From: an uncultured virus (IMG/VR IMGVR_UViG_3300035670_000180)
Taxonomy: Duplodnaviria > Heunggongvirae > Uroviricota > Caudoviricetes
Direction: 5' to 3' (one strand)
Virus record (IMG/VR): IMGVR_UViG_3300035670_000180
DNA: 64,000 bases
The notes below the pieces were generated by a model that was not told the origin of the DNA, searched no databases, and saw only the letters and a program-made list of their open reading frames with translations. Numbering within the stretch: position 1 is the first letter of the stretch; every line of letters begins with the position of its first letter. Both the position numbers and the translations under genes were made by a program. This document shows positions 1 to 64,000 of the stretch, in pieces.

Positions 1-2
1 TT

Positions 3-2189
3 GAAGTCATCCGCAATGCGGGCGCGCTCTCTGGCGCTGCACCTGCTGGCGCCGAGGTCGGCGTCGATGGGACAACCGGCAAGCTGTACTACGTGGACGG
101 CTCGGGCAATTGGCAGCCCGTCCAGGCGGCGGCTGAAGCTGAGGTGGTGAGATCGCCTGCCGATCTCTCCGGCGCGGCTCCATCTGGCGCCGAGTGGGGC
201 ATCAACACGACGAGCGGCAAGCAGTTCTTCGTGGATGCGTCCGGCAATTGGACCGTTGCCCCGGCGAACGAGCTCGAGGTGGTTCGGAATGCTGGCGCTC
301 TGACCGGCGCGGCACCTGCTGGCGCCGAAGTCGGGGTGAATGCTACGAGCGGCCAGCTTTACTATGTCGACGGCTCTGGCAATTGGCAGCCCGTTCCGAG
401 CTCTGGCAGCATCTATTTGAGCGACGGGACGCTTGTTGCGAACCGGACCGTGAATGGCGGCGGCCGGAACCTGACCTTCACGAACGTGGCAGCCGCGTCG
501 ATCCTCGCGACCAACGCCGTGATCGAGGGTAGCACCAGCCTCGTTCTCAAGAGCAACAGCAAGTTGTCGGTATGGCCGACCGAAACGCCGATGGCGGGTG
601 AGTTCCTGAGAGTATCGAGTGTGTCGGGTGCGTCGGCAACGCTGGAGTGGGCGTCCGCTTCGGGCGCCGAACTTGAGGTCATCAGCAATGCTGGAGCTCT
701 GTCTGGCGCTGCTCCGGCTGGTGCAGAGGTCGGCGTCGATAACACGACCGGCCAGATGTACTACGTGGACGGTTCCGGCAATTGGCAGTCCGCTGCTGCG
801 GCCTCTATGTCGGAGGTCTTGCGTCAAGGCGGCGACCTCACTGGCGCTGCTCCCGCAAACATGAAGCTGGGCGTAAACTCGGTCGACGGAACGCTGTTTT
901 ACGCCTCTTCCGGTGGCAATTGGGAGCAAGCCCGCGCGCTGGAATTGGAAGTCGTGTCCAACGCTGGCGCCCTCTCTGGCGCTGCTCCGGCTGGCGCGGA
1001 GGTCGGTATCGATACGACAACCGGTCAGTTCTACTACGTGGACGGCTCGGGCACATGGCAGTCCAGTGCAATGGGCACCGAACTAGAAGTCGTGATGAGT
1101 TCCGGCGCGCTTTCTGGCGCGGCACCGGTTGGAGCCAAGGTCGGCATCAATAACACGACCGGCACCACCTACTTCGTCAACTCTTCCGGCAATTGGCAGA
1201 CTGCGCCTTACAGCGGGGGCACCGCCTTTAAGACGACAGTCTCGGACGAGACTGGGTCTAGCTATTCAGGGACGCCTCTTACTCATCCTCCGGGTCCGAG
1301 CGCTGGCGATCTCCACATCGAAATCTACGACGACAAGATCGCGTGGTACGTCTTCGAGTTGACCACCGCTGCACAGTGGGGTGTCGCGGCCACGGTCGGC
1401 ATCTCCGGCCTTAGCAACAACATCTACACGCAAGACGGCACGCTGACGGCAAACCGGACGCTCGACGGCGGCGGCAACAATCTGACGGTCACGAATACCG
1501 ACGCCACGATGCTGGAGTCGCGTGTCCTCGGGCTGGTGGCAGACGACGACATCACGCTCGGCGTCGGAGGCGTCCTCGCGAGTTGGCCGACAGACGCGCC
1601 TAATGTCGGCGACGTGCTCTCCGTGTTTGGGACGGGCGCCGTGGCTACGCTGCATTGGTCGCCTCCAACCTCCGTGAGCGAAGTCGTCATGAGTTCCAGC
1701 GCGCTCACGGGCGCGGCCCCGGCCGGAGCGAAGGTCGGCGTCAACACTACAAGCGGCACGACGTACTACGTGAATGCGTCTGGCAATTGGGCTCAAGTGG
1801 TCGCCGCCTCCTCCGCCACCGTCGCCACGTCCGACCAGACCATGGACGATTCGCACACGATGTATCTTGCCGGGAAAACATGGTCGATCAGGGGTGCGTA
1901 CGGAGACGGCTCAACGCTAAGCATCAACGTCCCTTACGTCAATGTGAACGGGCAGCAGAGCACGTCGATCTACTGTGAGGGGACCTACTTGAGCCTCATA
2001 AGCTCGAATGCAAATGGCGTTGTGAGGACGTTGGCGCCTGAGATTGAGCTGCGTGCGAACAGCCGCATCTTGTTCAAGTTGGGCACAGGCGTCAATGCGA
2101 ATGAAGAGTTGTTCTGGCCCGTATCTCCTCCGACTGCCGCTGGCCAGAAGTTGACCTACAACGGCAGCAGTCAGTTGGTTTGGGCATAA
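3..2189 (+). CDS. Large modular repeat protein, probably virion fibre/decoration (5'-truncated by window edge)
   Basis: Frame is open from nt 3 (EVIRNAGALSGAAP...). Eight copies of a ~45-aa unit (EVVxNAGALSGAAPAGAEVGxxxTTGQxYYVDGSGNWQ) and two copies of an IYxxDGTLxANRT...WPT module; G/A/S/T-rich. Confidence 0.7.
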   Translation, partial: EVIRNAGALSGAAPAGAEVGVDGTTGKLYYVDGSGNWQPVQAAAEAEVVRSPADLSGAAPSGAEWGINTTSGKQFFVDASGNWTVAPANELEVVRNAGALTGAAPAGAEVGVNATSGQLYYVDGSGNWQPVPSSGSIYLSDGTLVANRTVNGGGRNLTFTNVAAASILATNAVIEGSTSLVLKSNSKLSVWPTETPMAGEFLRVSSVSGASATLEWASASGAELEVISNAGALSGAAPAGAEVGVDNTTGQMYYVDGSGNWQSAAAASMSEVLRQGGDLTGAAPANMKLGVNSVDGTLFYASSGGNWEQARALELEVVSNAGALSGAAPAGAEVGIDTTTGQFYYVDGSGTWQSSAMGTELEVVMSSGALSGAAPVGAKVGINNTTGTTYFVNSSGNWQTAPYSGGTAFKTTVSDETGSSYSGTPLTHPPGPSAGDLHIEIYDDKIAWYVFELTTAAQWGVAATVGISGLSNNIYTQDGTLTANRTLDGGGNNLTVTNTDATMLESRVLGLVADDDITLGVGGVLASWPTDAPNVGDVLSVFGTGAVATLHWSPPTSVSEVVMSSSALTGAAPAGAKVGVNTTSGTTYYVNASGNWAQVVAASSATVATSDQTMDDSHTMYLAGKTWSIRGAYGDGSTLSINVPYVNVNGQQSTSIYCEGTYLSLISSNANGVVRTLAPEIELRANSRILFKLGTGVNANEELFWPVSPPTAAGQKLTYNGSSQLVWA

Positions 2190-2225
2190 CTGCACATCAA
2201 CAGCGCACACTCAGAAGGGGGAACG

Positions 2226-2372
2226 ATGATCACATTGACGGAACAAGAGACGCAGGCGTTGCTGAACGACTTGTCCAAGTTGCCATATGGGCAGGTCGTC
2301 GGCATCATCAGTTTCATCACCGTGAAGATTCAGCAGGGCAAACAGGCTGAAGCGGCTTTGGCCGCCAAATAG
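2226..2372 (+). CDS. Small hypothetical protein (48 aa, MITLTEQETQALLNDLSKLPYGQV...)
   Basis: Purine-rich RBS (AGAAGGGGG) before ATG 2226, TAG at 2370-2372; too short for the ORF track. Confidence 0.6.
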   Translation: MITLTEQETQALLNDLSKLPYGQVVGIISFITVKIQQGKQAEAALAAK

Positions 2373-2399
2373 CGACTACCTTTCAGTATCGAGTAGCAG

Positions 2400-2434
2400 C
2401 GGCGCTTGGGGAGACCCAGGCGCCGTTTTCGTTT
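2400..2434 (+). terminator. Intrinsic terminator-like hairpin
   Basis: CGGCGCTTGGG-GAGA-CCCAGGCGCCG followed by TTTTCGTTT. Confidence 0.65.
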
Positions 2435-2496
2435 GGAGAACCAACTTGGCCGCGCCGAATGGCGCGAGCTCAACACGCGAACAGGCTCCCCCGCAC

Positions 2497-4125
2497 ATGA
2501 CGATATCGATCCGGCTTACCGCTGCGTTCCAGAGGATCGCGACCGAGTTCCGCGCGGTCCGCACTCTGATCGGAGGCTCGGCAACGGCCGATGCTTCGGC
2601 GCTCCAGACGAGCGCGACCAACCTTGTTGACGCGATCAACGAGGTCCGGGCCATTGGCTTGTCCAAGGCCGCCATCGACGATGTGAACCTTTCCGCATTG
2701 GCGGTATGGTCGTCGCAGAAAACGTCGGCAGAAATCCAGGCTGCTGTCGCCGCCCTGGTCAATGGCGCCCCTGACGCCCTCAACACGCTGCAAGAGCTCG
2801 CGGCGGCGATGGGCGAGGACGCCAACCTCCAGCAGACGCTGCTGGCTGCAATTGGCGAGAAAGCAAACGCGGTCGACGTCTACACGAAGGTCGAGGTCGA
2901 TGCGGCCATTGCGGCTATCCCGCCTTACGTGCTGCCGACCGCGACGACTGATGTGCTTGGCGGCGTGACGGTGGACGGCACCACCATCGCCGTGAGCGCG
3001 GACGGCATCCTGAGCATTGCTCCAGACACGAGCGAGGGCGGCGGCTCGGACGGATCTTATCGCGGGTTTACCGGCTCGGTGAACCGCTTGTGGGGCAACG
3101 ATCCGAGCGTCAATCAGATCATCATCACGTCATCGCCGACCGCCTCGTTCTTCAACGAGACCGCGACCGTTGCGAACGACGATTTCACTGTCGGCGACCT
3201 GTCTCCGGGCGCGACCGTGGCGATGGTCAACCTCTACGGCGCGACGAGCATCGACGGCCTCCCGCTGCCCGCGATCACGACCTTCTTCCAACACTTCATC
3301 GACCGCGTCATGTACGACGGGAACACGCTGGTCTCGGATGCGGCGACGATCAAGAGCCGCTTCGAGGCAGAGATCGAGGGCCTTGTTGCGGAACTGCCCG
3401 CTGGCGCGCTGTACGAGAATTTCCAGTTCTTCACCGACCCACGCCTGTTCAGACCTCCATACACAACTACGGGCGTAGGCACCGGCCCCATTGATGTGTG
3501 GTACTACCCCTCGATGGGGCAGTGGAGGGCTCAAATCAGCAACGCCGCTATTGCGACCGGATGGCAGCAGACTGATCAGGTGACGATCAGCGGCGCCGAC
3601 CTTGGTGGGCTGACACCGCAACACGACCTCACGCTGACATTCCAGTCGGCGCTGTCGTTTGGCTGGTTCTTCAATCTCACGTGGGCATCGGGTAGCCCGC
3701 CGCAGGTTCTGGGAGGTTTCCCCGGATACTCCATCACGGATGGCGGCGGCGATCAGTACAACGACGGCAACTACATCGCGACTTCGATCAACTCCGAGGT
3801 GCCGTACAACTCTGGCATCGTGTCCCCCGGCGAGGATGCCTTCGGCGCCGGGTCTGAATATGTGGTCCTCTACCGAAACGCCGTCTGGGCCATGGTCGCG
3901 CTGAACACCAACGTCGGGTACGTCAAATACGACGGTCGGTTCGGGTCTGATAGCTCTGGCACTAAGGTCGTCGCCACGCTGGTCTCCGCTGGCGGGTCAG
4001 TCCTGCCCTACAACAACGCGCAGATTTCCGGGCTGATCGAGGCCGCCGTGTCGCCGGTCCAGACCGAGATCAGCGCTGTTACGTCCGCTGATTACGTGGC
4101 CGTGTTCGAGGCATCCATCGCCTGA
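2497..4125 (+). CDS. Virion fibre-like protein, paralogue family member 1
   Basis: N-terminal EFRxxR...NLVDAINEVR...VWSSQKT...NGAPDALNTLQELA module shared with three other ORFs; ends DYVAVFEASIA. Start chosen by alignment to paralogues. Confidence 0.65.
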   Translation: MTISIRLTAAFQRIATEFRAVRTLIGGSATADASALQTSATNLVDAINEVRAIGLSKAAIDDVNLSALAVWSSQKTSAEIQAAVAALVNGAPDALNTLQELAAAMGEDANLQQTLLAAIGEKANAVDVYTKVEVDAAIAAIPPYVLPTATTDVLGGVTVDGTTIAVSADGILSIAPDTSEGGGSDGSYRGFTGSVNRLWGNDPSVNQIIITSSPTASFFNETATVANDDFTVGDLSPGATVAMVNLYGATSIDGLPLPAITTFFQHFIDRVMYDGNTLVSDAATIKSRFEAEIEGLVAELPAGALYENFQFFTDPRLFRPPYTTTGVGTGPIDVWYYPSMGQWRAQISNAAIATGWQQTDQVTISGADLGGLTPQHDLTLTFQSALSFGWFFNLTWASGSPPQVLGGFPGYSITDGGGDQYNDGNYIATSINSEVPYNSGIVSPGEDAFGAGSEYVVLYRNAVWAMVALNTNVGYVKYDGRFGSDSSGTKVVATLVSAGGSVLPYNNAQISGLIEAAVSPVQTEISAVTSADYVAVFEASIA

Positions 4126-4218
4126 GCAAGCAGTCTGATCGCATAGACCAACGATCCCTCAAGCGCAGCGTCATCTAGAAGACGGCGCTGCAATCTACCT
4201 AAGCAAGGAACTCCCCAA

Positions 4219-5310
4219 ATGACGATGGCAACTAACCTCATCGCCGCATTCCAGCGGGTCGGCGCTGAGTTTCGCTCCCTTCGCACGCTGATCGGCGGCT
4301 CTGCGACTTCGGATGTCGCGGCGCTCCAGACGACGGCCTCGAACCTCGTCGATGCGATCAACGAAGTCCGCGCAATTGGTCTGTCCAAGGCTGCAATCGA
4401 TGATGCCAACCTGTCTGGGTTGGCGGTGTGGTCGTCCCAGAAGACGTCGGATGAGATTCAGGCCGCCGTTGCCGCGCTGGTCAATGGCGCCCCCGGCGTG
4501 CTGGATACGCTGCAAGAGCTGGCCGCAGCCCTTGGCAACGATCCCGACCTCCAGGGAAACCTGCTGGCCGCGATCAGCCAGAAAGCTGACGCAGCTAACG
4601 TCTACACGAAGGTCGAGTCCGACCTCCTCATTTCCGATGCCGCGCGGCTTCAGGGCGTTCGGGTCATCGCATCGACGGATGCCTCCGTCTATGCTGACAG
4701 CTCGGTCCCGCCCCAGGCCGATCCCAGTGGCGCTGGCGGCTGGTACTTCCGCAACGACGCCCCGTCGACCAAGATCAACTGGTATCCGTATGCGGGCGTC
4801 GGCTCGCAGGTACTCGGCGACATCACCTCGATCTACATGGTCGTGACGTTCGCGAGTATCGCGAGCCTGCCGTTCATCGGCATCTACACGAAAAAGACCG
4901 GCACCGGCGATGCTGGTAGCTGGTATCGCTCGCGGATCGTGTACGAGTCGTTCTCGTCCCCGCCCCAGGTCGGCACCACGTACCTCGTGTATTGGGGCGT
5001 CGATCCTGGCGTGTATCCCGAGCTGCCGCGCCTCAACATCACGGGCACGCAGGCGGCCAACTCGATTGGCCCGCGTGCGCCGACCGAGGAAATCCTCACG
5101 TATTCGTGGGGCACGAACAGCGGCGCGGCTGTCGGCAACGTCCAGATGACCGCCCGCGAGATGGGCCACCGGATCGCTGGCATCGCCACGGCGTGCCCGC
5201 TCGTCCATGTCGGCGCCAGCGCGGCGCAGTTCCAGGCCGTCAACACCGAAGTGACCGGCGCGGCCAATACGGACTACGAGGCCGTGTTCGTTACCGCGCT
5301 CTCTGCCTAA
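4219..5310 (+). CDS. Virion fibre-like protein, paralogue family member 2
   Basis: First ~130 aa nearly identical to 2497..4125, different central domain, ends DYEAVFVTALSA; RBS AAGGA. Confidence 0.7.
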   Translation: MTMATNLIAAFQRVGAEFRSLRTLIGGSATSDVAALQTTASNLVDAINEVRAIGLSKAAIDDANLSGLAVWSSQKTSDEIQAAVAALVNGAPGVLDTLQELAAALGNDPDLQGNLLAAISQKADAANVYTKVESDLLISDAARLQGVRVIASTDASVYADSSVPPQADPSGAGGWYFRNDAPSTKINWYPYAGVGSQVLGDITSIYMVVTFASIASLPFIGIYTKKTGTGDAGSWYRSRIVYESFSSPPQVGTTYLVYWGVDPGVYPELPRLNITGTQAANSIGPRAPTEEILTYSWGTNSGAAVGNVQMTAREMGHRIAGIATACPLVHVGASAAQFQAVNTEVTGAANTDYEAVFVTALSA

Positions 5311-5413
5311 GCTCGGATGGCGGTGATGGTCTCCCGGCCATCACCGTCTACCGCTGCAACGGCGAGTTGATCGTTGCTCGGCTTGAATGCCGGGCGCACT
5401 CGCGGAGTCTTTC

Positions 5414-5869
5414 ATGTCCCTTGCGACCCGTATCACATCGCTGGCCCAATCCATCGCCAGCGAGACACGGTCTATCCGTCGATCCGTATTCGGCGGCGAG
5501 ACGGCGTCCGCATCGTGGCTCGATACGGATGCCAAGAATGTCGTCGGCGCGATCAACGAAGTGCGGCGCGCGGTCATCCCAACGATTGAGATCGCGGCGA
5601 ACGGCTCGCATGCTGTCTTGTGGGCTCCGGCGATAGTGCTCTGCGACGTTTCAAGCGGTCCGGTCGTCATTTCGATCCCGGCATCGGGCCGCGTCTCTCT
5701 GATCATCACGGGCGGCGATCCATCGATCAGCAACGTCACGCTGACGAATAGCTCGGCCAAATTCAACGGGCAGCCCGGTCCCTACGTCATCAGCAGCGCG
5801 GCATTCGCGCGGTACGATTTCGAGTTCATCAACGCGACTTATGGGTTCTCCATCATCCGCAACGCATGA
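5414..5869 (+). CDS. Virion protein, paralogue family member 3
   Basis: MSLATRITSLAQSIASETRSIRR...KNVVGAINEVR matches the family N-terminus; RBS GGAG before ATG 5414. Confidence 0.6.
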   Translation: MSLATRITSLAQSIASETRSIRRSVFGGETASASWLDTDAKNVVGAINEVRRAVIPTIEIAANGSHAVLWAPAIVLCDVSSGPVVISIPASGRVSLIITGGDPSISNVTLTNSSAKFNGQPGPYVISSAAFARYDFEFINATYGFSIIRNA

Positions 5870-5875
5870 GGCGCC

Positions 5876-6760
5876 ATGTCTTTCGAGATCGTGCTGAGCG
5901 CCACGCTCCGTGAGGAGAGCGGCGAAGTTCAGCCTGTAGGCGGCCCGTTCCGGCGTGGCCGCTTTTCTTTTTCGGATCACCCCGATGATCCTGGCGGCCG
6001 GACGATGATGGGCATCATCCAGCGCGAGTACGACGACTTCCGCGCGGCACGTAAGCAGCCCGCGATGGATGTCGCGATGATCACCGACCATGAAGTCCTC
6101 GACATCTATCGGGACAGCTATTGGACCCCGGTCCAAGGCGATGCGCTCCCGCCCGGCATCGACTTGGCTGTCTTTGATTTCGGCGTCAATTCCGGGCCGG
6201 TGACGGCTATCAAGAAGCTGCAATCCGCGCTGGGCGTCGTGCCCGATGGGCATATCGGCGTGCGCACGAAACGCGCCCTGGCCGAATGCGACCCCGTCTC
6301 GGTCGTCACGTCTCTGATGCAACTGCGGCGCGACTATTGCCGGTCGCTCCGCAACTATCCCAGCTTCAAGAATGGCTGGGAGAAGCGGTGGGATCGGATC
6401 GAGAAGATCGCGTTGCGCATGGCTACGGTGCCGGACGCGCCGCAGCCCATGCCGGTGACGGAGCGCGTTATCGATCCGCCTGTGGCGGTGAAGGCCATCG
6501 ACGCCCCGCCATCGCGCATGTCGCAGTCCGATACGGGCAACGCGGCCCTGATCGGCGGCGGATCGGGACTGGCGAGCATCGGCACGTCCGTGGCGAAGGC
6601 TGCGGGCGAGCTTATGTCTGCGGGCAAGCCGGTGTCGTTCCCGGTGCTCATCGTCGAGGCGGCGTCGAAGGAACTCTTCTGGCTCGGCATCGCGGCGTTC
6701 GCGTCGTGCGTTTTCATCTGGTCCGAGCGCCGCCGCAAGCTAAGGATGCACCACCATTGA
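5876..6760 (+). CDS. Endolysin, glycoside hydrolase family 108 with peptidoglycan-binding domain and hydrophobic C-terminus
   Basis: DHPDDPGGRTMMGI, YW, FDFGVNSGP, DGHIGVRT and FKNGWEKR motifs typical of GH108; upstream of spanins. Confidence 0.85.
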   Translation: MSFEIVLSATLREESGEVQPVGGPFRRGRFSFSDHPDDPGGRTMMGIIQREYDDFRAARKQPAMDVAMITDHEVLDIYRDSYWTPVQGDALPPGIDLAVFDFGVNSGPVTAIKKLQSALGVVPDGHIGVRTKRALAECDPVSVVTSLMQLRRDYCRSLRNYPSFKNGWEKRWDRIEKIALRMATVPDAPQPMPVTERVIDPPVAVKAIDAPPSRMSQSDTGNAALIGGGSGLASIGTSVAKAAGELMSAGKPVSFPVLIVEAASKELFWLGIAAFASCVFIWSERRRKLRMHHH

Positions 6761-7176
6761 GCTTCGCGGTCATCGTGCAATGGGCACGAAAGCTGAGCGG
6801 CGGCCCATACGGCTTTGCCCTCGGCATCACTGCATGCGTGCCGATCATCATCGTCGGCCTCGTGGCTGGTCTCAAGATTCACATCGGATCGGTCAAGCGA
6901 CAGGCCATCGAAGTGTGCGAGGCGCAGGAGCGCGCCGACCGGCTGGCGCTTGAGAAGCAACTGATCCTGAAAGCCCAGGCTGACGGCGAGCGGGCGCTTG
7001 CGGAGCGGTCGCGCGATCTCGACGCGGCGGGCATGCGGATCGCGGACCTAGAGCAACAATTGAAGGACGCGCGCGATGCGCTCGACGCCTTACCTGATGC
7101 TGGCGACGTTGTCTTTCCCGCTGACGATCCTTGGCTGCGCAAAAGAGGCGCCGCCGCCCGAAGTCCCGGTCGTTGA
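6757..7176 (+). CDS. Inner-membrane spanin (Rz-like)
   Basis: TTG start overlapping the endolysin stop; N-terminal TM segment then coiled coil; overlaps a lipoprotein gene. Confidence 0.6.
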   Translation: MSFAVIVQWARKLSGGPYGFALGITACVPIIIVGLVAGLKIHIGSVKRQAIEVCEAQERADRLALEKQLILKAQADGERALAERSRDLDAAGMRIADLEQQLKDARDALDALPDAGDVVFPADDPWLRKRGAAARSPGR

Positions 7177-7393
7177 GCTATCGACGTTCCGGTGCCCGCC
7201 AATCGATGACGGCGCTCGCAATGCGATCCTGCACCGCGTCCCGCGCCCGAAAGGGGCGGTGAGCAAAGCGGATGTGCGCCGCTGGGTCGATTCCCTCGAG
7301 GTCGATGCCGAGCGCAAGATCGAGGCGGGGATGTTGATCATGCGTGAGTACGACGATTGCCGCGACGGCGGCAGTGGCGAGCCTGCAAGCTAG
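7076..7393 (+). CDS. Outer-membrane spanin lipoprotein (Rz1-like)
   Basis: Signal peptide with lipobox ILGC, then Pro-rich segment; overlaps the Rz-like gene in another frame. Confidence 0.65.
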   Translation: MRSTPYLMLATLSFPLTILGCAKEAPPPEVPVVELSTFRCPPIDDGARNAILHRVPRPKGAVSKADVRRWVDSLEVDAERKIEAGMLIMREYDDCRDGGSGEPAS

Positions 7394-7541
7394 CGAGATT
7401 GCCATGCGAGATGCACAGCCCCGTCACGGGGATCAGACGCGGAAGCTCGGGGAATACGACAACCGGATCACCATCGCAGCGCTTGCCGTGACGGCTGGCG
7501 TAGCCGCCGCCCATCATGCCACGTCAAAAGGAGGCGGCAGC

Positions 7542-8036
7542 GTGGACACGATCAAGGACCTTGCCACCTCTGACTTGGCAAGGAGTGTTGCGTTCGGTGC
7601 GGTCGGCGGCATGATCGTCTCGGTATTTTCGCGTGCTGGTGTGACCGAGGTCCTGGGGCGCATCTTCGTCGGCTCGGCGCTCGCGGCGACATTGGCGCCG
7701 TGGATCAGCGAGGTCGTGCTGAAGGTCGCGCCGACTTCGACCGCGTATCCCGTCCTGTCCTGCACCATCGGCATCCTCGGATATCAGATCGTGCAGAAGA
7801 TGATTCACGACCCGAGCGCGATCCCCGTGATTGGCCCGCTGCTCGGCAAGATGGTTGGCATTCCCGATCCGGCCCCGCATGGCGGCCACAGAGGGCCGGA
7901 AGCTGCCGCCGCACCCGATATAGCTAAGACGCCCGAAACGCCCGCCAGCGGCGAGCCCAGAGCGTCCTGCGGCCCGTTCCAGACATGGTCGCCGCCCCCA
8001 GCCAATTCGCGCCCGCGCGTCCCTCTCGCGAGATAG
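7542..8036 (+). CDS. Putative holin (about 3 TM segments)
   Basis: Strong RBS AAGGAGG before GTG 7542; three hydrophobic stretches; inside the lysis cassette. Confidence 0.55.
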   Translation: MDTIKDLATSDLARSVAFGAVGGMIVSVFSRAGVTEVLGRIFVGSALAATLAPWISEVVLKVAPTSTAYPVLSCTIGILGYQIVQKMIHDPSAIPVIGPLLGKMVGIPDPAPHGGHRGPEAAAAPDIAKTPETPASGEPRASCGPFQTWSPPPANSRPRVPLAR

Positions 8037-8040
8037 CCCA

Positions 8041-8481
8041 ATGCTGACCAGCTCTCTGACCTATACCTCGACGCCGGTCGAACAGTGTCGCCGCCCGGTT
8101 GTCCCCGCCTGCGATCCGACGATAGTCACGTCCGGCATCAACCCGCCGTCGATCAACAACGAGATTCTGCTGGTCAAGGCGGGCGACATTATCGATGTCG
8201 GCCTCGACTGGACGGATTGGATCAAGGAGAACGGCGGCAAGATTTCGAGCAGCACATGGGCCGCTCATGCGTTGAGCCCGCAAGCTCCCACGATCACCGC
8301 CATCACGCTGATCGACGAGGCCAACACCCACACCGTCTGCATCGTGGATGCGAGCGCGGCGGCGGTCGGCGACATCTACTACCTCACGAACACGATCACC
8401 GTAGACGGGATCGCGGCTGGCGCATTCGTCATGCCGACGCGGACCGTCAATCGCGTGATCCATGTGAGGATCGTCCTTTGA
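8041..8481 (+). CDS. Phage structural protein (fibre/tail adaptor-like)
   Basis: KAGDIIDVGLDWTDW...ISSSTW motif seen in small beta-rich virion proteins; context. Confidence 0.5.
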   Translation: MLTSSLTYTSTPVEQCRRPVVPACDPTIVTSGINPPSINNEILLVKAGDIIDVGLDWTDWIKENGGKISSSTWAAHALSPQAPTITAITLIDEANTHTVCIVDASAAAVGDIYYLTNTITVDGIAAGAFVMPTRTVNRVIHVRIVL

Positions 8482-8879
8482 GCCGCTTCATGCAGCAGCT
8501 CGCGCGGGCATCGAGCATCATGGATGCCAAGCTCGGCACGACGGCGGTCATCCACCCCACAATCTCGCGGCCCAATCGGCGAGCCTCGGCGGCGCCGGAC
8601 CGGCCCAGCTATGAGGTCTGCGGCATCTACGATGAGATCGAGCGCCCTATGGGTGGCTCGAAGTCGCCGGGCGCGGATGGGCTGGACGAGACGATGATCT
8701 CGTCGATGGTGTCGACGCTGTCCGTCCAGCGGGGCGCGTGCAAGTTCCCGCCGACCCAGGGCGACAGGGTCTACATCCCGCACCTCGGGCGCTGGTTCGC
8801 TGTCCTCGACGTGCGCTTCGACATGCACACACGCACGACGCTGGTGCTCGAGAACCTTGAGGCCCCGCCCGCCGCATGA
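8478..8879 (+). CDS. Head-tail joining protein (gpFII-like)
   Basis: TTG start overlapping the previous stop; PTQGDRVYI...WFAVLDVRFD...TTLVL beta-barrel pattern; position before tail genes. Confidence 0.5.
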   Translation: MSRFMQQLARASSIMDAKLGTTAVIHPTISRPNRRASAAPDRPSYEVCGIYDEIERPMGGSKSPGADGLDETMISSMVSTLSVQRGACKFPPTQGDRVYIPHLGRWFAVLDVRFDMHTRTTLVLENLEAPPAA

Positions 8880-9619
8880 TCCCGAACAGGCTCCTCCTTC
8901 GGGCCGCGACCGTCCTGGCGCTCACGCGGGGCGGCGATGGTCCATTTCCGACGATGGCCGGGGAAGCCGTCTTCGATAGCAAGATCAGGCCCGTCACGGA
9001 TATCGCTCAAGAGAGCATGACACCGGTGGCGCTGGTCTACACGGCCGACGAGAAGCGCACGAACGTGGCGAGCGGCGGAAGCGGCCGGGCTGTCTGGCAG
9101 CGCAAGGTGAACCTCGTCATCGAGATCGCGATAGGCTCCGTCTCCAACAGCGGCGTCAGCTGGATCGAGACCGATGCCGAGCTCGAGGCGATGCTTGATC
9201 TCTTCGAGGCTGAGGTCGAGACGGCCCTGCATGATCCGACGAACCCTTGGGCTCTGGCTTGGCACCGCCTGGTCCGGTGCGTTGAGACGTGGGATAGCGA
9301 GCCCTTCCGATCATCCGAGCAGGCGGCGCGGTACGCTGTGCGCCAGATCGCGATTGAAGTCGCGCTCAATCAGGACTGCCTGCCCACGCCGACCATCGAC
9401 ACGGTGACGGCGACGGGGAGCGGACGTCGACTTCTGGTCCCGTACCTCGAGGCGCTGGAGGATCAAATCCTTGAGAGTCCAGTGTTTGCGAGCACGCGCG
9501 ACCTGATCAACGGCTCCCGCGACTTCGTGACGTTGCCCCCGCTGCGGAAGGTGGCGATCCGAACAGAGCAGGCGGCGACAACCCGCACCGACATCATCGA
9601 CATGGAGAAAACGTCGTGA
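8876..9619 (+). CDS. Neck/tail-completion protein
   Basis: ATGA-coupled ORF between joining protein and sheath; VFDS...PVALVYT motif. Confidence 0.5.
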   Translation: MIPNRLLLRAATVLALTRGGDGPFPTMAGEAVFDSKIRPVTDIAQESMTPVALVYTADEKRTNVASGGSGRAVWQRKVNLVIEIAIGSVSNSGVSWIETDAELEAMLDLFEAEVETALHDPTNPWALAWHRLVRCVETWDSEPFRSSEQAARYAVRQIAIEVALNQDCLPTPTIDTVTATGSGRRLLVPYLEALEDQILESPVFASTRDLINGSRDFVTLPPLRKVAIRTEQAATTRTDIIDMEKTS

Positions 9620-9828
9620 ACCTCATCAAGGTGTCCCCCGCGCCGGGCATGCGCATCATTGACCCGTTCACCGGCATCGAATTGCGTCCCGGCGTGATGC
9701 CGGACAATCCATTCTGGCGCCGAAGGGCGGCGGAGGGTGGCGTGATCATCGAGAGCGCAGACCCGCCCAAGCCTGTGGCTGCTCCTGCGAAGCCCTTCAT
9801 TGCCAGCAAGATTGCCCCCAAGGAGTAA
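9616..9828 (+). CDS. DUF2635-like (Mu gp38-like) small tail protein
   Basis: VSPAPGMRIIDP...NPFWRRRAAEGGV motif directly before the sheath. Confidence 0.7.
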   Translation: MNLIKVSPAPGMRIIDPFTGIELRPGVMPDNPFWRRRAAEGGVIIESADPPKPVAAPAKPFIASKIAPKE

Positions 9829-9831
9829 CCG

Positions 9832-11667
9832 ATGGCGATCCAGTTCAATCAAATCCCGCAAGCAACGTTGCGGGTGCCGCTATTCTACGCCGAGCTTCGC
9901 GGTGCGCAGACGCCCTACGTCAGCCCGAACCGCCTGCTCTTGCTCGGGCAGATGACAACGTCCGGCACCGCCATCGAGGGCCAGCCGGTCTACGTCCAGG
10001 GCGACCCCCGCGACTACTTCGGCGACAACAGCATGCTGGCCGATATGGTCGTCGCGGCTCGCGCGAATGCGCCGTTTCAGGAAATCTGGGCGCTGCCGAT
10101 GTACGATAGCGCCGTTGGCGTTGCTGCGACCGGCTCCATCATCCTGCCGCGCGCATTGACGGCAGTCGCGGCCACCGGCTCGAACGTCACGCTGGCAGGC
10201 GGCGCCCCCAGCACCGTCGATGGTCATGCCCTCGCGGCCGGAGACTCGGTCCTCGTTTGGCAGCAGACCAATTCGACCGAGAACGGCCTCTACACCGTCA
10301 CGGCCCTCGGAACGGGCGCCAACGGCACATGGTCGCGTCACACGGACATGAATACCGCGACCGAGTTCGAGAACGCGCTCGTGGTGTCTGTTGCCAACGG
10401 CACGGCCTACGGCGGCAGCATGTTCCGGCTCTATCGCGGGGCGACCTTCACGCTCGGCACGACGCCTGCCACGTTCACCCGGACCGGGCTTGTCAGCAAG
10501 GCAACGACGATCAGCATCTGGATCGGCGATGTGCGGGTGCAGAGCATCGCGTACACGAGCGACACCGGCCCGACGTTCGCGGCCCGCTTGGCGGCTGAGA
10601 TCAACGCCACGACGATCTCGGCGGCTCGCCCGGTGACGGCTGTCGTCAATGCCCTGGATTCTCGCCAGATCGACTTGACCGCCCGCCACAAGGGCACGCC
10701 AGGAAACTCGATCTACCTCGACACCAACTACTACGGCGACGAGGGCGACACCGCTTCGGTGATCTTCACCTTCGTGCAGATGAGCGGCGGCACGGGCGAT
10801 CCCGACTTCTCGACGGCGCTGGCGAACCTCGGCGACGAGCAGTTCGACTGGATCGTCGGCCCCTACACCGACAGCGTTCTGATGGGCAACATCGATGTGC
10901 TCCTCAATGACGCGAGCGGGCGGTGGTCGCCGTATCAGCAAATCTACGGCCATTACCTCGGCGTGAAGCACGACACGATCTCAAACCTTATGACGTTCGG
11001 GGCGGGCCGCAACTCGCCCTACACGTCCGTGTTCGGCGTCTACAAGGCGGCCAGCCCGGCATGGAAGTGGGCGGGCGCGCTGGGCGGGCGCATGTCTGCG
11101 CATCTGGCCGAGCCTCCCGAGTTGTCGCGTCCGTTGCAGAGCCTGGACCTGATCGGCATCCTTCCGCCCAAGCAGGCGTCGGACCGCCCGTCGATCCAGG
11201 AGCGCAACTCGCTCTACTGGTCCGGCATCAGCTCGTACCATGTCACGGGCAAGACCAAGGTCGCATCCATCGACCGGCTCGTGACGAACTACCGCACGAA
11301 CGAGTGGGGCTCGCCCGATGCGTCCTGGCTTGATGTCGTGACGCGGGCGCAGTGCATGTATTCGATCCGCGCGTTCAAGGCGGCCCTCACCGGGCAGTTC
11401 CCGCGTGCGGCGCTGATGGATGACAATCCCGAGGGCCTGGAGGGCGTTGCCACGCCTGCCGACATTCGGGCGGTGATCGTCCACGAATACAAGCGGCAAG
11501 AGGCCCTGGCGGTTGTCGAGAACTCCGAGCTGTTCTCGTCGAGCCTGATCGTCGAGCGGTCGGCGCAGGACGCCAATCGCGTCGACATCTACCTGCCCGC
11601 CGATCTCGTGAACCAGCTGCGGATTCTGGCGGTGTCCTACGTCGCCCATCTGCAACGCGCAGCTTAA
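9832..11667 (+). CDS. Contractile tail sheath protein (Mu gpL-like)
   Basis: FNQIP...LRVPLFYAE N-terminus, RWSP..Q.YGH, LSRPLQSL, NRVDIYLPADLVNQLRI C-terminus. Confidence 0.9.
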   Translation: MAIQFNQIPQATLRVPLFYAELRGAQTPYVSPNRLLLLGQMTTSGTAIEGQPVYVQGDPRDYFGDNSMLADMVVAARANAPFQEIWALPMYDSAVGVAATGSIILPRALTAVAATGSNVTLAGGAPSTVDGHALAAGDSVLVWQQTNSTENGLYTVTALGTGANGTWSRHTDMNTATEFENALVVSVANGTAYGGSMFRLYRGATFTLGTTPATFTRTGLVSKATTISIWIGDVRVQSIAYTSDTGPTFAARLAAEINATTISAARPVTAVVNALDSRQIDLTARHKGTPGNSIYLDTNYYGDEGDTASVIFTFVQMSGGTGDPDFSTALANLGDEQFDWIVGPYTDSVLMGNIDVLLNDASGRWSPYQQIYGHYLGVKHDTISNLMTFGAGRNSPYTSVFGVYKAASPAWKWAGALGGRMSAHLAEPPELSRPLQSLDLIGILPPKQASDRPSIQERNSLYWSGISSYHVTGKTKVASIDRLVTNYRTNEWGSPDASWLDVVTRAQCMYSIRAFKAALTGQFPRAALMDDNPEGLEGVATPADIRAVIVHEYKRQEALAVVENSELFSSSLIVERSAQDANRVDIYLPADLVNQLRILAVSYVAHLQRAA

Positions 11668-11679
11668 GGAGCAAACATC

Positions 11680-12075
11680 ATGGCAGACTTGTGCTGCGCA
11701 AACTCGGGCGGGCGCGTCAGCCTCACCGTCCATACGGACGGCGGCACGCGGAAGTTATCGATCCGCGCGAATGTCACGATCATGCCGACCACGGTCGAGA
11801 CCGAGGCTTTGGCTAACAGCGACGGGTCTATGTACGTCACGACCAAGCCGGTCCCGGCAACGGTTGAGCTGTCCATCTCGGACAAGTGCGGGCTCCGCAT
11901 GGAGGACCTGCTCAACTGCTACATCGACGCGACCCTCGAGATGATCGACATGCGCCGGACCTACCTGTTCACGCGCGCCCGCATGGTCGGACGCCCGTCG
12001 ATCAAGGCCGAGGACGGCGAGATCAGCGGCGTGAAGCTCGCGTCCGCGAACGTCTCAATGATCGAGTCGATCTAA
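11680..12075 (+). CDS. Tail tube protein (Mu gpM-like)
   Basis: 131 aa directly after the sheath; RBS AAGGAG. Confidence 0.75.
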   Translation: MADLCCANSGGRVSLTVHTDGGTRKLSIRANVTIMPTTVETEALANSDGSMYVTTKPVPATVELSISDKCGLRMEDLLNCYIDATLEMIDMRRTYLFTRARMVGRPSIKAEDGEISGVKLASANVSMIESI

Positions 12076-12099
12076 GCGACGACATAAGGGGGAAATTCC

Positions 12100-12510
12100 A
12101 TGCTCAACGTGCCTCGCAGGGCTCCCGCGCCCGTGATCAATGAGGGTCCAGCCGAAACGCCAGCGCCCGCAGAACAAGCGGCAACCGTTGGCAAGGCGGC
12201 CGATGATCCCATGCTCATCAAGCTGACGCAGCCGATCCGGTCTCACCAGGGGACGCTGTATGAGCTACGGCTGCGGGAGCCCCGCGCCGCTGACTACATC
12301 GAGGTGGGCAAGGTGCCCTTCGATGTTCGCGGCGACGACGATAACCGGCGCGCGACGGTCGACTTCAAGGCGGCCTCGCAATGGGCCGCCCGGCTGACCG
12401 ATCTCGACGAAATCCTCGTCGGCCAGCTTTCCAGCCGTGATTGGCTGACGCTGGTCTCAAGGATCAACACGATCCTGCTGAGCAACATCGGCGACGACGT
12501 GGGAAACTAA
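12100..12510 (+). CDS. Tail assembly chaperone (Mu gp41/gpE-like)
   Basis: IKLTQPI...ELRLREPRAAD...LSSRDW motif; between tube and tape measure; ends in GGGAAAC. Confidence 0.8.
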   Translation: MLNVPRRAPAPVINEGPAETPAPAEQAATVGKAADDPMLIKLTQPIRSHQGTLYELRLREPRAADYIEVGKVPFDVRGDDDNRRATVDFKAASQWAARLTDLDEILVGQLSSRDWLTLVSRINTILLSNIGDDVGN

Positions 12511-12650
12511 AGCGGCTCTGCGCGACCCTGATCTACTCGTACAAGCTGCCGCCTGCCGAGGTCCTTGACGTGCCGATGTCCCGGCTATGGGTCCTCGTGG
12601 ACCTTGCTGGCATCTACGCCAAGGCACAACGCGATGCCCAGGGAGCTTGA
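12501..12650 (+). other. -1 frameshift site GGGAAAC and chaperone extension (GKLKRLCATLIYSYKLPP...)
   Basis: G-GGA-AAC at 12501-12507 just before TAA; the -1 frame is open to 12650. Confidence 0.7.
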
Positions 12651-12653
12651 CGC

Positions 12654-14987
12654 ATGGCAACGCTTGTCACGACTGCGACAATCCGGGCGCACGACGCACT
12701 GACCGGGCCGCTGCGCGCGATGGCGGCCCAGGTCCGGGCGGTCAATCAAAGCGTCAAGGCGGGCGCAGAGCGGGCCGCAGAGCATACGCGGCGCGCAGCA
12801 ACGACGGCTGCCGCTGCCGGATACGGGCTCTACAACGTCATCGAGAAGGCCCAGGAGTTCAACAAGGCCATTTTCGGCGTCGGTACGGGCCAGCTTGTCG
12901 ACGAGAAAAGTGGCAAGACCCAGGTTGAATTTGCCCGCAAGGAGATGGAGCACATGACGGAGCTCGCGCTCCGTATGGGCCGGGCGATGGGATTTTCGTC
13001 GACCAATATCGCCAAGGCAGGCGAAGTGCTCGTCAAGGCGGGCATGAAAGACGGGCTCGAGACCATGCTGAAGGCGACGGTCTCTTTGAGCAAGGCGGAC
13101 ACGGAGACGCCTGCGAACCAGATCGCGGACTACCTGCACACGCTGACAACGATCTTCGGCAAGACGGGCACGGAGCAAGGCTTCGGCGATTGGATGCGGC
13201 GGCAGGCGGACATGGTGCTGACCGCTGCCGATCAGACCAAGCTGTCCGTAGGATCGATCATGACGGGCATGCGCCAGTTCCAAACACTTGGCGCGAACCT
13301 CGGCATGAAGTTGGAGGACATGCTTCCGATGATGATGGCGGGCGCTCAAGCTGGCTTCGGCCCGTCCGAGTTCGGCACAATGGTCAAGAGTGACCTGACG
13401 CGACTGCTGAAGCGGGCAGGTCCGGCTCAAGGCATCCTGACGCGCCTCGGCATCAATATGAACGACGAGCGGTTCTCGCGCGGTACATCGTCGGTCGTAG
13501 AGGTTAATGAAGCGATAAGGAATCTGCGCAACTCGGTCCGTCAGTACGGCTCCCTCGGCGGCAAAGATGCGGCGGCGCTGGGCAGGATGATAGAGGGTGG
13601 CGCGCGAGACCCGAACAGGACGAAGGATTCGATTGTCGACGAGGTCACGGCGTACCTATCGAACAAGCTGGGCAAGACAACGGACAAGGATCGCGCAGCG
13701 ATGCGCCAAGCCGTCGAATCGTCGATCCTGGCTAAGACGGGGGACCTGAACCCGCTAGAAGTCCTCAAGGCGATGATCGAGAAGGGCGCGACGGAGGCCG
13801 ACTATGGGACGGTGTTTGAAGGCCGTCACATAGCGCGGAATGCAGCCTTGCGCCAAGCCATGATCGGCGGCGACAAGAGTCAGTTCGAGCAATGGCGCCA
13901 GCTGTTGCAGCGCATGCAAGGGCAGGGGCTAGACGCCGTCGAGACGCTTTGGAGCAAGTCCATCTTCGGCAACGTCGAGGCCATGAAGGCGTCGTTCGAG
14001 CGGATGTGGATCGCCTTGGCGAACACGAAAGTCGTCCAGCAATTCGTCAATAGCATTGAGCGTTTCGTGGACGGGCTTGGCAAGATCGATCCCGCTCTCA
14101 TCAATACGGGCATGCAGCTTGCCGGACTTGGCGTCGGCCTCATGATCGCCGGGCCGCTCCTGGCGGCTCTCGCAACGCCGCTCGGCCTGATCGCGAGCGC
14201 GGCGGTACTGGCGGCGTCGGCGTTCCCTGGCGTTCTCGACGGGCTCAAGAGCTTAGGCAAGTCCATGATGGACCTTGGCTCTCGCTTCAGTTCCGACTTC
14301 TCCGAGCTATTCGCCCAAATGAAGCAGGGCGACGAGTGGGCGAAGTTCCAAGAGAGCCTAGGCGGGATCAAGGAGGCCATGGGGTCGGCCGGTGAATCGT
14401 TCGGCGACTTCATCACAAAGGTCACAGGCATCCATACGGCATCGGAGCTTATGGGCAAGGCGGCACAGTTGGCGGTGAACGGGATCGAGATGGTCGCGGC
14501 TGCCTTCAACAAGATGTACGACTTCCTGGCCTGGATGGGTTTGGTCAAGTCTCGCGCCAGCGATCAGACGAACGAGAATGCCACGGCGGCGGGGCTTCCA
14601 TCGCTGACGGTTGTCGATGAATACCGGAAGTTCCTCGACGAGCTGAAAGGCCCGCGTTCGTCGACCAATGTCGAAGAGGAACTTCCCGGCAGACCCAAGC
14701 CGGTTCCGAAGACATCGGTGCCTTCTGTGCCGCAGGTCGAGCAGCCGGGCATGTCGCCCTTGCCGTTCGATCAAGTGGTTCCATCGGTAGACATCAAACC
14801 GGCCGTGGAGAAGGGCATGCTCCCGGTTCAAAGCGCGGCTGATGCTCTCACCAGGGCGGCGACCGCCATAGAGGCGGCGGCGGGCCGATTGCAGACTCCT
14901 GCCGTGGTCAATGGTGGAGGAGGCAGCGGTCCAGCTGCTTCGCCAGCCCCGACAACAACCAACGGGGGCGGGTATGGCCGCAAGTAG
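12654..14987 (+). CDS. Tail tape measure protein
   Basis: 777-aa Ala/Gly-rich helical protein after the chaperones, with hydrophobic segments. Confidence 0.85.
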   Translation: MATLVTTATIRAHDALTGPLRAMAAQVRAVNQSVKAGAERAAEHTRRAATTAAAAGYGLYNVIEKAQEFNKAIFGVGTGQLVDEKSGKTQVEFARKEMEHMTELALRMGRAMGFSSTNIAKAGEVLVKAGMKDGLETMLKATVSLSKADTETPANQIADYLHTLTTIFGKTGTEQGFGDWMRRQADMVLTAADQTKLSVGSIMTGMRQFQTLGANLGMKLEDMLPMMMAGAQAGFGPSEFGTMVKSDLTRLLKRAGPAQGILTRLGINMNDERFSRGTSSVVEVNEAIRNLRNSVRQYGSLGGKDAAALGRMIEGGARDPNRTKDSIVDEVTAYLSNKLGKTTDKDRAAMRQAVESSILAKTGDLNPLEVLKAMIEKGATEADYGTVFEGRHIARNAALRQAMIGGDKSQFEQWRQLLQRMQGQGLDAVETLWSKSIFGNVEAMKASFERMWIALANTKVVQQFVNSIERFVDGLGKIDPALINTGMQLAGLGVGLMIAGPLLAALATPLGLIASAAVLAASAFPGVLDGLKSLGKSMMDLGSRFSSDFSELFAQMKQGDEWAKFQESLGGIKEAMGSAGESFGDFITKVTGIHTASELMGKAAQLAVNGIEMVAAAFNKMYDFLAWMGLVKSRASDQTNENATAAGLPSLTVVDEYRKFLDELKGPRSSTNVEEELPGRPKPVPKTSVPSVPQVEQPGMSPLPFDQVVPSVDIKPAVEKGMLPVQSAADALTRAATAIEAAAGRLQTPAVVNGGGGSGPAASPAPTTTNGGGYGRK

Positions 14988-15114
14988 TGCGATTGTCGTC
15001 GGAGCGGCCTGGGCAATGCTTGGCGCCGCCATCGGCAGCCCGCTCTGGGCGATGCTCCTTGGCGGCGTGCTCGCCGGGATCGTGATCTCCGCAGCAGCCC
15101 TTATTGAGGACTGA
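14974..15114 (+). CDS. Small membrane protein
   Basis: 46-aa fully hydrophobic ORF filling the gap between tape measure and gpN. Confidence 0.45.
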   Translation: MAASSAIVVGAAWAMLGAAIGSPLWAMLLGGVLAGIVISAAALIED

Positions 15115-15117
15115 TCA

Positions 15118-16482
15118 ATGGTTTGCGCAACGGACTGGCCGAAGACGCTACGGCGCGCGTCGTTCCGGGGCGTGGCGTTCTACGTCGAGACGGACACGAT
15201 CAAGTACGGGCGCCGGGTCAAAGTGCATGAGTTCCCCCACCGGGACCGTCCATTCATCGAGGACCTGGGCGAGAAGGCCATCGGCTTCTCGGTCACGGCG
15301 TACGTCGCGAGCGATAACGCCCTGTCCGAGCAGGCGGCCCTCGTCCGGGCTTGTCGCAGGGGCGGGCCGGGCTCGCTGGTGCTGCCGTCCGATGGCGCCT
15401 TGCAGGTGGTCCCGTATGCGTGCGAGCGCGTCTTTTCCAAGGACCGCCTGGGCTACATCGCATTCTCGCTGAGCTTCCACGAGGCGGGATCGGGCTTCGG
15501 CGTCTTCACGGCGGGGCTGCTGGCGAACCTCGTCTCGGTGGCAGCCGGTGGCGTTGCGGACTACCTGCGGCAGGACTTCTTGCGCAGCTACAATACCGTG
15601 GGTGAAGTCTCATGGGTCACGGCGGCGGCTGGGCAAACGATCAAGACGTGGCTGGCAAAGGTCGACGACGCCCGGCTTAGCCTCTTGAGTTCGAGCACGG
15701 CAGGCATCACGGCAGCGCAGCAGGTCATCGGCGGGACGGCTGGCGCAACGAAGATCGGGCGCGATATCGCCCAGCAGTACGCGGTGGATACCGGCGAGAT
15801 CGCGAAGAACGTCGCGACCCTGGCCGACCTGATCCGCGACACATACGACGACGTGCCGACCCTGGTGGTGATGGGACGCGGCGTGCTCAAGATCGGAAGC
15901 GGCTCGCTCGACCTGTCCCGTGAGGACGTGTCGTCTGGAATCGTCACGAAGGCGGCCGAGATCATGACGGCGGTCCGCGAGGCCGCAGCAACGCCGCAAA
16001 TTGCCATCGAGGCGTTGTCGTCCATCGCTCTATTCGAGCCGGAGACATACAATTCGACGGAGGCGCTGGGCACGACGGCGAATGCCGAGCGGTCGAACGA
16101 GCTTGCCGTCGGGCAGCTGTTTCGTCGGCTCGCCTTGTCCGAGCTGGCCGTGGCTGCTGCAAACGCGGACTACGCCAACCGGCAAGCCGCGATCCAGATG
16201 CGGGCCGACGTGTCGGAGATGTTCGGTCGGGAGCTGGAGACGGCTTCGGGTGAGGCCTACACGGCGCTTTCGACGATCCGAGACAGGACGGCCCAGGCGA
16301 TCAGCCGCAAGGTGGCAGACATCCGCCCGTCCGTGACCATCGAGGCGAACGCGTCGGTGCCATCGCTTATCTGGGCATACCGGCTTTATGCCGACACGCC
16401 GAAGGAGGAAGCGTTGGTCGCACGCAATCGGGTGCGCCATCCCGCTTTTTTCCCGGCCTTATTCGAGGCTGACACGCCGTAA
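15118..16482 (+). CDS. Mu gpN-like DNA circularization protein
   Basis: WxxTLRRASFRGVAFYV...GRRVKVHEFPHRD...EDLG N-terminus; AYRLYAD...RNRVRHPAF C-terminus. Confidence 0.9.
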   Translation: MVCATDWPKTLRRASFRGVAFYVETDTIKYGRRVKVHEFPHRDRPFIEDLGEKAIGFSVTAYVASDNALSEQAALVRACRRGGPGSLVLPSDGALQVVPYACERVFSKDRLGYIAFSLSFHEAGSGFGVFTAGLLANLVSVAAGGVADYLRQDFLRSYNTVGEVSWVTAAAGQTIKTWLAKVDDARLSLLSSSTAGITAAQQVIGGTAGATKIGRDIAQQYAVDTGEIAKNVATLADLIRDTYDDVPTLVVMGRGVLKIGSGSLDLSREDVSSGIVTKAAEIMTAVREAAATPQIAIEALSSIALFEPETYNSTEALGTTANAERSNELAVGQLFRRLALSELAVAAANADYANRQAAIQMRADVSEMFGRELETASGEAYTALSTIRDRTAQAISRKVADIRPSVTIEANASVPSLIWAYRLYADTPKEEALVARNRVRHPAFFPALFEADTP

Positions 16483-16490
16483 GGATCGCC

Positions 16491-17549
16491 ATGCCATCGC
16501 AGGAGATCGTCGAGATTGTCGTCGGCGGCCAGCACTATCGCGGCTGGAAGTCGATGTCGGTGAGCATGAACGCCAAGAGCCCTGAGCGGACGTTTCAGAT
16601 CGTCGGCGCTCTTGCCAATCCGCCCATCGCGGCGGCGGCGCTGGCGATCAATCCGAACGATCCGTGCATCGTGACGGCCAACGGCTCGCCGCTTGTGATC
16701 GGCCGGGTGCATGACGTGGAGATCACGCTATCCCCGGACAATCATGAAATCAGGATCACCGGCAAGAGCCGTGGCGCGGACGCGGTGAAGTCGAGCGTCG
16801 ATCACAAGACGCACGAATGGAAGAACAAGACGATCCTGCAGATCGCCCAGGACGTCGATTCATCCGGCATCGGCTACACGACGGACGAGAATCTAACGCC
16901 CGTGCCGAAGTGGCGCGCGAACGTCGGCGCGACACAGATGAAGATGCTCGGCCACCTCGCGGACAAGCAGCGGTTGTTCCTCTGCGGCTCGGCGAATGGC
17001 GGGATCATCATCACGAAGCACGGCAAGCACCGGCATGGCGGCGGCATCATCGAAGGCGTCAACTTCAAGAGCGGCCAAGCCAAGTTCTCGTCGGAGGATC
17101 GCGCGGGTGAGGTGATCGTGAAGGGGCACCGGCACAAGGGCACCGGCACGCAGAACACACGCTACGAGCACCGGGAGACGGACCCTGGCGGGCGCCCCGG
17201 CACGAAGAAGGTCATCGTCCCGAAGGTCGACATGACGAAGCAGGAAGCCAAGGAGACGGCGCAGCATGCGGTGGACAATCGCTTCGGCGATAGCGTCCAG
17301 CTGTCCTGCGAGCTTCAGGGTTTTCGCGATATCGGCGGCATGGTCTGGCAGCCCGGCTGGCTGGTCTGGTGCGAGGTGCCAAGCTGCCGTCTGTCGATGG
17401 AGTTGGCGATCAGCACGATCTCGCTGCACCAAGACGAGCTTTCTCAAGGATCGATTGCCAAGCTGACACTGGTCCATCCGGCAGCCCTTGGTGGCAAGGG
17501 CGGCAAGGGTGGCGGCAAGAGCGGCGGGGGCTGGAAAGCCCCGAAATAG
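16491..17549 (+). CDS. Baseplate hub protein (Mu gpP/gp44-like)
   Basis: VGGQHYRGWKSMSV N-terminus, WQPG motif, synteny. Confidence 0.85.
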   Translation: MPSQEIVEIVVGGQHYRGWKSMSVSMNAKSPERTFQIVGALANPPIAAAALAINPNDPCIVTANGSPLVIGRVHDVEITLSPDNHEIRITGKSRGADAVKSSVDHKTHEWKNKTILQIAQDVDSSGIGYTTDENLTPVPKWRANVGATQMKMLGHLADKQRLFLCGSANGGIIITKHGKHRHGGGIIEGVNFKSGQAKFSSEDRAGEVIVKGHRHKGTGTQNTRYEHRETDPGGRPGTKKVIVPKVDMTKQEAKETAQHAVDNRFGDSVQLSCELQGFRDIGGMVWQPGWLVWCEVPSCRLSMELAISTISLHQDELSQGSIAKLTLVHPAALGGKGGKGGGKSGGGWKAPK

Positions 17550-17557
17550 GGGCGCGC

Positions 17558-18070
17558 ATGGAATACCAAGACGTCGAAGACCTGCACCAGAACGTGTCGC
17601 ACCGCGTGACGCTCGGCAAGACCGACGATAGCGGCGACCAGCAGCTGATCGACTACAAGGGCCTCGAGGGCGAGGAGCACACGGAAGTCCTTCGCGTCAT
17701 GCCTCACGGGCTCGCATCACATGCGCCAGCCAATAGCGAGGGGATCATCCTGGGGTTGGGCACGCGCGACATGCCGATTGCGCTGGGCATGGAAAGCCCG
17801 AAGCACCGGCCCAAGAACTTGCCCGAAGGCGCGACGAAGCTCTACGACACGGATGGATCGTTCGTTTACCTCGACGCGGCGGGAAATCTCTTCGCCGAGG
17901 TCAAGAAGGGCGCCACGGTCAAGGCGGGCGAGGCCGCGACGGTTGAGGCCCCGACGATCACGCTCAAGGGCAACGTCAAGATCGAGGGCACGCTGGACGT
18001 GACGGGAGCGGTCACGACCGGATCGAGCATCACATCCGCTGGCGCTCATGTCGCGTCCGCTCACGTCTGA
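17558..18070 (+). CDS. Baseplate spike/assembly protein (Mu gp45-like)
   Basis: DDSGDQQ..., PHGLASHAP, RPKNLPEGATKLYD; C-terminal His residues. Confidence 0.85.
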   Translation: MEYQDVEDLHQNVSHRVTLGKTDDSGDQQLIDYKGLEGEEHTEVLRVMPHGLASHAPANSEGIILGLGTRDMPIALGMESPKHRPKNLPEGATKLYDTDGSFVYLDAAGNLFAEVKKGATVKAGEAATVEAPTITLKGNVKIEGTLDVTGAVTTGSSITSAGAHVASAHV

Positions 18071-18081
18071 CGAGGCTTCCC

Positions 18082-18696
18082 ATGTCCTGGCGTATTCGTC
18101 TGCGGGCCGATGAGGGCTGCGAGGAGCAGCCGTTTCTGACGCCTGACCTGATCATCTACCCGGACGAGACGGGTGGCGCCTATCTGGATTTCGCGCTCGC
18201 GGAGCCCCAGGAGAGGCGGAACAATGGCGGGCTGCGGGCGCGCGAGGCGCTTCAGACTGCGGTGGTGATTCAGCTCTTCTCGGATGCCCGCGCATACGAT
18301 GACGACGTTCTGCCCGACGTCTTGGACCCCGACCGGCGCGGCTGGTTCGGCGACGGCTTCGCCCGGATCGAGGAGCAGGGGAACTACAACGTCGGCTCGC
18401 GCCTCTGGCTGCTGCGGCGGTCCATCCTGAACGATGAGACGGTCGCGCGCGCTCGGGAGATGGTCGTCGAGGCCTTGCAGCCAATCGTCGATCAGGGCGC
18501 CGTGGCCCGCTTCGATGTCGAGGTTGAAAGCAGCCATGTTCGTTCGGCCTACATCGGGGCTGAGGCTGGCATCCTGATGATCGGCGTGACGGGCTACGAC
18601 GTCAGCGGCTCGAGCACATACGCCACGAAATTCGAGGTCCTGTGGCAGCAGGTTCGCGAGATGCGCGGATCGCCGACACGCGGCTTTCATTACTGA
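18082..18696 (+). CDS. Baseplate protein (Mu gp46-like)
   Basis: LQTAVVIQLFSDARA, RRGWFGD, GSRLWLLRR motifs. Confidence 0.9.
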   Translation: MSWRIRLRADEGCEEQPFLTPDLIIYPDETGGAYLDFALAEPQERRNNGGLRAREALQTAVVIQLFSDARAYDDDVLPDVLDPDRRGWFGDGFARIEEQGNYNVGSRLWLLRRSILNDETVARAREMVVEALQPIVDQGAVARFDVEVESSHVRSAYIGAEAGILMIGVTGYDVSGSSTYATKFEVLWQQVREMRGSPTRGFHY

Positions 18697-18705
18697 GGTG
18701 CACTG

Positions 18706-19773
18706 ATGCCCTACTCTGTCCCGAGCCTTGAGGAGCTGGCTAGGCTCGCTCAAGAGCGTCACCGCGCAGAGATGCCGGGCACCGACGCATTCCTGTGGCC
18801 CAACACCGAGTTCGTGTTCATGAGAAGTGTGGCCGGCATGGTCCACATGAACATGCAGTACCTCGAGTGGATATCCCGGCAGCGGTTCGCAACGACGGCG
18901 GACGGCGACGAGCTGGACAACCACGGGCGGCCCTGGGGGCTGACGCGCAAGGCGGCGACCAAGGCGTCCGGCAATGTCGTGGTGACGGGCACGGCCCTGC
19001 AAACGATCACCGCTGGCACGCTGATGCAGCGTTCCGATGGCGTGCAGTTCGCGGTGGTCGCGGACATCACGCTCGACACGTTCGGGGCTGGCACGGGCTT
19101 GGTCGAGGCCGTTGTCGCTGGTGCGGCCGGGAATACGGCGATCAACGCGGCGATGACGCTCGTCGAGGCTGATGCGGCCATCACCGATATCGCGGTCGAT
19201 GAGATCGGCATCGGGAGCGGCGCGGACAACGAGAACGACGAATCGTATCGCGCGCGCATCCTGTTTCGCATGCGGAACCCGCCGCGAGGCGGATCGCAGT
19301 CCGACTACGTGGCCTGGGCTTGGTCCGTGGCTGGCGTCACCCGCGTTTGGGTGGACCCGCTCGCGTATGGCCCTGGGACGGTGGCGCTCTGGTTCATGTC
19401 TGACGGCTCGACGGCCAATGGCATCCCCACGGCGACACTCGTGCAGGATGTGGACGACTACATCGAGACGGTCCGGCCTGCGACGGCGCGCGTGATCGTG
19501 GCCGCCCCGCTGGCGGCGGAGATCAACATCAAGATCGCGGGGATCACGCCGAGCGAGGCGACCCAGGCGCTCATTGAGGCGGAGCTTTCCGACCTGTTTC
19601 GGCGGCGCGTCGATCCGTCGATGCCGAGCAAAGCGTTCACTTTGCGCAATTCTGCAATTTGGCAGGCTGTCGCCCGCATCACCGGTGACAGCACGCACAC
19701 GATAGCGCAGCCGTTGGATACGACGTTCGCGACTGGCTACATCCCGGTAATGGGGTCCATCTGCTACATCTGA
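18706..19773 (+). CDS. Baseplate J-like protein (Mu gp47)
   Basis: TADGDELD.HG..GLTRKAA, GADNENDESYRAR, GGSQSDYVAWA, GPGTV motifs. Confidence 0.9.
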   Translation: MPYSVPSLEELARLAQERHRAEMPGTDAFLWPNTEFVFMRSVAGMVHMNMQYLEWISRQRFATTADGDELDNHGRPWGLTRKAATKASGNVVVTGTALQTITAGTLMQRSDGVQFAVVADITLDTFGAGTGLVEAVVAGAAGNTAINAAMTLVEADAAITDIAVDEIGIGSGADNENDESYRARILFRMRNPPRGGSQSDYVAWAWSVAGVTRVWVDPLAYGPGTVALWFMSDGSTANGIPTATLVQDVDDYIETVRPATARVIVAAPLAAEINIKIAGITPSEATQALIEAELSDLFRRRVDPSMPSKAFTLRNSAIWQAVARITGDSTHTIAQPLDTTFATGYIPVMGSICYI

Positions 19774-19787
19774 AATAGGGGGCGGCG

Positions 19788-20684
19788 GTGCTTGATTGTT
19801 ACCCGGAGCATGGCTCCACGGCGCCGTGCCCATCGACGGTTGATGACTGGGCTCGAATCCTCTGCGCGATGCTTCCCCCTGGCTTTGCGTTCGAGGCAGC
19901 TGACCGCCCTGGCACGTACCTAAACGGGCGCGTCAGGGCGGTTGCTCACATCCTACAGCACGAGCACGAGCTCGCCTGCCGACTTCTCCCGGAGTTCGTC
20001 TGCGATACGGCGGACCAGACGCTGCCCGAGTGGTACGCGGACTACGGCATACCCGACGACTGCAACATCAACGACCTTTGCGCCAAGATGACGGCGATAG
20101 GGGACGGCACATGCGCGTCCCTGCAAGACTTGGCGCGGATGCTGCTTGCGGACATCTGCTGCACGGACCTGCCGCCCGAAATCCAGCCGGGGTGCTGGGA
20201 CATGGGCTGCGATCAGATGCCGCCCGAGGTCGAGTGGCTGCACGGCGGGAGCGAGCTGGGCTTTGCGCAGCTGGGGGAATGCCCTGAAGCCGATCTTCGC
20301 GGCTCATCGCTTGGCGTCGAGACGCACAACGCCGACGAAGAGGACTGCAACATCGCTGGCTATTACGAGGAGGATGCAGCGGCCATCCCTCTGGACCCGC
20401 CCTGCGATGACGTGCCGTGCCCGCCATACGCGGTGACCGAGATATCGGGGACGCTGCTGGTCGGCTGCGGCGCCCCTTGGACGCACGAATACACCGGCAC
20501 CGCTTACGTGCTGCTTGTTGGGCTCATGGAGACGAGCCCGATCATGCACCTGCCGGACTGGAATCAGATGGGGTGCATGGAGATGGGCTGCGACCAACTG
20601 TGCGCGCCTGATCTCGAAAGCATTCTCTGCTTTGTCGACCGCCATAGGCACGCACACGTCCGCGTCGTGCGGCAGTATTGCTAG
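19788..20684 (+). CDS. Baseplate wedge protein (Mu gp48/YmfQ-like), Cys-rich
   Basis: MLPPGFAF and LPEWYADYGIPDDC motifs; follows baseplate J. Confidence 0.7.
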   Translation: MLDCYPEHGSTAPCPSTVDDWARILCAMLPPGFAFEAADRPGTYLNGRVRAVAHILQHEHELACRLLPEFVCDTADQTLPEWYADYGIPDDCNINDLCAKMTAIGDGTCASLQDLARMLLADICCTDLPPEIQPGCWDMGCDQMPPEVEWLHGGSELGFAQLGECPEADLRGSSLGVETHNADEEDCNIAGYYEEDAAAIPLDPPCDDVPCPPYAVTEISGTLLVGCGAPWTHEYTGTAYVLLVGLMETSPIMHLPDWNQMGCMEMGCDQLCAPDLESILCFVDRHRHAHVRVVRQYC

Positions 20685-20693
20685 GAGCGCATC

Positions 20694-22835
20694 ATGCACG
20701 GTTGGGGGCCAAACGGGCCAAGGGCTACAACTTCGCGTCCGGCTCAAGGCGCAGACCAGTACGGGCTCCAGACGTGGTTTCAGGACGCATCCGGTCCGGG
20801 CAAAAAGGACGGCACGGTTATCAATGCCGAGTTCCTGAACACCCTGGTCGCCGAGCGGCTGGCGATCCTCGACGCCGCGAGCGCTGCCGACAACACGCTA
20901 TCTTCGACCAGCAACGTCGTCTCCGACACCTTCCTGCTGCGGTGCATCCTGGCGCTCATCGACGCCGGGGTGGTCCAGAATGTCGATGCGGATTACATCG
21001 CGGCCAAGCTCGACGCCGCCATCGGAACGGGCTGGCGCGCATCGCCGCCCGATGCCGGGCAGATTGTGGCCGCCATCGACGGCATGCTTGGGACCGATTG
21101 GCGGGCGCCGATTGGCGTCTCGACTGACGCCGACAACATCTTGGCGAATGGATCAGATGGGCTTGCCTATCTCAATGCTGACGGAGCTGTGTCTGGCATC
21201 ATTGCAGATGCCTCTGCCACGTCGACACTGGCAAGCGGGCTGATCTCTCCTGCTGCTGGCAACGCGCTCACTTCTGACGGGCAAGGACTGTTTGTTGGGT
21301 CTGAATTTTATGTGTCCTCGGGGATTTATGACCCGGCGACCAAGACCATGCGCTTCGCGTACAACACGGCATCGAAGCCAGACATCATTGTCGATGTGAG
21401 CTCAATTCTAGGTGTCTCGTCGGATGCCGGGAACAGGCTTACGGTCGGCGCGGACGGCAAGGCAACGCTCGCTCCATCTGCCATCGCGACCATCGCTGAC
21501 TTCGATGTAAATAACGGCGCCGAGACGAGCGACCTTCTCCTGACCGTTCAGTCCATCGCTCCGCTTCTGCGATACGACTCGGCGAACAGCATCTTTGCAT
21601 TTGGGACGAGCGCTGCGGAGGGCGCGACGGGCACCCAAGTCTCCGCGAGCGGCTACGCTGCGGCATACCAGAACTCCGGCAGCAACGTCTCCGCGAGCGG
21701 CTGGGCTGCAGCCTACCAGAACACCGGCAGCCAAGTCTCCGCGAGCGGATGGAACGCCGCCCAGTCAAACAGCGGCAACAATGTCTCCGCGAGCGGCGGG
21801 TACGCCGCCCAGTCAAACAGCGGCAACAATGTCTCTGCGACCGGCGGGTACGCGGCGCAGCAGAACACCGGGGACAACGTCTCCGCGAGCGGCTGGGCTG
21901 CGGCGTACCAGAACACTGGCAACACCGTCTCGGCGAGCGGCTGGTTCGCGGCTCGGCTGAACACTGGCAACTTCGTCTCGGCCGACGGGTACTACGCAGC
22001 ATACAGCAATAGCGGCAGCATCGTCTCTGCAACAGGTGCTCAGGCCGCGTACCTGAACTCCGGCGACAACATCTCTGCGGATGGATACTACGCCGCGCGA
22101 GAGAACACCGGAGACAATGTCTCGGCTGCGGGGTGGAACGCCGCGCGAGAGAACGCCGGCAATTTCGTCTCGGCTGCGGGGTGGAACGCCGCGCGAGAGA
22201 ACACCGGCAACAACGTCGACGCCTTTGGCTACTACGCCGGATTTCAGAATACGTTCAGCAACGTCACATTGCTTGGCAAGCTGAGCGCTGCAACTGCGAA
22301 TAACCAAGCAGTCCTTGGCGGTCCTACGCAGACGCCGGTAGGCTACGCGCCGTTCGCGTCTATCTCTGACGCGCGCGACAAGCTGATCGACGACGGGTAC
22401 GACCAGACCAATCGCGGCCTGCCTCTGCTGCTCGCGTTGACGCCACGAGCGTACCGACTCAACCCGCGTGCGCGGTACGTGGATCGGGAGATTGTCACCG
22501 TCGATGGGGGCAACGATGACGGTACGCCGTCTACGCAGCTTGTGGTAACGCAGGTTGAGAATGACGGCAGCCGCGCGGACCCGCATCGCAGCTTCGCGTT
22601 CATCGCCCAGGACGTGAGGGACACGGCGCTCGCGTTCGGATTGCAGCCCGCCGAGGTCGGCGTGATCGACACCGCAGATGCGGGCGGAGACGGCACGCTC
22701 CTGTTCAGCCCTGAACGGCTCGTCGGCGATATCGTCCTCGCCATCAAGACGCTATCGGAGCGAGCTGATGCTGTATCCAGCACATTGAGCGTAAATTACG
22801 CTGCCATGCTTGATGAGGCATTGTCAGCCGCTTGA
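20694..22835 (+). CDS. Tail fibre with 16-aa repeats and probable C-terminal intramolecular chaperone
   Basis: DGTVINAEFLN anchor motif; SDARDK...LTPRAYRL...FIAQDV chaperone-like (peptidase S74) motifs. Confidence 0.8.
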   Translation: MHGWGPNGPRATTSRPAQGADQYGLQTWFQDASGPGKKDGTVINAEFLNTLVAERLAILDAASAADNTLSSTSNVVSDTFLLRCILALIDAGVVQNVDADYIAAKLDAAIGTGWRASPPDAGQIVAAIDGMLGTDWRAPIGVSTDADNILANGSDGLAYLNADGAVSGIIADASATSTLASGLISPAAGNALTSDGQGLFVGSEFYVSSGIYDPATKTMRFAYNTASKPDIIVDVSSILGVSSDAGNRLTVGADGKATLAPSAIATIADFDVNNGAETSDLLLTVQSIAPLLRYDSANSIFAFGTSAAEGATGTQVSASGYAAAYQNSGSNVSASGWAAAYQNTGSQVSASGWNAAQSNSGNNVSASGGYAAQSNSGNNVSATGGYAAQQNTGDNVSASGWAAAYQNTGNTVSASGWFAARLNTGNFVSADGYYAAYSNSGSIVSATGAQAAYLNSGDNISADGYYAARENTGDNVSAAGWNAARENAGNFVSAAGWNAARENTGNNVDAFGYYAGFQNTFSNVTLLGKLSAATANNQAVLGGPTQTPVGYAPFASISDARDKLIDDGYDQTNRGLPLLLALTPRAYRLNPRARYVDREIVTVDGGNDDGTPSTQLVVTQVENDGSRADPHRSFAFIAQDVRDTALAFGLQPAEVGVIDTADAGGDGTLLFSPERLVGDIVLAIKTLSERADAVSSTLSVNYAAMLDEALSAA
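21630..22253 (+). repeat. 13 tandem 48-bp repeats encoding GxxVSAxGxxAAxxNx
   Basis: Counted directly in the tail fibre translation. Confidence 0.9.
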
Positions 22836-22852
22836 GTTCGGAAGGCAATCCC

Positions 22853-23305
22853 ATGAACGAGCAACTGATTGCCCTCGTTGCCAGAGTCAGCACGGAGTTC
22901 CGCACGCTGCGGGCCATGCTGACCGGGAGCTTCACGGGGGATACATCGAGCCTGGAAACGGCGGCGAAGAACATCGTCGGCGCCATCAATGAGGTCCGGC
23001 TGGTCGCCATCCAGGCGGGCGTCATCAACGACAACGACGTTTCGTCCGCGACGGTCTGGTCGTCTCACAAGACGCTGTCGGCCATCCAAGACACATGCAC
23101 CGCGATCATCAACGGCACCGGTGCGGCCGGAGCGCTTCAAGACATCGCGTTGATCGTTGCCGACGATCCAGACTTCTTCCGCGAGCTGGGTGGCAGGCTC
23201 GACGCACTGACGGATGAGGTCGGCGCCATCCAGGTCAGCCTGTCCGAGATCGGCGTCTCCAGCACCGACTTCGTCGCCGTCTTCAACAACTCGCTCAACG
23301 ATTGA
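22853..23305 (+). CDS. Virion protein, paralogue family member 4 (no central domain)
   Basis: EFRTLR...KNIVGAINEVR...VWSSHKT; ends DFVAVFNNSLND. Confidence 0.7.
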   Translation: MNEQLIALVARVSTEFRTLRAMLTGSFTGDTSSLETAAKNIVGAINEVRLVAIQAGVINDNDVSSATVWSSHKTLSAIQDTCTAIINGTGAAGALQDIALIVADDPDFFRELGGRLDALTDEVGAIQVSLSEIGVSSTDFVAVFNNSLND

Positions 23306-23314
23306 GGATCAACC

Positions 23315-23614
23315 ATGGGTTTCGGACCCCTCGGCCCTCGGGCCACAACCGTTCGCCCGAGCGCGGACCCCGATAGCTATGCGGGCGCGGAGACGTGGTT
23401 CAAGAACTGCTCCGGTCCTGGCGCCTCGGATGGCACCGTGCCTACCGCGTCCTTCTTCAATTGGTATGTCGGTATGTTCGCGTATGCCGCCGCCCAGGCT
23501 GGCCTCGCTGTCGCCAACGACCAGACGGATGACACCCACCTGTGGGACATCATCCAGCTGGCGATCACCCAGCGGCTCGCTGCCTTCACGCAGCCTGCTG
23601 GAACATTCTTCTGA
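23315..23614 (+). CDS. Stand-alone paralogue of the tail fibre N-terminal domain
   Basis: GFGPLGPRATTVRP...TWFKNCSGPGASDGTV matches GWGPNGPRATTSRP...TWFQDASGPGKKDGTV of 20694. Confidence 0.7.
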   Translation: MGFGPLGPRATTVRPSADPDSYAGAETWFKNCSGPGASDGTVPTASFFNWYVGMFAYAAAQAGLAVANDQTDDTHLWDIIQLAITQRLAAFTQPAGTFF

Positions 23615-23625
23615 GGGGACTTTGA

Positions 23626-24531
23626 ATGTCTGCACTGAACATCAACGGGCAGCGGTTCGTGCTGGCTAACAGCACCTCGCCGCTCAACAACGAAATCTAC
23701 TGGCCGCTGGACGTGATGGCGCGGTGCATGCAGTCCATCGCCCTGCTCGAGATCGTAGCCAGCGCGACGGCGCCTGCGGATACGTCCGTCATCTGGTACC
23801 GGCCGGATGGGTCTTCGGCTGCGAACGGGCGCTACTACTATCACGACGGCGCCAATTGGATCACGCCGCTCACGCCGCGCGGTGTGTTCTACCACCTGCT
23901 GAGCAAGAGCGGGTACGTCCCGCGTCTCACCGATGGCGATTACGGCGACATTACCGTATCTGGCGGCGGCACCGTCATGAGCATCGATCCCAATGCGGTG
24001 GCGGCTCCCGAGCTTGCTGCAACGGGCGTCACTGCCGGGTCGTACACCGCAGCCAACATCACGGTCGATGCTGATGGCCGGATCACGGCAGCAGCGAATG
24101 GCGCCACGGGTAGTGGGCTTGCCAATGGCGACTACGGCGATGTGATCGTCGGGGGCGGCGGCACAACGATGACGCTTGATACGACCGGTGTCACGGCGGG
24201 GGCGTACACCTCGCCGAACATCACGGTCGATGCCAAGGGGCGCGTCACGGCTATCGCAAGCGGGACAGCAAGCGGACTTACTGTCCCTGATGTCACCGGG
24301 ACCGGCGTCGGCGCGCTCATCCTGACAACTTACAATCCAGACCCATATAACGACGGAAACTATGTCCCATTTCCACTGGGTCGCGGGGCGTCTCTGACAT
24401 GCACAGCACCCATAGAAGTGTCATCCGGAGGTCGGGTTATATACAATAACGCCTTCGTTGTGGGCGGCGTCTATACCATTCTTGGCAGCGGCGCAGATGG
24501 CCTTTCTTTCCTATTCGTCCGCACCGCTTGA
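23626..24531 (+). CDS. Fibre-like protein with duplicated GDYGD...TGVTAG.YT..NITVDA.GR.TA module
   Basis: Internal ~52-aa duplication; G/T-rich. Confidence 0.65.
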   Translation: MSALNINGQRFVLANSTSPLNNEIYWPLDVMARCMQSIALLEIVASATAPADTSVIWYRPDGSSAANGRYYYHDGANWITPLTPRGVFYHLLSKSGYVPRLTDGDYGDITVSGGGTVMSIDPNAVAAPELAATGVTAGSYTAANITVDADGRITAAANGATGSGLANGDYGDVIVGGGGTTMTLDTTGVTAGAYTSPNITVDAKGRVTAIASGTASGLTVPDVTGTGVGALILTTYNPDPYNDGNYVPFPLGRGASLTCTAPIEVSSGGRVIYNNAFVVGGVYTILGSGADGLSFLFVRTA

Positions 24532-24553
24532 TCACTCGCCAAAGGGGGACACT

Positions 24554-25342
24554 ATGGCGATCCACGAAGACGCTATCGACCTGATGCAATACTTCACCGG
24601 GTGCGCGCATGTCGCCTATGCGTGCCCGTCTCACATCTCGCACGGCGGCCAATGGCCATACATGACCATCGGCTACGGCCACTCCGGGCCGAACGTCAAT
24701 CCGGGGATGCGGATCACATCGGGCGAGGCACGCGACCTGCTGGCGCGCGACCTCGCGAATGTGGAGGCATACGTCACATCGGCAATCAAGGTCCCGCTGG
24801 AGCCGCATCAATTCGGCGCGCTCTGCTCGCTGGTGATGCACATCAAGCCGACGCTGTTCGCAACGTCGCAGGTGCTGGCGATCATCAACACGGGGCGGTT
24901 CGGCGCCCTGAACGCCGAAGCTGCTCGCGCCGGGAACCTCGATAGCCTGGATGGCCTTGCCCGTGCCTGGGCGCAGTATCGCGAGATCGCATCGGGCGAC
25001 AACGCGCAGGCTCTGGCGCCGCTCGTTGCCCGCCGCGCCTGCGAACTTGAGCTGTTCTTCTACGGCCGCTGGACGCCGCCGCACGCGATGATGATGCCCC
25101 AGCTGCTTGTCGATCCCGAGCCGCCCGTCGAGATGTTCGCGGACGGCATGCGCAGCTCCGACGTCGAGGCGCTGCACGATGCTCTGGCGGCAGCCGGGTT
25201 CCCGACGACCTGCCAGGACGCCTACACCTGGGTGACGGCCCAGGCGGTGCGCGCGTTTCAGGAGAAGCACGGGCTCGAGCCCGATGGCGTTTACGGGCCG
25301 CAGACGGCGCGCAAACTGAATGAAGTCCTCAACTGGAACTGA
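24554..25342 (+). CDS. GH24 lysozyme-like protein with C-terminal peptidoglycan-binding domain (catalytic Glu apparently absent)
   Basis: TIGYGH, QFGALCS, LVARRACE motifs; TAQAVRAFQEKHGLEPDGVYGPQT PG-binding motif; FTG where FEG is expected. Confidence 0.75.
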   Translation: MAIHEDAIDLMQYFTGCAHVAYACPSHISHGGQWPYMTIGYGHSGPNVNPGMRITSGEARDLLARDLANVEAYVTSAIKVPLEPHQFGALCSLVMHIKPTLFATSQVLAIINTGRFGALNAEAARAGNLDSLDGLARAWAQYREIASGDNAQALAPLVARRACELELFFYGRWTPPHAMMMPQLLVDPEPPVEMFADGMRSSDVEALHDALAAAGFPTTCQDAYTWVTAQAVRAFQEKHGLEPDGVYGPQTARKLNEVLNWN

Positions 25343-25525
25343 AGGAGAGCATGATGCGCACGATCTCGCATGCCGCTTGTTTCCAGCATCTAAGCCCACG
25401 AGATCGCCCACCGACGCCGCAACGCCTCGCTCCGCCACGAGCGTGAGCGGGCAAACAAATAGCCGCCCAGGACGAACCTGGGCGGCCACATATCCTCGCG
25501 GGCTTGGCGGCTGCTGCGAGGTTCC

Positions 25526-25574
25526 GGCCCCGGCCCGGCGCGTCATCCCCCTCGCGCCGGGCCGGGGCCTTTTT
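25526..25574. terminator. Long hairpin terminator where late (+) and early (-) transcription converge
   Basis: 17-bp perfect stem GGCCCCGGCCCGGCGCG / CGCGCCGGGCCGGGGCC followed by TTTTT. Confidence 0.7.
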
Positions 25575-25920
25575 GCGTTTCGGCTGCGGCTTCGGATCGC
25601 TTGGCCGTCGTCCATGCACGCCGGTAGATAGCCAATAGGGCCTCGCGTTCAAGCTCCAGGCACGCGCGGCTGATGGACATATGGGCCATCAGGTTCGCGG
25701 CGATGTCGAGGTGCCCGAATGCGGCGATCACGTCCCGGCGCTCGTACATCAGGCGCTCCGGTATGCCTGCCGCGTTGAAGATCGCGCCGATGGCGTCGTA
25801 GCGATCCCGTTTGCGAGCCTTGGGCGGTGGCCCATCGCGGAAGATCAAGGCCGCCGCCTGGAGCAGCGCGGCGACCTCGCCGGTATCAGGAGACGACGAC
25901 GTAATAGTGCGGGATTGCAT
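25543..25920 (-). CDS. Hypothetical protein
   Basis: Last ORF of the leftward operon, RBS-like GGA upstream, plausible composition. Confidence 0.5.
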   Translation of the reverse strand: MQSRTITSSSPDTGEVAALLQAAALIFRDGPPPKARKRDRYDAIGAIFNAAGIPERLMYERRDVIAAFGHLDIAANLMAHMSISRACLELEREALLAIYRRAWTTAKRSEAAAETQKGPGPARGG

Positions 25921-26122
25921 TGGGGCCGCCCGATCCTGTTCCAGCCAGATATGCCCGCCCCTTGATCTTCTCCTTGCCGATCACGACGGCCATCTCGTCG
26001 TTGAAGATCGACACGCCATCGCCCGCGTACATGACGTAGGTCCAGGCGATGGAGTACATCCCGCCCTGGCTTTCAAAGAGGGCGAGCCGTTTCGTGTGCG
26101 GGATATCCGCGAAGTCGCGCAT
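25886..26122 (-). CDS. Hypothetical protein
   Basis: RBS TAAGGA before ATG. Confidence 0.55.
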   Translation of the reverse strand: MRDFADIPHTKRLALFESQGGMYSIAWTYVMYAGDGVSIFNDEMAVVIGKEKIKGRAYLAGTGSGGPNAIPHYYVVVS

Positions 26123-26132
26123 CGGCGTATCC

Positions 26133-26262
26133 TTAAAGGTCAGCCGGGACGACGTAGACCCGCGTCAGCCTCGCGTTGCTCTTCGGCCCCCGCATCGGGA
26201 CCAGCTTGTCTGTCGGCAGCAGATACGGCCGGGTCCCGTCCTTCGGGTAGAGCAGCTGGGCA
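26133..26262 (-). pseudogene. Orphan 3' end of the gene at 27590..27925 (displaced allele; also the TnpB guide source)
   Basis: Translates AQLLYPKDGTRPYLLPTDKLVPMRGPKSNARLTRVYVVPADL*, 32/42 aa identical to the C-terminus of 27590..27925. Confidence 0.85.
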
Positions 26263-26450
26263 CTGACATGCTCTCCGGCCTTCAGGCCGGAGGTTCCCAA
26301 TTTGGCGCTCATTGCGAGCCCTCCGTGGGTTGCTTCCTCTTGCCGACGCGCTTAATCCGCGTTCGCTTGGGAGGCTCTACGGCCAAAGTCCTGGCCTGGA
26401 GAATGTTCTTCGCTGCGTTGATGTCCGCGTGGGCACAATGTCCGCACGCA
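26243..26450 (-). ncRNA. TnpB omegaRNA/reRNA (scaffold overlapping tnpB 3' end; guide from 26262 downward, TGCCCAGCTGCTCTACCCGA); 5' limit approximate
   Basis: Established TnpB architecture applied to the visible right-end hairpin and TCAG end. Confidence 0.6.
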
Positions 26451-27588
26451 ATGCAACGGAACTCGGACTGGCTGCAACGGCTCGCAGCGTCGACCACGCC
26501 GCACTCCGAGCAGGTCTGGCTGGTGTATGCAGCGGACACCTCTTCGAGGCGTCCACCACGTTCCGCCAGCTTCCAGACGAGCATGGTCCTAAACATGGAC
26601 CAGCCCTGGTCGAGGATAGACTTGTTGAGCCCGGCCTTGGCGCGCACGTTGCGGCCCGGCTCCTCAATCGTCCCCTTCGCGCTCGCAGACATGCCCCGCA
26701 CGTTCAACTTCTCGACTTTCACCACGCCTTGGCTCTCGGCGATGATCGTCGACTGCTTGTGCAGATAGTCTTTCCGAGCGTTCGCCGCGTGCGAATGCAG
26801 GCGGCTGATCTTGGCCTTCAGCTTGCGCCAATTGGCCGAGAATTTCGTCTTGCGAGCGAGGCGACGTTGTAGCTTCGCCAGCTTTGCCTCGATGCGCCGA
26901 AACGAGTTGAGCGGCTCAATCTTGCTGCCGTCCGACAGAGCTGCGAACACGGCCACGCCGCGGTCGATGCCGATGGCGGGACCATTCTTAGGTGCCGGAT
27001 CAGGGATCTCGCGCTGCCATTGGATGGCTGCATACCAGTGCCCGGCCTTGCGCCGGATCGTGACGTTGCGCAGCTCGCCGCCGAGCGGTCGCCAGTCCCG
27101 ACACCTGACCCATCCCAGCTTCGGAACCTTGATTGCGCCCATCCGCTTCGATAGGCGCTTGAAGCCAAGGTAGCTTGGGTCTGGCAGACGGAACGTGTCG
27201 TCGCGCTCCTTCTGTCGCGGCCTGGGGTAGCCACCCAGCTTCGCAAAGAAGCGCTGATATGCTGTGTCGAGATCGCGGAGCGCCTGCTGCAACGCATGCA
27301 CCGGAACGGCGGCCAGCCAATCGAACGCTGCGCGAGCCTCTGTGATCTCTCGTGCCTGCTGGACATAGGACAGCTTCGCGTGTCGATGCCAATCGCGTCG
27401 CTGCTCCAGGCCGCAGTTGTAAACGAAGCGACACGCGCCAGCCCACTGAGCAAACGCGATGGCCTGCTCCGGTGTCGGCTCAAGCCGATAAAGGTTGGCG
27501 CGTCGGACTAGCATTTGCTGTGTGGCTCCATCTGGTGGCCGACGCTTGCCCCGCCCTGAAGGGCAGGGTTTGCGCGCGGGCAACATTG
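26263..27588 (-). mobile_element. Non-autonomous IS200/IS605-family element (tnpB only)
   Basis: Left end CAA... with subterminal hairpin CCCTGCCCTTCAGGGCGGGG (~27549-27568); right-end hairpin CTCCGGCCTGAAGGCCGGAG ending ...GCATGTCAG; no tnpA. Confidence 0.85.
26309..27514 (-). CDS. tnpB: RNA-guided endonuclease TnpB
   Basis: YRLEPTPEQ...CRFVYN N-terminus; RuvC-I IGIDRG, RuvC-II VEKL, zinc finger CSECG/CIACG, RuvC-III ADINAAKNI; all three catalytic acids present. Confidence 0.95.
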   Translation of the reverse strand: MLVRRANLYRLEPTPEQAIAFAQWAGACRFVYNCGLEQRRDWHRHAKLSYVQQAREITEARAAFDWLAAVPVHALQQALRDLDTAYQRFFAKLGGYPRPRQKERDDTFRLPDPSYLGFKRLSKRMGAIKVPKLGWVRCRDWRPLGGELRNVTIRRKAGHWYAAIQWQREIPDPAPKNGPAIGIDRGVAVFAALSDGSKIEPLNSFRRIEAKLAKLQRRLARKTKFSANWRKLKAKISRLHSHAANARKDYLHKQSTIIAESQGVVKVEKLNVRGMSASAKGTIEEPGRNVRAKAGLNKSILDQGWSMFRTMLVWKLAERGGRLEEVSAAYTSQTCSECGVVDAASRCSQSEFRCIACGHCAHADINAAKNILQARTLAVEPPKRTRIKRVGKRKQPTEGSQ

Positions 27589-27589
27589 A

Positions 27590-27925
27590 TCACAGATCCC
27601 TCGGAACGACGTAGACCCGCGTCACGCGTGCGTTGGACTTCGGTCCCCGCATGGGGACAAACCGGTCCGTCGCGATCAGGTATGGCCGCGTCCCGTCGCG
27701 GGGGTGCTGCAATTGATTGATCAACGCGCCCCATGCGTTGTGATGGGGCGGATTGATGCCAAGCTCGGCGCAACGCAGGCGGATGTCCTCGCCGGTCACC
27801 TCCTGGCCGCGCATCGTGCGCACGACCAGCCGGGCGAGCGTCTGCCAGTCCACGCCCGCGCTATCGAGCACCTTGCGCATCGCGTCTCGCTTGGCGCCGA
27901 GCGCGAGTTTCAGTTGCTCGCTCAT
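27590..27925 (-). CDS. Hypothetical phage protein (TnpB target gene, with replacement 3' end)
   Basis: ATGA-coupled to upstream gene; TGEDIR...PPHHNAWGAL motif; contains TTGAT at 27724-27720. Confidence 0.75.
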   Translation of the reverse strand: MSEQLKLALGAKRDAMRKVLDSAGVDWQTLARLVVRTMRGQEVTGEDIRLRCAELGINPPHHNAWGALINQLQHPRDGTRPYLIATDRFVPMRGPKSNARVTRVYVVPRDL

Positions 27926-28344
27926 GCCGCATCCACCAGATCGTCGCTGTCATTGATCACTATCTTGGCGTCAGGAAATGCTTCCATGAGCATCTTGGCC
28001 GCCTCGCCGCCCAGGGCCGCAGCGAACGCTTGCGGGTTCTTCTCGGCGGCATCCAGCACGTCCAGCGCCAGCTTGACGCGATGCAGGCCGCCTCGCGCAT
28101 CCAGACGCTCGCGCAGCTTCAGCAGCGTCTCCACAGACGTGTCCGCCTTGGCGATGGCGTTGTAGTCCTTGTAGGCGCGGAAGAGCGGCCCAAACTGCGC
28201 AACGGCTCGGTCCGCTGACATCTGCCCGCTATCGATCCGGGCCGTGTAGACTTTCACGCGCATGTTCATCTCACGCGACAGCTCGGCGAGCACTTCCTGC
28301 GTCGTGATCGGCTGAGTGTCGATCTCCCTGGGTCTCCAAGACAT
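27922..28344 (-). CDS. Hypothetical protein
   Basis: ELSREMNMRVKVY...SGQMS motif common in small phage proteins; operon packing. Confidence 0.6.
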   Translation of the reverse strand: MSWRPREIDTQPITTQEVLAELSREMNMRVKVYTARIDSGQMSADRAVAQFGPLFRAYKDYNAIAKADTSVETLLKLRERLDARGGLHRVKLALDVLDAAEKNPQAFAAALGGEAAKMLMEAFPDAKIVINDSDDLVDAA

Positions 28345-28349
28345 GCTGC

Positions 28350-28643
28350 TCACCCCAGGTTGGCTGCGACGGCAGCGTTGGCACGCATGCGATAGGCCAT
28401 CAGCTCGGCAATCTGGCTGATGATGCGGTGCTCGCCCGCGACGGCGCGCATGGCGCTGGCCCGCCTGTCGTCGTCCTCCGGGAGGAGGCTGGCGTAGTGG
28501 CCGATGTACCAAGCGTTCAGGGCGGCGCGTCCGGCCTCGTCCGGCAGACTGCCCAGGAGATCGGGCGGCGAGACGGTGACGAGCGGGTGATCGTCCGGGT
28601 CAAGGAGACTGAGCAGGCTTGCTCGGCGATAGGCGTCGTGCAT
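28350..28643 (-). CDS. Hypothetical protein
   Basis: RBS GGGGGA before ATG; first gene downstream of two operator-like palindromes. Confidence 0.55.
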   Translation of the reverse strand: MHDAYRRASLLSLLDPDDHPLVTVSPPDLLGSLPDEAGRAALNAWYIGHYASLLPEDDDRRASAMRAVAGEHRIISQIAELMAYRMRANAAVAANLG

Positions 28644-28681
28644 TGGCGGTTCCCCCGTGGCTGCAATGGTCGGGGGTTAGA

Positions 28682-28730
28682 TTGCACTATTTGCAATTTA
28701 GGGGCAACGCCAGAGTCGCAACATCTGCAA
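28682..28730. promoter_or_regulatory. Two operator-like palindromes (TTGCACTATTTGCAA, TCGCAACATCTGCAA)
   Basis: Match the TTGCR-N5-TGCAA motif repeated in many intergenic regions. Confidence 0.65.
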
Positions 28731-28839
28731 TCACTGCTACACCAATCGAACCACCCTGGCAGCCGGTGTTTGCAGGCGGTGTGGTGGTCCGAAAAAGCAA
28801 AAGGGGCTAGCTGGATGGCAGCTAACCCCTTGATTTTGT

Positions 28840-28884
28840 TGGTAGCGGGAGGCGGACTTGAACCGCCGACCTAAGGATTATGAG
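28840..28884 (-). other. attP core: 3' half of a tRNA-Met(CAT) gene
   Basis: Minus strand CTCATAATCCTTAGGTCGGCGGTTCAAGTCCGCCTCCCGCTACCA (anticodon loop, T arm, CCA); no 5' half; ~110 bp from the integrase stop. Confidence 0.85.
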
Positions 28885-28994
28885 GAATTAAATCGCCCGC
28901 CGCCGTCTCTGTAATCCGTTGTCTTTCAATAATTTATTTCGTCGGGCACGCAGAGATCGTGCCTCGCGGGTGTGGAATCGCCACACCCCATGCG

Positions 28995-30188
28995 TCAGCG
29001 ACGTCCACGGAGCGGCACAACGTCCGCCTTCGGACGAGCATCGATTCGCGCATGACGCTCGAGCGCCTCGAAGAGGTCATCGAGCTTGAGGAACGCATAG
29101 TGCCGTTCCGTCACTGCGACCGAGCTGTGACCCAACCAATCCCTCACCTGCACCATGCTCATCTCAAGGTCTTGCAGCAGACGGCACCCGCACGTCCGGC
29201 GAAGATCGTGCCACGTCACGTCGGGCAGCCCGGCCCGCTTGCACGCCGATGCGAACGCGGCGTCGAAATTGCCGCGCGGGCGTCCGTCCTCGTGGGCAAA
29301 CACCAGACCACCACCGTGGGCTACGGGCATCTCGTCGAGTGTGGAAATAGCACATGGCTGCAACGGGACGATCCGGGCCTTCCCGCCCTTGCCTTCCCGA
29401 ACTGCAATTCGGGGCCGTGAGCCCCTTTGCACATCCTGCCACGTCAGGGCCATCATCTCGGATATGCGCAGCCCCGTGGCGATGGCGAATTGGATCGCTG
29501 CCGGGAGCATCCGCCGCTCGAACTCGCTCGCTTGACTGCGGCGCCATGCGGCAGCGATCAGCCGGGCCTCCTCCTCGTGCGTCAGATATCGCGTCCGCGC
29601 CTGGGCTCGCCCCAGCGCCTGCTTGCGGGACTTGAGGTAGCCCGCGACGATGTTCTCGTCGGCCCATCGATGGGAGACGCAGAACGTCAGGAGCGAGGAC
29701 AGGCAGGCGAAGTCGCGCCGGATCGTCGTATCGCTGACGGGCGCCCAAGCGACACGGGGGCCGAGCTTCTTGCCGTTGTCCTTGGCGGCGTACACCGCGT
29801 TGCCCTTGCCGTCCGACTTGAACCTGCCGGGTGCGCGGCGGCGCACGGCCTCGAAGGAGGCGAGATCGCTTGTCGTGATCGATGCGACCCGCTTGGCGCC
29901 GAAGTGCTTGCGGATGTGGGCGATGCTCGTCTCGTATCGCGCGATGGTGTTGGGCCGCAGCGCCGACCATGTCTCCTGCTGCCACCTTATGATCGCGTCG
30001 GAGATCAGGATGCGATACACCTCGCCGAACTCGCTGGCTTGCAGCTCGCGCTCCCATTCGGCGAGGCGCTGGTAGGCGACACGGGCATCCCCCGTGCCGA
30101 GGCTCTTGGTCTTCTCTTTGCGGACGCCATTCACTCTATATATGTGCCGCGCGTGATAGGTGCCGCCACGCTTTACAATAGTTGCCAA
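28995..30188 (-). CDS. int: Tyrosine recombinase / phage integrase
   Basis: TGLRISE (R), HDLRR (HxxR), LGHS, TERHY catalytic motifs; RBS AGGAGG before TTG. Confidence 0.95.
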   Translation of the reverse strand: MATIVKRGGTYHARHIYRVNGVRKEKTKSLGTGDARVAYQRLAEWERELQASEFGEVYRILISDAIIRWQQETWSALRPNTIARYETSIAHIRKHFGAKRVASITTSDLASFEAVRRRAPGRFKSDGKGNAVYAAKDNGKKLGPRVAWAPVSDTTIRRDFACLSSLLTFCVSHRWADENIVAGYLKSRKQALGRAQARTRYLTHEEEARLIAAAWRRSQASEFERRMLPAAIQFAIATGLRISEMMALTWQDVQRGSRPRIAVREGKGGKARIVPLQPCAISTLDEMPVAHGGGLVFAHEDGRPRGNFDAAFASACKRAGLPDVTWHDLRRTCGCRLLQDLEMSMVQVRDWLGHSSVAVTERHYAFLKLDDLFEALERHARIDARPKADVVPLRGRR

Positions 30189-30207
30189 CGCTGCCTCCTA
30201 TTTCGAT

Positions 30208-30354
30208 TTACGCAGGCGTCCATCCCGCGCGCCGGACCGTTTCGCACGCCTCGCGCCAGCTTCGCGCGAAGACCCACACGGACACGATCTGGGCCGATGC
30301 GCCTCGGAAGCAAAGCACCTCGTGCTGCTCCCAGTTATCTGCTCTAAAGTGCAT
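30208..30354 (-). CDS. Small hypothetical protein (48 aa) at the usual excisionase position
   Basis: MHFRADNWEQHEVLCFRG...; fills the gap before int; no recognisable Xis motif. Confidence 0.35.
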   Translation of the reverse strand: MHFRADNWEQHEVLCFRGASAQIVSVWVFARSWREACETVRRAGWTPA

Positions 30355-30577
30355 CTTCGGCTTCCTGCTCCACAACCCAGAAGCTCCAGACGTACTCTTG
30401 CAACTTCGCCACCGGACACTCGGGCGGATTGTGCCCGGGCGTCAGCGCTATTATCTTGCCGTCGCGCTCGATGACCTCGGCCTCGACGGGCACGGGCGGG
30501 ATGCTGTACGAGAACGCAATCCTGCATCCCGGCGTGACGACGACGCCGTCGTCGTCCTTGATCTTGCGTGCTGGCAT
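30344..30577 (-). CDS. Hypothetical protein
   Basis: TGATG-coupled ORF in the operon. Confidence 0.55.
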   Translation of the reverse strand: MPARKIKDDDGVVVTPGCRIAFSYSIPPVPVEAEVIERDGKIIALTPGHNPPECPVAKLQEYVWSFWVVEQEAEDAL

Positions 30578-30774
30578 CAGATTGATTCCTTGGCAGCGAT
30601 GTCGCCGACATACGCCTCGTAGCCCGAATGCTGTTTCAGCGCGGCGATGATCCCTGGCAGCACCTCTCGTAACGCCTCGACGTGCACTCGGTCAGATAGC
30701 GACGTGAGGTTGACAAGGCTCGCGGTCACGTTGTCGAGTGCGTCGATGGCTCTGCACAGCCCGTCCTTATCCAT
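30577..30774 (-). CDS. Hypothetical protein
   Basis: RBS AAGGAG before MDKDGLCRAID. Confidence 0.55.
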   Translation of the reverse strand: MDKDGLCRAIDALDNVTASLVNLTSLSDRVHVEALREVLPGIIAALKQHSGYEAYVGDIAAKESI

Positions 30775-30829
30775 TTCCGGTCTCCTTTGTCTCTGAGCCG
30801 TTCCCGGCCAGCGCGTTCGCTTCGTGAGG

Positions 30830-31615
30830 CTAGACACGCGCCGCCTCCTGCTTGTTGCGAGCGGAATGCCGCGCGATACCGGGTATGCCCGCCTCGATGG
30901 CCTCGTAGCTGACGGCGCCGACCGGGTCCGAAAGGCCGTAAGGGTTGATCTCGATGAGCGTAAACTTCTGCAACTCGCAGAACAGGTCGACGACGACCGT
31001 GTCTCGCGGCAGGTGCGGCCCGACGACGTCGAGGACGTAGCGCTCGGCATTGGTTCGCAATTCTTCGTCGCTCTCGCGCGGGAACCGAAGCGTGGGCCCG
31101 TGCCCGTACTCCGCGACTGCCTTGACCACGCCGTTCTTTACGAACACGCGCAGTTCCCAACTCGGCGTGCACCCGTAGAGCACGTCTCTGAGGCAAAGCA
31201 CCGGCTTTACGTCGGCGCGCGCGAACCGCGTGAGGTCGTCCAGCATCCGCTCGCTGCCGCGCATCACCCACAACATCGTGCGTCCCGAGCACGAGACCAG
31301 CGCCTTCAGCGGCCACATCCAGTCCTTTGGAGACCTGCTGTTGAGGCGGAAGAATTTGAGATCCCAGCCGCACGCGCGATCAATCTCTGATGCGAACCGT
31401 TCGGCGGTATCCGACCAGCCGGTCTCCTCCTCCTGCCACCACTCGCGGGCGAGTTCCATGGGGAACTCCAGGAACGTGGTCGGGGCAGATAGCGCGAGCA
31501 GGCCGGGCGACCACTTGTCGATCAGAAGCGGCTCCATGATGCTCTGCCATTGGAGCGCGGATGCCCGCAGTTCCTCGTCGGTTGGTTCCTTGAACACGAT
31601 GTCTACCTTCCGCAA
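30830..31615 (-). CDS. Cdc123/D123-like ATP-grasp protein
   Basis: FFRLNSRSPKD, ELRVFV, VVDL and LIEINPYG motifs; RBS AAGGAG. Confidence 0.7.
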   Translation of the reverse strand: MRKVDIVFKEPTDEELRASALQWQSIMEPLLIDKWSPGLLALSAPTTFLEFPMELAREWWQEEETGWSDTAERFASEIDRACGWDLKFFRLNSRSPKDWMWPLKALVSCSGRTMLWVMRGSERMLDDLTRFARADVKPVLCLRDVLYGCTPSWELRVFVKNGVVKAVAEYGHGPTLRFPRESDEELRTNAERYVLDVVGPHLPRDTVVVDLFCELQKFTLIEINPYGLSDPVGAVSYEAIEAGIPGIARHSARNKQEAARV

Positions 31616-31735
31616 GTCTCTCTCCTTTTGCGCTTGAGTTGGCCCGGCGGGTCGCCGCGCATGACGCCCGCCGGGCAGGGGCCGCCAGATGCGCCCTACG
31701 GCCCCAGAAGCCAGCCCCGTTGCAGGGGCTGGAAC

Positions 31736-31942
31736 CTACTTCGCGCGCTTTCTGATTTGCTCGGCAATGCCCTTGGCGACGACCGCCAAGGCGTGCTCGC
31801 CGCGATCAGAAAGGAAGGCCGCCGCATCGTCAGCGATGGCCGCGCACGCATCGCGCTCCGCCTTTGCAACAGTTGCGATTGCTAGATCGGCGAGCCAATT
31901 GGCGGCGCGCTCCTCAAGGCTGGGCTCCAGATCAACGCGCAT
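31736..31942 (-). CDS. Hypothetical protein
   Basis: [11 protein letters not shown]...IAEQIRKR motif frequent in small phage proteins. Confidence 0.55.
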
Positions 31943-32294
31943 CGACCGCCTCCAGCGCTGCTTCTGGATATATCTGCACCGACCCAGGTTCGCGCTCGCT
32001 CTCGACCGCATAGCCGACTGGCGTCAGTTCCGTCGAATAGACGCCGACGACGCGGCCATGCCAGGACGAGCCCTTCGTCTTGCGGACGCGCTGGCCGAGC
32101 GCGAATTTCCTGCCCTCGCCCGATAGCCAGAATGCCTTCTCCGCCTCAAGTTCCTGCATGGCCGACAACGTCTTCCGCCACCAATAGTCGTGGTGGCTCT
32201 TGAGCACGAGGCCGTGCGCGCTATCCATGTTTGCGGTTTGCATGGCGACGACGATTTCTTCGCAGGCCTGCTGGAACGTCTTTCTGTCTTCCAT
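31932..32294 (-). CDS. dfrB: DfrB / R67-type dihydrofolate reductase homologue with N-terminal extension
   Basis: [52 protein letters not shown] closely matches the R67 SH3-like core including VQIY. Confidence 0.85.
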
Positions 32295-32313
32295 GATATC
32301 CCCCGACGCAGCT

Positions 32314-33231
32314 TTAAGCCGCGACCTCCTGATGCCTGACCGCCGTCTCGCGCTGCATGAAGCGCACGTCCGCCCAGGGGTCCTGCTGCTCAATGTCGTC
32401 GATCATGTCGACGCGGCGGCGCCACTCCACCCACATCTGCCGAAGCAATTCCTTGCCCATGATGCGGCGCGCTTGATAGTGGGCGCCCTTCCAGAGCTTC
32501 TCGCCAGCAGCGATGCGCGCCTCACGCTTGGCCCTCTCGCGCATGTAGATGTCGCCAAACTCATTGATGGACGCGCGCGGCTGGTCTTCCTTTTCCCCGG
32601 TGATCGATAGCCGCAGGACGGTGTCCTCGATCATGTACATCACGGCGCGGCGGCGCGGGACGTAGCCTTGGGGGATCGCATCGTCACCCTTGATACGCCG
32701 TTGCGCAGCACCGTTGAGCACCGCGAGCCCCATGCGCTTCCAGACGCGCGACGGCGTGGCGTAATTCGAGAGGTTGCCAGTTTCGGCCAGGATCAGACCC
32801 GCCTGCGTGTGGGAGAATCCCGTCACGGTGTCGACCCACGGCGCAATTGGCAACGTCTTCGCGAGCCGTCCTATGTCCGCGTCGATCCGCTCGCGTTTCT
32901 TGGCAACGTCGTTGATGTTGCGCGCGATGATGTCGATGGCGGCCCGAGCGTGCCCGTCTCCGCCTTCCTTGCTGCCCTTCTTGATCCGCTCGGCCATTGC
33001 CAGCGCCATCGTCTTGATCTTCTCGCGGACCTTCATGGCTTTGGCTTTTTGCTTGTCGGTCATGTCCTGCGTGATGACCGATGCGGCTGCGAGCGCGGGA
33101 TTCTCGTTCAGGATGAAGCCGCGACACACGGCTGTGATCCTGTTCGAGCTGGCCGTTGTGTGCTTGATCAGAATGTTACGCTCACGGGCAAGGTCGGCCA
33201 TCGCTGTGATGGTGGCGTTGATGTGGTCCAT
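32314..33231 (-). CDS. tasA: Nop-domain (IS110-related) RNA-binding protein without nuclease domain, TasA-like
   Basis: Coiled-coil N-half, then WVDTVTGFS...[14 protein letters not shown]...VWKRMGL...G..QRR..G...Y and [18 protein letters not shown]; no DEDD/RuvC or HNH domain; RBS AAGGA; directly downstream of a dual-spacer array. Confidence 0.8.
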
Positions 33232-33253
33232 TTGGGTTCCTTGTTGGAGAAGG

Positions 33254-33522
33254 GCGACCGGCACGGCATCTCAGGGTTTCAAGTGGCATCAGGCCGGTCG
33301 TTTGGTGGGGCTCGGCAGCGACGGTTAGGGTTTCACGTTGGTCCAGGCCGAGCTTTCTTTTGGTGGTGGCGACCGGCAAGACGATAAAGGGTTTCATACT
33401 GGTACAGGCCGGTCGTTTGGTGGGGCTCGGCACCGCGATAGAGTGTTTCACGTGCGGGCAGGCCGAGCTTTGAGGACGGGCGGCAGACGCATTCAGGTTT
33501 TCACGATGTTCCGGGCCGCCCG
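33254..33522 (-). ncRNA. TIGR-like stem-loop guide array 1 (5 units)
   Basis: Each unit on the minus strand: 7-8-bp stem, CT, 9-nt spacer, TGAAACCCT, 9-nt spacer, T, stem; spacers all different. Confidence 0.85.
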
Positions 33523-33528
33523 GTTCTG

Positions 33529-34119
33529 CTACTCCGCAGCCTGAAGCAATGGCGCTTCCCCGCCTTGGAATTTCCTCACGTACAGCCGCGCCAGATCGGC
33601 CTCGGTCCAAGCATCGGCAACGGTCTGATCGCTGCCGAGCCTGATCGCGATGTCCCGCAGATACCCGGCCTGCTGCTGGTAGGTGCGCCCAACGGTCTCG
33701 CGGCGGCTGGCAATGTCGAGGACTTGGTCGCGCGTCATGCCGTAGAGCGGGGCACCGTCGAATGCCATCATCAAGTACGGGCCGTATTCGCGGAGAATCT
33801 TGGCCCGCTCCGCAACACGCCCTCGCGTGGCCTCCATCTGGCCGCGCAGTATCGCCTCTTGTCGACGCCGAGCGATCTCGCGTGGCGCTGCTGTCATGCC
33901 GTCACGGGCAGCCACGATTGCATCACGGCGATGATCCCGTTCGATGCGGTTCAGCCGCTCCATGACGAATGCCTCGAGCGCCCACCGGGTTAGGGTCACG
34001 TCGCCGATCATCTCCGCTGCAACACGAGACGCGATGGCCGCGTCCTCTTGTGGCTGGATCGCCAGATGCTTCGCGATGAGGCTCGACAGGACTTCGGACG
34101 GGTTCGTGGTCGGTTTCAT
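33529..34119 (-). CDS. Hypothetical protein embedded between the two guide arrays
   Basis: 196 aa, helical, Arg-rich; RBS GAGGA. Confidence 0.75.
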   Translation of the reverse strand: MKPTTNPSEVLSSLIAKHLAIQPQEDAAIASRVAAEMIGDVTLTRWALEAFVMERLNRIERDHRRDAIVAARDGMTAAPREIARRRQEAILRGQMEATRGRVAERAKILREYGPYLMMAFDGAPLYGMTRDQVLDIASRRETVGRTYQQQAGYLRDIAIRLGSDQTVADAWTEADLARLYVRKFQGGEAPLLQAAE

Positions 34120-34146
34120 GTTGATTTCCTCGTTGGTTCAAGAAGG

Positions 34147-34362
34147 GCGACCGGCAGCTCGGTGTAGGGTTTCAAGCAAGTACAGGCCGGTCGTTCGGTG
34201 GGGCTCGGCACAGTTTCGAAGGGTTTCATATGCCCGCAGGCCGAGCTTTCTGTTGGTGGTGGCGACCGGCACACCGATCCAGGGTTTCAGGTGGTCCTAG
34301 GCCGGTCGTTCGGTGGGGCTCGGCACCTCCGGGGAGGGTTTCAAGGGACAGGCAGGCCGAGC
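34147..34362 (-). ncRNA. TIGR-like stem-loop guide array 2 (4 units)
   Basis: Same stems, loop and linkers as array 1, with different spacers. Confidence 0.85.
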
Positions 34363-34383
34363 CGTCTCGTTCGCTGCTGCTTG

Positions 34384-34833
34384 TTATCCGTCCTCGACGA
34401 TCCGCACGTCCGGCTCATGCAAGACGACCGGGACGCCTGCCTCGCCGAACATGAGCCGAGCCGCGTCGAACTCCTCTGGCGGCATGCGCGTGGTGCCGTT
34501 GCCGACATGGATGCGAGCGATGCCCGCCTGGATCATCGTGCGGGCGCATGACGAGCACGGGTGGTGCGTGCAGTAGACGGCCTTGCCTGCCGTCCTGACG
34601 CCCTCGCGAGCCGCGAAGGCAATCAGGTTCGCCTCCGCATGGCTGGCGAAGAGATACTTCGCCGGACGCTCGAACCTGTCCGGGGTGTCCGCAACGCCGC
34701 GAGGCGGGCCGTTGTAGGCCGTCAGGATCACGACGTTGCCATCGCCCACAAGGACGGCGCCGACCTTCGTGCTGTCCTTCGACTTGCTCGCGACGTGGGC
34801 TGCAAGGCTCATGATGTGCTCTCCCCAGCTCAT
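34384..34833 (-). CDS. dCMP deaminase
   Basis: SKDSTKVGA, YNGPPRG, HAEAN and PCSSC zinc motifs. Confidence 0.9.
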   Translation of the reverse strand: MSWGEHIMSLAAHVASKSKDSTKVGAVLVGDGNVVILTAYNGPPRGVADTPDRFERPAKYLFASHAEANLIAFAAREGVRTAGKAVYCTHHPCSSCARTMIQAGIARIHVGNGTTRMPPEEFDAARLMFGEAGVPVVLHEPDVRIVEDG

Positions 34834-35111
34834 GCCCGTGCTGTCCTGTCGATTGCGTGCTGCAGCGCCGCGATGCGCTGGGCGATCACCGCCCGCTCGG
34901 CGCGCAACGCTGCGATCTCCGCCGACCATTCGCCCGCCTTGTCGGCATCTGCCGGTCCGATGCTGCGCAGGTAGGATGGATCGAATACGTCCCCTGGCTG
35001 CTCGGCGGTGCGCGTCACGATGGCGGCCGCGATGGCCTTGGATCGGCATCGCTTGATGCGCTCGAAGGCCGAGCGCAGAACCTCTTTGACGGTATCTCTA
35101 TTGGTCGACAC
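34830..35111 (-). CDS. Hypothetical protein
   Basis: Coupled ORF with coiled-coil C-terminus; GTG start inferred. Confidence 0.5.
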   Translation of the reverse strand: MSTNRDTVKEVLRSAFERIKRCRSKAIAAAIVTRTAEQPGDVFDPSYLRSIGPADADKAGEWSAEIAALRAERAVIAQRIAALQHAIDRTARA

Positions 35112-35334
35112 GGATGATGCTCCGGGCTTGAAAGCGTTCGATTTTGTCCGACTCCGGGAACACAACGCTGACAACGCCACGTGCAACTCTGACTACGACT
35201 CCTTGCTTCCCGCGCATCGGGTTAGCCGACCTGCTGGGAATCTTGACGCGATCCCCGACCTTGACCGCCGAGGCGGCGATCCAGTTCTCGACGTCACCGT
35301 GCGATGGGGTGTTGGTGATCTTGATGCCCGACAT
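35098..35334 (-). CDS. Small KOW/SH3-like protein
   Basis: VKVGDRVKI...GKQGVVVRV motif. Confidence 0.5.
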   Translation of the reverse strand: MSGIKITNTPSHGDVENWIAASAVKVGDRVKIPSRSANPMRGKQGVVVRVARGVVSVVFPESDKIERFQARSIIRVDQ

Positions 35335-35342
35335 GGCGCCCC

Positions 35343-35576
35343 CTAGATCGCGCCGCCGCAATGCGGGCAGGACTGGTGGTTGATGCGGATCGCTCGCGCA
35401 AAGTACTTGCTGCGAGAGATGTGACCCTCGCGCTCGAGGGCGCCGAGAATGCGATGCACCGCAGACTTGCTCGCCAGACCCATGCCCTGGCGCAGCTCCT
35501 CGAACGACGGCGACACGCCATCCGCCCTGATCCGCTCGTCGATGATCGAGAGCATACGCCGCTGCTGCTTCGTCAT
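35343..35576 (-). CDS. LexA-like winged-helix DNA-binding domain only
   Basis: MTKQQRRML...GVSPSFEEL...GLASKSAVHRILGALEREGHI...ARAI, ending CPHC; no peptidase domain. Confidence 0.8.
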   Translation of the reverse strand: MTKQQRRMLSIIDERIRADGVSPSFEELRQGMGLASKSAVHRILGALEREGHISRSKYFARAIRINHQSCPHCGGAI

Positions 35577-35685
35577 TGCCCGCCCCCGATGTGCGCCAGG
35601 ATCGCCCCGCCCGTGCCGATCAACGTCGCGATGAAGCTCACTGTCGCCAGCATGACGACCCATGCGATGATTGAGTTGAGCGCCT

Positions 35686-36084
35686 TCACGGCTTGCCCCT
35701 TGTCCCGAAAGTCCTGATCCTGAGCATTGACGATGCCATCGCCCGTGCTCCCCCACGCAGGAACGCTCGATACAACTCACTTGCGATTTCGTGCGGATCG
35801 AGCCCGCGCGATTTCCAGAAGGCGATGGTCCCGACCCGGTGCTCGGCATCGGGGCCTTCGCGATGGCATGAGGAGCAGAGCGGCACCGCCCAGGCGTCAC
35901 TCGGCTTCTCGGCGCCTCCGGCTCCTGTGCGGATGCCTGTCGCCTTAGTCCAATCGATGCGGGTCACGCGGATGTGCGCCGCTTCGATGTTCTGGCTGCT
36001 GCCGCACGTCACGCAGACCATCTCGTGCAGTGCGGTGAGGTACGCCCGATCACGGGCGCGCGGGTTCTTAGTGGATGAGAGCAT
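35686..36084 (-). CDS. DUF968-like / HNH-like zinc-binding protein
   Basis: CVTCG...AAHIR...KPSD.W.VPLC..CH motif. Confidence 0.7.
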   Translation of the reverse strand: MLSSTKNPRARDRAYLTALHEMVCVTCGSSQNIEAAHIRVTRIDWTKATGIRTGAGGAEKPSDAWAVPLCSSCHREGPDAEHRVGTIAFWKSRGLDPHEIASELYRAFLRGGARAMASSMLRIRTFGTRGKP

Positions 36085-36322
36085 GGGATGGCGCCGACAT
36101 CTTCCGGATCGCGTCGTCGACCTTGTTGTGGATGTGGAACTCGACGTCCTGGACGGTGCGGTGCGGCGCGAAACTGTGGAAACACGCGAGCAAGATCAGG
36201 GCGCGGATGACCTCGTCGTGGCGATGGCCCTCGATTGTCCGTTGGATCGATTTCCAGAGCGCGGTGCGCTCCTCGTCGGTGTAGTCCCTCATCGCGGGCC
36301 TGCGCATTTGTCGCTTCGTCAT
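36068..36322 (-). CDS. Hypothetical protein
   Basis: ATGA-coupled ORF. Confidence 0.5.
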   Translation of the reverse strand: MTKRQMRRPAMRDYTDEERTALWKSIQRTIEGHRHDEVIRALILLACFHSFAPHRTVQDVEFHIHNKVDDAIRKMSAPSHALIH

Positions 36323-36741
36323 CGCAAAAACCTCATGATCTCCATTGCGATTTCATCGCTCGTGATCCCTGGCAGCAGGTCCTTGCAGATGACCCGCTCC
36401 GCTCCCTCGATAAACGTCTGGAACTCCTGCTGATCCATCGCGGCGAACGACGTTGAGTGCATGACGTAGACGAGCTTGCCGCTTGCCGTGATCACCGGAT
36501 CGAACATGCCGAGCCGCAGCTTGATGTCCGTCTTGACCGCCTGGGGCGTCTGCAAGAACGGGTGGTTATCGGCGACGAGGGCGAAGAGCTTGTGCGCCCA
36601 CCGGTTGTGCTTGAGGCTGCGGGCCAGCCAGAGCCGGGCCATCACCTCTTTGCCGTCGAGATTGATGATGGCGCTCTCGCCCTCGTCGTCGACCGGCACG
36701 AGGACGCCCTGCTGGCTGCGCACAACGATCTCTTCAGCCAT
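36319..36741 (-). CDS. DUF1367/NinB-like recombination accessory protein
   Basis: RSLKHNRW..., STSFAAMDQQEFQTF motif. Confidence 0.7.
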   Translation of the reverse strand: MAEEIVVRSQQGVLVPVDDEGESAIINLDGKEVMARLWLARSLKHNRWAHKLFALVADNHPFLQTPQAVKTDIKLRLGMFDPVITASGKLVYVMHSTSFAAMDQQEFQTFIEGAERVICKDLLPGITSDEIAMEIMRFLR

Positions 36742-37720
36742 TGCGGCCCCCGACGACCCGCTCGAACGCGACCTCGAATATGGCGACCGCCTTGTCGTGA
36801 TCCGCTGGCGCGATCTCCTTCTCGTGGTCAGCCCATGCGGCGTTGATCTCGGTGATTGATGTCGCGGCCTTGCATGCTGCCGACAGTCGTTCGAGCGGCG
36901 AGGCGGGCGCGCTGGGCTTCTTGACCGGCTTCGCGCTGGGCTGCTCGATGATCATCTCCGAGCCGTCGTCGGCGATATCCTCTACGTCGATGATCACGCC
37001 GTCCGAATCGTGCGGCGGGACCGCGGCCTCCTTCCGCTCGGGCTTCGATCTCGCGGGGGCGAATGCGAACTGCCGGTCCTCGCGCTCTATGATCCGCTCG
37101 AGCTCGGGAACGCATGGGACCGTCTTCACCGCGCGGCGAACGACCGTCTTGCGCCACGCCTCTCCGGCGAACTTGGTCCACATAATCGACGAGGACCATT
37201 TCCGGTTCGTGTTGCGGACCGCCTCTATCTGAGTCCTGTCCATCACCTCGCGATGGATGATCGCGCCGTCCTTGCGGAAGATGGCGTAAGCCCCGATCAT
37301 CTGGCCGCGATCCGTGCCGAGCTTCGCCGGGACATGCTCGAGGCGTGGATCATCGCCCTGATGCCAGACGAAGTGGTCGCCCTCGTGGACGACCTCGGCG
37401 GAGAGGATCATCCCGGCAAGCTCCATCGCCCGCTTGCGCAGGCCGTAGAGCATCGGCGTCCATTGCGCCTCGTTGCCGAAGATAACGATGGCGCCCTCGC
37501 GTCCATCGGGATGCAGCCCGTCCTCGGCTGCCTCCGTGATCGCCTGATGCAGCGACCGGCGTTCGACCGTCAGCAGGCGCGGCTCCTGCTTGCATGCGAT
37601 GATCGCGGTGTTGCGGAATCTGTCGATGGATATGTGCGGCGGCAGGATTGACGATATCTCGTCCTGCCGCTGTGCAAGCTCCGACTCGAAGCCCGCGAAT
37701 GTCACGAGCGCCTTGCTCAT
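36734..37720 (-). CDS. recT: RecT-family single-strand annealing protein
   Basis: LPPHI..DRF, GLHPDGREGAIV, VVHEGD.F, GAYA, AWRKTVVRRAVK motifs. Confidence 0.9.
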   Translation of the reverse strand: MSKALVTFAGFESELAQRQDEISSILPPHISIDRFRNTAIIACKQEPRLLTVERRSLHQAITEAAEDGLHPDGREGAIVIFGNEAQWTPMLYGLRKRAMELAGMILSAEVVHEGDHFVWHQGDDPRLEHVPAKLGTDRGQMIGAYAIFRKDGAIIHREVMDRTQIEAVRNTNRKWSSSIMWTKFAGEAWRKTVVRRAVKTVPCVPELERIIEREDRQFAFAPARSKPERKEAAVPPHDSDGVIIDVEDIADDGSEMIIEQPSAKPVKKPSAPASPLERLSAACKAATSITEINAAWADHEKEIAPADHDKAVAIFEVAFERVVGGRNG

Positions 37721-38559
37721 CTGACGATCCTTTCGATCTCGACGACCTTGCAGCCCGGTGCGACCTCGCCGGTCTTGGAGTGGGCCAGATTGACGAGGCG
37801 CCCGATCTCGTTCTTGAGCGCGTCGAGGCCATTGACGCCGAGCTGATCGACGATCCAGGGCACCATCTTGCTGAGAGCGACCGCCTGGACCTTCGGCGGG
37901 AAATTGGCTGGCACGTCCATGACGACCTTTTTCGTCGTCTGGAGCCTCACCTTCCGCCGATTGCCATCCTCATCAGGCAAGCCGCCTGCTGCAGCCCTGG
38001 CGTTCGCGGCAGCTTCGGCATCCCGATCAGCCTGCTGCGCCGCCGCTTGTGCCGCTTTGGCGTCCTCGAGGGCCGCGAGGACGTTTGCTTCAGGTCCAGC
38101 CGCGCCCCTCTCTTGGGCGTCCGCATATGCTTCGTAGGCAGCCTCGGCCGTCTGCTCGGCCTCGCGCGCCGCCTCTTCGGCTTTGCGGCGGGCCTCTTCG
38201 GCCTGCTGTTGTTGCCGTCGGCGCATCTCGGACAGGTAGGGCTGGAGCAGACGGTTGACAGCAGCGCCCGTATCAGATGCTCGCTCGGCCAGCCTCTTCC
38301 AGCGTGCATTGATCGCCTTCCATTCCTTGTGGACGGGGTCTGCCTCGGCCTTGCGGGCCGCATCGATCTCCTTCTCGAGCTTGAAAAGCTCTTCGATCAG
38401 CAGCGCCGCCTCGTCGGCCTGAGCCTGGGTCTCAATCTGTTGGACCGTCGTCACCCATTGCGATCCGCGCGCCTGGAGCGTGCGCGAGCGCTCGTCGAGG
38501 ACTTCGGAGGCTGGTGGGGCATTGCCGCCGATCACGGCGCGCGCATTAGCTACGTTCAT
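37717..38559 (-). CDS. Coiled-coil protein next to recT
   Basis: IGGNAPP N-terminus, long coiled coil, APGC.V C-terminus. Confidence 0.6.
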   Translation of the reverse strand: MNVANARAVIGGNAPPASEVLDERSRTLQARGSQWVTTVQQIETQAQADEAALLIEELFKLEKEIDAARKAEADPVHKEWKAINARWKRLAERASDTGAAVNRLLQPYLSEMRRRQQQQAEEARRKAEEAAREAEQTAEAAYEAYADAQERGAAGPEANVLAALEDAKAAQAAAQQADRDAEAAANARAAAGGLPDEDGNRRKVRLQTTKKVVMDVPANFPPKVQAVALSKMVPWIVDQLGVNGLDALKNEIGRLVNLAHSKTGEVAPGCKVVEIERIVR

Positions 38560-38848
38560 AGAACCCCTCCACAGGCACGAGGGGTTTGACGGCGCCGGGC
38601 TTTGCCAGATCGCTGCACTCGCGCTCGGCCTTGGCAACGGCGTCGTCGCTGTGCTTTTCGGGCTGGCGCAGTTCGTAGCGGACGCTGGTCTCGCTCTCGA
38701 TCACGCCCTTTGCGATCCCGAGCTCGCACAGCCGTCTGACGGCCGCGTAAACGATCTCAGGTGGCAGACTGAGGGCGCTTGCAATCTCCGGGACATAGCC
38801 CGGCCGTTGTCGCAAATAAGATGCGACCCGATGCTGTTCGGTTAGCAT
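38546..38848 (-). CDS. Winged-helix DNA-binding protein
   Basis: EIASALSLPPEIVYAAVRRLCELG HTH pattern. Confidence 0.55.
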   Translation of the reverse strand: MLTEQHRVASYLRQRPGYVPEIASALSLPPEIVYAAVRRLCELGIAKGVIESETSVRYELRQPEKHSDDAVAKAERECSDLAKPGAVKPLVPVEGFYERS

Positions 38849-38965
38849 TGAACATCCCCTGCTTGGCGCGCTCGAGGGGATGGTTGGATGGCTTGAGACC
38901 GCTAGATGCGAGCCTCAAGCCGTTGTGCGAATCGCTGTGTATCCCCCAGAGCGATGGGGAGAAGA

Positions 38966-38980
38966 TTGCATTTCCTGCAA
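38966..38980. promoter_or_regulatory. Operator-like palindrome (OL-like) TTGCATTTCCTGCAA
   Basis: Between the repressor 3' end and the leftward early operon. Confidence 0.65.
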
Positions 38981-39014
38981 CTTGCATCAACGCATAAATT
39001 GCAGGAACGAAACA

Positions 39015-39710
39015 TTACTTAAGAAGTGTTCTCTTTTCGATCACCACGCCGAGGATGGCCTCTGTGCTGGTCCCCGCGACGTAGATTTCGTCGTAGCCTG
39101 GGGCAACGGCCCGCAGGATGTAGCCCGGCGCCCGCTCGTTTGATGGGTGCAGCGGGATGTACTGCCGGAGCACCTCGTCGCCCGTCATCGGGTCCTCCGC
39201 CAGCACGATGTCCCTGGCGGTCGGTGCCCTGGTCGGTTCGATCACGCACCAATCTTGGGCGAATATGGATCGACGCGGGTTCGAAGCATCGACCATTGCG
39301 TCGTCTTCCACCTCGATTGCATAGGCAGATTCAGAGACTTCTGTCGTTGGTGCGTAATTTGACACCAGCTCACGTTCGGCGGCTTGCATCATTCCCCGCT
39401 TCGGTTTGTAGACCCCCACGACTCGGACCGTGGCTCCAAGCGCCGGGGTCGTCCGACTGTCATCACTCCCGCCCTGCTGGGCTCGTATAAGTTCCTCGAT
39501 TGGGACGCCAAACAGGGTAGCCAGCCCGGTTAATTCTTTGATGCGAAAGCTACGGGTTAGCTCGCGTCGATTGTACGTAAAGACTGACAGGCCGATGTAC
39601 TTGCCCGCCTGCTCCTGCGTGAGCCCCAGGCTCTCGCGCATTTCCCGCAACTTAGATCCCGGCTTCGTTCCTGTCGCTTTCGTCCGTCGAGGAGCCATTT
39701 TGTTGCCCAT
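39015..39710 (-). CDS. CI-like repressor (XRE HTH plus degenerate S24 domain); start uncertain
   Basis: LREMRESLGLTQEQAG HTH; AYAIEVEDDAM...DIVLA...ILGVVI S24-like fold; divergent from cro. Confidence 0.8.
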   Translation of the reverse strand: MGNKMAPRRTKATGTKPGSKLREMRESLGLTQEQAGKYIGLSVFTYNRRELTRSFRIKELTGLATLFGVPIEELIRAQQGGSDDSRTTPALGATVRVVGVYKPKRGMMQAAERELVSNYAPTTEVSESAYAIEVEDDAMVDASNPRRSIFAQDWCVIEPTRAPTARDIVLAEDPMTGDEVLRQYIPLHPSNERAPGYILRAVAPGYDEIYVAGTSTEAILGVVIEKRTLLK

Positions 39711-39712
39711 AA

Positions 39713-39751
39713 TTGCAGTTCGTGCAAGTGTACTCGTTGCGTTGTTTGCAA
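39713..39751. promoter_or_regulatory. Two operator-like palindromes (OR-like) between cI and cro
   Basis: TTGCAGTTCGTGCAA (39713-39727) and TTGCGTTGTTTGCAA (39737-39751). Confidence 0.75.
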
Positions 39752-39764
39752 CAGGAGTACGCTT

Positions 39765-39977
39765 ATGCACCCGCTTCGCGCGTGGCGTGTGAAGAACGAC
39801 ATCACGCTAATTGATCTTGCCGCCATGACCGGCGTCAGCAAGTGGACGCTCCTGCGGATCGAGCTCCAGAAAGCTCGCACGCTGGACGTTCGTGACGCGA
39901 TCAGCATTGCGACCGCGACTTCCAGAATATCCAAGCGAGGACGAGTCACGGTCGAGCAATTGGCGGCGTCTGTCTAA
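39765..39977 (+). CDS. Cro-like HTH repressor
   Basis: 70 aa, LRAWR...LAAMTGVSKWTLLRIE; RBS AGGAG. Confidence 0.8.
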   Translation: MHPLRAWRVKNDITLIDLAAMTGVSKWTLLRIELQKARTLDVRDAISIATATSRISKRGRVTVEQLAASV

Positions 39978-39994
39978 CATCCTCAGGGGGAACA

Positions 39995-40348
39995 GTGGCA
40001 AAAAAACTACGTAAAGAACAAGAGCCGGTGACGGCTGACTCAATGGCGAACTTCGTCGGATTTGACCCGGTATCCGCCGCCGACGATGTGGATCGCCTGA
40101 TTGACATGATCGATCAGGCCAAGGAGGGGACCGCCCCGATCAAGGCGGAAAAGTCCCGGCTCAAGGCCGAGCGGGGCTACAACATGAAGGGCGTGGCGAT
40201 GGGCATTGTCATCCGCCGCGCCGATATCCGCGAGGCTCATGACATCGTCCAGACGCTCGTCGCGGTCCTCGAGGGCATCAACGTATTGCAGCCGGGTACC
40301 GCCAAGCTCGTGCCCGATCTCGTTGATATGGCAGAGGAGATGGCGTGA
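39995..40348 (+). CDS. Hypothetical protein, weakly GapR/DUF2312-like
   Basis: Helical ...KAERGYNMK...IRRAD pattern; weak similarity only. Confidence 0.4.
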   Translation: MAKKLRKEQEPVTADSMANFVGFDPVSAADDVDRLIDMIDQAKEGTAPIKAEKSRLKAERGYNMKGVAMGIVIRRADIREAHDIVQTLVAVLEGINVLQPGTAKLVPDLVDMAEEMA

Positions 40349-41061
40349 TGCTTGAATTTCACCCGCTCGCCAATCTTTTCCCCCTCCTCGAGGGCAAGGA
40401 GTTCGACGATCTCGTCCAGTCGATCCGGGACAACGGGCTGATCAATCCGATCATGCTCTGCGACGGCAAGATACTGGACGGCCGCAACCGCTACCGCGCC
40501 TGCTTGGCGGCAGGCGTCGAGCCCGAGTTTGACGTCATGTCGTGGACCGATCCAGACAAATGGATGTCCTACGTCGCGGCCACGAACTTGCAGCGGCGCC
40601 ACCTGACGGATCAGCAACGGGTCGTCATCGCGGCCAAGCTGGTCAAGGGCGGCACGATGCCTAGGGCCGACGCGGCATCGACCATGAGCGTCAACCCGAA
40701 GCTGCTCGAGCGGGCGCTGGTCGTCGAGCGCAATGCCAGCGCCGAGGTCATCGATATGATGACGCGGGGCGAGATATCCGTGGCGCGTGCGCTTGACGTG
40801 ACGCGAGGGGATATCCCCATCGAGGAGGCGCGGCGTGACAATCGTCGCGCCCCGCCCACGAAGCGCGTCGGCAACCACAAGCTGAACGCGATGCGTGGAC
40901 GGCTCAAGGCGCTCTTGGCGCTGAAGCCGGACATCGAGACCATCGTCGCGAAGTGGCAAGGGCGGCCGGAAGACAACGCCGACTTGGCTGAAGCGCTGCG
41001 CATGCTCAATCAGATTGCCAAGCGGACGAGAGAGATCGATGGCGCGTCTGCTGTCGCTTGA
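40345..41061 (+). CDS. ParB/Srx-like N-terminal domain protein
   Basis: HPLANLFP...SIRDNGLINPI...ILDGRNRYRAC...NLQRRHLT. Confidence 0.8.
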   Translation: MMLEFHPLANLFPLLEGKEFDDLVQSIRDNGLINPIMLCDGKILDGRNRYRACLAAGVEPEFDVMSWTDPDKWMSYVAATNLQRRHLTDQQRVVIAAKLVKGGTMPRADAASTMSVNPKLLERALVVERNASAEVIDMMTRGEISVARALDVTRGDIPIEEARRDNRRAPPTKRVGNHKLNAMRGRLKALLALKPDIETIVAKWQGRPEDNADLAEALRMLNQIAKRTREIDGASAVA

Positions 41062-41560
41062 TCTCGCCACCAAGACCGGCTGGGCCTTCGGGACGACGGA
41101 GGCGGGCGACCCCGTCTCCGGCGTTCTCTCCCTCCCCAAGACCGGCGTCGAGCTCGGGCCATACCTCAACGACTTCGCCCAATGGCTCAATCGGCTCTGC
41201 ATTGAGCATGACGTGGAGCAGATCGTCTACGAGGAGCCGATCATGCCAATGGGGTCGATCCGCAAGGACACCCTCATGAAGCTCTACAATCTGGCGGGCA
41301 CGGCTGAGCGTGTCGCGCATCATCGCAAAGTGCCCGTGCGTTCTGTCGATGCGGGTACCTGGAAGAAGTTCTTCTGCGGGCGTGGCGGCTTCGGGAAATC
41401 CACGAAGCCCTATCCGCCGATCATCAAGTGTCGCGAGTATGGCTGGCAGCCGAAAGACGACAACGAGGCCGATGCTATCGGGCTCTGGTTCTACGGCTGC
41501 GCGGTCCTGTCCCCCAAGGAGTACATGAGATTTGACCCCTTACTACGGAGGGCCGCGTAG
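41039..41560 (+). CDS. RuvC-like Holliday junction resolvase
   Basis: LSLDLATKTGWA, IVYEEP, DDNEADAIG acidic motifs. Confidence 0.75.
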   Translation: MARLLSLDLATKTGWAFGTTEAGDPVSGVLSLPKTGVELGPYLNDFAQWLNRLCIEHDVEQIVYEEPIMPMGSIRKDTLMKLYNLAGTAERVAHHRKVPVRSVDAGTWKKFFCGRGGFGKSTKPYPPIIKCREYGWQPKDDNEADAIGLWFYGCAVLSPKEYMRFDPLLRRAA

Positions 41561-41563
41561 GCC

Positions 41564-42775
41564 ATGTCACGGACCACACGCATCATCCTGGGCGTGGGCG
41601 CGCTGCTCGCCGCCCTTTGCCTGATGGCGGTATCCATTGCCGCCAACGTCAAGTTCGCCCGCTCGTTCGGTCAGTCGGAGCTCGACAAGGTGATCCTGTC
41701 CGGCGCCTCGATAGCGTCCGACCTGTTCAAGAGCGTGGCTGTCGCGGTTCTCTTTTTCATGATCGCCCGGCGCCGCTGGGTCGGGGCGGCATCAATCGCC
41801 GCGCTCGGCTCGGTCTCCATTGTATTCTCGCTTATGTCGGCGACCGGGTTCGTAGCTGGCGAGCGGTTCCACTCGTTCTACATTGCGACGGCGGCTCGGG
41901 ACAACACCGCTGCGGATCGTCAGATGCTGATCGAGCGGCAGAAGGATCGCGGATGGCTGCCGACCAACAAGCCGTTGCCGGTGGTCGAGGCTGAGATCGC
42001 GGCGTTGCGCCTGGACCCGAGCTGGGCCGCGACGAACGGCTGCCGTCAGTACATCACAGCAGGACGCCGTGAGACGCTGTGCAGGCGCTACGGCGAGCTG
42101 TCCGTCGAGCTGGCAGCCGCCCAGACCGCCAAGGCCGAGGACGCCAGGATTGCGGCGGCCCGGCAGGAAATCCGAGATCATGGCCGGGAGTACGGGGACC
42201 CGCTCGTCGAGACGATCCGCGCGTTCGTGGGCGTTGATGAGCGCACGATCCTGCTGGGTCTGATCGCGCTCTCTGTCGCGCTGATCGAGATCGGGAGCGC
42301 GCTGGGCCTGCCCGTGGCGCTGGCGATGTTGATGCCGGACAAGGCGAGCACGGTCCTGGCCGTGACGCCGAGGGCGCCGACGTTCCGCGTCGATCCGGCG
42401 CCAGAGGAGGCCGTCGTGTCGATCCGTCAGGGCGTCCCGCCGCCTATTCCGCGTCGGCCGATGCCGCCTGTCCAAAACCCGGCTGTTGCCTCTGTGCCTG
42501 AGCCTGTGCGTCGGGCACCGCAACCGCCACCAGTTGCATCCGTACCCCAGGCGCCGCCCGCGATGGCGGAACCAGCCACGGCGCCGCCGACGACGCCTGC
42601 ACCTGAGCCCGATCCTGTGGCGGTGCATCGGATCGTCCCCAGGCAGCGCCCGTCTTTTCCTGAGCCCGCCGCCGACATGCCGGTGGCTGGCGGGCTGAAA
42701 GGTGGCATCCGGCGTGCCAGCGCGGCCGAGGTGGCCGCCATGATCGAGCGGGCCAAAGCAAACCGCGTTGCATAA
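41564..42775 (+). CDS. Membrane protein with coiled coil and Pro-rich tail
   Basis: Three N-terminal TM segments, a fourth near aa 230-255, then P/A-rich tail. Confidence 0.65.
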   Translation: MSRTTRIILGVGALLAALCLMAVSIAANVKFARSFGQSELDKVILSGASIASDLFKSVAVAVLFFMIARRRWVGAASIAALGSVSIVFSLMSATGFVAGERFHSFYIATAARDNTAADRQMLIERQKDRGWLPTNKPLPVVEAEIAALRLDPSWAATNGCRQYITAGRRETLCRRYGELSVELAAAQTAKAEDARIAAARQEIRDHGREYGDPLVETIRAFVGVDERTILLGLIALSVALIEIGSALGLPVALAMLMPDKASTVLAVTPRAPTFRVDPAPEEAVVSIRQGVPPPIPRRPMPPVQNPAVASVPEPVRRAPQPPPVASVPQAPPAMAEPATAPPTTPAPEPDPVAVHRIVPRQRPSFPEPAADMPVAGGLKGGIRRASAAEVAAMIERAKANRVA

Positions 42776-43157
42776 GTTGCAATTAATCGATGCCGCCTCG
42801 GTGATGCCGGGGCGGCTTTTTCATGCCCTGAAGCATGTGATTTTCAACAAAAAAGCCCCGACGTTGGTGCGCCGGGGCGAGAGTTGGGAGGTGCGACCTC
42901 TTGGGCTGCACCGTTGGAATGACCGTATTCGCAACGACTGGCAAGCACGTCTTTGCAGTTCTTGCAAACAAGCGCGACATGCCCCTATCATGACGCCGCC
43001 GCCAAACGCAAAGACCCCGCTCGTTCGCGCGAGCGGGGCCGGATCGTGAAGCAGCAAGAAGGGGTCTACGTCGGACGAAAGCCAAAACGGTGCGCGCAGC
43101 TTATCGCGCGGCGTCGTCCGAGGTCAAGCCCCGCATCATTCAAAACGGGGGTCCATT

Positions 43158-44648
43158 ATGGACGGTCAATCACGCATCATATCCGAACACGAAGTCGAAG
43201 CGCTCGAGGCGTCGGCGATGGCCGCTACCATGCCTCGCGCGTGGCGGTCATACGATGAGCTGCGGGCGCTGCGCAGCGACATCAGGGGCAAGCGCGGCGA
43301 GGAGCTGGCGGCGGCGATAGCTGTGCAGCGCGATGCGATCCGAGATGACCTTGCCCGGTACATCAAGGGCGAGCGCGACGGCTGCCTGTTTGGCGACGAT
43401 CTCGATTTCCGTCAAACGCCCTGGCGGCGGGCTGCTCTGGCCGGGCATGCTGCGATGGCGGCGATAGCGATAGCCCGAGCCAATCCATCCCACCCCATCG
43501 ACCAAGCCCTGGCGGTGATCGTCAGCATTGCGTGCGACAACAACAGGGGCGGTGTCAGCCTTTCCAACAAAGCTATCGGGGAGCTTCTTGGTCGGTCAGA
43601 AAAGAGCATCATCGATGCGTGGCGGCGCCTTGAGGCGTCCGGCTATTGCGTCACATCGCGGGGCAAGCACTTCGCTCGGAGCCTCCGCACGGGCCTCATG
43701 CCCGCCATGGCCTTCGCCGACATCAACACCATTGCGAGCGCTTTTGGATGCCGATTGGACATCCAACCCCTGAAGGAGGGTTCAGGGGTCCAAACGGCTG
43801 AACCCCTGAAGGAGGGTTCAGGGGTTACCTCGAAACAACCCCTGAAGGAGGGTTCAGGGGTAAGCGGTTTACCCCTGAAGGAGGGTTCAGGGGTTCCATG
43901 CACCCAACCCCTGAAGGAGGGTTCAGGGGTAAACGCCCAACCCCTGAAGGAGGGTTCAGGGGACATACTATTCTCTACTTCTTCTCTTAATAAAAAAGAT
44001 TCTCTAGCTAGCTTCTCTAGCTCGCGCGCTCACGCGCACGGGGGCAAGGCGGGCGAGGCGTTGCCTTGGGATAACAATCACCCGGATCACCCCGACTACA
44101 ACAACCTGATGCCCGACATCCCGTTCCGGCCGCTGACCGACGAGGAGAAGGAGCGGGACTGGGCGATACTCCAGGCCGACATGGACATCGCACCGGTCCC
44201 GCCCGTCTTTAACGACACTGACAGGATCTTCGGGAGGACCGCCCAGCCAGCGGCGGAGCCGAAGCAGGAGCCGAAGCAGGAGCAGCAGCAGCAGCAGCCC
44301 CCGACCAGCGACTCCGCAGAGGGCATCACGGTGACGTCGAACTGCATCAAGGCGGTTCTGGTCTACGACGACCGAAACGGCGTTGAGCGCACCATCGCCA
44401 AGACGTTCCGGCTGAGCGACCTCGAGCACATCGCGAAGGTCTGCCACGTCGCGATGAGCGAGATCACCGAGCACGTCGTTGCGATCCTCGTCGACTGGCG
44501 CGACCGGAGATTCGGAGGCGGCAGCAAGCCCATCGAGACGATGTGCAAGGATTTGCGCGCACGCCTTGATGATCGCCGGGACGCGCTGCTCAACACCAAG
44601 GCCCCGTTCATCCCGCGATTCCCCCACGAACGGCCGATGAAATCCTGA
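43158..44648 (+). CDS. Replication initiator (lambda O-like, HTH) carrying internal iterons
   Basis: SNKAIGELLGRSEKSIIDAWRRLEASGY HTH; six PLKEGSG repeats; upstream of primase/helicase. Confidence 0.7.
   Translation: MDGQSRIISEHEVEALEASAMAATMPRAWRSYDELRALRSDIRGKRGEELAAAIAVQRDAIRDDLARYIKGERDGCLFGDDLDFRQTPWRRAALAGHAAMAAIAIARANPSHPIDQALAVIVSIACDNNRGGVSLSNKAIGELLGRSEKSIIDAWRRLEASGYCVTSRGKHFARSLRTGLMPAMAFADINTIASAFGCRLDIQPLKEGSGVQTAEPLKEGSGVTSKQPLKEGSGVSGLPLKEGSGVPCTQPLKEGSGVNAQPLKEGSGDILFSTSSLNKKDSLASFSSSRAHAHGGKAGEALPWDNNHPDHPDYNNLMPDIPFRPLTDEEKERDWAILQADMDIAPVPPVFNDTDRIFGRTAQPAAEPKQEPKQEQQQQQPPTSDSAEGITVTSNCIKAVLVYDDRNGVERTIAKTFRLSDLEHIAKVCHVAMSEITEHVVAILVDWRDRRFGGGSKPIETMCKDLRARLDDRRDALLNTKAPFIPRFPHERPMKS
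43766..44005. repeat. Putative replication origin: six ACCCCTGAAGGAGGGTTCAGGGG iterons plus AT-rich tract
   Basis: Copies at 43766, 43802, 43838, 43871, 43907, 43940 (spacing 36/36/33/36/33), each an inverted repeat; followed by CTCTTAATAAAAAAGATT. Confidence 0.8.
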
Positions 44649-45076
44649 TGGGCTGGGAGGCCATGCTCGCGGAGTTAGGGATCGATGCCCGGCTCCGTGG
44701 GCGATGGACCAGGGTCAACTGCCCGTGGTGCCATCAGCCGCGCAAGACGCCCCACACGCTGGCTATCTGCGTCGACGGGGATCACGTCGGCATCGTGTGC
44801 CATCGATGCGAGCGCAAGGCGCGGATTTACGAAAACGCGACGAAAGAACAAATCACGAGACTTGGGGGACGACTGGATGCTGGCGCAGGGTCATCGGGCG
44901 TGGCTGGAGACGGAGCGGGGGATCGATCTCGACGTGGCGGATCGGATCGGCGTCGAGACGCGGGGGCCTCGAATCGGATTCCCGTCGCAGACGCCGGATG
45001 GAAAGCTCGTCGCATGGAAGCTCTTGCTGCCGGGCGGCGACAAGTCTCGCAAATGGACGACAGAGACGATCAGTGA
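44648..45076 (+). CDS. Primase zinc-binding domain protein
   Basis: CPWC...TLAICVD...CHRC; the C-terminal half overlaps the next gene out of frame. Confidence 0.6.
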   Translation: MGWEAMLAELGIDARLRGRWTRVNCPWCHQPRKTPHTLAICVDGDHVGIVCHRCERKARIYENATKEQITRLGGRLDAGAGSSGVAGDGAGDRSRRGGSDRRRDAGASNRIPVADAGWKARRMEALAAGRRQVSQMDDRDDQ

Positions 45077-46448
45077 CGCGCCTGCGCTGTTCAACGGCGC
45101 AGCCATCGCAGACAAGGCGGTTGCCGAGGCTGGCGAGGCGCTGGTGATCACCGAGGGCGAGCTGGATTGCCTGACGGCGCTCGCTGCGGGCTACGTGGCG
45201 GTGTCTGGGACCAAGGGCGCTGCCACGTCCGCATCGGATGCACGGCTTGACCCATTCCGGGCGGAGGCGATGCAGCACTGGCAGACGATCATCCTGGCGA
45301 CCGATGGCGACGAGAAGGGCGTGGCGTATCGCGAAGTCCTGGCCGGGCTATTCGACGAGGCCCGATGCAAGTTCGTCCAGTACCCCGAGGGCTGCAAAGA
45401 CCTCAACGAGGTGCGCGTCAAGCTGGGGCCGGACGCGGTGCGCGCCTGCCTCGACGGGGCGCGTCCCTATCCGCTCGCCGGTGTATTCACGCTCGACGAT
45501 TACCCTGAGGCGGAGATCGAAGCATACCGCATGGAGATGCCCGGCCTCGACGACCTGTACCGCCCGTTTCGCGGCGGCATGACTGTCGTGGCTGGCGTCA
45601 GTTCGCACGGCAAATCCACGTGGCTGACGGGCGTCGTCTGCGATCTCGTCTGCCGGGGGATGCGGGCGTGCGTTGCCTCGTTCGAGGAGCCCGTGAAACC
45701 CTTCTACCGGGACCGACTGCGGCGGTACTGGCATGGCCGGTCCAAGAGGGTCCGATCCATCAAGCGGAGCCACGAGGCCGGATTCCAGAACCTGAAGGTG
45801 ACGATGTCCGACGAGGATCGGCGCGCAGCTGATCAATGGATTCGCGACGGATTCGTGTTCATGGACCGCACGGCGAGCGAGGATGGCGAGCTCCCGACCA
45901 TCCCCTGGCTGCTCGAGATGGCCGACAAAGCACTCATGAGGCACGGCTACGACGTGCTCGTGGTGGACCCCTGGAACAAGATCGATTTCGACGGCGGGCG
46001 CGATCCGATCCGGGCCGAGCGGCAGGCGCTGAACGCGCTCAAGTCGTTCGCGCGGCGGCGGAACATCATGCTGTTCGTGGTGACCCATCCGAACCGAGGC
46101 GTTTACAATCCGGCCAAGGGCGAGACCCGCGAGCCGACGATGGCCGACATCAGCGGCGGCGGGCATTGGGAGGGCATGGCCGACCATGTCGTGATCGTTC
46201 ATCGCAAGGACCGCCTGACATCGCGCACGTCGATCAAGATCGACAAGGTCAAGTGGCACGGCACCGGGCGGCTCGGCACGATGGATATGATCTACAATCG
46301 CAACGCCGAGTATTTTTTCTCGGCGCCCGCTGCGCCAGATGAGGCGGCGGCGGTCCACGGCACTATGCCGGACGGCATCGGCCAAGCTGATCCGTTTGAC
46401 AGAGGCCCTACGGTCCCTCCGTTCGTCTCCGACATCGTTGAGTTCTGA
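44877..46448 (+). CDS. TOPRIM primase - DnaB-like (T7 gp4/Twinkle-type) helicase
   Basis: ITEGELDCL, ATDGDEKG, CKDLNE; Walker A GVSSHGKST, Walker B VVDPW, DISGGG. Confidence 0.9.
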   Translation: MLAQGHRAWLETERGIDLDVADRIGVETRGPRIGFPSQTPDGKLVAWKLLLPGGDKSRKWTTETISDAPALFNGAAIADKAVAEAGEALVITEGELDCLTALAAGYVAVSGTKGAATSASDARLDPFRAEAMQHWQTIILATDGDEKGVAYREVLAGLFDEARCKFVQYPEGCKDLNEVRVKLGPDAVRACLDGARPYPLAGVFTLDDYPEAEIEAYRMEMPGLDDLYRPFRGGMTVVAGVSSHGKSTWLTGVVCDLVCRGMRACVASFEEPVKPFYRDRLRRYWHGRSKRVRSIKRSHEAGFQNLKVTMSDEDRRAADQWIRDGFVFMDRTASEDGELPTIPWLLEMADKALMRHGYDVLVVDPWNKIDFDGGRDPIRAERQALNALKSFARRRNIMLFVVTHPNRGVYNPAKGETREPTMADISGGGHWEGMADHVVIVHRKDRLTSRTSIKIDKVKWHGTGRLGTMDMIYNRNAEYFFSAPAAPDEAAAVHGTMPDGIGQADPFDRGPTVPPFVSDIVEF

Positions 46449-46529
46449 GTAGTGATTCCTTGCGCAAGGGGCCTTTTTGTGATTCACAGATTGCAGATTG
46501 TGCAAGCGTCAACGGAACGGAGATTGCGT

Positions 46530-47222
46530 GTGACGCAAGCACAAACAGCCGCATGGGACCGCGAGCCCGACGTCGAGGACGTGTCGCGGTCCCTGGTCGA
46601 GCACATCGCGGCCCGATCAATCCACGCCGAGATGACGCCAATGGCAAAGATCGCGCTCGACGGCGCGCTGGGCGTTGGGGACCTGCGGCGCATCGAGGAT
46701 CAGCTCGGCGGCATCGAGATCGTCGCGCCGCATCGCCTGAGCCCTGTCGAATATCTCGTGCAGCGGGGCACGCTTAGTGATCTCGAGCAGGCGGTCTGCC
46801 GCATGTACAGGCTCGACTACGACATGGCGATGGATCGGTCGTCCGGCGTGATGAATTACGACGCCATCGGGTTCCACGCGACCGAGCAGACCCGCCAGGA
46901 TCAGAAGCGCGGATGGACCGGCAAAGGGGCCGCGCGGACGGTGAGGGCTCGGGATATCGGCGCCGCCCGTCTGACGGCGATGCAGAGGCGGGGCGCGTTC
47001 GCGCGGGATCACTACGTGGCGGCGTGGCTGGCCGAGGCGATCATCGGGCGTGAGATGTTCCCGTCCGCCCTCGAGGGCACGCTGGGCTGCGGCTCGCGGC
47101 AGATCATGGCCCATTTCCGGGTGGCCCTGGCCGAGCTGGCCGCGTTCTACCGGCTGGCGGCTCAAGCCAAGCCGAGGCCGCGCGGAATTACGAGCTGGAA
47201 CGATGGGGACATGGCGAAATAG
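46530..47222 (+). CDS. Hypothetical protein, possible late-gene regulator
   Basis: Position after replication genes; preceded by operator-like site 46491-46505; C-terminal helical region. Confidence 0.5.
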   Translation: MTQAQTAAWDREPDVEDVSRSLVEHIAARSIHAEMTPMAKIALDGALGVGDLRRIEDQLGGIEIVAPHRLSPVEYLVQRGTLSDLEQAVCRMYRLDYDMAMDRSSGVMNYDAIGFHATEQTRQDQKRGWTGKGAARTVRARDIGAARLTAMQRRGAFARDHYVAAWLAEAIIGREMFPSALEGTLGCGSRQIMAHFRVALAELAAFYRLAAQAKPRPRGITSWNDGDMAK

Positions 47223-47502
47223 CGATTGCCGGGCCGTAGCTGGCCGCTGGCTGAGTTTTGTTGCGTGGTGGTGGGTATGGCTAGGGCCAATCGAAATGGC
47301 CGCCACGGGTCAAATTCAAGGGTTCTGCGTTCTGTAGCGTTCGAGTTGGCCCGTGGAATGCCGTTTGCTCGCGTTGGGGCTGCGCGCTGGCGGGCAAGGC
47401 GGGGTCGGCCGCTAGGGTACCCAAGGCTCCCGCAAACGGCCGCTGGCGAGCGAACTGGTGAAGATTTCTTGAGAGGCCCAATCGGGCAAGAGGGGGACGA
47501 CA

Positions 47503-47967
47503 ATGGCAGGCAGTCTGAACAAGGTGACGTTGATCGGCAGGGTCGGCAAAGACCCAGCGGTGCGGTCGTTCAACGATGGCAATCGCATGGCGACGTTCTC
47601 GCTTGCGACGAGCGAGAGCTGGAAGGACAAGGGGACGGGCGAGCGCAAGGAGAAATCCGAGTGGCATAACATCGTCGTCACCGGCGCGCTCGTCGGCACG
47701 GTCGAGCAGTACGTCAAGAAGGGGATGCTGCTCTACGTCGAGGGCCAGCTGCGGACCCGCAAATATCAGGACCAGAGCGGCGCCGAGAAATACTCGACCG
47801 AGATCACGCTGGGCGGATTCAACGGTTCGATCCAGATGCTGAGCCGGGCAGATGAGGCGGGCGGATCGCGTCCCGATCACCAAGCGCCGTCCGGCTACAG
47901 CGCGCCCGCCAAGGCAGCACCGGCCAAGGCCGCGCCCAAGATGATCGACGACGAGATTCCGTTCTGA
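47503..47967 (+). CDS. ssb: Single-stranded DNA-binding protein
   Basis: MAGSLNKVTLIGRVGKDP...EWH...YVEGQLRTRK; acidic tail DDEIPF. Confidence 0.97.
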   Translation: MAGSLNKVTLIGRVGKDPAVRSFNDGNRMATFSLATSESWKDKGTGERKEKSEWHNIVVTGALVGTVEQYVKKGMLLYVEGQLRTRKYQDQSGAEKYSTEITLGGFNGSIQMLSRADEAGGSRPDHQAPSGYSAPAKAAPAKAAPKMIDDEIPF

Positions 47968-47969
47968 TC

Positions 47970-48158
47970 ATGGAGCTTGGCAGCGGATATCGCGTCGATA
48001 GCCCAGGCGATGAGCAGGGCTGGACGTTCAAGGTAGGAGCCTGGGAGGCATTTGTTGTGCCCGGCTGGCGAATTAGCAGGATGGTGCCGAGCGAGCCGTA
48101 TCTGGTCCGCTCGGTCTGGAGAATAGGCCCGCTAGTGCTGATTCGCTGGGCTGTGTGA
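47970..48158 (+). CDS. Small hypothetical protein
   Basis: ORF immediately after ssb and before a terminator. Confidence 0.35.
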   Translation: MELGSGYRVDSPGDEQGWTFKVGAWEAFVVPGWRISRMVPSEPYLVRSVWRIGPLVLIRWAV

Positions 48159-48161
48159 GGC

Positions 48162-48192
48162 GATGCCGGGCCAAGTGTCCGGCATCTTTTTT
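48162..48192 (+). terminator. Intrinsic terminator-like hairpin
   Basis: GATGCCGG...CCGGCATC followed by TTTTTT. Confidence 0.6.
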
Positions 48193-48241
48193 GCAGAATC
48201 TGCAATTTTCTGTTGATCGCAGAATTGCGACGCACTATAGC
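48191..48241 (+). promoter_or_regulatory. Operator TTGCAGAATCTGCAA next to a sigma70-like promoter (TTGATC-N17-TATAGC)
   Basis: Read directly; upstream of a small-gene operon. Confidence 0.55.
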
Positions 48242-48287
48242 TAAGTCATCGCCAACGGCATTGCGCCAACCCGATAGGACGACGAAC

Positions 48288-48839
48288 ATGGCACACGCAG
48301 CAAAGCATTCCGGCACCTGCCAAGTCTGCGGCTCCAAGCAGAAGCTCCCGCGCGGAGTTCTCGCGCTCCACGGATACACAACAGCCCTCGGCTTTTTCTC
48401 CGGCACATGCCGGGGATCGGGCCACCTGCCGCTCGAACAGAGCTGCGATCTCGCCAAGCAAGCGGTCAGCTGGACCGAGGCCCGCATCGCGCAGCTCGAG
48501 GCGCAGGTGCGCTGCCTGACCGCCCCGCCCACCGAGGCGCGCGCATGGGTGCAGATCACCAAGTACGTCGGCCGCAAGACGATCAAGAGCGCCGCGAAGG
48601 TCGAGATCGAGGTCGACGGCAACGGGCGGCCCTTCTACGTCACCTGCGGGGATCGCCCGATGCGCACTTCGGCTTTCCAGCTCGGCATGCCATCGGCCAG
48701 CGCGCTCGAGATGGCCGCGCATCTCAACCGCCAGCACGCCAACGTCGTGACGCGGGAGATCGGCATGGCCGCCGCCTACCTCGCGGACCTGCGCCGCATG
48801 ATCGCTGCATGGCAGCCACGCCCGCTCATCGCAGCCTGA
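48288..48839 (+). CDS. Hypothetical protein with CxxC...HGY...CxGS zinc motif
   Basis: GTCQVCG...LHGY...CRGSGHLP; RBS AGGA. Confidence 0.65.
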   Translation: MAHAAKHSGTCQVCGSKQKLPRGVLALHGYTTALGFFSGTCRGSGHLPLEQSCDLAKQAVSWTEARIAQLEAQVRCLTAPPTEARAWVQITKYVGRKTIKSAAKVEIEVDGNGRPFYVTCGDRPMRTSAFQLGMPSASALEMAAHLNRQHANVVTREIGMAAAYLADLRRMIAAWQPRPLIAA

Positions 48840-48895
48840 TCTCAACGGAGGCGGCCTCAGCGCCGCCTTCCCAGCCCAATTAGGAGGACACGACG

Positions 48896-49102
48896 ATGGC
48901 TCAAGTGGCGACGAAACGCATCAAGGTCAGCAAGCAGACGCTGCACACTCTCGCCATGGCGGATCTTGTCCGGCTGCGCGCGCTGTGCAGGGCGGACGCC
49001 ATCACGGCGGACCGCATCGGCGACGACACCATGTGGATGAGGACAAGATCGTGGCACGATGCGATCAGCAAGGAATTGGATCGTCGCGGGCACAATATCT
49101 GA
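48896..49102 (+). CDS. Hypothetical protein
   Basis: RBS AGGAGG. Confidence 0.6.
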   Translation: MAQVATKRIKVSKQTLHTLAMADLVRLRALCRADAITADRIGDDTMWMRTRSWHDAISKELDRRGHNI

Positions 49103-49164
49103 CGCGACCAACGGCCCGGCCCTCAACTGAGGAGCCGGGCGCAAAAACCGAGGAGGACACGGCT

Positions 49165-49503
49165 ATGGCACGCATCAAATCATCAATCGCAGCAGCGGCA
49201 ATCTTCATTGGCGGGATCGGAGCCGCCCAGGCGCAAAGCCAAAAGGCGTTTCGGGAGGCCGTCGAGGCGATGGGCTCGCTCATTGCAGCCTCTGAGTTCT
49301 GCAGCATGCCACTTAGCCGTGAGGTCTCAACCTTTCTCGATAACCTCCCGGCATCGGCGCCAAACATGGCAGGCATCGCCAACGGCATGGAGCGGATGAG
49401 AACCCAACTTGAAAGCAACGCGCGCCGCATGGGCCGCGCCAACGCCTGCGCCGATCTTCGCCTGCGGATGAGAAATAGCAACGTCGGCGAGCTGCTTCGC
49501 TGA
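49165..49503 (+). CDS. Exported protein with signal peptide
   Basis: RBS AGGAGG; MARIKSSIAAAAIFIGGIGAAQA signal; two Cys. Confidence 0.65.
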   Translation: MARIKSSIAAAAIFIGGIGAAQAQSQKAFREAVEAMGSLIAASEFCSMPLSREVSTFLDNLPASAPNMAGIANGMERMRTQLESNARRMGRANACADLRLRMRNSNVGELLR

Positions 49504-49520
49504 TCAAGGAGGAGGACACC

Positions 49521-50075
49521 ATGACGGACGGAATTGACACGGACGAGCCCAAACGGAAGCGCAAGCGTGTGAAATGGGCGGACTACCGGCCATCCAATCT
49601 GGACCAAGCAGCCATCGACTGGACCCGGCAGAACATCAAGCGGATGGGACTCAAGAACAAGCACGTCGCTCATCACCTCGGTGTGTCGGAGCAGCGTTTC
49701 AGCAACAAGATGTGCGGCAAGAACCGTCTGAACATCATCGAGCTGCGCAAGTTGGCCGCGTTCTTCGGCGTGCCTCCGCCCAATTTTGTCAAAGAGCCGC
49801 AGACCGCCGATGTGTCGAGAGTCAGAATTATTGGGCGCATCGTCGAGCAGCCCGCACGTGAGGAGACAGCCATGACGCCAAACGAGATGAAGAGGGCCAG
49901 GGCAGCGCTGGAACTCACCCTGGACCAGATGGCCGAGATGCTCGGCTACGAGGGCACCCAGAGGCGCCAGCAGCAGTATGACCTGGAGACGGGGAAGAGG
50001 CCGATCAGAGGCTGCCAGCGGCGGCTCATTGAGGCGTATTTGGCCGGATGGCGCCCTGAGGACTGGCCCAGATAG
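49521..50075 (+). CDS. Double-HTH protein with internal in-frame start at 49872
   Basis: Two XRE-like HTH motifs; internal GAGGAG-N6-ATG. Confidence 0.7.
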   Translation: MTDGIDTDEPKRKRKRVKWADYRPSNLDQAAIDWTRQNIKRMGLKNKHVAHHLGVSEQRFSNKMCGKNRLNIIELRKLAAFFGVPPPNFVKEPQTADVSRVRIIGRIVEQPAREETAMTPNEMKRARAALELTLDQMAEMLGYEGTQRRQQQYDLETGKRPIRGCQRRLIEAYLAGWRPEDWPR

Positions 50076-50394
50076 CAGCAAAGGCCGAGATCAAGACGCG
50101 GAAACAGGGCGGGCAGCGGTGTCCGCCCTTTTTCTTTGCGGATTGTGCAAAGCAAGCATCTAGTATAAAACGCCCACATCGCGCAATAAAGTTGCGCGCA
50201 GGCCCGGGGAAGATAGAAAACCTTGCCATCGGCTCGAGATCAAACGATCCCAAAGTATTTCTACGCGAATCAGATAGACATCGCGTGTTCTTCGGAGCAC
50301 TCGAGCAGTCGTGCGCGCGTCATCTAGCAGTAAAACGACAGTATTTGCGGATACTTGCTTTGCCATTTTTGTTACTTGTTTCAAACACATAGCG

Positions 50395-50500
50395 TTGACA
50401 ACGGTACGTTGCTTCGGCATGTTTTGGTCACATTCGAGAATTGTCTGCGGATACTTGCAGACGAGAGCGGCGGTCCCAAGGCGGGCCGCCGTTTTGCTTT
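50395..50500 (+). promoter_or_regulatory. Candidate late promoter (TTGACA-N17-CATGTT) with downstream terminator hairpin
   Basis: Perfect -35 at 50395-50400; hairpin GCGGCGGTCC...GGGCCGCCGT-TTTGCTTT at ~50467-50500. Confidence 0.45.
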
Positions 50501-50775
50501 GGAGGCAAAGCCGTAACTGATCCCCGGCCTGAAGGCCGGGGCTTTCCAGGAGGGAGACTGACTGGGAGGCCATAGTTACCAGACCCCGGCGCAAGCCGGA
50601 GCCGCACTTAGAGAGGTTAAAGACCCACCCCGCCGTGCTTCCTCAGCGGCGGGCTCTGGAAATTCCGAAAGCAGACACGCCAGGTCAGGCACGAAACGGT
50701 TCGGAATATAGCCGCTCTTTTGCAAGGTCGAGGGGAACTTTACTGGGGCCGCAAGGCCAAACTCTAAAGACAGAA
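50493..50775 (+). ncRNA. IscB omegaRNA (HEARO-like); guide = 5' flank ending 50512; limits approximate
   Basis: GTAACT...AGTTACCAGAC pairing, TGCTTCCTCAGC...GCTCTGG, GGTCGAGGGG motifs typical of HEARO RNAs directly upstream of iscB. Confidence 0.8.
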
Positions 50776-52159
50776 AGGAGGTCGCAATGTCGGTGTTTGT
50801 TCTCGGGTCGGATAAGCGGCCTCTGATGCCGTGCTCTGAAAAGCGGGCTCGGCTTTTGTTGACGAGAAAGAGGGCGGCGGTCTTCCGGCGCTATCCGTTT
50901 ACGATCATCCTCAAGGATCGGACGCAGGACGACTGCGAATTGCAGCCGGTTGAAATCAAGCTCGATCCGGGCAGCAAGGTCACTGGCATCGCCGTTGTTC
51001 GCGGCGGCGCCGGCAACAAGCCAGACACGGTGCTTTGGCTCGCCGAGTTGGCCCATCGCGGTGCGGCCATACGCGACAAGCTGAAGGCCCGCGCAGCATT
51101 TCGTCGTCGTCGGCGCAGCAAGAACCTGCGCTATCGTCCGGCACGGTTCGATAACAGGACAAAGCCCAAGGGCTGGCTCGCGCCGTCGCTGCGGCACCGC
51201 GTCGAAACGACGATGTCTTGGGTTGAGCGCTTGCGGCGCTGGTGCCCCGTCACTGGCATCGCGCAAGAGCTTGTGCGTTTCGACATGCAAGCTATGGAAA
51301 ACCCGGAGATCTCCGGCGTCGAGTATCAGCGTGGGACGCTCGCCGGAACAGAGGTCCGGGAATACCTGCTCGCAAAGTGGGGTCGCGCCTGCGCGTACTG
51401 CGGCATCGCCGACGTGCCCCTCAACATAGATCACATTGAGCCTCGCGCTCGTGGCGGATCGAACCGCGTGTCCAACCTCTGCGTTGCATGTGTCTCGTGC
51501 AATCAGAAGAAGGGCGCGCAACCGGTCGAAGTATTTCTCGCCAAGCAGCCGAAGGTGTTGGCCCGCATCAAGATCCAGGCCAAGGCGCCGCTTCGGGACG
51601 CAGCAGCCGTCAACTCGACTCGCTGGGCGTTGTTCCAGGAGATCAAGGCAACAGGACTCGCGGTGCGCTGTGGGTCTGGAGGCCGCACAAAGTGGAACCG
51701 CTCGCGGCTTGGCATCCCCAAGACGCACGCCCTGGATGCAGCCTGCGTCGGCGAGACGGATGCGCTCGCAGGATGGCAGGCCCCAGCACTTGGAATCAAA
51801 TGCACCGGGCGCGGCGCGTACCAACGCACACGGCTAAATAAGTACGGCTTCCCGCGCGGGCATCTGATGCGGGGGAAGTCAGCGTTCGGTTTTCAGACCG
51901 GTGACATGGTGGTTGCCGATGTTGCGCGCGGAAAGAACTCCGGTCGCCATGTCGGTCGCGTTGCGATCCGCGCGAGCGGTTCGTTCAACATACAGACGCC
52001 GACGGGCGTCGTGCAGAATGTTTCTTGGAAGCACTGCACCACTATCGCTCGTGGCGATGGCTACAGTTTCTCGTAGTCTCGGCGGGTAAAGCCCGCGCTC
52101 GATGCGAGAACTCCTATCCCGCCCCGGCCTGAAGGCCGGGGTAACCCGGAGAAAAGTTG
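50513..52159 (+). mobile_element. Non-autonomous IS200/IS605-family IscB element
   Basis: CCCCGGCCTGAAGGCCGGGG hairpin at both ends (50522-50541, 52122-52141); removing the element rejoins GGAGGCAAAGCC|ATG. Confidence 0.85.
50787..52076 (+). CDS. iscB: RNA-guided endonuclease IscB
   Basis: PLMP N-terminus, RuvC-I LDPGSK, Arg-rich bridge helix, ELVRFD, HNH CAYC...DHI...GGSN...N...C..CN, RuvC-III HALDAAC. Confidence 0.95.
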   Translation: MSVFVLGSDKRPLMPCSEKRARLLLTRKRAAVFRRYPFTIILKDRTQDDCELQPVEIKLDPGSKVTGIAVVRGGAGNKPDTVLWLAELAHRGAAIRDKLKARAAFRRRRRSKNLRYRPARFDNRTKPKGWLAPSLRHRVETTMSWVERLRRWCPVTGIAQELVRFDMQAMENPEISGVEYQRGTLAGTEVREYLLAKWGRACAYCGIADVPLNIDHIEPRARGGSNRVSNLCVACVSCNQKKGAQPVEVFLAKQPKVLARIKIQAKAPLRDAAAVNSTRWALFQEIKATGLAVRCGSGGRTKWNRSRLGIPKTHALDAACVGETDALAGWQAPALGIKCTGRGAYQRTRLNKYGFPRGHLMRGKSAFGFQTGDMVVADVARGKNSGRHVGRVAIRASGSFNIQTPTGVVQNVSWKHCTTIARGDGYSFS

Positions 52160-52306
52160 ATGTCGTGCTCGGGATGCTCGAAGCGCAAGCAAGCCCTCGC
52201 AGGTGCCCGCACCGCCCAACAGGCGATCAAGCGGGCGGCGGTCGTCGCCAAGCACGCCGCGCGAGACCTCCGTAGGACCGTGCTGCCCTCCAGACGAGGG
52301 AGATAA
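52160..52306 (+). CDS. Small basic protein (48 aa, MSCSGCSKRKQAL...)
   Basis: CxxC N-terminus; ATG is the first base after the IscB element; element-derived GGAG upstream. Confidence 0.6.
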   Translation: MSCSGCSKRKQALAGARTAQQAIKRAAVVAKHAARDLRRTVLPSRRGR

Positions 52307-52324
52307 ATAGATCGGAGCGGGACC

Positions 52325-52951
52325 ATGGCCGGGTACAATGTCGCCATCGACGTGAAGCTGGACCTGCAACCCCTCGCTAACGCGTTGGCCGACCTACCCA
52401 AAGAGGCGATGGACAAGCGCATCGCCTGGGGGCTCAACAAGGCAATCCGCAAATTCGGCTCGGCGGCCCATCGCCAGCTCAAGACCGACACCAAGATGGT
52501 CCGGGGCGTGTCCCGGCTCAAGCGGGGCGTCAGCTATCGCAACGCCAGCGCCGGGAACCTTGAGGCCACGTATCGCATCCGCGACAAGAATCTCCCGATC
52601 ACGAAGGCCTACTTCAAGGCGTCGTACTCCAACTTCGGACGTGCTGGTGCAATGGCGCGCAACGGCGGCACCGCAACGCCCGCTGGTGCCAGCTGGCTAT
52701 CCTGGGACGCCAATCGTCTCGGGCGGCGCACGTTCCAGATCAAGGGCAAGAAGCCGGTATTCATCAGGCTCCGCAGCAACGGCGGCAAGAAGGTCGAGAC
52801 GGTGCGCGGCCCGAACCCGGCCGAGATGCTCCGGCTCTACAGCGCCCCATACGAGGCAGCCCTGCAAGCCGAAGGGCAGGAGCAGGTGCGCAGACAGATC
52901 GAGGCGTACCGCAAGGCCGAGGCCACAGTGAAGGCGCGCTACGGTCTATAA
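52325..52951 (+). CDS. Minor tail/neck protein (lambda gpZ-like)
   Basis: IAWGLNKA..., F.R.....VE...GPNP pattern; basic; RBS GGAG. Confidence 0.5.
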   Translation: MAGYNVAIDVKLDLQPLANALADLPKEAMDKRIAWGLNKAIRKFGSAAHRQLKTDTKMVRGVSRLKRGVSYRNASAGNLEATYRIRDKNLPITKAYFKASYSNFGRAGAMARNGGTATPAGASWLSWDANRLGRRTFQIKGKKPVFIRLRSNGGKKVETVRGPNPAEMLRLYSAPYEAALQAEGQEQVRRQIEAYRKAEATVKARYGL

Positions 52952-53335
52952 CATCGAGGCCCGCCCATGCGCCCATGCCGCTCCTGCGAGTACTGCATCC
53001 CCGCAATCCTCGGGCCAACGGATGATCGATGCGCATTCGATCATCGCAACGGCGTTGTGCCGCCCACCGCCGCCTATCCCACGACCGAGTGGATGAGATC
53101 GCCAGCAGCACCATGCGGGCCATCGGCAAGGGCGCATCGCCCGATAGTGGCGCATAGCATTGGCGCCGCCCATGAAGCGATGCACGTCGCCCAGACAGGG
53201 CGCACGGGGCCACTCGTAGTCGCATGATGCGCATTGCTCGCCCATAGGAAGGCGCAGACAGGGGCTTCGTGACGTAGCTATGGGTGCCTATGGGGCCCCT
53301 AATGAGGCCGCCAGCGGGCCGCCATGAGCGAACCA

Positions 53336-53374
53336 GGGTCCTCTGCCAAGGGGTGCCATATGGCGCGGCGAAAC
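53336..53374 (+). other. Candidate cos site (cosQ-like GGGTCCT and cosN-like GCGCGGCGAAAC)
   Basis: Resembles lambda GGGTCCT...GGGCGGCGACCT with similar spacing, upstream of the terminase region. Confidence 0.45.
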
Positions 53375-53512
53375 CCAGCCCCGCTTTCTGTTCAGCTAAC
53401 GTCGTATTTTCTGGTTGTAGTCTGGTTCTGGCTGCACCAGGAAGTTGCGCTCGCCGCCACGGGCGCCAGCATTGGGATAAGCAACTCAAGCAACTAGAGG
53501 ATGTGCTGGGGG

Positions 53513-54874
53513 ATGGCCGCCAAGCCGCAGAAAAAGCCGACAAAGACGAGCAAACCGACGAAGGCGAAGCCTGCCGAAAAGCAGGACGCCATCGCGCAGC
53601 CACAACCTATCGGCGAGAAGCACGTCGAATGGACGTGGCTGCCAATCGATGATGTTCGGCCGTATGAGCGCAACGCGCGCGTGCATTCGCCTGCACAGAT
53701 CGAGCAGATCAAGGCATCGCTCGACACGTTCGGCTGGCAGAACGCCATCCTCGTCGATGCGAACCGCGTTGTGATCGCTGGGCATGGCCGCCTCGAGGGC
53801 GCTCGCGCTCGCGGCGACAAGGTCGTCCCGGTCGTCGTTGCCACCGATCTCGACGAGATGCAGGTCAGGCTCTACCGGCTGGCGGACAACAAGATCGCCC
53901 TCAACAGCGCGTGGGACGAGGACCTTCTCTCTGCTGAGATGACCGACCTTGCTGCCCTTGATCTCAACTTGAACGTCACGGGGTTCGACGGTCTGGAGCT
54001 CGACAAGCTCCTCACGCATTTCCTCGGCGACGACGGTGGCGGCATGACCGACCCCGACGAGGCGCCGGAGCCGCAGCCTAATCCGGTGACGGTGCCGGGC
54101 GACATATGGCTGCTCGGCTCCCACCGCATCATCTGCGGAAGTTCGACCGACGCCGCGACGGTTGCTGCCGTCCTTGCAGGGGCAAAGCCGCATCTGATGG
54201 TGACGGACCCTCCGTATGGGGTCGAGTATGATCCTGATTGGAGAAACAAAGCCGAACGGGCCAACGGCAAGAAGATAGGTGCCAAAGCTGTCGGCGTCGT
54301 TTCAAACGACGACAAGGCCGACTGGCGCGAGGCGTGGGCGCTTTTCCCCGGCGATGTAGCCTACGTCTGGCATGCCGGAAACAAGGCAGACATCGTCGCA
54401 CGCAGCTTGAACGAATGCCGCTTTGCGATTCGCGCCCAAATTGTCTGGGCGAAGAATCAGCTTGTGATCGGGCGTGGCGACTACCACCCGAAGCACGAGC
54501 CGTGCTGGTACGCCGTCCGCGACGGCAAGACGGGCCATTGGAACGGCGACCGCAAGCAGACGACGCTCTGGGAAATAGACAAGCCGCGCAAGAGCGAGAC
54601 GGGGCACAGTACGCAGAAGCCTGTCGAGTGCATGCTGCGACCGATCCGCAACAACAGCCAGCCGGGCGATGCGGTCTATGAGCCGTTCTCCGGGTCAGGA
54701 ACGACAATCATCGCCGCCGAGATGTCCAAGCGGCGGTGCCACGCCGTGGAGCTGAACCCGGCTTACGTCGATGTGGCGGTCAAGCGCTGGCAAGAGTTCA
54801 CCGGCCAGGAAGCGGTCCACGAAAAGTCTGGCGCGACATTCGCCGCCATCCAGGCCATGCGAAAGGCAGCATAA
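53513..54874 (+). CDS. ParB-domain-fused DNA N6/N4 methyltransferase
   Basis: PYERNARVH...IAGHGR ParB domain; TDPPY, HSTQKPV, EPFSGSGTT motifs. Confidence 0.92.
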   Translation: MAAKPQKKPTKTSKPTKAKPAEKQDAIAQPQPIGEKHVEWTWLPIDDVRPYERNARVHSPAQIEQIKASLDTFGWQNAILVDANRVVIAGHGRLEGARARGDKVVPVVVATDLDEMQVRLYRLADNKIALNSAWDEDLLSAEMTDLAALDLNLNVTGFDGLELDKLLTHFLGDDGGGMTDPDEAPEPQPNPVTVPGDIWLLGSHRIICGSSTDAATVAAVLAGAKPHLMVTDPPYGVEYDPDWRNKAERANGKKIGAKAVGVVSNDDKADWREAWALFPGDVAYVWHAGNKADIVARSLNECRFAIRAQIVWAKNQLVIGRGDYHPKHEPCWYAVRDGKTGHWNGDRKQTTLWEIDKPRKSETGHSTQKPVECMLRPIRNNSQPGDAVYEPFSGSGTTIIAAEMSKRRCHAVELNPAYVDVAVKRWQEFTGQEAVHEKSGATFAAIQAMRKAA

Positions 54875-54877
54875 TCC

Positions 54878-55417
54878 GTGTCGGATCGATTGACTCCGAA
54901 CGAGCTTGCGAAGGTGTGGGGCGTATCGAGGCAAGCTGTCGACAAGCAAATTAAGAATGGTCGCCTCACGGTTGGGGCCGACAAGAAGATCGCGCGTGCT
55001 GACGCTGATCGGGTGCGCCTCGAGCTCAATCCCAACATCGCAGCAAAGGAGGCGGAGGCGAGGGCGCTTGGTGGGCAACAGTCAGCCCAACAGGATCAAT
55101 CGCATCCGATTGTCCAGGCACGCACGATGGAGGCGGTCTACAAGGCCAAGCAGCGGGAGCTTTCGTTCAAGCTCCAAGCTGGTGCGCTTGTGCCGGTGCA
55201 GACCATCAAGAACGAGGGATTCGAGGCTGCCCGTGCGGCACGCCTCCATATCATGGCGATCCCCCAGCGGCTCACCGCTGAGATCGTGACGTGCCTGTCA
55301 CTCCCTCGTGATCAAGTCGAGCCCGCAATACGGCGAATCCTCGAACGCGAGGCGAAAGCGGTCCTTGGGAACCTCATCGAGGCCCTGGAGCAGATCACCG
55401 CCCGCGAGGCCGCCTGA
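54878..55417 (+). CDS. Terminase small subunit (Nu1-like)
   Basis: N-terminal HTH (ELAKVWGVSRQAV), ...GALVPV...MAIPQRL coiled-coil region. Confidence 0.75.
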   Translation: MSDRLTPNELAKVWGVSRQAVDKQIKNGRLTVGADKKIARADADRVRLELNPNIAAKEAEARALGGQQSAQQDQSHPIVQARTMEAVYKAKQRELSFKLQAGALVPVQTIKNEGFEAARAARLHIMAIPQRLTAEIVTCLSLPRDQVEPAIRRILEREAKAVLGNLIEALEQITAREAA

Positions 55418-55440
55418 GCGCGCCCAAACAGGAAACCACC

Positions 55441-56406
55441 ATGAACATGCTGAAACGCGGCGTCCTCGCCGTGCTGATCTCCCTTGCCTGCGCGCTGCCC
55501 GTATCGGCGGCCGATGTCGGCGGCAGCTGCTGTGCCGATCTCGAAGAGCGGGTGAAGGAGATGGAGGCCACGGTTGCGACCAAGGGCAATCGCAAGGTCT
55601 CGGTGACGATCTCGGGCCAAGTGTCCAAGTCGCTTCTCTGGATCGATGGCGATGATGCTGTGATCGGCGACAACGCCAACAGCCCGAGCCGGGTCCGTGT
55701 CGACGGCAAGGCCAAGGTCAATGCCGATGTCGAGGCGGGCTACGTGTTCGAGATGAACGCCGACGCCCTGACGCTGCGGCATTCGTTCGTCTACCTCAAG
55801 ACGGCAATCGGCAAGGTCAGCCTCGGGCATACGTCGACGGCAACGGATGGCGTGAGCGAGGTATCGCTCGCCAACACGAACGTCGCGAACCTGCCGAGCA
55901 ACATCTACGGCGGCATCGTCGATGGACCGCGCCGGAACCTGATCCGCTACGATAGCCCGACTATTGCGGGGTTCTACGCCTCCGCCTCATGGGCGAGCGA
56001 GGATGAGTGGGACGCGGCGCTGCGATACGCGAGCGAGCTGGGCGAGTTCCGGCTGGCGGGTGCTGTCGGGTACGCGACCGACTTCGGCCTCGAGCGCTTG
56101 TCGGGGTCTGGCAGCGTGATGCACGTCCCGTCCGGCGTATTTCTCAACGGCATCTATGGTCGCGTCGATGATGCTGACGCTACGGCGTGGCATCTGACGG
56201 GCGGTGTTGAGCGCAAGCTGTCCGAGATTGGCGCGACGACGCTGTTTGCTGAGTACGGCAAGCTCGACGTGCTTGGCGTTTCCGGCGACGGCTTCGGCCT
56301 CGGGATCGTCCAGGCGGTCGACGCGGCGTCAATGGACCTGTTCGCGGCGTATCGCGACATCGACGATGTGTCGGTCATCCACGCGGGTGCCCGCATCAAG
56401 TTTTGA
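55441..56406 (+). CDS. Outer-membrane porin (alphaproteobacterial type)
   Basis: Signal peptide, ADVGGSCCADLEERV.E.EAT.A.KGNRKVS N-terminus, RYDSPTIAGF, amphipathic beta strands, terminal Phe. Confidence 0.85.
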   Translation: MNMLKRGVLAVLISLACALPVSAADVGGSCCADLEERVKEMEATVATKGNRKVSVTISGQVSKSLLWIDGDDAVIGDNANSPSRVRVDGKAKVNADVEAGYVFEMNADALTLRHSFVYLKTAIGKVSLGHTSTATDGVSEVSLANTNVANLPSNIYGGIVDGPRRNLIRYDSPTIAGFYASASWASEDEWDAALRYASELGEFRLAGAVGYATDFGLERLSGSGSVMHVPSGVFLNGIYGRVDDADATAWHLTGGVERKLSEIGATTLFAEYGKLDVLGVSGDGFGLGIVQAVDAASMDLFAAYRDIDDVSVIHAGARIKF

Positions 56407-56507
56407 GGCCTGCCGCACGCCCTGTGCCGCCGCCTCAAACTCGCGGAGGCTGAGAGTCCTCCGCGCGGGTCCCGGCTGCTTCGTCCCAGCCGGGACCCCT
56501 CCTTTTC
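56402..56507 (+). terminator. Three consecutive hairpins ending in a U-rich tract after the porin
   Basis: TTTGAGGC/GCCTCAAA, CGCGGAGG/CCTCCGCG, GGGTCCCGGCTG/CAGCCGGGACCC then CTCCTTTTC. Confidence 0.55.
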
Positions 56508-56688
56508 AATTCCACATTCGCGCGGCCCTCCAAGCAAAGGCCATTTACCAGTCGGGCGAGCGCGAGGCCGGTGGCGATCCCATCGGCCGAGATTGTCTGC
56601 GGATCGCGGAACACGCTTGAGCCGCGACATGGCGGGGCGGCACCAACACATGCCGCCCCGCGCTATCAATCCGGGGGGATTGCATCGC

Positions 56689-58482
56689 ATGGCGTTGATT
56701 GACGGACTGATGGAAGGCTTGCGCCTCCCGCCAGACATGACGGTATGCGAGTGGGCGGAGCAGAACGTCATCCTCGGCAATGAGAACGCGGAGCCGGGTC
56801 CATATCGCGTCTACCGCACGCCTTACGCGCGCGGGATGATGGACGTCTTGCTTGATCCAGACGTGGAGATCGTCGCCTATCACACGAGCGCCCAGGTCGC
56901 GAAGACCATGAGCATGCTCATCGGGATCGGCTACCATATCCACCATGATCCATGCGCGATGCTGATGGTCCTGCCGGATAACGGCATCGCCGAGACGTTC
57001 AGCAAGGCGAAGCTGACGCCCTACCTCAATTCGACCCAGGTATTGCGTGATCGAATCGGCGGCCTCGACGGCTCCAGGCAAAACTCCTCGACGATGTACC
57101 GCAAGGAGTTTCCGGGCGGCTACTTGGCCCTCGTGGGTGCCAAGACGCCTGCTGCCCTGGCAATGCAGTCCGTGAGGATCGTCTGGGCCGACGAGATCGA
57201 CCGCTTCCCCATGTCAGCCGGGCGCGAAGGCGATCCGCTTTGGCTCGCATTCGTGCGCGCCAGGACCTACGTCGGGCGCCGGAAGCTGGTCGTGTCGTCA
57301 ACACCGACGATCAAGAGCCAGTCGAACATCGACAATTACTACGAGGCCTCCGACAAGCGGCTGTTCCTCGTGCCCCTTCCGTGTGGCTGCGACATGCAAC
57401 ATTTGGAGTGGGGCAACGTCAGATGGGAGCCGGGACGCCCTGAGAGCGCCGAATACGCCTGCCGATACTGCGGCGAGCTGCACTCTGATCCCGCGCTGAA
57501 GCTGGCGATCCGCGATCCGCGAGCGAAGTGGGTGGCGACGGCGCCATTTACGGGAACGGCCGGGTTCCACATCTGGCAAATCTACTCGCCCTGGTCGTCG
57601 ATGCAGGAGATCGTCTCCACATATGAGCGATCCAAGGACAACCCGCTCACTTACGAGGGCTGGGTCAACACGGTCCTCGGCGAGTCGTGGGACCAGGACG
57701 AAAACAACCGTACATCGCCGGACCTGCTCTATGAGGGCCGCATCGAATTTCCCGGCGACAAGATACCGCGCGGGGCGGCGGTCGTATGCGCTGGCGTTGA
57801 CGTTCAGGGTGATCGCCTCGAGCTCCTTGTGGCGGCGTTCGGGCCGAAGCATTCGGTCTGGCTGCTCAACCATCAAGTGTTCTTCGGTGACGTGACCGGC
57901 GACGATGTCTGGACGCGCCTGGAGGACGCTCTGAAACGGCGCTACGCGCACGAGACGCATCCGCTGGTATCCCGGCCCATCGAAGGCGTTGCCATCGACT
58001 CCGGCGCCTACACGCAGCGCGTCTACGACTTCGTGGTCCGCGCGCATCGGCAGAGCCGCCCGTGGTTCGCGGTGAAGGGCCAGCCGGGCGAGCAGCGGCT
58101 GACGTGGGAGGCATCCAAGATGCGTCTCAAGGAGGGCACGCGGCTCTACAACGTCGGCGTCGATACGATGAAGACGGAAATCTACGCGCGTCTCGCCTCG
58201 GAGAGCGCCTCGGAGAACCGCATCTACATTCGGAACGCCGAATGCTTCACGAAAGAGTTCTGCGAGCAGCTTCTGGCCGAGCGGGTGCGCATCGTCCCGA
58301 CGCAGAAGGGGTTCCTGAAGCGTGAATGGCACAAGATCAGGCCGCGCAACGAAGCGCTGGACCTCTTGGTCTACGCAGAGGCGGTCCATCGCCACCTGAA
58401 CATCGACCACGTCGGCAGATTGCGGCGATTGAGCGAAACAAGGCCGCCATCGACGGCTGGTCTTGCAAAACTGTTCGTTTGA
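56689..58482 (+). CDS. Terminase large subunit (lambda gpA family)
   Basis: RTPYAR, SAQVAKT, ADEIDRF, SSTPT, GFHIWQIYSPW, GVDVQGDR, IDSG, RNEALD. Confidence 0.95.
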   Translation: MALIDGLMEGLRLPPDMTVCEWAEQNVILGNENAEPGPYRVYRTPYARGMMDVLLDPDVEIVAYHTSAQVAKTMSMLIGIGYHIHHDPCAMLMVLPDNGIAETFSKAKLTPYLNSTQVLRDRIGGLDGSRQNSSTMYRKEFPGGYLALVGAKTPAALAMQSVRIVWADEIDRFPMSAGREGDPLWLAFVRARTYVGRRKLVVSSTPTIKSQSNIDNYYEASDKRLFLVPLPCGCDMQHLEWGNVRWEPGRPESAEYACRYCGELHSDPALKLAIRDPRAKWVATAPFTGTAGFHIWQIYSPWSSMQEIVSTYERSKDNPLTYEGWVNTVLGESWDQDENNRTSPDLLYEGRIEFPGDKIPRGAAVVCAGVDVQGDRLELLVAAFGPKHSVWLLNHQVFFGDVTGDDVWTRLEDALKRRYAHETHPLVSRPIEGVAIDSGAYTQRVYDFVVRAHRQSRPWFAVKGQPGEQRLTWEASKMRLKEGTRLYNVGVDTMKTEIYARLASESASENRIYIRNAECFTKEFCEQLLAERVRIVPTQKGFLKREWHKIRPRNEALDLLVYAEAVHRHLNIDHVGRLRRLSETRPPSTAGLAKLFV

Positions 58483-58506
58483 GCCCGAAAAAGCAGGGAT
58501 TTTGGC

Positions 58507-58800
58507 ATGTCTTGCGACGAAAACACGGGCATCGACCCGTCCAATATGACCTGCTTCGAGTATGCCAACGCCCTGCTCGCCGCTTACACGTCGGCGATCA
58601 CGGGCGGGACGGCAGTTCAGGTCCGCCACGGCAACAACTGGGTGACGTATCGCACCGCCACGGCGAGCGACATGGTGCAGCTGCGCAATCTCTATCAGGC
58701 GGTGAGGGCGTCGTGCCCGGATGCCGCGCGATTGCCCGACCTATCGCCGTCTGCGCGGGTCATTCGCGGCCCATCGGCACGCCTTCGGATTTGCCGATGA
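58507..58800 (+). CDS. Head-tail joining protein (gpW-like)
   Basis: AY..AITGGTAVQVRHG...VTY pattern; between terminase and portal. Confidence 0.65.
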   Translation: MSCDENTGIDPSNMTCFEYANALLAAYTSAITGGTAVQVRHGNNWVTYRTATASDMVQLRNLYQAVRASCPDAARLPDLSPSARVIRGPSARLRICR

Positions 58801-59357
58801 TGCGCTGCGCGGCCCGGATGGCGATTGTCGCGGCGGCTGCGCTGATGTGCGGGCCTGCTGACGCGCAGACATTCGACATGCGCTGGATCGGCGAGGCAAT
58901 CGACGCTCGAAAGCCCGAAAAACCGCGAAAAAACAGCCATTTTCGGCCCAAAAAGCGCGAAAAAACACGGTCTGAAGCGCCGAAAAAGCCCGAAAAACCG
59001 CGTATTTTCGAGCGTTCCGACGCCCCAGAAGAGGCCGATAGCGTGCCGCGCGGGACGTGTTTGCCGCAAGTCGGGGCGATCTCGCATGAGCGTTTGAGCG
59101 CTGAAAACGCCTGGGAAGACGCTCAAAGGGCCTGGATGAACAGCGTCCGGTGGCTCTACGGCGAGCGTTTCATGTCGATTTCGACCGCATCGCGCGTTGT
59201 CCGCATCTGCAACATATCCGCATCGAGCCAAGGCGCGGCCGGACGCATGGGCGAAGCCTTGCGAGATGCTGCTGGCCTCGAGGTCGGCGGCTCGAAATGG
59301 CGCTGTCAGATCGAAGCGCAGCCCTGCATGGCGCCGCGCGAGGCGGGCGGCAGGTAA
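58797..59357 (+). CDS. Exported hypothetical protein
   Basis: ATGA-coupled; signal peptide, Lys-rich low-complexity segment, several Cys. Confidence 0.5.
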   Translation: MMRCAARMAIVAAAALMCGPADAQTFDMRWIGEAIDARKPEKPRKNSHFRPKKREKTRSEAPKKPEKPRIFERSDAPEEADSVPRGTCLPQVGAISHERLSAENAWEDAQRAWMNSVRWLYGERFMSISTASRVVRICNISASSQGAAGRMGEALRDAAGLEVGGSKWRCQIEAQPCMAPREAGGR

Positions 59358-59375
59358 AACACCAACGGAGGCCGC

Positions 59376-61070
59376 ATGTCCGGCGATAACGTGCCGCGCC
59401 GCATCGTCAGCGGCGAAGTCCTGGCCCCGAACCCTTGGGACTATCGCTCAAACCAGCATGCCGAGATCGCTTGTTGGCAGCCCCCGCTTGTCTCGGCAGA
59501 CGTCGAGATGCAGCCGGGCCTGCACGTCAACAGGGCGCGATCTCGCGAACTGGTCCATACCAACGCGTTTGCGTCCAACGCGCTCGAAACGCTGCGCGAC
59601 GGCGTCATCGGGCGGTCCTTCGATCTCGCGCTCATTCCCGACTACGATGTTCTGGGCGTGAGTGCCGACGAGGCCGACACCTGGGCTCAATTCGCCGAGG
59701 GCGAGTGGCGCCGGTATGCCTCGAGCTACCATTTCGACGTGGACGCCAGCCGCAAGAGCACCTGGACGTTTTTGATGCATCAAGTCATGGCGGGCGTGCA
59801 TGTCGATGGCGAGGTGCTTGGCATCGTGCGCGCCAAGGAAGGGCCGCTTGGCTATCAGACCTGCCTCCAGATGATCGAGCCCGAGCGCCTGGACGACCGC
59901 AACAATCAGGTCGACACGAACCTCGTGGAGATCAGATACGGCGTCGAGCGCGACGAATACGGCGAGCCCATCGCGTATCACATTCGCAAGTCGCACCCGT
60001 CCGACGCGCGATGGAACCTGCCCAGGACAGGCGACGACACCGTCCGCATCGAGCGGTACGGGCTGAACTATCGTCCCCAGGTGCTCCATGTTTTCGACGA
60101 GGATCGTCCCGGCATGACCAGGGGCGTGTCGCGGGCGATGATTACGTCGCTGCGGCAAATCAAGATGCTGCAGAGCTACAATGATGCGGAATTGGCAAAG
60201 CAAATCCAGGCGGCGTCGTTCGCGGCGGTCATCGAAAGCGAGCTGGACTATACCAAGGCGATGGGGCTCTTGGGCGACCAGATGGAGAGCTACGGCAACA
60301 ACATCACGACGGCGGCCGTCAGCCACCTGAAATCCATCGCGCCCTATCACAAGGAGACCGGGCTGAATTACGGGGGCGCGCGCGTTGTGCATCTCGTGCC
60401 CGGCGAGCAGCTTAAGCTGGTCCAATCAGCCGTCAGCGGCATGCAGATGGAGCCCTTCGAGCGGGCGTTCCTGCGCCAGATCGCGGCGGGCCTGAACGTG
60501 TCCTACGAGGACCTGTCGCGCGACTACTCCGACCTGTCCTATTCGGCGGCAAGGCAATCGCTCACCCAGGTCTGGCGGCGCTACCTGCGCATGCGCACGA
60601 TGCTCGTCCAGAAGTTCGCCATGCCGTTTGTCGCGGCGTGGATGGAAGAGGCGATCATGACCAAGCGTCTGCCGATGCTCGGGCGCTTCAAGGCGAACGA
60701 TCAGGGCTGGCGCAACGCGCGGCATGCCCTTGTTCGCGGCGATTTCATCAGCTGGGACCGCCCGATCATCGATCCGGTGAAGGAATACACCGGCAAGGGC
60801 ATCGCGATGGCCTACGGCCTGACGACGCTTCGTGATGAGGCGGCGGCCGAGGGCAGCGATTGGACGTCGAACCTTCGCCAGCGCGAACGCGAAATGCGCG
60901 AGCGCGAACGTCTTGGCCTGAACCAAGGCGGCGCCGATCCGACGCTCACGATTGGCGGCCAGGTGACGGATATGCCCGACGCAACGGCTGATGCCGGATC
61001 GGGCGGCGGCAATCGCAAAGCAGGCAACACCCAAGAGCAACGCCGGGCGCGCTCGGACGGCCGAGGATAA
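59376..61070 (+). CDS. Portal protein (lambda family)
   Basis: RARSRELV..N, LQMIEPERL, GVERDEYGEPIAY, RPGMTRGV, SYSAAR, IDPVKE. Confidence 0.95.
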   Translation: MSGDNVPRRIVSGEVLAPNPWDYRSNQHAEIACWQPPLVSADVEMQPGLHVNRARSRELVHTNAFASNALETLRDGVIGRSFDLALIPDYDVLGVSADEADTWAQFAEGEWRRYASSYHFDVDASRKSTWTFLMHQVMAGVHVDGEVLGIVRAKEGPLGYQTCLQMIEPERLDDRNNQVDTNLVEIRYGVERDEYGEPIAYHIRKSHPSDARWNLPRTGDDTVRIERYGLNYRPQVLHVFDEDRPGMTRGVSRAMITSLRQIKMLQSYNDAELAKQIQAASFAAVIESELDYTKAMGLLGDQMESYGNNITTAAVSHLKSIAPYHKETGLNYGGARVVHLVPGEQLKLVQSAVSGMQMEPFERAFLRQIAAGLNVSYEDLSRDYSDLSYSAARQSLTQVWRRYLRMRTMLVQKFAMPFVAAWMEEAIMTKRLPMLGRFKANDQGWRNARHALVRGDFISWDRPIIDPVKEYTGKGIAMAYGLTTLRDEAAAEGSDWTSNLRQREREMRERERLGLNQGGADPTLTIGGQVTDMPDATADAGSGGGNRKAGNTQEQRRARSDGRG

Positions 61071-61074
61071 CCTG

Positions 61075-62388
61075 ATGGCAGACCTACCACTACTGGCCGA
61101 GCGGCTGTTCAACAGGCCGCTTCTGGCAACGCCTCGCTATGCTCAAATCGTGACGTCGGTGCTCGCGAACCGCCTTCGGGTGCAGCCGATCCTGTCCACG
61201 GATGAGGTCGCGGCGAGCATGCGCCCAGGCCGGGCTCCTATGATGACGAAGGACGGCATCTACGTGCTGCCCATCGTCGGCGGCCTCGTCCATCGCGGCG
61301 ACAGCATCGAGGCGATGAGCGGCGGACCGACGAGCTACACGGCGATCCATAACAATCTGCTCGCGGCGATGGATAACCCGGACGTCCGGGCCATCCTGCT
61401 CGATATCGATAGCCCTGGCGGTCAGGCTGTGGGCTGCTTCGAGCTGGCCGACGCCATCGCGGACATGGGCAAGCGCAAGCCGATCCGGGCCGTGGCAAAC
61501 GGCATGGCGTGCAGCGCGGCATACGCCATCGGCGCATCGGTCGGCAGAGACAATTTCTACGTCACGCCATCCGGCGAGGTCGGCTCCATCGGCGTCGTCC
61601 TGATGCACGTCGACTATTCCGAGGCCATGAAGGAAGCCGGTGTCGCCGTGACCTACATTTACGCGGGCAGGCACAAGGTTGACGGCAATCCATACGAACC
61701 GCTGCCGCCTTCCGTCCGGGCTTCGATCCAAGACGAGATCGACGCCCGCTATGAAATGTTCGTCGCCATGGTCGAGAAGCATCGGCCCATGACGGCGCGC
61801 GAAATCCGCAAGACTGAGGCTGGGTGCTTCCCGGCAGATCGGGCCGTCGAATTGGGCCTTGCGGATGAGGTCGCGTCCATCGACGCGGTCTTGACGGCCA
61901 TGAGCCGAGAGCTTCGCCCCGCCAGCAGGGTCGTGAGCATTCCCAGGACTGGAGCAAACGCTATGACGATCACTCCTGCCGCGTCCCTGTCTATCGATGA
62001 GATGGGCGCGGCTTTCGATGCCGCCGTTGATAAAGCCCGCGCCGATACGCGCGCGCTCGTGACGGCTGAGATGCAGGCATCCGTGGCCGAGGCCTACGCC
62101 AAGGGCCGCGCGGACGCCGCCGCGATCTTCGCCCATGAGGCCGCCGTTGGTCGCGCCCCTCTGGCAGCGCGCATCGCTGGCAACGCCAAGTTCGATGTGA
62201 GCGAGGCCGTCGACATGCTCGCCGCAACACCGTCCGAGGACGGTGGCGCATCGTTCTCCGCCCGCCTCAAGGCCGCCGACCCGAAGGTTCCGGCCGATGC
62301 AGCCGCGCGCGCCGACGTGCCCCAGGCCGATGAGTACCAGACCGCCGTTCGCGGCCATCTGTCTCGCCTGATCAACCCTGTCCGATAA
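61075..62388 (+). CDS. Prohead protease S49 (gpC-like) with nested scaffold (internal ATG 61963)
   Basis: LDIDSPGG, ACSAAY, GSIGV, AGRHKVDGNP; GGAG RBS before in-frame ATG 61963. Confidence 0.9.
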   Translation: MADLPLLAERLFNRPLLATPRYAQIVTSVLANRLRVQPILSTDEVAASMRPGRAPMMTKDGIYVLPIVGGLVHRGDSIEAMSGGPTSYTAIHNNLLAAMDNPDVRAILLDIDSPGGQAVGCFELADAIADMGKRKPIRAVANGMACSAAYAIGASVGRDNFYVTPSGEVGSIGVVLMHVDYSEAMKEAGVAVTYIYAGRHKVDGNPYEPLPPSVRASIQDEIDARYEMFVAMVEKHRPMTAREIRKTEAGCFPADRAVELGLADEVASIDAVLTAMSRELRPASRVVSIPRTGANAMTITPAASLSIDEMGAAFDAAVDKARADTRALVTAEMQASVAEAYAKGRADAAAIFAHEAAVGRAPLAARIAGNAKFDVSEAVDMLAATPSEDGGASFSARLKAADPKVPADAAARADVPQADEYQTAVRGHLSRLINPVR

Positions 62389-62397
62389 GAGGCAGCA

Positions 62398-62793
62398 ATG
62401 AGCAGCAATCTTCCCCATCCCGCTTTCGGCGGCACCGTCTCGGCCCTGGTGATCAATCACCTGTTCATGCCGGGCAAGGACCCCGTGATGATGCCCTTCG
62501 TGATCGCTGCCGGTCAGCAGCTTGAGCCGGGTTCGATCATGGGCTTCCGCACCGCGACCGGCGAGGCCGTCCTCTCCGTGGCGGCGGCTGGCGACGGCTC
62601 CGAGGTCCCGAGCGCGATTCTGATCGAGCCGCTTGATACGTCGGCCGGTGCGCAGACGTTCAGCCTCTGCGTTGAGGGCGCGTTCAACGAATCCGCCCTT
62701 GTCTATGGCGTGGGCCACACGGCGGACACCGTGCGTCTCCCTCTGCGGGATCGCGGCGTGTACCTGTCCGTCCCCCGCTACAGCTTCGCCTGA
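62398..62793 (+). CDS. Head decoration protein (gpD-like)
   Basis: DGSEVPSAIL...GAFNESAL motif; between protease and capsid. Confidence 0.85.
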   Translation: MSSNLPHPAFGGTVSALVINHLFMPGKDPVMMPFVIAAGQQLEPGSIMGFRTATGEAVLSVAAAGDGSEVPSAILIEPLDTSAGAQTFSLCVEGAFNESALVYGVGHTADTVRLPLRDRGVYLSVPRYSFA

Positions 62794-62805
62794 TAGGAGC
62801 CCAGA

Positions 62806-63861
62806 ATGACCGTTGGAATGATCAACCGCTATACGAGCTGGGCGCAGGACGGCGTGGTGTCCACGATGGACCCCGTCTTCTCGTTCTTCATGCCGCAGTT
62901 CTTCTCGACCGTGAAGCAGTTCACGACCGAGTTCATCGAGTACGACATCGTCGAAGGCGGCATTCGCATCGCGCCGTTCGCGAGCCCGTTGTCTCTCGGC
63001 AAGAGCACGCGCGATACCGGGTACCGCACGTATCAGCTCAAGCCCGCGTACATCAAACTGCTGGACACCGTCCGTCCGCAGGAGGGCTTCATCCGCAAGC
63101 CGGGCGAGCAGTACGGCGGCACCATGACGCCGCTCCAGCGCCTTGCCATGTCGGAGGCGGAGAAGATCGCGCGTCACCGGCAGATGATCGACGTGCGCAT
63201 GGAGGCGATGGCGGCCGAGGCTCTGTTTACCGGCGCCCTGACCATCGTCGATGACGACTATCCGCGCGCGACGGTCGACTTCGAGCGTTCGCCAAACCTC
63301 AATGTCACGGCGGCCATGCCCTGGACGAACCCCGCCGCTGACGCGATGGGAGACATCCAGACCATCGCGGACGTGATGAATACCGAGACGCGCTCGGGCG
63401 CCATCGCGGACACGCTGGTGATGCGTTCCGGGACGTTCGATCTCCTCATGAAGAACACGGCAGTCCGTGACAGCCTGGATCGCAACGCCAACATCTCCGC
63501 GAACCAGAACCAGGGGTTCGAGGCGACGGGCCTGCGGTCGACCGACAAGCGCTCGCAGTATCGCGGCAAGCTCGGCGGCCAGTACGACCTGTGGACCTAT
63601 GACGGGTACTACGAGACCGACGTCGGCGGTCAGGCGTTCTTCACGCCCATCGACAAGGTTCTGGTCCTGTCGCAGCAGTCCATCGAGGGCGTGCGCTACC
63701 ACGGTGCGATTTTCGATCTCGATGCCGGGATGTCCGCCGTCGAAATCTTCGTGAAGACGCGCGAGCTGTGGAACCCCTCTGGCCGCGAAGTCCTGACGCA
63801 GTCGGCGCCGATGCTCGGCATGCGCCGCCCGAATGCGTCTGCGGTCCTCACTGTACGCTAA
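62806..63861 (+). CDS. Major capsid protein (lambda gpE family)
   Basis: IAPFASP...KPAYIK...R.E.MAAEAL..G...VDFER...TQSAP motifs. Confidence 0.93.
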   Translation: MTVGMINRYTSWAQDGVVSTMDPVFSFFMPQFFSTVKQFTTEFIEYDIVEGGIRIAPFASPLSLGKSTRDTGYRTYQLKPAYIKLLDTVRPQEGFIRKPGEQYGGTMTPLQRLAMSEAEKIARHRQMIDVRMEAMAAEALFTGALTIVDDDYPRATVDFERSPNLNVTAAMPWTNPAADAMGDIQTIADVMNTETRSGAIADTLVMRSGTFDLLMKNTAVRDSLDRNANISANQNQGFEATGLRSTDKRSQYRGKLGGQYDLWTYDGYYETDVGGQAFFTPIDKVLVLSQQSIEGVRYHGAIFDLDAGMSAVEIFVKTRELWNPSGREVLTQSAPMLGMRRPNASAVLTVR

Positions 63862-63873
63862 GGAGCGAGATCA

Positions 63874-64000
63874 ATGGCAAGTCCCTACAGCGCCAACATG
63901 ACGAGCGTCGTGGTGCATCCCCCGTGGGCACCTGGGATGACATATGCGGTCGGCGACTTCGTCGTGGATAGCGGGATCGCCTACTCGGTGCTCTCGCCCC
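63874..64000 (+). CDS. Start of a virion protein with a carbohydrate-binding-like motif (3'-truncated)
   Basis: RBS AAGGAG; MASPYSANMTSVVVHPPWAPGMTYAVGDFVVDSGIAY. Confidence 0.6.
   Translation, partial: MASPYSANMTSVVVHPPWAPGMTYAVGDFVVDSGIAYSVLSP

What the first reader, a model, noticed from the sequence alone, without database searches (positions are those of the whole stretch)
26133..27925. TnpB insertion with a recoded replacement 3' end: intact gene, guide aimed at the ancestral allele
Seen: the gene 27590..27925 is intact, but a second diverged copy of its last 130 nt lies directly after the element's right end (26262-26133; 32/42 aa identical). Joining TTGAT (27724-27720) to 26262 rebuilds an in-frame allele (L-I-A-Q-L-L-Y-P vs L-I-N-Q-L-Q-H-P). 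The resident sequence after TTGAT differs from the guide at 11 of 20 positions including the first four. The replacement segment is bracketed by an 8-bp direct repeat TGATCAAT (27723-27716, 27592-27585). Established: TTGAT is a known TnpB TAM, and the guide derives from the right flank. Inference: the disrupted gene was rescued by a cleavage-resistant 3' end, leaving an intact TnpB that would cut related phages carrying the old allele, i.e. a natural cleave-and-rescue/homing drive or inter-phage weapon.
Basis: partly seen in the sequence, partly recalled or inferred. Interest (0 to 1): 0.85.

Follow-up and report, generated by a model that had tools for sequence, protein, structure and literature searches.

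The report
TnpB insertion with repaired phage gene
A small RNA-guided nuclease element (TnpB) sits inside a phage gene that was then patched with a diverged spare end, so the gene is whole again while the nuclease's guide still points at the original, unpatched version of the gene, which is found in another metagenome.

Summary
A TnpB-only IS200/IS605 element lies on the minus strand at 27588-26263. Its ends are fixed by an 83%-identical copy elsewhere (L047) and by more distant relatives. It is flanked upstream by intact gene X (27925-27590) and downstream by a second copy of X's last 130 nt (26262-26133; 91/130 nt, ungapped).

The predicted empty allele exists. In a run of another study (X5), one 205-nt contig joins 27720 directly to 26262, with 3 mismatches in 205 nt.

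X is therefore a chimera: an ancestral 5' part up to TTGAT, then a 131-bp patch from a diverged allele. A matching donor-type allele is present in the window's own sample. The patch sits exactly between the TAM and the element's left end, bracketed by TGATCAAT. It is not part of the canonical element.

TnpB looks intact: it keeps the D-E-D and zinc-finger residues, differs from L047 mostly at third codon positions, and has a conserved omegaRNA. Its 20-nt guide matches only the ancestral allele; the resident allele has 11/20 mismatches.

Structural history: well supported. Homing or exclusion ("cleave and rescue"): plausible but untested. Caveats: 7 of 7 relatives use TGAC, not TGAT, and this is a single instance.

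The parts
27590..27925 (-). Gene X, intact 111-aa chimeric ORF. It belongs to a phage-specific family of unknown function. The model is winged-helix-like, which is a lead only.
   Evidence: ORF. No Pfam or PHROG family. Homologues: 30 at E<=1e-3, only P0002 above 65% identity. Atlas neighbours are viral. AF2 model pLDDT 86.3. Best Foldseek E 0.07; PadR-like chains at TM 0.47-0.50.
27720..27925 (-). 5' part of X, of the ancestral lineage, ending in TTGAT
   Evidence: The X5 contig covers 27720-27886 with 2 differences in 167 nt and then continues at 26262.
27720..27724 (-). TTGAT: the original insertion site and TAM of the ancestral allele
   Evidence: Joint at 27720 in X5. TTGAT is the ISDra2 target and TAM (PMC13565253, passages).
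27589..27719 (-). 131-bp patch: a replacement 3' end of X (130 nt including the TGA stop) plus one T. It comes from a diverged X allele. Because of the TGATCAAT repeat, its borders can be shifted by up to 4 nt (the CAAT shared with the left end).
   Evidence: Identity to the old copy 91/130; to L003 113/130. Absent from the related element L047. A donor-like allele in run X1 shares 27723-27694 exactly.
27585..27592 (-). Second copy of TGATCAAT = X's stop TGA, plus T, plus the first 4 nt (CAAT) of the left end. The first copy is at 27723-27716.
   Evidence: Left-end start.
26263..27588 (-). TnpB-only IS200/IS605-family element, 1326 nt. Left-end hairpin at 27568-27549, right-end hairpin at 26292-26273.
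   Evidence: Similarity to L047 begins right after TGAT/TGAC and ends at GTCAG, plus 3 further shared nt. Relatives. No Y1 transposase in record G001.
26309..27514 (-). tnpB, 401 aa
   Evidence: Pfam HTH_OrfB_IS605, OrfB_IS605 and Cas12f1-like_TNB. ISDra2 TnpB 8h1j E 1.2e-43 over residues 3-376, with D, E, D and CxxC..CxxC aligned. 334/402 aa identical to L047; nt differences by codon position 44/42/156.
26263..26490 (-). omegaRNA scaffold region. It overlaps the tnpB 3' end and the right end.
   Evidence: 6-sequence alignment: 57 predicted pairs, 14 with compensatory changes; terminal hairpin and 3' tail conserved. Sub-threshold HgcC match at 26398-26250, 28.2 bits, E 9e-4. The HgcC-tnpB link is from PMC4615843 (passages).
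26243..26262 (-). Guide template: the first 20 nt after the right end
   Evidence: Unique in the window at up to 3 mismatches. 11/20 mismatches to the resident allele.
26133..26262 (-). Orphaned ancestral 3' end of X, 130 nt, in frame with its own TAA stop. It is also the tail of a 59-aa ORF (26312-26133) whose ATG overlaps the tnpB stop.

Best explanation
Shown:
- A TnpB-only IS200/IS605 element (27588-26263, minus strand) lies between an intact gene X and a diverged copy of X's last 130 nt.
- The uninterrupted ancestral allele, in which TTGAT is followed directly by the bases from 26262 downward, exists in nature.
- The resident X is a chimera of an ancestral 5' part and a 131-bp foreign 3' end.

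Inferred history:
1. The element inserted 3' of TTGAT in codon 69 of ancestral X, cutting off the last 42 residues. In the model these form the beta-hairpin 'wing'.
2. The gene was repaired by a templated patch copied from a co-circulating diverged allele of the P0002/L003 type. The patch entered exactly at the TAM/left-end border, using the 8-nt microhomology TGATCAAT (TGAT plus the left end's first CAAT). It left again at the donor's stop TGA, which overlaps TGAT.
3. The result is an intact X, then the element, then the orphaned old 3' end.

Inferred mechanism today: the omegaRNA takes its guide from the orphaned end. TnpB, if active on a TGAT TAM, can therefore cut only genomes that carry the ancestral allele. 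The resident allele mismatches at 11/20 positions, including the TAM-proximal four. The copy behind the right end has no TAM.

In a mixed infection, or from a prophage, a cut competitor would either be lost or be repaired from this genome. Repair would copy patch plus element together, which is homing without loss of X. The phage encodes RecT, an exonuclease, NinB and a RuvC-like resolvase.
For: Duplication and in-frame join.

Element ends: L047 alignment; 7 of 7 related left-end junctions and 6 related right ends.

Empty allele: X5 contig, 205 nt, depth 5.5. The joint 26262/27720 skips 1457 nt with 0 ambiguous letters. The two pieces match 37/38 and 165/167.

Chimerism:
- The patch is 113/130 identical to L003, the old copy 91/130.
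- A 385-nt contig in run X1 has 15 differences in 27724-27808. The 10 that are listed all equal the L003 state, by my reading.
- That contig then matches 27723-27694 exactly and ends there, which is where the window-type contigs of that run break.

TnpB and omegaRNA are intact and conserved.

The guide has no other target in the window.

There are 11 clusters of TnpB at 80% identity or more in metagenomes, so the element family is alive.

Phage recombination genes.

TnpB-driven spread without TnpA ('non-restorative homing') is described for plasmids and proposed for co-infecting phages (PMC13565253, passages).
Against: - It is a single instance. Of 30 related TnpB loci, only the window's own shows a coding flank duplication. 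L047 shows none.
- The empty allele rests on one short, low-depth contig.
- A full-length ancestral allele was not found in the 5.8-billion protein set, in IMG/VR or in the metagenome scan.
- All 7 related left-end junctions have TGAC, so cleavage at a TGAT TAM is unproven.
- Whether X matters to the phage is unknown.
- The donor's sequence after its stop codon is unknown, so the second junction has only 3 nt or more of microhomology that can be shown.
- The difference between 5' and 3' identity to L003 (162/206 against 113/130) is not significant on its own (p = 0.06).
Confidence: 0.6

Rival explanations
1. Same history, but a neutral scar. The element is stranded with no TnpA, and TnpB and its guide give the phage no advantage now. 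The patch was selected only because it restored X.
For: There is no Y1 transposase in G001. It is a single instance. The clade's TAM is TGAC in 7 of 7 relatives. Nothing here bears on expression.
Against: TnpB keeps its catalytic and zinc residues. Its divergence from L047 is mostly at third codon positions, 156 of 242 differences. The omegaRNA end is nearly identical to L047's. The target allele and near-identical tnpB pieces (340/342 and 144/151) occur in one and the same run, X5.
Confidence: 0.25
2. Reverse order. A 131-bp partial duplication of X's 3' end arose first, by a TGAT microhomology. The element then inserted by transposition at the second TGAT, at X's stop codon.
For: The left end is flanked by TGAT either way. 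The final structure would be identical.
Against: This order needs two independent events at the same 4 nt. It gives no selective reason for the duplication. It leaves the CAAT shared by the patch start and the left-end start as pure chance (1 in 256). No element-free duplicated form appeared among the contigs laid in the four runs (table 5 lists only the 26262/27720 joint).
Confidence: 0.08
3. The patch is cargo of a longer transposable unit whose true left end is at 27719. TnpA would then move it together with tnpB.
For: TTGAT lies directly before 27719.
Against: In L047 and in six other junctions, similarity begins only at the position matching 27588. The patch is ordinary X coding sequence, 113/130 identical to L003. 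The left-end hairpin lies 20 nt from 27588, as in relatives.
Confidence: 0.03
4. Assembly artefact: a chimeric contig or a collapsed repeat.
For: The window and G001 are the same sequence, so they do not support each other.
Against: Contigs in X1, X3 and X4 bridge both junctions and the patch with 0 mismatches. The two copies are only 70% identical, so a 31-mer graph cannot join them by error.
Confidence: 0.02

Closest known systems
IS200/IS605-family TnpB with omegaRNA (ISDra2 type), in its TnpB-only 'IS1341-type' form
   Same: Domain set, catalytic residues, subterminal hairpins, insertion 3' of a TGAT-type motif with no target duplication, and a guide taken from the right flank.
   Different: There is no TnpA in the phage record. 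The clade's usual flank is TGAC. The interrupted gene has been made whole again by a foreign 3' end placed between the TAM and the left end.
Intron-less homing and localized marker exclusion by free-standing homing endonucleases of T-even phages (SegF, SegG, Mob). Taken from PMC13565253 passages and from recall.
   Same: A nuclease gene sits beside a conserved phage gene. Self is protected by sequence differences in that gene, the relative's allele is the target, and flanking sequence is co-converted.
   Different: Recognition here is by a guide RNA plus a TAM. The resistant allele was created by a patch at the insertion site. Activity is not shown.
IStrons (a group I intron fused to IS200/IS605)
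   Same: They solve the same problem, which is keeping the interrupted gene functional. They insert after TTGAT-type motifs and end in TCAG (PMC13565253, passages).
   Different: There is no intron here: no group I intron match at E<=1 in 25500-29000 or at gathering score in the whole window. The gene is restored at the DNA level by a spare 3' end.
Prophage e14 (and phage 21, from recall) integrated in icd, with a replacement 3' end and an orphan icdC fragment (PMC13626634, passages)
   Same: An intact gene runs into the element on a substitute 3' end. The old 3' end is left as a pseudogene fragment at the far side.
   Different: In e14 the substitute end is part of the element's attachment site and moves with it by site-specific recombination. 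Here it is not part of the element (L047 lacks it) and looks like a one-off recombinational repair.
Synthetic cleave-and-rescue (ClvR) and toxin-antidote CRISPR drives (from recall)
   Same: An RNA-guided nuclease aimed at the wild-type allele is tightly linked to a cleavage-resistant functional copy.
   Different: This case is natural and sits in a phage. Whether the target gene is essential is unknown, and the likely outcome is homing by recombination rather than killing of non-carriers.

Membership tests
IS200/IS605 TnpB (OMEGA) element | TnpB with HTH, OrfB_IS605 (RuvC) and zinc-ribbon TNB domains | tested here: met
   Pfam 56.5, 84.9 and 77.2 bits, all above their cut-offs.
IS200/IS605 TnpB (OMEGA) element | RuvC D-E-D triad and CxxC..CxxC retained | tested here: met
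   Alignment to ISDra2 TnpB 8h1j, E 1.2e-43. D (GIDRG), E (VEKL), D (HADINAA) and both Cys pairs align. Which residues are catalytic is recalled, not taken from a call.
IS200/IS605 TnpB (OMEGA) element | Subterminal hairpins at both ends; insertion 3' of a short motif with no target-site duplication | tested here: met
   Hairpins at 27568-27549 and 26292-26273. The empty site in X5 joins 27720 to 26262 with no duplicated or shared letters.
IS200/IS605 TnpB (OMEGA) element | Structured omegaRNA overlapping the tnpB 3' end and ending at the right end, followed by the guide | tested here: met
   57 predicted pairs, 14 with compensatory changes, in 6 sequences. Conservation stops at GTCAG. The transcript itself was not observed.
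IS200/IS605 TnpB (OMEGA) element | Y1 (HUH) TnpA transposase in the element | tested here: not met
   No PF01797 match in G001, while the search found it in 6 of 14 control genomes. Relatives L024, L007 and L008 carry a divergent upstream gene where TnpA sits in full elements; I did not scan it. This copy is therefore a TnpB-only derivative.
IS200/IS605 TnpB (OMEGA) element | RNA-guided, TAM-dependent DNA cleavage | not testable with these tools
   This needs an interference or in vitro assay. TAM uncertainty: TGAC in 7 of 7 relatives against TGAT here.
IStron | Group I intron between the left junction and tnpB | tested here: not met
   No group I intron match. The 131 nt are X coding sequence.
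Homing cassette / cleave-and-rescue (functional class) | The target allele exists in related genomes and matches TAM plus guide | tested here: met
   X5 contig. TTGAT is unchanged. The single mismatch of the 38-nt piece is not listed in table 3, so I infer that it lies at the contig end, outside 26243-26262.
Homing cassette / cleave-and-rescue (functional class) | A linked resident allele that is functional and resistant | tested here: inconclusive
   The ORF is intact and mismatches the guide at 11/20, with the first 4 all different. Neither function nor resistance was assayed.
Homing cassette / cleave-and-rescue (functional class) | The target gene is needed by the phage | not tested
   X is conserved in about 30 phage-borne homologues, but its role is unknown.
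e14/icd-type integration with a built-in substitute 3' end | The substitute 3' end is part of the mobile element | tested here: not met
   The related element L047 starts at the position matching 27588 and has no such segment.

The most novel reading that the evidence does not exclude
Patch plus TnpB element is a self-contained, naturally evolved RNA-guided homing cassette. It would be a natural counterpart of cleave-and-rescue. From a prophage or in mixed infection, TnpB cuts relatives that carry the ancestral X allele. Recombinational repair then copies the resistant 3' end and the nuclease together. The cassette would spread through the phage population without costing the gene, and would exclude competitors that fail to convert. 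The second OMEGA system on the same phage (IscB with HEARO RNA at about 50513-52076) would fit a phage that uses such nucleases in competition between phages.
Probability: 0.25. Interest if true: 0.85.

Novelty: new variant of a known kind. Interest (0 to 1): 0.64.

Why it matters
TnpB is known to keep its own transposon in place by cutting the emptied donor site. Spread between co-infecting phages ('non-restorative homing') is so far a proposal (PMC13565253).

This locus supplies all the pieces needed to test that proposal in one natural system:
- a nuclease with a defined guide;
- the ancestral target allele, seen in the wild;
- a naturally resistant, functional replacement allele linked to the nuclease;
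- a candidate donor allele.

It also shows a third way for such an element to stop harming the gene it interrupts, beside intron splicing (IStrons) and intergenic insertion. That way is a DNA-level patch with a diverged gene end. If the functional reading holds, it would be a natural precedent for toxin-antidote gene drives.

Tried and rejected
- The window's own assembly is not held. G001 is the same sequence, so it gives no independent support.
- INPHARED phages: no match by megablast or by tblastn with X.
- A full-length ancestral allele was not found among 30 X homologues, in IMG/VR (2 loci, the window's own and L003), or in the metagenome scan (407 pattern matches, 3 confirmed, none an ancestral-type X).
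- Recurrence of the architecture: of 30 related TnpB loci, only the window's own shows it. L007's hit is a second left-end copy. L028's 28-31-nt hits were not followed up. L047 shows none. L043 was checked by eye and by blast and shows none.
- Idea that the ATG overlapping the tnpB stop systematically reads the downstream gene remnant in frame: it is in frame with the best coding frame in 2 of 5 elements (window and L043). That is as chance gives, so I dropped it.
- IStron idea: no intron.
- X function: no Pfam or PHROG family. No Foldseek match at E<=0.001. Winged-helix likeness is only a lead.
- 5' against 3' identity to L003 as a test of chimerism: p = 0.06, not decisive alone.
- The guide region being more diverged than the rest (11/20 against 28/110, p = 0.015) is not evidence of selection for resistance, because the independent L003 allele gives the same numbers.
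- No RNA holder is listed for this stretch, so nothing can be said on expression.
- No sigma-70-like promoter was found in 25400-29000.
- Literature: only one general review holds both 'TnpB' and 'cleave and rescue'. No paper holds 'TnpB', 'partial duplication' and 'insertion site' together. Of the three listed for TnpB + phage + 'competing phages', none describes this, judged from titles and abstract starts only.
Full report
**1. What is in the sequence**

On the minus strand the order is as follows:
- gene X, 27925-27590, 111 aa;
- 4 nt later, an ATG that opens a frame running into tnpB. The conserved tnpB start is at 27514 and the stop at 26309;
- a structured right end;
- from 26262 down to 26133, a second copy of X's last 130 nt.

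The two copies align without gaps:
- 91/130 nt are identical;
- 34/44 codons are identical, counting the straddling Ile codon and the stop;
- differences by codon position are 12/7/20, so both evolved as coding sequence.

Joining 27720 to 26262 gives an in-frame 111-aa product. The similarity is far beyond chance: blastn E 1e-19 and tblastx E 3.5e-21 (row L042); the repeat finder family D1, spacing 1457. TGATCAAT occurs at 27723-27716 and 27592-27585, as reported, and also at 27959-27952. These are all three minus-strand copies in the 64-kb window.

**2. The nuclease**

The 401-aa protein carries HTH_OrfB_IS605, OrfB_IS605 and Cas12f1-like_TNB domains. It aligns over residues 3-376 to ISDra2 TnpB (8h1j, E 1.2e-43), with the acidic triad and both Cys pairs in place. 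Which residues are catalytic is from recall.

The metagenome scan found a close relative in an unrelated context, L047. Compared with it:
- 334/402 aa and 964/1206 nt are identical;
- 156 of the 242 nt differences fall at third codon positions;
- the last ~140 nt of the element are almost identical.

A six-sequence alignment of the last 228 nt gives 57 predicted pairs, 14 of them with compensatory changes, and a conserved terminal hairpin and 3' tail. Rfam gives a sub-threshold HgcC match here (28.2 bits, E 9e-4). HgcC has been tied to tnpB 3'-end transcripts (PMC4615843, passages).

No Y1 transposase is present in the 47-kb virus record that equals window 6170-53379. Eleven protein clusters at 80% identity or more exist in metagenomes.

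**3. Where the element ends**

Right end. Six related right ends (L006, L007, L008, L009, L024, L043) share the sequence up to GTCAG and diverge directly after it. L047 also shares it up to GTCAG. In the window this is 26263. L047 shares three more bases with the window beyond that point. Because the ungapped 130-nt alignment to X begins at 26262, I keep 26263 as the end.

Left end. Similarity to L047 starts right after TGAC in L047 and right after TGAT in the window, at 27588. All 7 related left-end junctions examined carry TGAC: L047, L024, L007 twice, L008, L009 and L043. The left-end hairpin (27568-27549) lies 20 nt inside, as in relatives (17-21 nt).

The TGAT beside the left end is X's stop codon plus one T.

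**4. The ancestral allele exists**

I laid Logan contigs of four runs on 25500-28500. In run X5, a marine metagenome from a study other than the window's, one 205-nt contig of depth 5.5 behaves as follows:
- it covers 27886-27720 with 2 differences in 167 nt;
- it then continues directly at 26262-26225 with 1 difference in 38 nt;
- the joint skips 1457 nt and has no letters that fit on both sides.

The one difference in the short piece is not listed among internal differences. I infer that it lies at the contig end, outside the 20-nt guide match.

The two copies of X's 3' end are only 70% alike, so a 31-mer graph cannot create this joint by error.

X5 also holds tnpB pieces: 26557-26898 with 2 differences, and 26936-27086 with 7.

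Caveat: this is one short contig of low depth. No full-length ancestral allele turned up elsewhere.

**5. X is a chimera and a donor-type allele is at hand**

- The only nucleotide-level similarity between the window and the related virus contig G002/L003 is X itself: 27909-27590, 83%.
- L003 has no tnpB after X.
- The patch is 113/130 identical to L003. The old copy is 91/130 identical both to L003 and to the patch. The 5' part is 162/206 identical to L003.
- The 5' part is 165/167 identical to the X5 ancestral allele.

In run X1 (possibly the source sample), a 385-nt contig of depth 6.3 carries a different X 5' part. It has 15 differences in 27724-27808. Reading the ten that are listed, all ten equal the L003 state, including C in place of the first T of TTGAT.

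That contig then matches 27723-27694 exactly and ends there. At the same place the window-type contigs of that run break: one 5551-nt contig ends at 27723 and one 3326-nt contig starts at 27694.

So a P0002/L003-type allele whose sequence after TGAT is identical to the start of the patch co-occurs with the window's phage. The jump from about 82% to 100% identity falls at the TAM. This is an inference from contig ends. What follows that allele's stop codon is not known.

**6. How the patch got there (inferred)**

Before repair, the junction read TTGAT followed by the left end, which begins CAAT. Together these form TGATCAAT.

The donor allele has the same eight bases at the homologous place, as codons for Leu-Ile-Asn.

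A template switch or recombination at this 8-nt microhomology would proceed as follows:
1. Enter the donor at the microhomology.
2. Copy 131 nt, up to the donor's stop TGA.
3. Return to the recipient's TGAT.

This yields exactly the observed structure, including the direct repeat.

Under the alternative order (duplication first, insertion second) the shared CAAT is unexplained and two events must hit the same 4 nt. The insertion point is also the site that TnpA cleaves. Whether that played a part cannot be said.

The phage encodes RecT, an exonuclease, NinB and a RuvC-like resolvase.

**7. What it would do**

- The guide template (26262-26243) occurs once in the window at up to 3 mismatches. 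There it is preceded by the right end, not by a TAM.
- The resident allele after TTGAT mismatches at 7/12, 9/16 and 11/20 positions.
- An active TnpB would therefore spare its own genome and cut the ancestral allele.
- Repair from this genome would copy patch and element together.

This works like intron-less homing and marker exclusion by free-standing endonucleases of T-even phages, and like TnpB "non-restorative homing" (PMC13565253, passages). It adds a linked resistant gene end, as in synthetic cleave-and-rescue (recalled).

The resistance is not a special recoding. The independent L003 allele shows the same 11/20 and 28/110 mismatches.

Points against the functional reading:
- the clade's flank is TGAC in 7 of 7 relatives;
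- it is a single instance: of 30 related TnpB loci only the window's own shows the duplication, and L047 shows none;
- there are no expression data;
- X's role is unknown.

**8. Gene X**

X has no Pfam or PHROG family. There are 30 homologues of 104-133 aa. Atlas neighbours are viral.

The AF2 model has pLDDT 86.3: four helices and a C-terminal beta-hairpin. The best Foldseek rows are PadR-, MarR- and RTP-type winged-helix proteins, at E 0.07-0.5 and TM up to 0.50. This is a lead only.

The insertion point removes part of helix 63-73 and both strands.

**9. Comparison and verdict**

The element is a TnpB-only member of the IS200/IS605 family; the absence of TnpA was tested. It is not an IStron. 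It is not an e14/icd-type element with a built-in substitute gene end (PMC13626634, passages), although the final anatomy looks the same: intact gene, element, orphan 3' fragment.

I found no description of such a patched TnpB insertion in searches. The listings were read as titles and abstract starts. Passages were read in PMC13565253 and in 10.64898/2026.02.14.705889.

I rate it a new variant of a known kind:
- the history is well supported, about 0.8 for insertion followed by patch;
- the drive or weapon function is open, about 0.25-0.3.

Noticed in passing
window 50513-52076 (+): A second OMEGA system on the same phage. A 429-aa protein has RRXRR (249 bits) and HNH domains, which is the IscB type. 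It is directly preceded by a full-length HEARO RNA match at 50513-50743: 73.9 bits against a gathering score of 83, E 2e-14. PHROGs calls the protein only an HNH endonuclease. The guide and the element ends were not defined.
   Followed up: partly
window 27952-27959 (-): A third copy of TGATCAAT lies in the 3' end of the upstream ORF. With one base on each side it matches the LE junction over 10 nt. All three minus-strand copies in the 64-kb window lie within 375 nt. This is unexplained and may be chance.
   Followed up: no
window 26133-26312 (-): A 59-aa ORF starts at an ATG that overlaps the tnpB stop (ATGA). It reads through the right end into the orphaned X 3' end, in frame. The same in-frame arrangement occurs in L043 but not clearly in L047, L024 or L007, so it is 2 of 5, as chance gives.
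   Followed up: yes
L043 1470-2760: A 56%-identical TnpB in another IMG/VR contig starts 25 nt after a TGAC that overlaps the stop codon of the upstream gene. It has no left-end hairpin. The downstream ORF lacks its own start and is in frame with an ATG inside the right end.
   Followed up: partly
L007 2776-2900: A second left end, preceded by TGAC, lies 58 nt after the right end. This indicates tandem or nested elements in that genome.
   Followed up: no
window 50130-50500: An AT-rich stretch with no long ORF lies between a repressor-like gene (49521-50075) and the HEARO RNA. It stands out in a genome of 63% G+C.
   Followed up: no
window 5876-6760 and 24458-25342 (+): There are two endolysin-like genes in one window. 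An integrase (28995-30188) sits in the middle of the predicted virus region, followed by a strong terminator-like hairpin at 28831-28801. No tRNA gene was found.
   Followed up: no
window 27765-27799, runs X1 and X3: Further short contigs carry diverged X-like sequence, for example X3 record 12 with 5 differences in 35 nt. Several X alleles therefore coexist in these samples.
   Followed up: no

Follow-up and report, generated by a model that had tools for sequence, protein, structure and literature searches.

A candidate accessory protein family encoded beside tas in stem-loop TIGR-TasA loci of phages

An ORF of 196 aa lying between two guide arrays of an uncultured phage belongs to a family whose gene is found beside tas in most related phages. 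Hence, the family is probably a working part of the TIGR-TasA system, one that is absent from the published descriptions covered here. The ORF was studied in a window of 64,000 nucleotides (the whole stretch of DNA analysed, IMG/VR record IMGVR_UViG_3300035670_000180). The reading that we consider rather likely is that of a real gene from a fast-evolving, all-helical family, which forms a fixed two-gene module with tas and whose product is a dedicated, non-catalytic accessory or adaptor of TasA.

On the minus strand, four stem-loop guide units (34363-34149) precede the 196-aa ORF (34119-33529), which is followed by five units (33521-33256) and by the tas gene (33231-32314). The first-pass annotation had proposed this order (array 2, 196-aa ORF, array 1, tasA-like gene), and both the ORF calls and the parsing of the units bear it out. 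The minus-strand genes around the module all read in one direction. According to Pfam, they include RecT (37720-36734), a weak DUF968/HNH-like ORF located between RecT and a LexA-type DNA-binding ORF (35576-35343), a dCMP deaminase (34833-34384), a homologue of the R67-type dihydrofolate reductase (32285-31932) and, downstream of the latter, a D123-like ORF, all on the minus strand. The genes are tightly packed and the arrays abut those on either side: array 2 starts 21 nt past the stop of the dCMP deaminase and ends 30 nt ahead of the ATG of the 196-aa ORF, and array 1 starts 7 nt past the stop of this ORF and ends 25 nt ahead of the tas ATG. A scan of positions 31600-35700 found no promoter-like sites and two terminator-like sites, both outside the module, and Rfam had no match in 32000-35000. 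IMG/VR also has a 47-kb contig identical to the window sequence. The R67/DfrB-type homologue immediately downstream of tasA matches Pfam DHFR_2 (E 2.8e-24) and NCBIfam trim_DfrB (92.5 bits, under the cut-off of 137), with a match confined to its C-terminal 55 residues, and sits with the dCMP deaminase in a phage nucleotide-metabolism cluster.

The arrays of the window are predicted from their sequence to be stem-loop TIGR arrays, with nine tandem units that each have two 10-nt segments around UGAAACCC and stems that are 100% paired. Array 2 (34149-34363, minus strand; RNA fold z -2.4) is the 5' leader of the 196-aa ORF and was parsed by script into units at 34363-34318, 34307-34264, 34246-34203, and 34192-34149. 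Array 1 (33256-33521, minus strand; RNA fold z -3.2) lies between the ORF and tasA, with units at 33521-33478, 33468-33425, 33414-33371, 33353-33310, and 33299-33256. Each unit consists of an 8-bp stem, 10 (once 11) variable nucleotides, UGAAACCC in one of two variants, 10 variable nucleotides, a U, and the 3' arm of the stem. A repeat search identified a 38-nt core eight times and a 104-nt two-unit module four times, with a period of 115 nt. The stems alternate between GCUCGGCC and GACCGGCC, giving the 115-nt two-unit module, and the first unit of array 1 has the stem GGGCGGCC in place of the alternating pair. The linkers CCCACCRAA and CACCACCAAMAGAAA are found in both arrays, and the last unit of each is followed by the flank CCCUUCU (CCCTTCT, that is AGAAGGG on the other strand), at 34141-34147 for array 2, where it contains a CUU motif, and at 33248-33254 for array 1. 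It had been claimed that the arrays share stems, linkers, and the flank AGAAGGG, and that their spacers all differ: all these motifs are present, and 18 of 18 variable segments are distinct.

Stem pairing was scored at 7 pairs per unit in the 9 units of the window and in 12 units of the relative L002, a metagenome contig (21 in total). All the 147 stem cells were paired, and 3 of the 7 pairs had changes on both sides (23 cells; AU/CG/GC and CG/UA/GC). This covariation score was reached by none of 500 shuffles, and controls with slid partners paired at 45% or less. L002 has the order array, ORF, array, tasA of the window, the same alternating stems, and a unit with a GGGCGGC stem directly past the stop of the ORF, as in the window. 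Its spacers are entirely different, none being shared with the window. The duplication of the scaffold is old: in this relative, whose ORF is 61% identical, arrays already flank the ORF on either side. Most of the ORF that precedes the module in L002 (269-961, plus strand) is made of a short peptide repeated in tandem (GNARVFGNA-like), and the repeat also gives rise to ORFs in other frames; this preceding ORF is unrelated to the dCMP deaminase that occupies this position in the window.

We searched 726,639 bases for targets of the spacers, taking spacer A and the reverse-complemented spacer B joined in either order and with gaps of 0-4 nt. There were two matches with at most one mismatch, which is not significant given the approximately 0.4 expected by our own estimate. 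The only near-match within the window is to the joined pair of unit 33353-33310, at 54145-54163 in a 457-aa ORF (53501-54874, plus strand). It has one mismatch in spacer A, a 2-nt gap, and an exact match to the reverse complement of spacer B, and is not significant given the search space.

The gene that follows array 1 (32314-33231, minus strand) encodes a protein of 305 aa, which the first-pass annotation took for a Tas protein. Profile matches agree in identifying it as a predicted Nop-domain Tas protein. The match to the NCBIfam profile NF052498, 'TIGR-Tas system RNA-guided endonuclease', has an E of 3.8e-18 over profile positions 5-215 of 215, at 66 bits and thus below the cut-off of 100. 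The structure 9MTY, recorded as a TasR RNP, was matched at E 0.0027 with the single Tas sequence and at E 2.4e-9 with a 7-sequence profile of the Tas family (residues 112-268 on 154-291). The protein also matches phrog_4285, and has no match in Pfam. Neither RuvC nor HNH was found in it with Pfam, PHROGs, or NCBIfam, and the alignment with TasR, which covers residues 112-268 of the Tas protein, begins after the N-terminal part of TasR. Since no nuclease domain was detected, we read the protein as TasA-like. Its start is the ATG at 33231, which has an AAGGA site and agrees with the N-termini of the homologues. A GTG at 33264 was rejected as the start, given its position inside the last unit of array 1.

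The 196-aa ORF (33529-34119, minus strand) starts with an ATG, has a Shine-Dalgarno sequence GAGGA at 34127-34131, and is the founding member of an unnamed helical family of approximately 160-200 aa, a candidate accessory of TasA. It is a real protein-coding gene under purifying selection. Compared with its homologue in L002 (61% identical, same layout), it has a dN of 0.35 and a dS of 1.30 (ratio 0.27), the values for tasA being 0.17 and 0.82 (ratio 0.20). Its closest relatives are two proteins with 73% and 61% identity (of 992 candidates, 3 reached E≤0.001, the sequence of the window itself included). The profile of these three close sequences, searched against 1.84 billion representatives, retrieved 21 proteins at E≤0.001, 3 of them at ≤1e-10. 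All 21 have lengths within 163-211 aa, and they have in common a C-terminal motif that reads roughly L..MT..qLL.aA.rR......A.FLR.vA..L.dgQTVaDvWte.eL..L. The family evolves fast, with a mean pairwise distance of 0.80 vs. 0.65 for Tas. As had been suspected, it falls in no recognised family: none of 23 members had a Pfam match at 0.01, PHROGs gave just three isolated single-member matches to these 23 (E 0.0012-0.0085), and the ORF itself had no match in Pfam, PHROGs, NCBIfam, or PADLOC. The ESM Atlas returned no usable match for the family sequences P0001 and P0015, none of 68 pattern matches was confirmed in a profile search of genome contigs with the ORF alignment, and hhalign found no relation between the alignments of the ORF family (A6) and of TasA (A7). 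Fused or longer forms were not found among the 8000 candidates scored, which is weak evidence.

The association of the family with tas was quantified starting from the Tas side. Relatives of the TasA alignment were found in 62 IMG/VR and 5 genome loci, which makes 66 once the window's own contig is removed. The un-iterated family profile matched an ORF at E≤1e-3 in 38 of these 66 loci. After three iterations on the ORFs of these loci, it matched 57 of the 66 at E≤1e-5, always with one ORF per locus, a count obtained with a profile trained on the very loci that it scores and to be read next to the un-iterated figure. Profile drift would not yield a single match per locus at a constant position, and all 57 members are encoded on the strand of tas and directly upstream of it, the gap ranging from -1 to 860 nt (median 199). 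The nine loci without a clear family member count against a partner of Tas: in five, an ORF does occupy the position but has a marginal E of 2.7e-4 to 0.042, three have no such ORF, and one has no upstream DNA. From the side of the ORF, a Tas protein is also encoded in 12 of 16 non-self loci. These are L002, L074, and the 10 of 10 loci obtained with alignment A8, which lie on contigs already returned by the Tas-side search; the other four loci are L070-L073.

Gene order in related phages is shared by descent, which is a further point against reading the association as a partnership. We dereplicated the loci at less than 90% Tas identity, which left 41, the window's own contig and L002 included, and compared the proteins encoded within 3 kb of the module on each flank. 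Among the 820 pairs of loci, 64 had similarity upstream, 17 downstream, 16 on both flanks, and 750 had none, so that the 41 loci represent 21 distinct flanking contexts. The distance matrices of the family and of Tas are correlated over 38 loci (Spearman 0.48, with 0 of 999 permutations as high), a correlation that would also come from simple co-inheritance. The gene-neighbourhood test that had been proposed for a partner was thus strongly positive, with the association present in 57 of 66 loci and 21 unrelated contexts. Judged by these comparisons, the family keeps its association with tas and with guide units in phage contexts that are unrelated to one another.

The link to guide units is apparent from their density, which we measured with a simple hairpin-plus-loop-motif detector in 41 loci and in that of a Rhizobium phage described below (L075). 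Between the family gene and the conserved core of tas there are 7.17 units/kb in sense and 0.34 in antisense. The 500 nt upstream of the family gene have 2.66 (antisense 0.67), the 500 nt downstream of tas 1.97 (antisense 0.75), and the rest of the loci 0.83 (antisense 0.79). Units are not enriched inside the family gene (1.08/kb in sense vs. 0.82 in antisense). The sandwich arrangement, defined by at least three units ahead of the family gene, is also found in L002, L031, L040, L041, L051, L054, and L056. In L004, at least three hairpin units (4930-5320, loops TGTTGCCC and TGTTAACC) lie within the tas reading frame, and three further ones separate the family gene from tas. Units inside tas are also described by Xu et al. 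(bioRxiv 10.64898/2026.09.09.750476).

A few relatives are particularly informative. L074 (3956-6170) is a canonical dual-repeat TIGR locus, in which the family member (identical to P0030) comes first, and then, in this order, a dual-repeat TIGR array, a Tas protein of 339 aa that passes the NF052498 cut-off (130 bits), and a second array. These arrays, one between the genes and one downstream of Tas, have a period of 36 nt, with 10-nt repeats (GAATGAACTG / GAYAGAACTG) and 8-nt spacers. Because a family member occurs in a dual-repeat locus, the link between the family and Tas spans both classes of arrays. On the other hand, the four near-identical loci L070-L073 have a family member but no detectable Tas, the next gene encoding an uncharacterised protein of 252 aa, which counts against a partner of Tas. 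In L070, as in L071-L073, the region 3692-6300 contains this 252-aa ORF (4280-5038) and then a stretch of approximately 1.2 kb that is poor in ORFs (5040-6300), just upstream of the terminase genes. The stretch is rich in strongly strand-biased CGAC(T), with 34 CGAC vs. 2 GTCG, or 27/kb vs. 12/kb elsewhere in the locus, and may represent a repeat array of a different type, or else repeats of a packaging site. A jackhmmer search with the ParB domain of L070 returned L070-L073 only.

These four loci are what one would expect if the family were a passenger, an early phage gene like any other, functionally unrelated to tas and found beside it by inherited gene order only. The ORF has no known domain, and in the window the module is set amid early DNA-metabolism genes (RecT, dCMP deaminase, R67-type DHFR), both of which are also consistent with a passenger. 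Yet, in the 750 of 820 pairs of loci that lack any similarity in their flanks, the two genes are still adjacent, co-oriented, and in the same order, the linkage extends to the distant dual-repeat clade of Tas, and guide units are found on both sides of the family gene. We consider such a passenger improbable.

The only match among 50,697 phage records is in Rhizobium phage RHph_X2_25 (MW960032.1, 23652-25718), a cultured temperate phage of Sinorhizobium americanum. Its family member QWY83252.1 (199 aa, un-iterated profile E 3.4e-10) is encoded upstream of guide units and of the Tas-like QWY83253.1. The complete order is a divergent CI-type repressor, one unit, QWY83252.1, about five units, QWY83253.1, two units, and a convergent XRE gene. 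The module is thus flanked by the annotated 'repressor protein C' and by an XRE regulator, in the immunity region, a position that may point to a part in the control of lysogeny or in superinfection exclusion.

What kind of protein the family encodes was assessed from its predicted structure and its conservation. A first AlphaFold2 model built from 3 sequences was poor (pLDDT 62). A second, from 67 sequences, was confident, with a pLDDT of 88.4 and a pTM of 0.50, and is described as all-helical. In this model, a three-helix N-terminal part is followed by a long helical hairpin (41-72, 81-112) and by a C-terminal domain made of a small beta-hairpin and three helices. No known fold was recognised: Foldseek gave no match in the PDB at E≤0.001, the wide VIA-align search found generic helices only (best Z 5.1), the best BFVD matches were uncharacterised phage proteins of 166-190 aa (best E 0.048), and the family profile found nothing among all PDB sequences (best E 0.016, a stathmin-like helix). 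The description 'Arg-rich' does not extend to the family, where the pI spans 5.1-10.7. Among the 67 sequences, no column is invariant and the conserved ones are nearly all in the hydrophobic core. The complete set of polar residues kept in more than half of the sequences is R64 (75%), T129 (73%), and D25, D40, R101, and R155 (approximately 51-54% each). The family alignment has no catalytic constellation of His, Asp, Glu, Ser, or Cys, and the 196-aa ORF shows neither the catalytic residues nor a known catalytic fold of a nuclease, RNase, or adaptation enzyme. Since the conserved positions are nearly all hydrophobic, we conclude that it is probably not a nuclease. The pattern of conservation fits a predicted binding or scaffold protein, not an enzyme.

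These results bear on the suggestion that the ORF encodes the nuclease effector that TasA would need, or else a spacer-rewriting enzyme. In favour of it, TasA lacks a nuclease, the spacers were completely turned over between the window and L002 with the scaffold kept, and no adaptation machinery is known according to Xu et al. (bioRxiv 10.64898/2026.09.09.750476). However, the 67 sequences lack any acidic, His, or Ser constellation and have no invariant column, and no nuclease, polymerase, or integrase family or fold was matched with Pfam, PHROG, NCBIfam, PADLOC, Foldseek, VIA-align, or the PDB profile search, which makes an effector or rewriting enzyme highly improbable. Of the earlier proposal of a partner or effector, the partner therefore stands, and it is well supported by comparative genomics (57 of 66 loci, 21 contexts), whereas the nuclease effector and the spacer-diversification enzyme are not supported, as the polar residues show no catalytic pattern of conservation, the best polar columns being R64 and T129.

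A second alternative is a helper in the biogenesis or assembly of the guides: the protein would bind the precursor transcript that also carries its own gene, and aid a host RNase in cutting at the CUU motif of the stem base or load stem-loop tigRNAs onto TasA. Such a helper would make up for the Y/H self-processing loop that, according to Xu et al., is missing in stem-loop Tas proteins. The same authors find that stem-loop tigRNAs are processed at boundaries bearing a CUU motif, report that extended flanks sharpened processing, and leave open both the 'auxiliary factors' for the processing of stem-loop guides and adaptation (bioRxiv 10.64898/2026.09.09.750476). In the window, the gene lies within the predicted array transcript and both arrays end with CCCUUCU just ahead of a ribosome-binding site, and across the loci the density of units is raised on either side of the family gene. 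However, cloned stem-loop loci are processed in E. coli (PMC12045711; bioRxiv 10.64898/2026.09.09.750476), and the family also occurs with a dual-repeat Tas in L074, a class that processes its own guides according to Faure et al. (PMC12045711) and Xu et al. (bioRxiv 10.64898/2026.09.09.750476). Moreover, the family has no conserved catalytic residues, so that a helper would at most be a chaperone or an adaptor. We regard a biogenesis helper as unlikely, although worth keeping in mind.

We prefer an adaptor or co-repressor over a biogenesis helper, a ranking that we infer from two observations: the family is also found beside a dual-repeat, presumably self-processing Tas, and published TasA proteins bind DNA without a partner. 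PlTasA, FpTasA, and the Minisyncoccota TasA are reported to bind DNA and to repress or activate reporters in the absence of any accessory protein (bioRxiv 10.64898/2026.09.09.750476; 10.64898/2026.08.11.744272), so that a partner is not generally required for DNA binding, a point that counts against the accessory reading as such. The adaptor would work as follows. The module, with the family gene, the stem-loop guide units, and tas in this order on one strand, would most likely be expressed as one transcript, and the 196-aa protein would act as an adaptor with the TasA-tigRNA complex. Its conserved C-terminal domain (approximately residues 115-186) would make a conserved contact, and the variable N-terminal helical hairpin could provide self-association or a lineage-specific contact. 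The adaptor may then modulate the outcome of DNA binding by the apparently nuclease-less TasA; it could, e.g., stabilise a roadblock to transcription or replication, or bring in a host factor. When TasA (A7) and the ORF (A6) were co-folded, the score was 0.00 in a run without controls, which speaks neither for nor against binding.

If one goes further and supposes that the family is an auxiliary component needed in the native host, either for the maturation or loading of hairpin guides at CUU or for the in-place renewal of paired spacers, which we find doubtful, then TIGR-TasA would be a multi-protein and not a single-effector system. TIGR-Tas has been presented so far as a single-protein system for RNA-guided DNA targeting. 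The function of phage TasA, the maturation of stem-loop guides, and the renewal of spacers are stated open questions, and a second protein is a candidate for each of them. The presence of the module in the cultured temperate phage RHph_X2_25 makes genetic tests possible. In terms of annotation, the recurrent 'hypothetical protein' beside tas becomes a marker of this clade of TIGR systems.

The module has a conceptual likeness to the box C/D sRNP, in which Nop5 has the partner proteins L7Ae and fibrillarin, both of alpha/beta folds. In both cases, a Nop-domain protein would be the scaffold for a guide RNA, with the output coming from separately encoded partners. The 196-aa ORF differs from L7Ae and fibrillarin in that it resembles neither in sequence or fold, its model is all-helical, and it has no methyltransferase signature. 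Faure et al. compare Tas with PDB 3PLA (PMC12045711).

The only published precedent for a partner of Tas is TasParB. Apart from it, Faure et al. state that TasA has no 'clear associations with other proteins' (PMC12045711), which counts against the partner proposed here. HHpred relates TasParB to ParB, and its gene forms an operon with tasA in which dual-repeat arrays lie between the two genes and on either side of them (PMC12045711). The locus of the 196-aa ORF resembles these operons, and the proposed adaptor would parallel them: a small accessory gene is predicted to be operonic with a tasA in which no nuclease domain was detected, and arrays lie upstream, downstream, and between the genes. 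One may thus ask if the ORF is the TasParB of Faure et al. 2025 and has already been described, the more so as the 10-nt repeats of the dual-repeat array in L074 agree with what is described for TasParB (PMC12045711). However, TasParB and the family differ in that the latter has mostly stem-loop arrays, an all-helical model, and no ParB signal in our tests. Pfam found no ParB in 23 members at 0.01, nor in 10 members even at E≤10, the family profile found none among all PDB sequences (the best match being the stathmin-like helix), and hhalign against one ParB-domain protein gave a probability of 0.1%. There was also no ParB among the Foldseek matches or the best 50 VIA-align matches listed, and the word 'ParB' is absent from the four supplements of Faure et al. 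that were covered. That the family is TasParB is quite improbable.

The closest published systems are the other stem-loop TIGR-TasA. No description of the family was found by full-text search in the literature on TIGR-Tas, TasA, and tasParB. Those parts of the PlTasA preprint that were covered make no mention of accessory genes (bioRxiv 10.64898/2026.08.11.744272), and the Tas and ORF peptides of the window had no match among the listed entries of the published Table S1. The published stem-loop systems and the window have in common a Nop-domain Tas in which no nuclease is recognised, hairpin units with two short variable segments around a conserved loop, split sub-arrays, units upstream of, downstream of, or inside tas, a CUU at the base of the stem, and a phage host. 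Faure et al. 2025 already describe stem-loop arrays with sub-arrays several hundred nucleotides apart (PMC12045711). What sets the window apart from them is that its 'gap' of approximately 600 nt between sub-arrays is a conserved coding gene, and one that recurs beside tas in most relatives of this clade.
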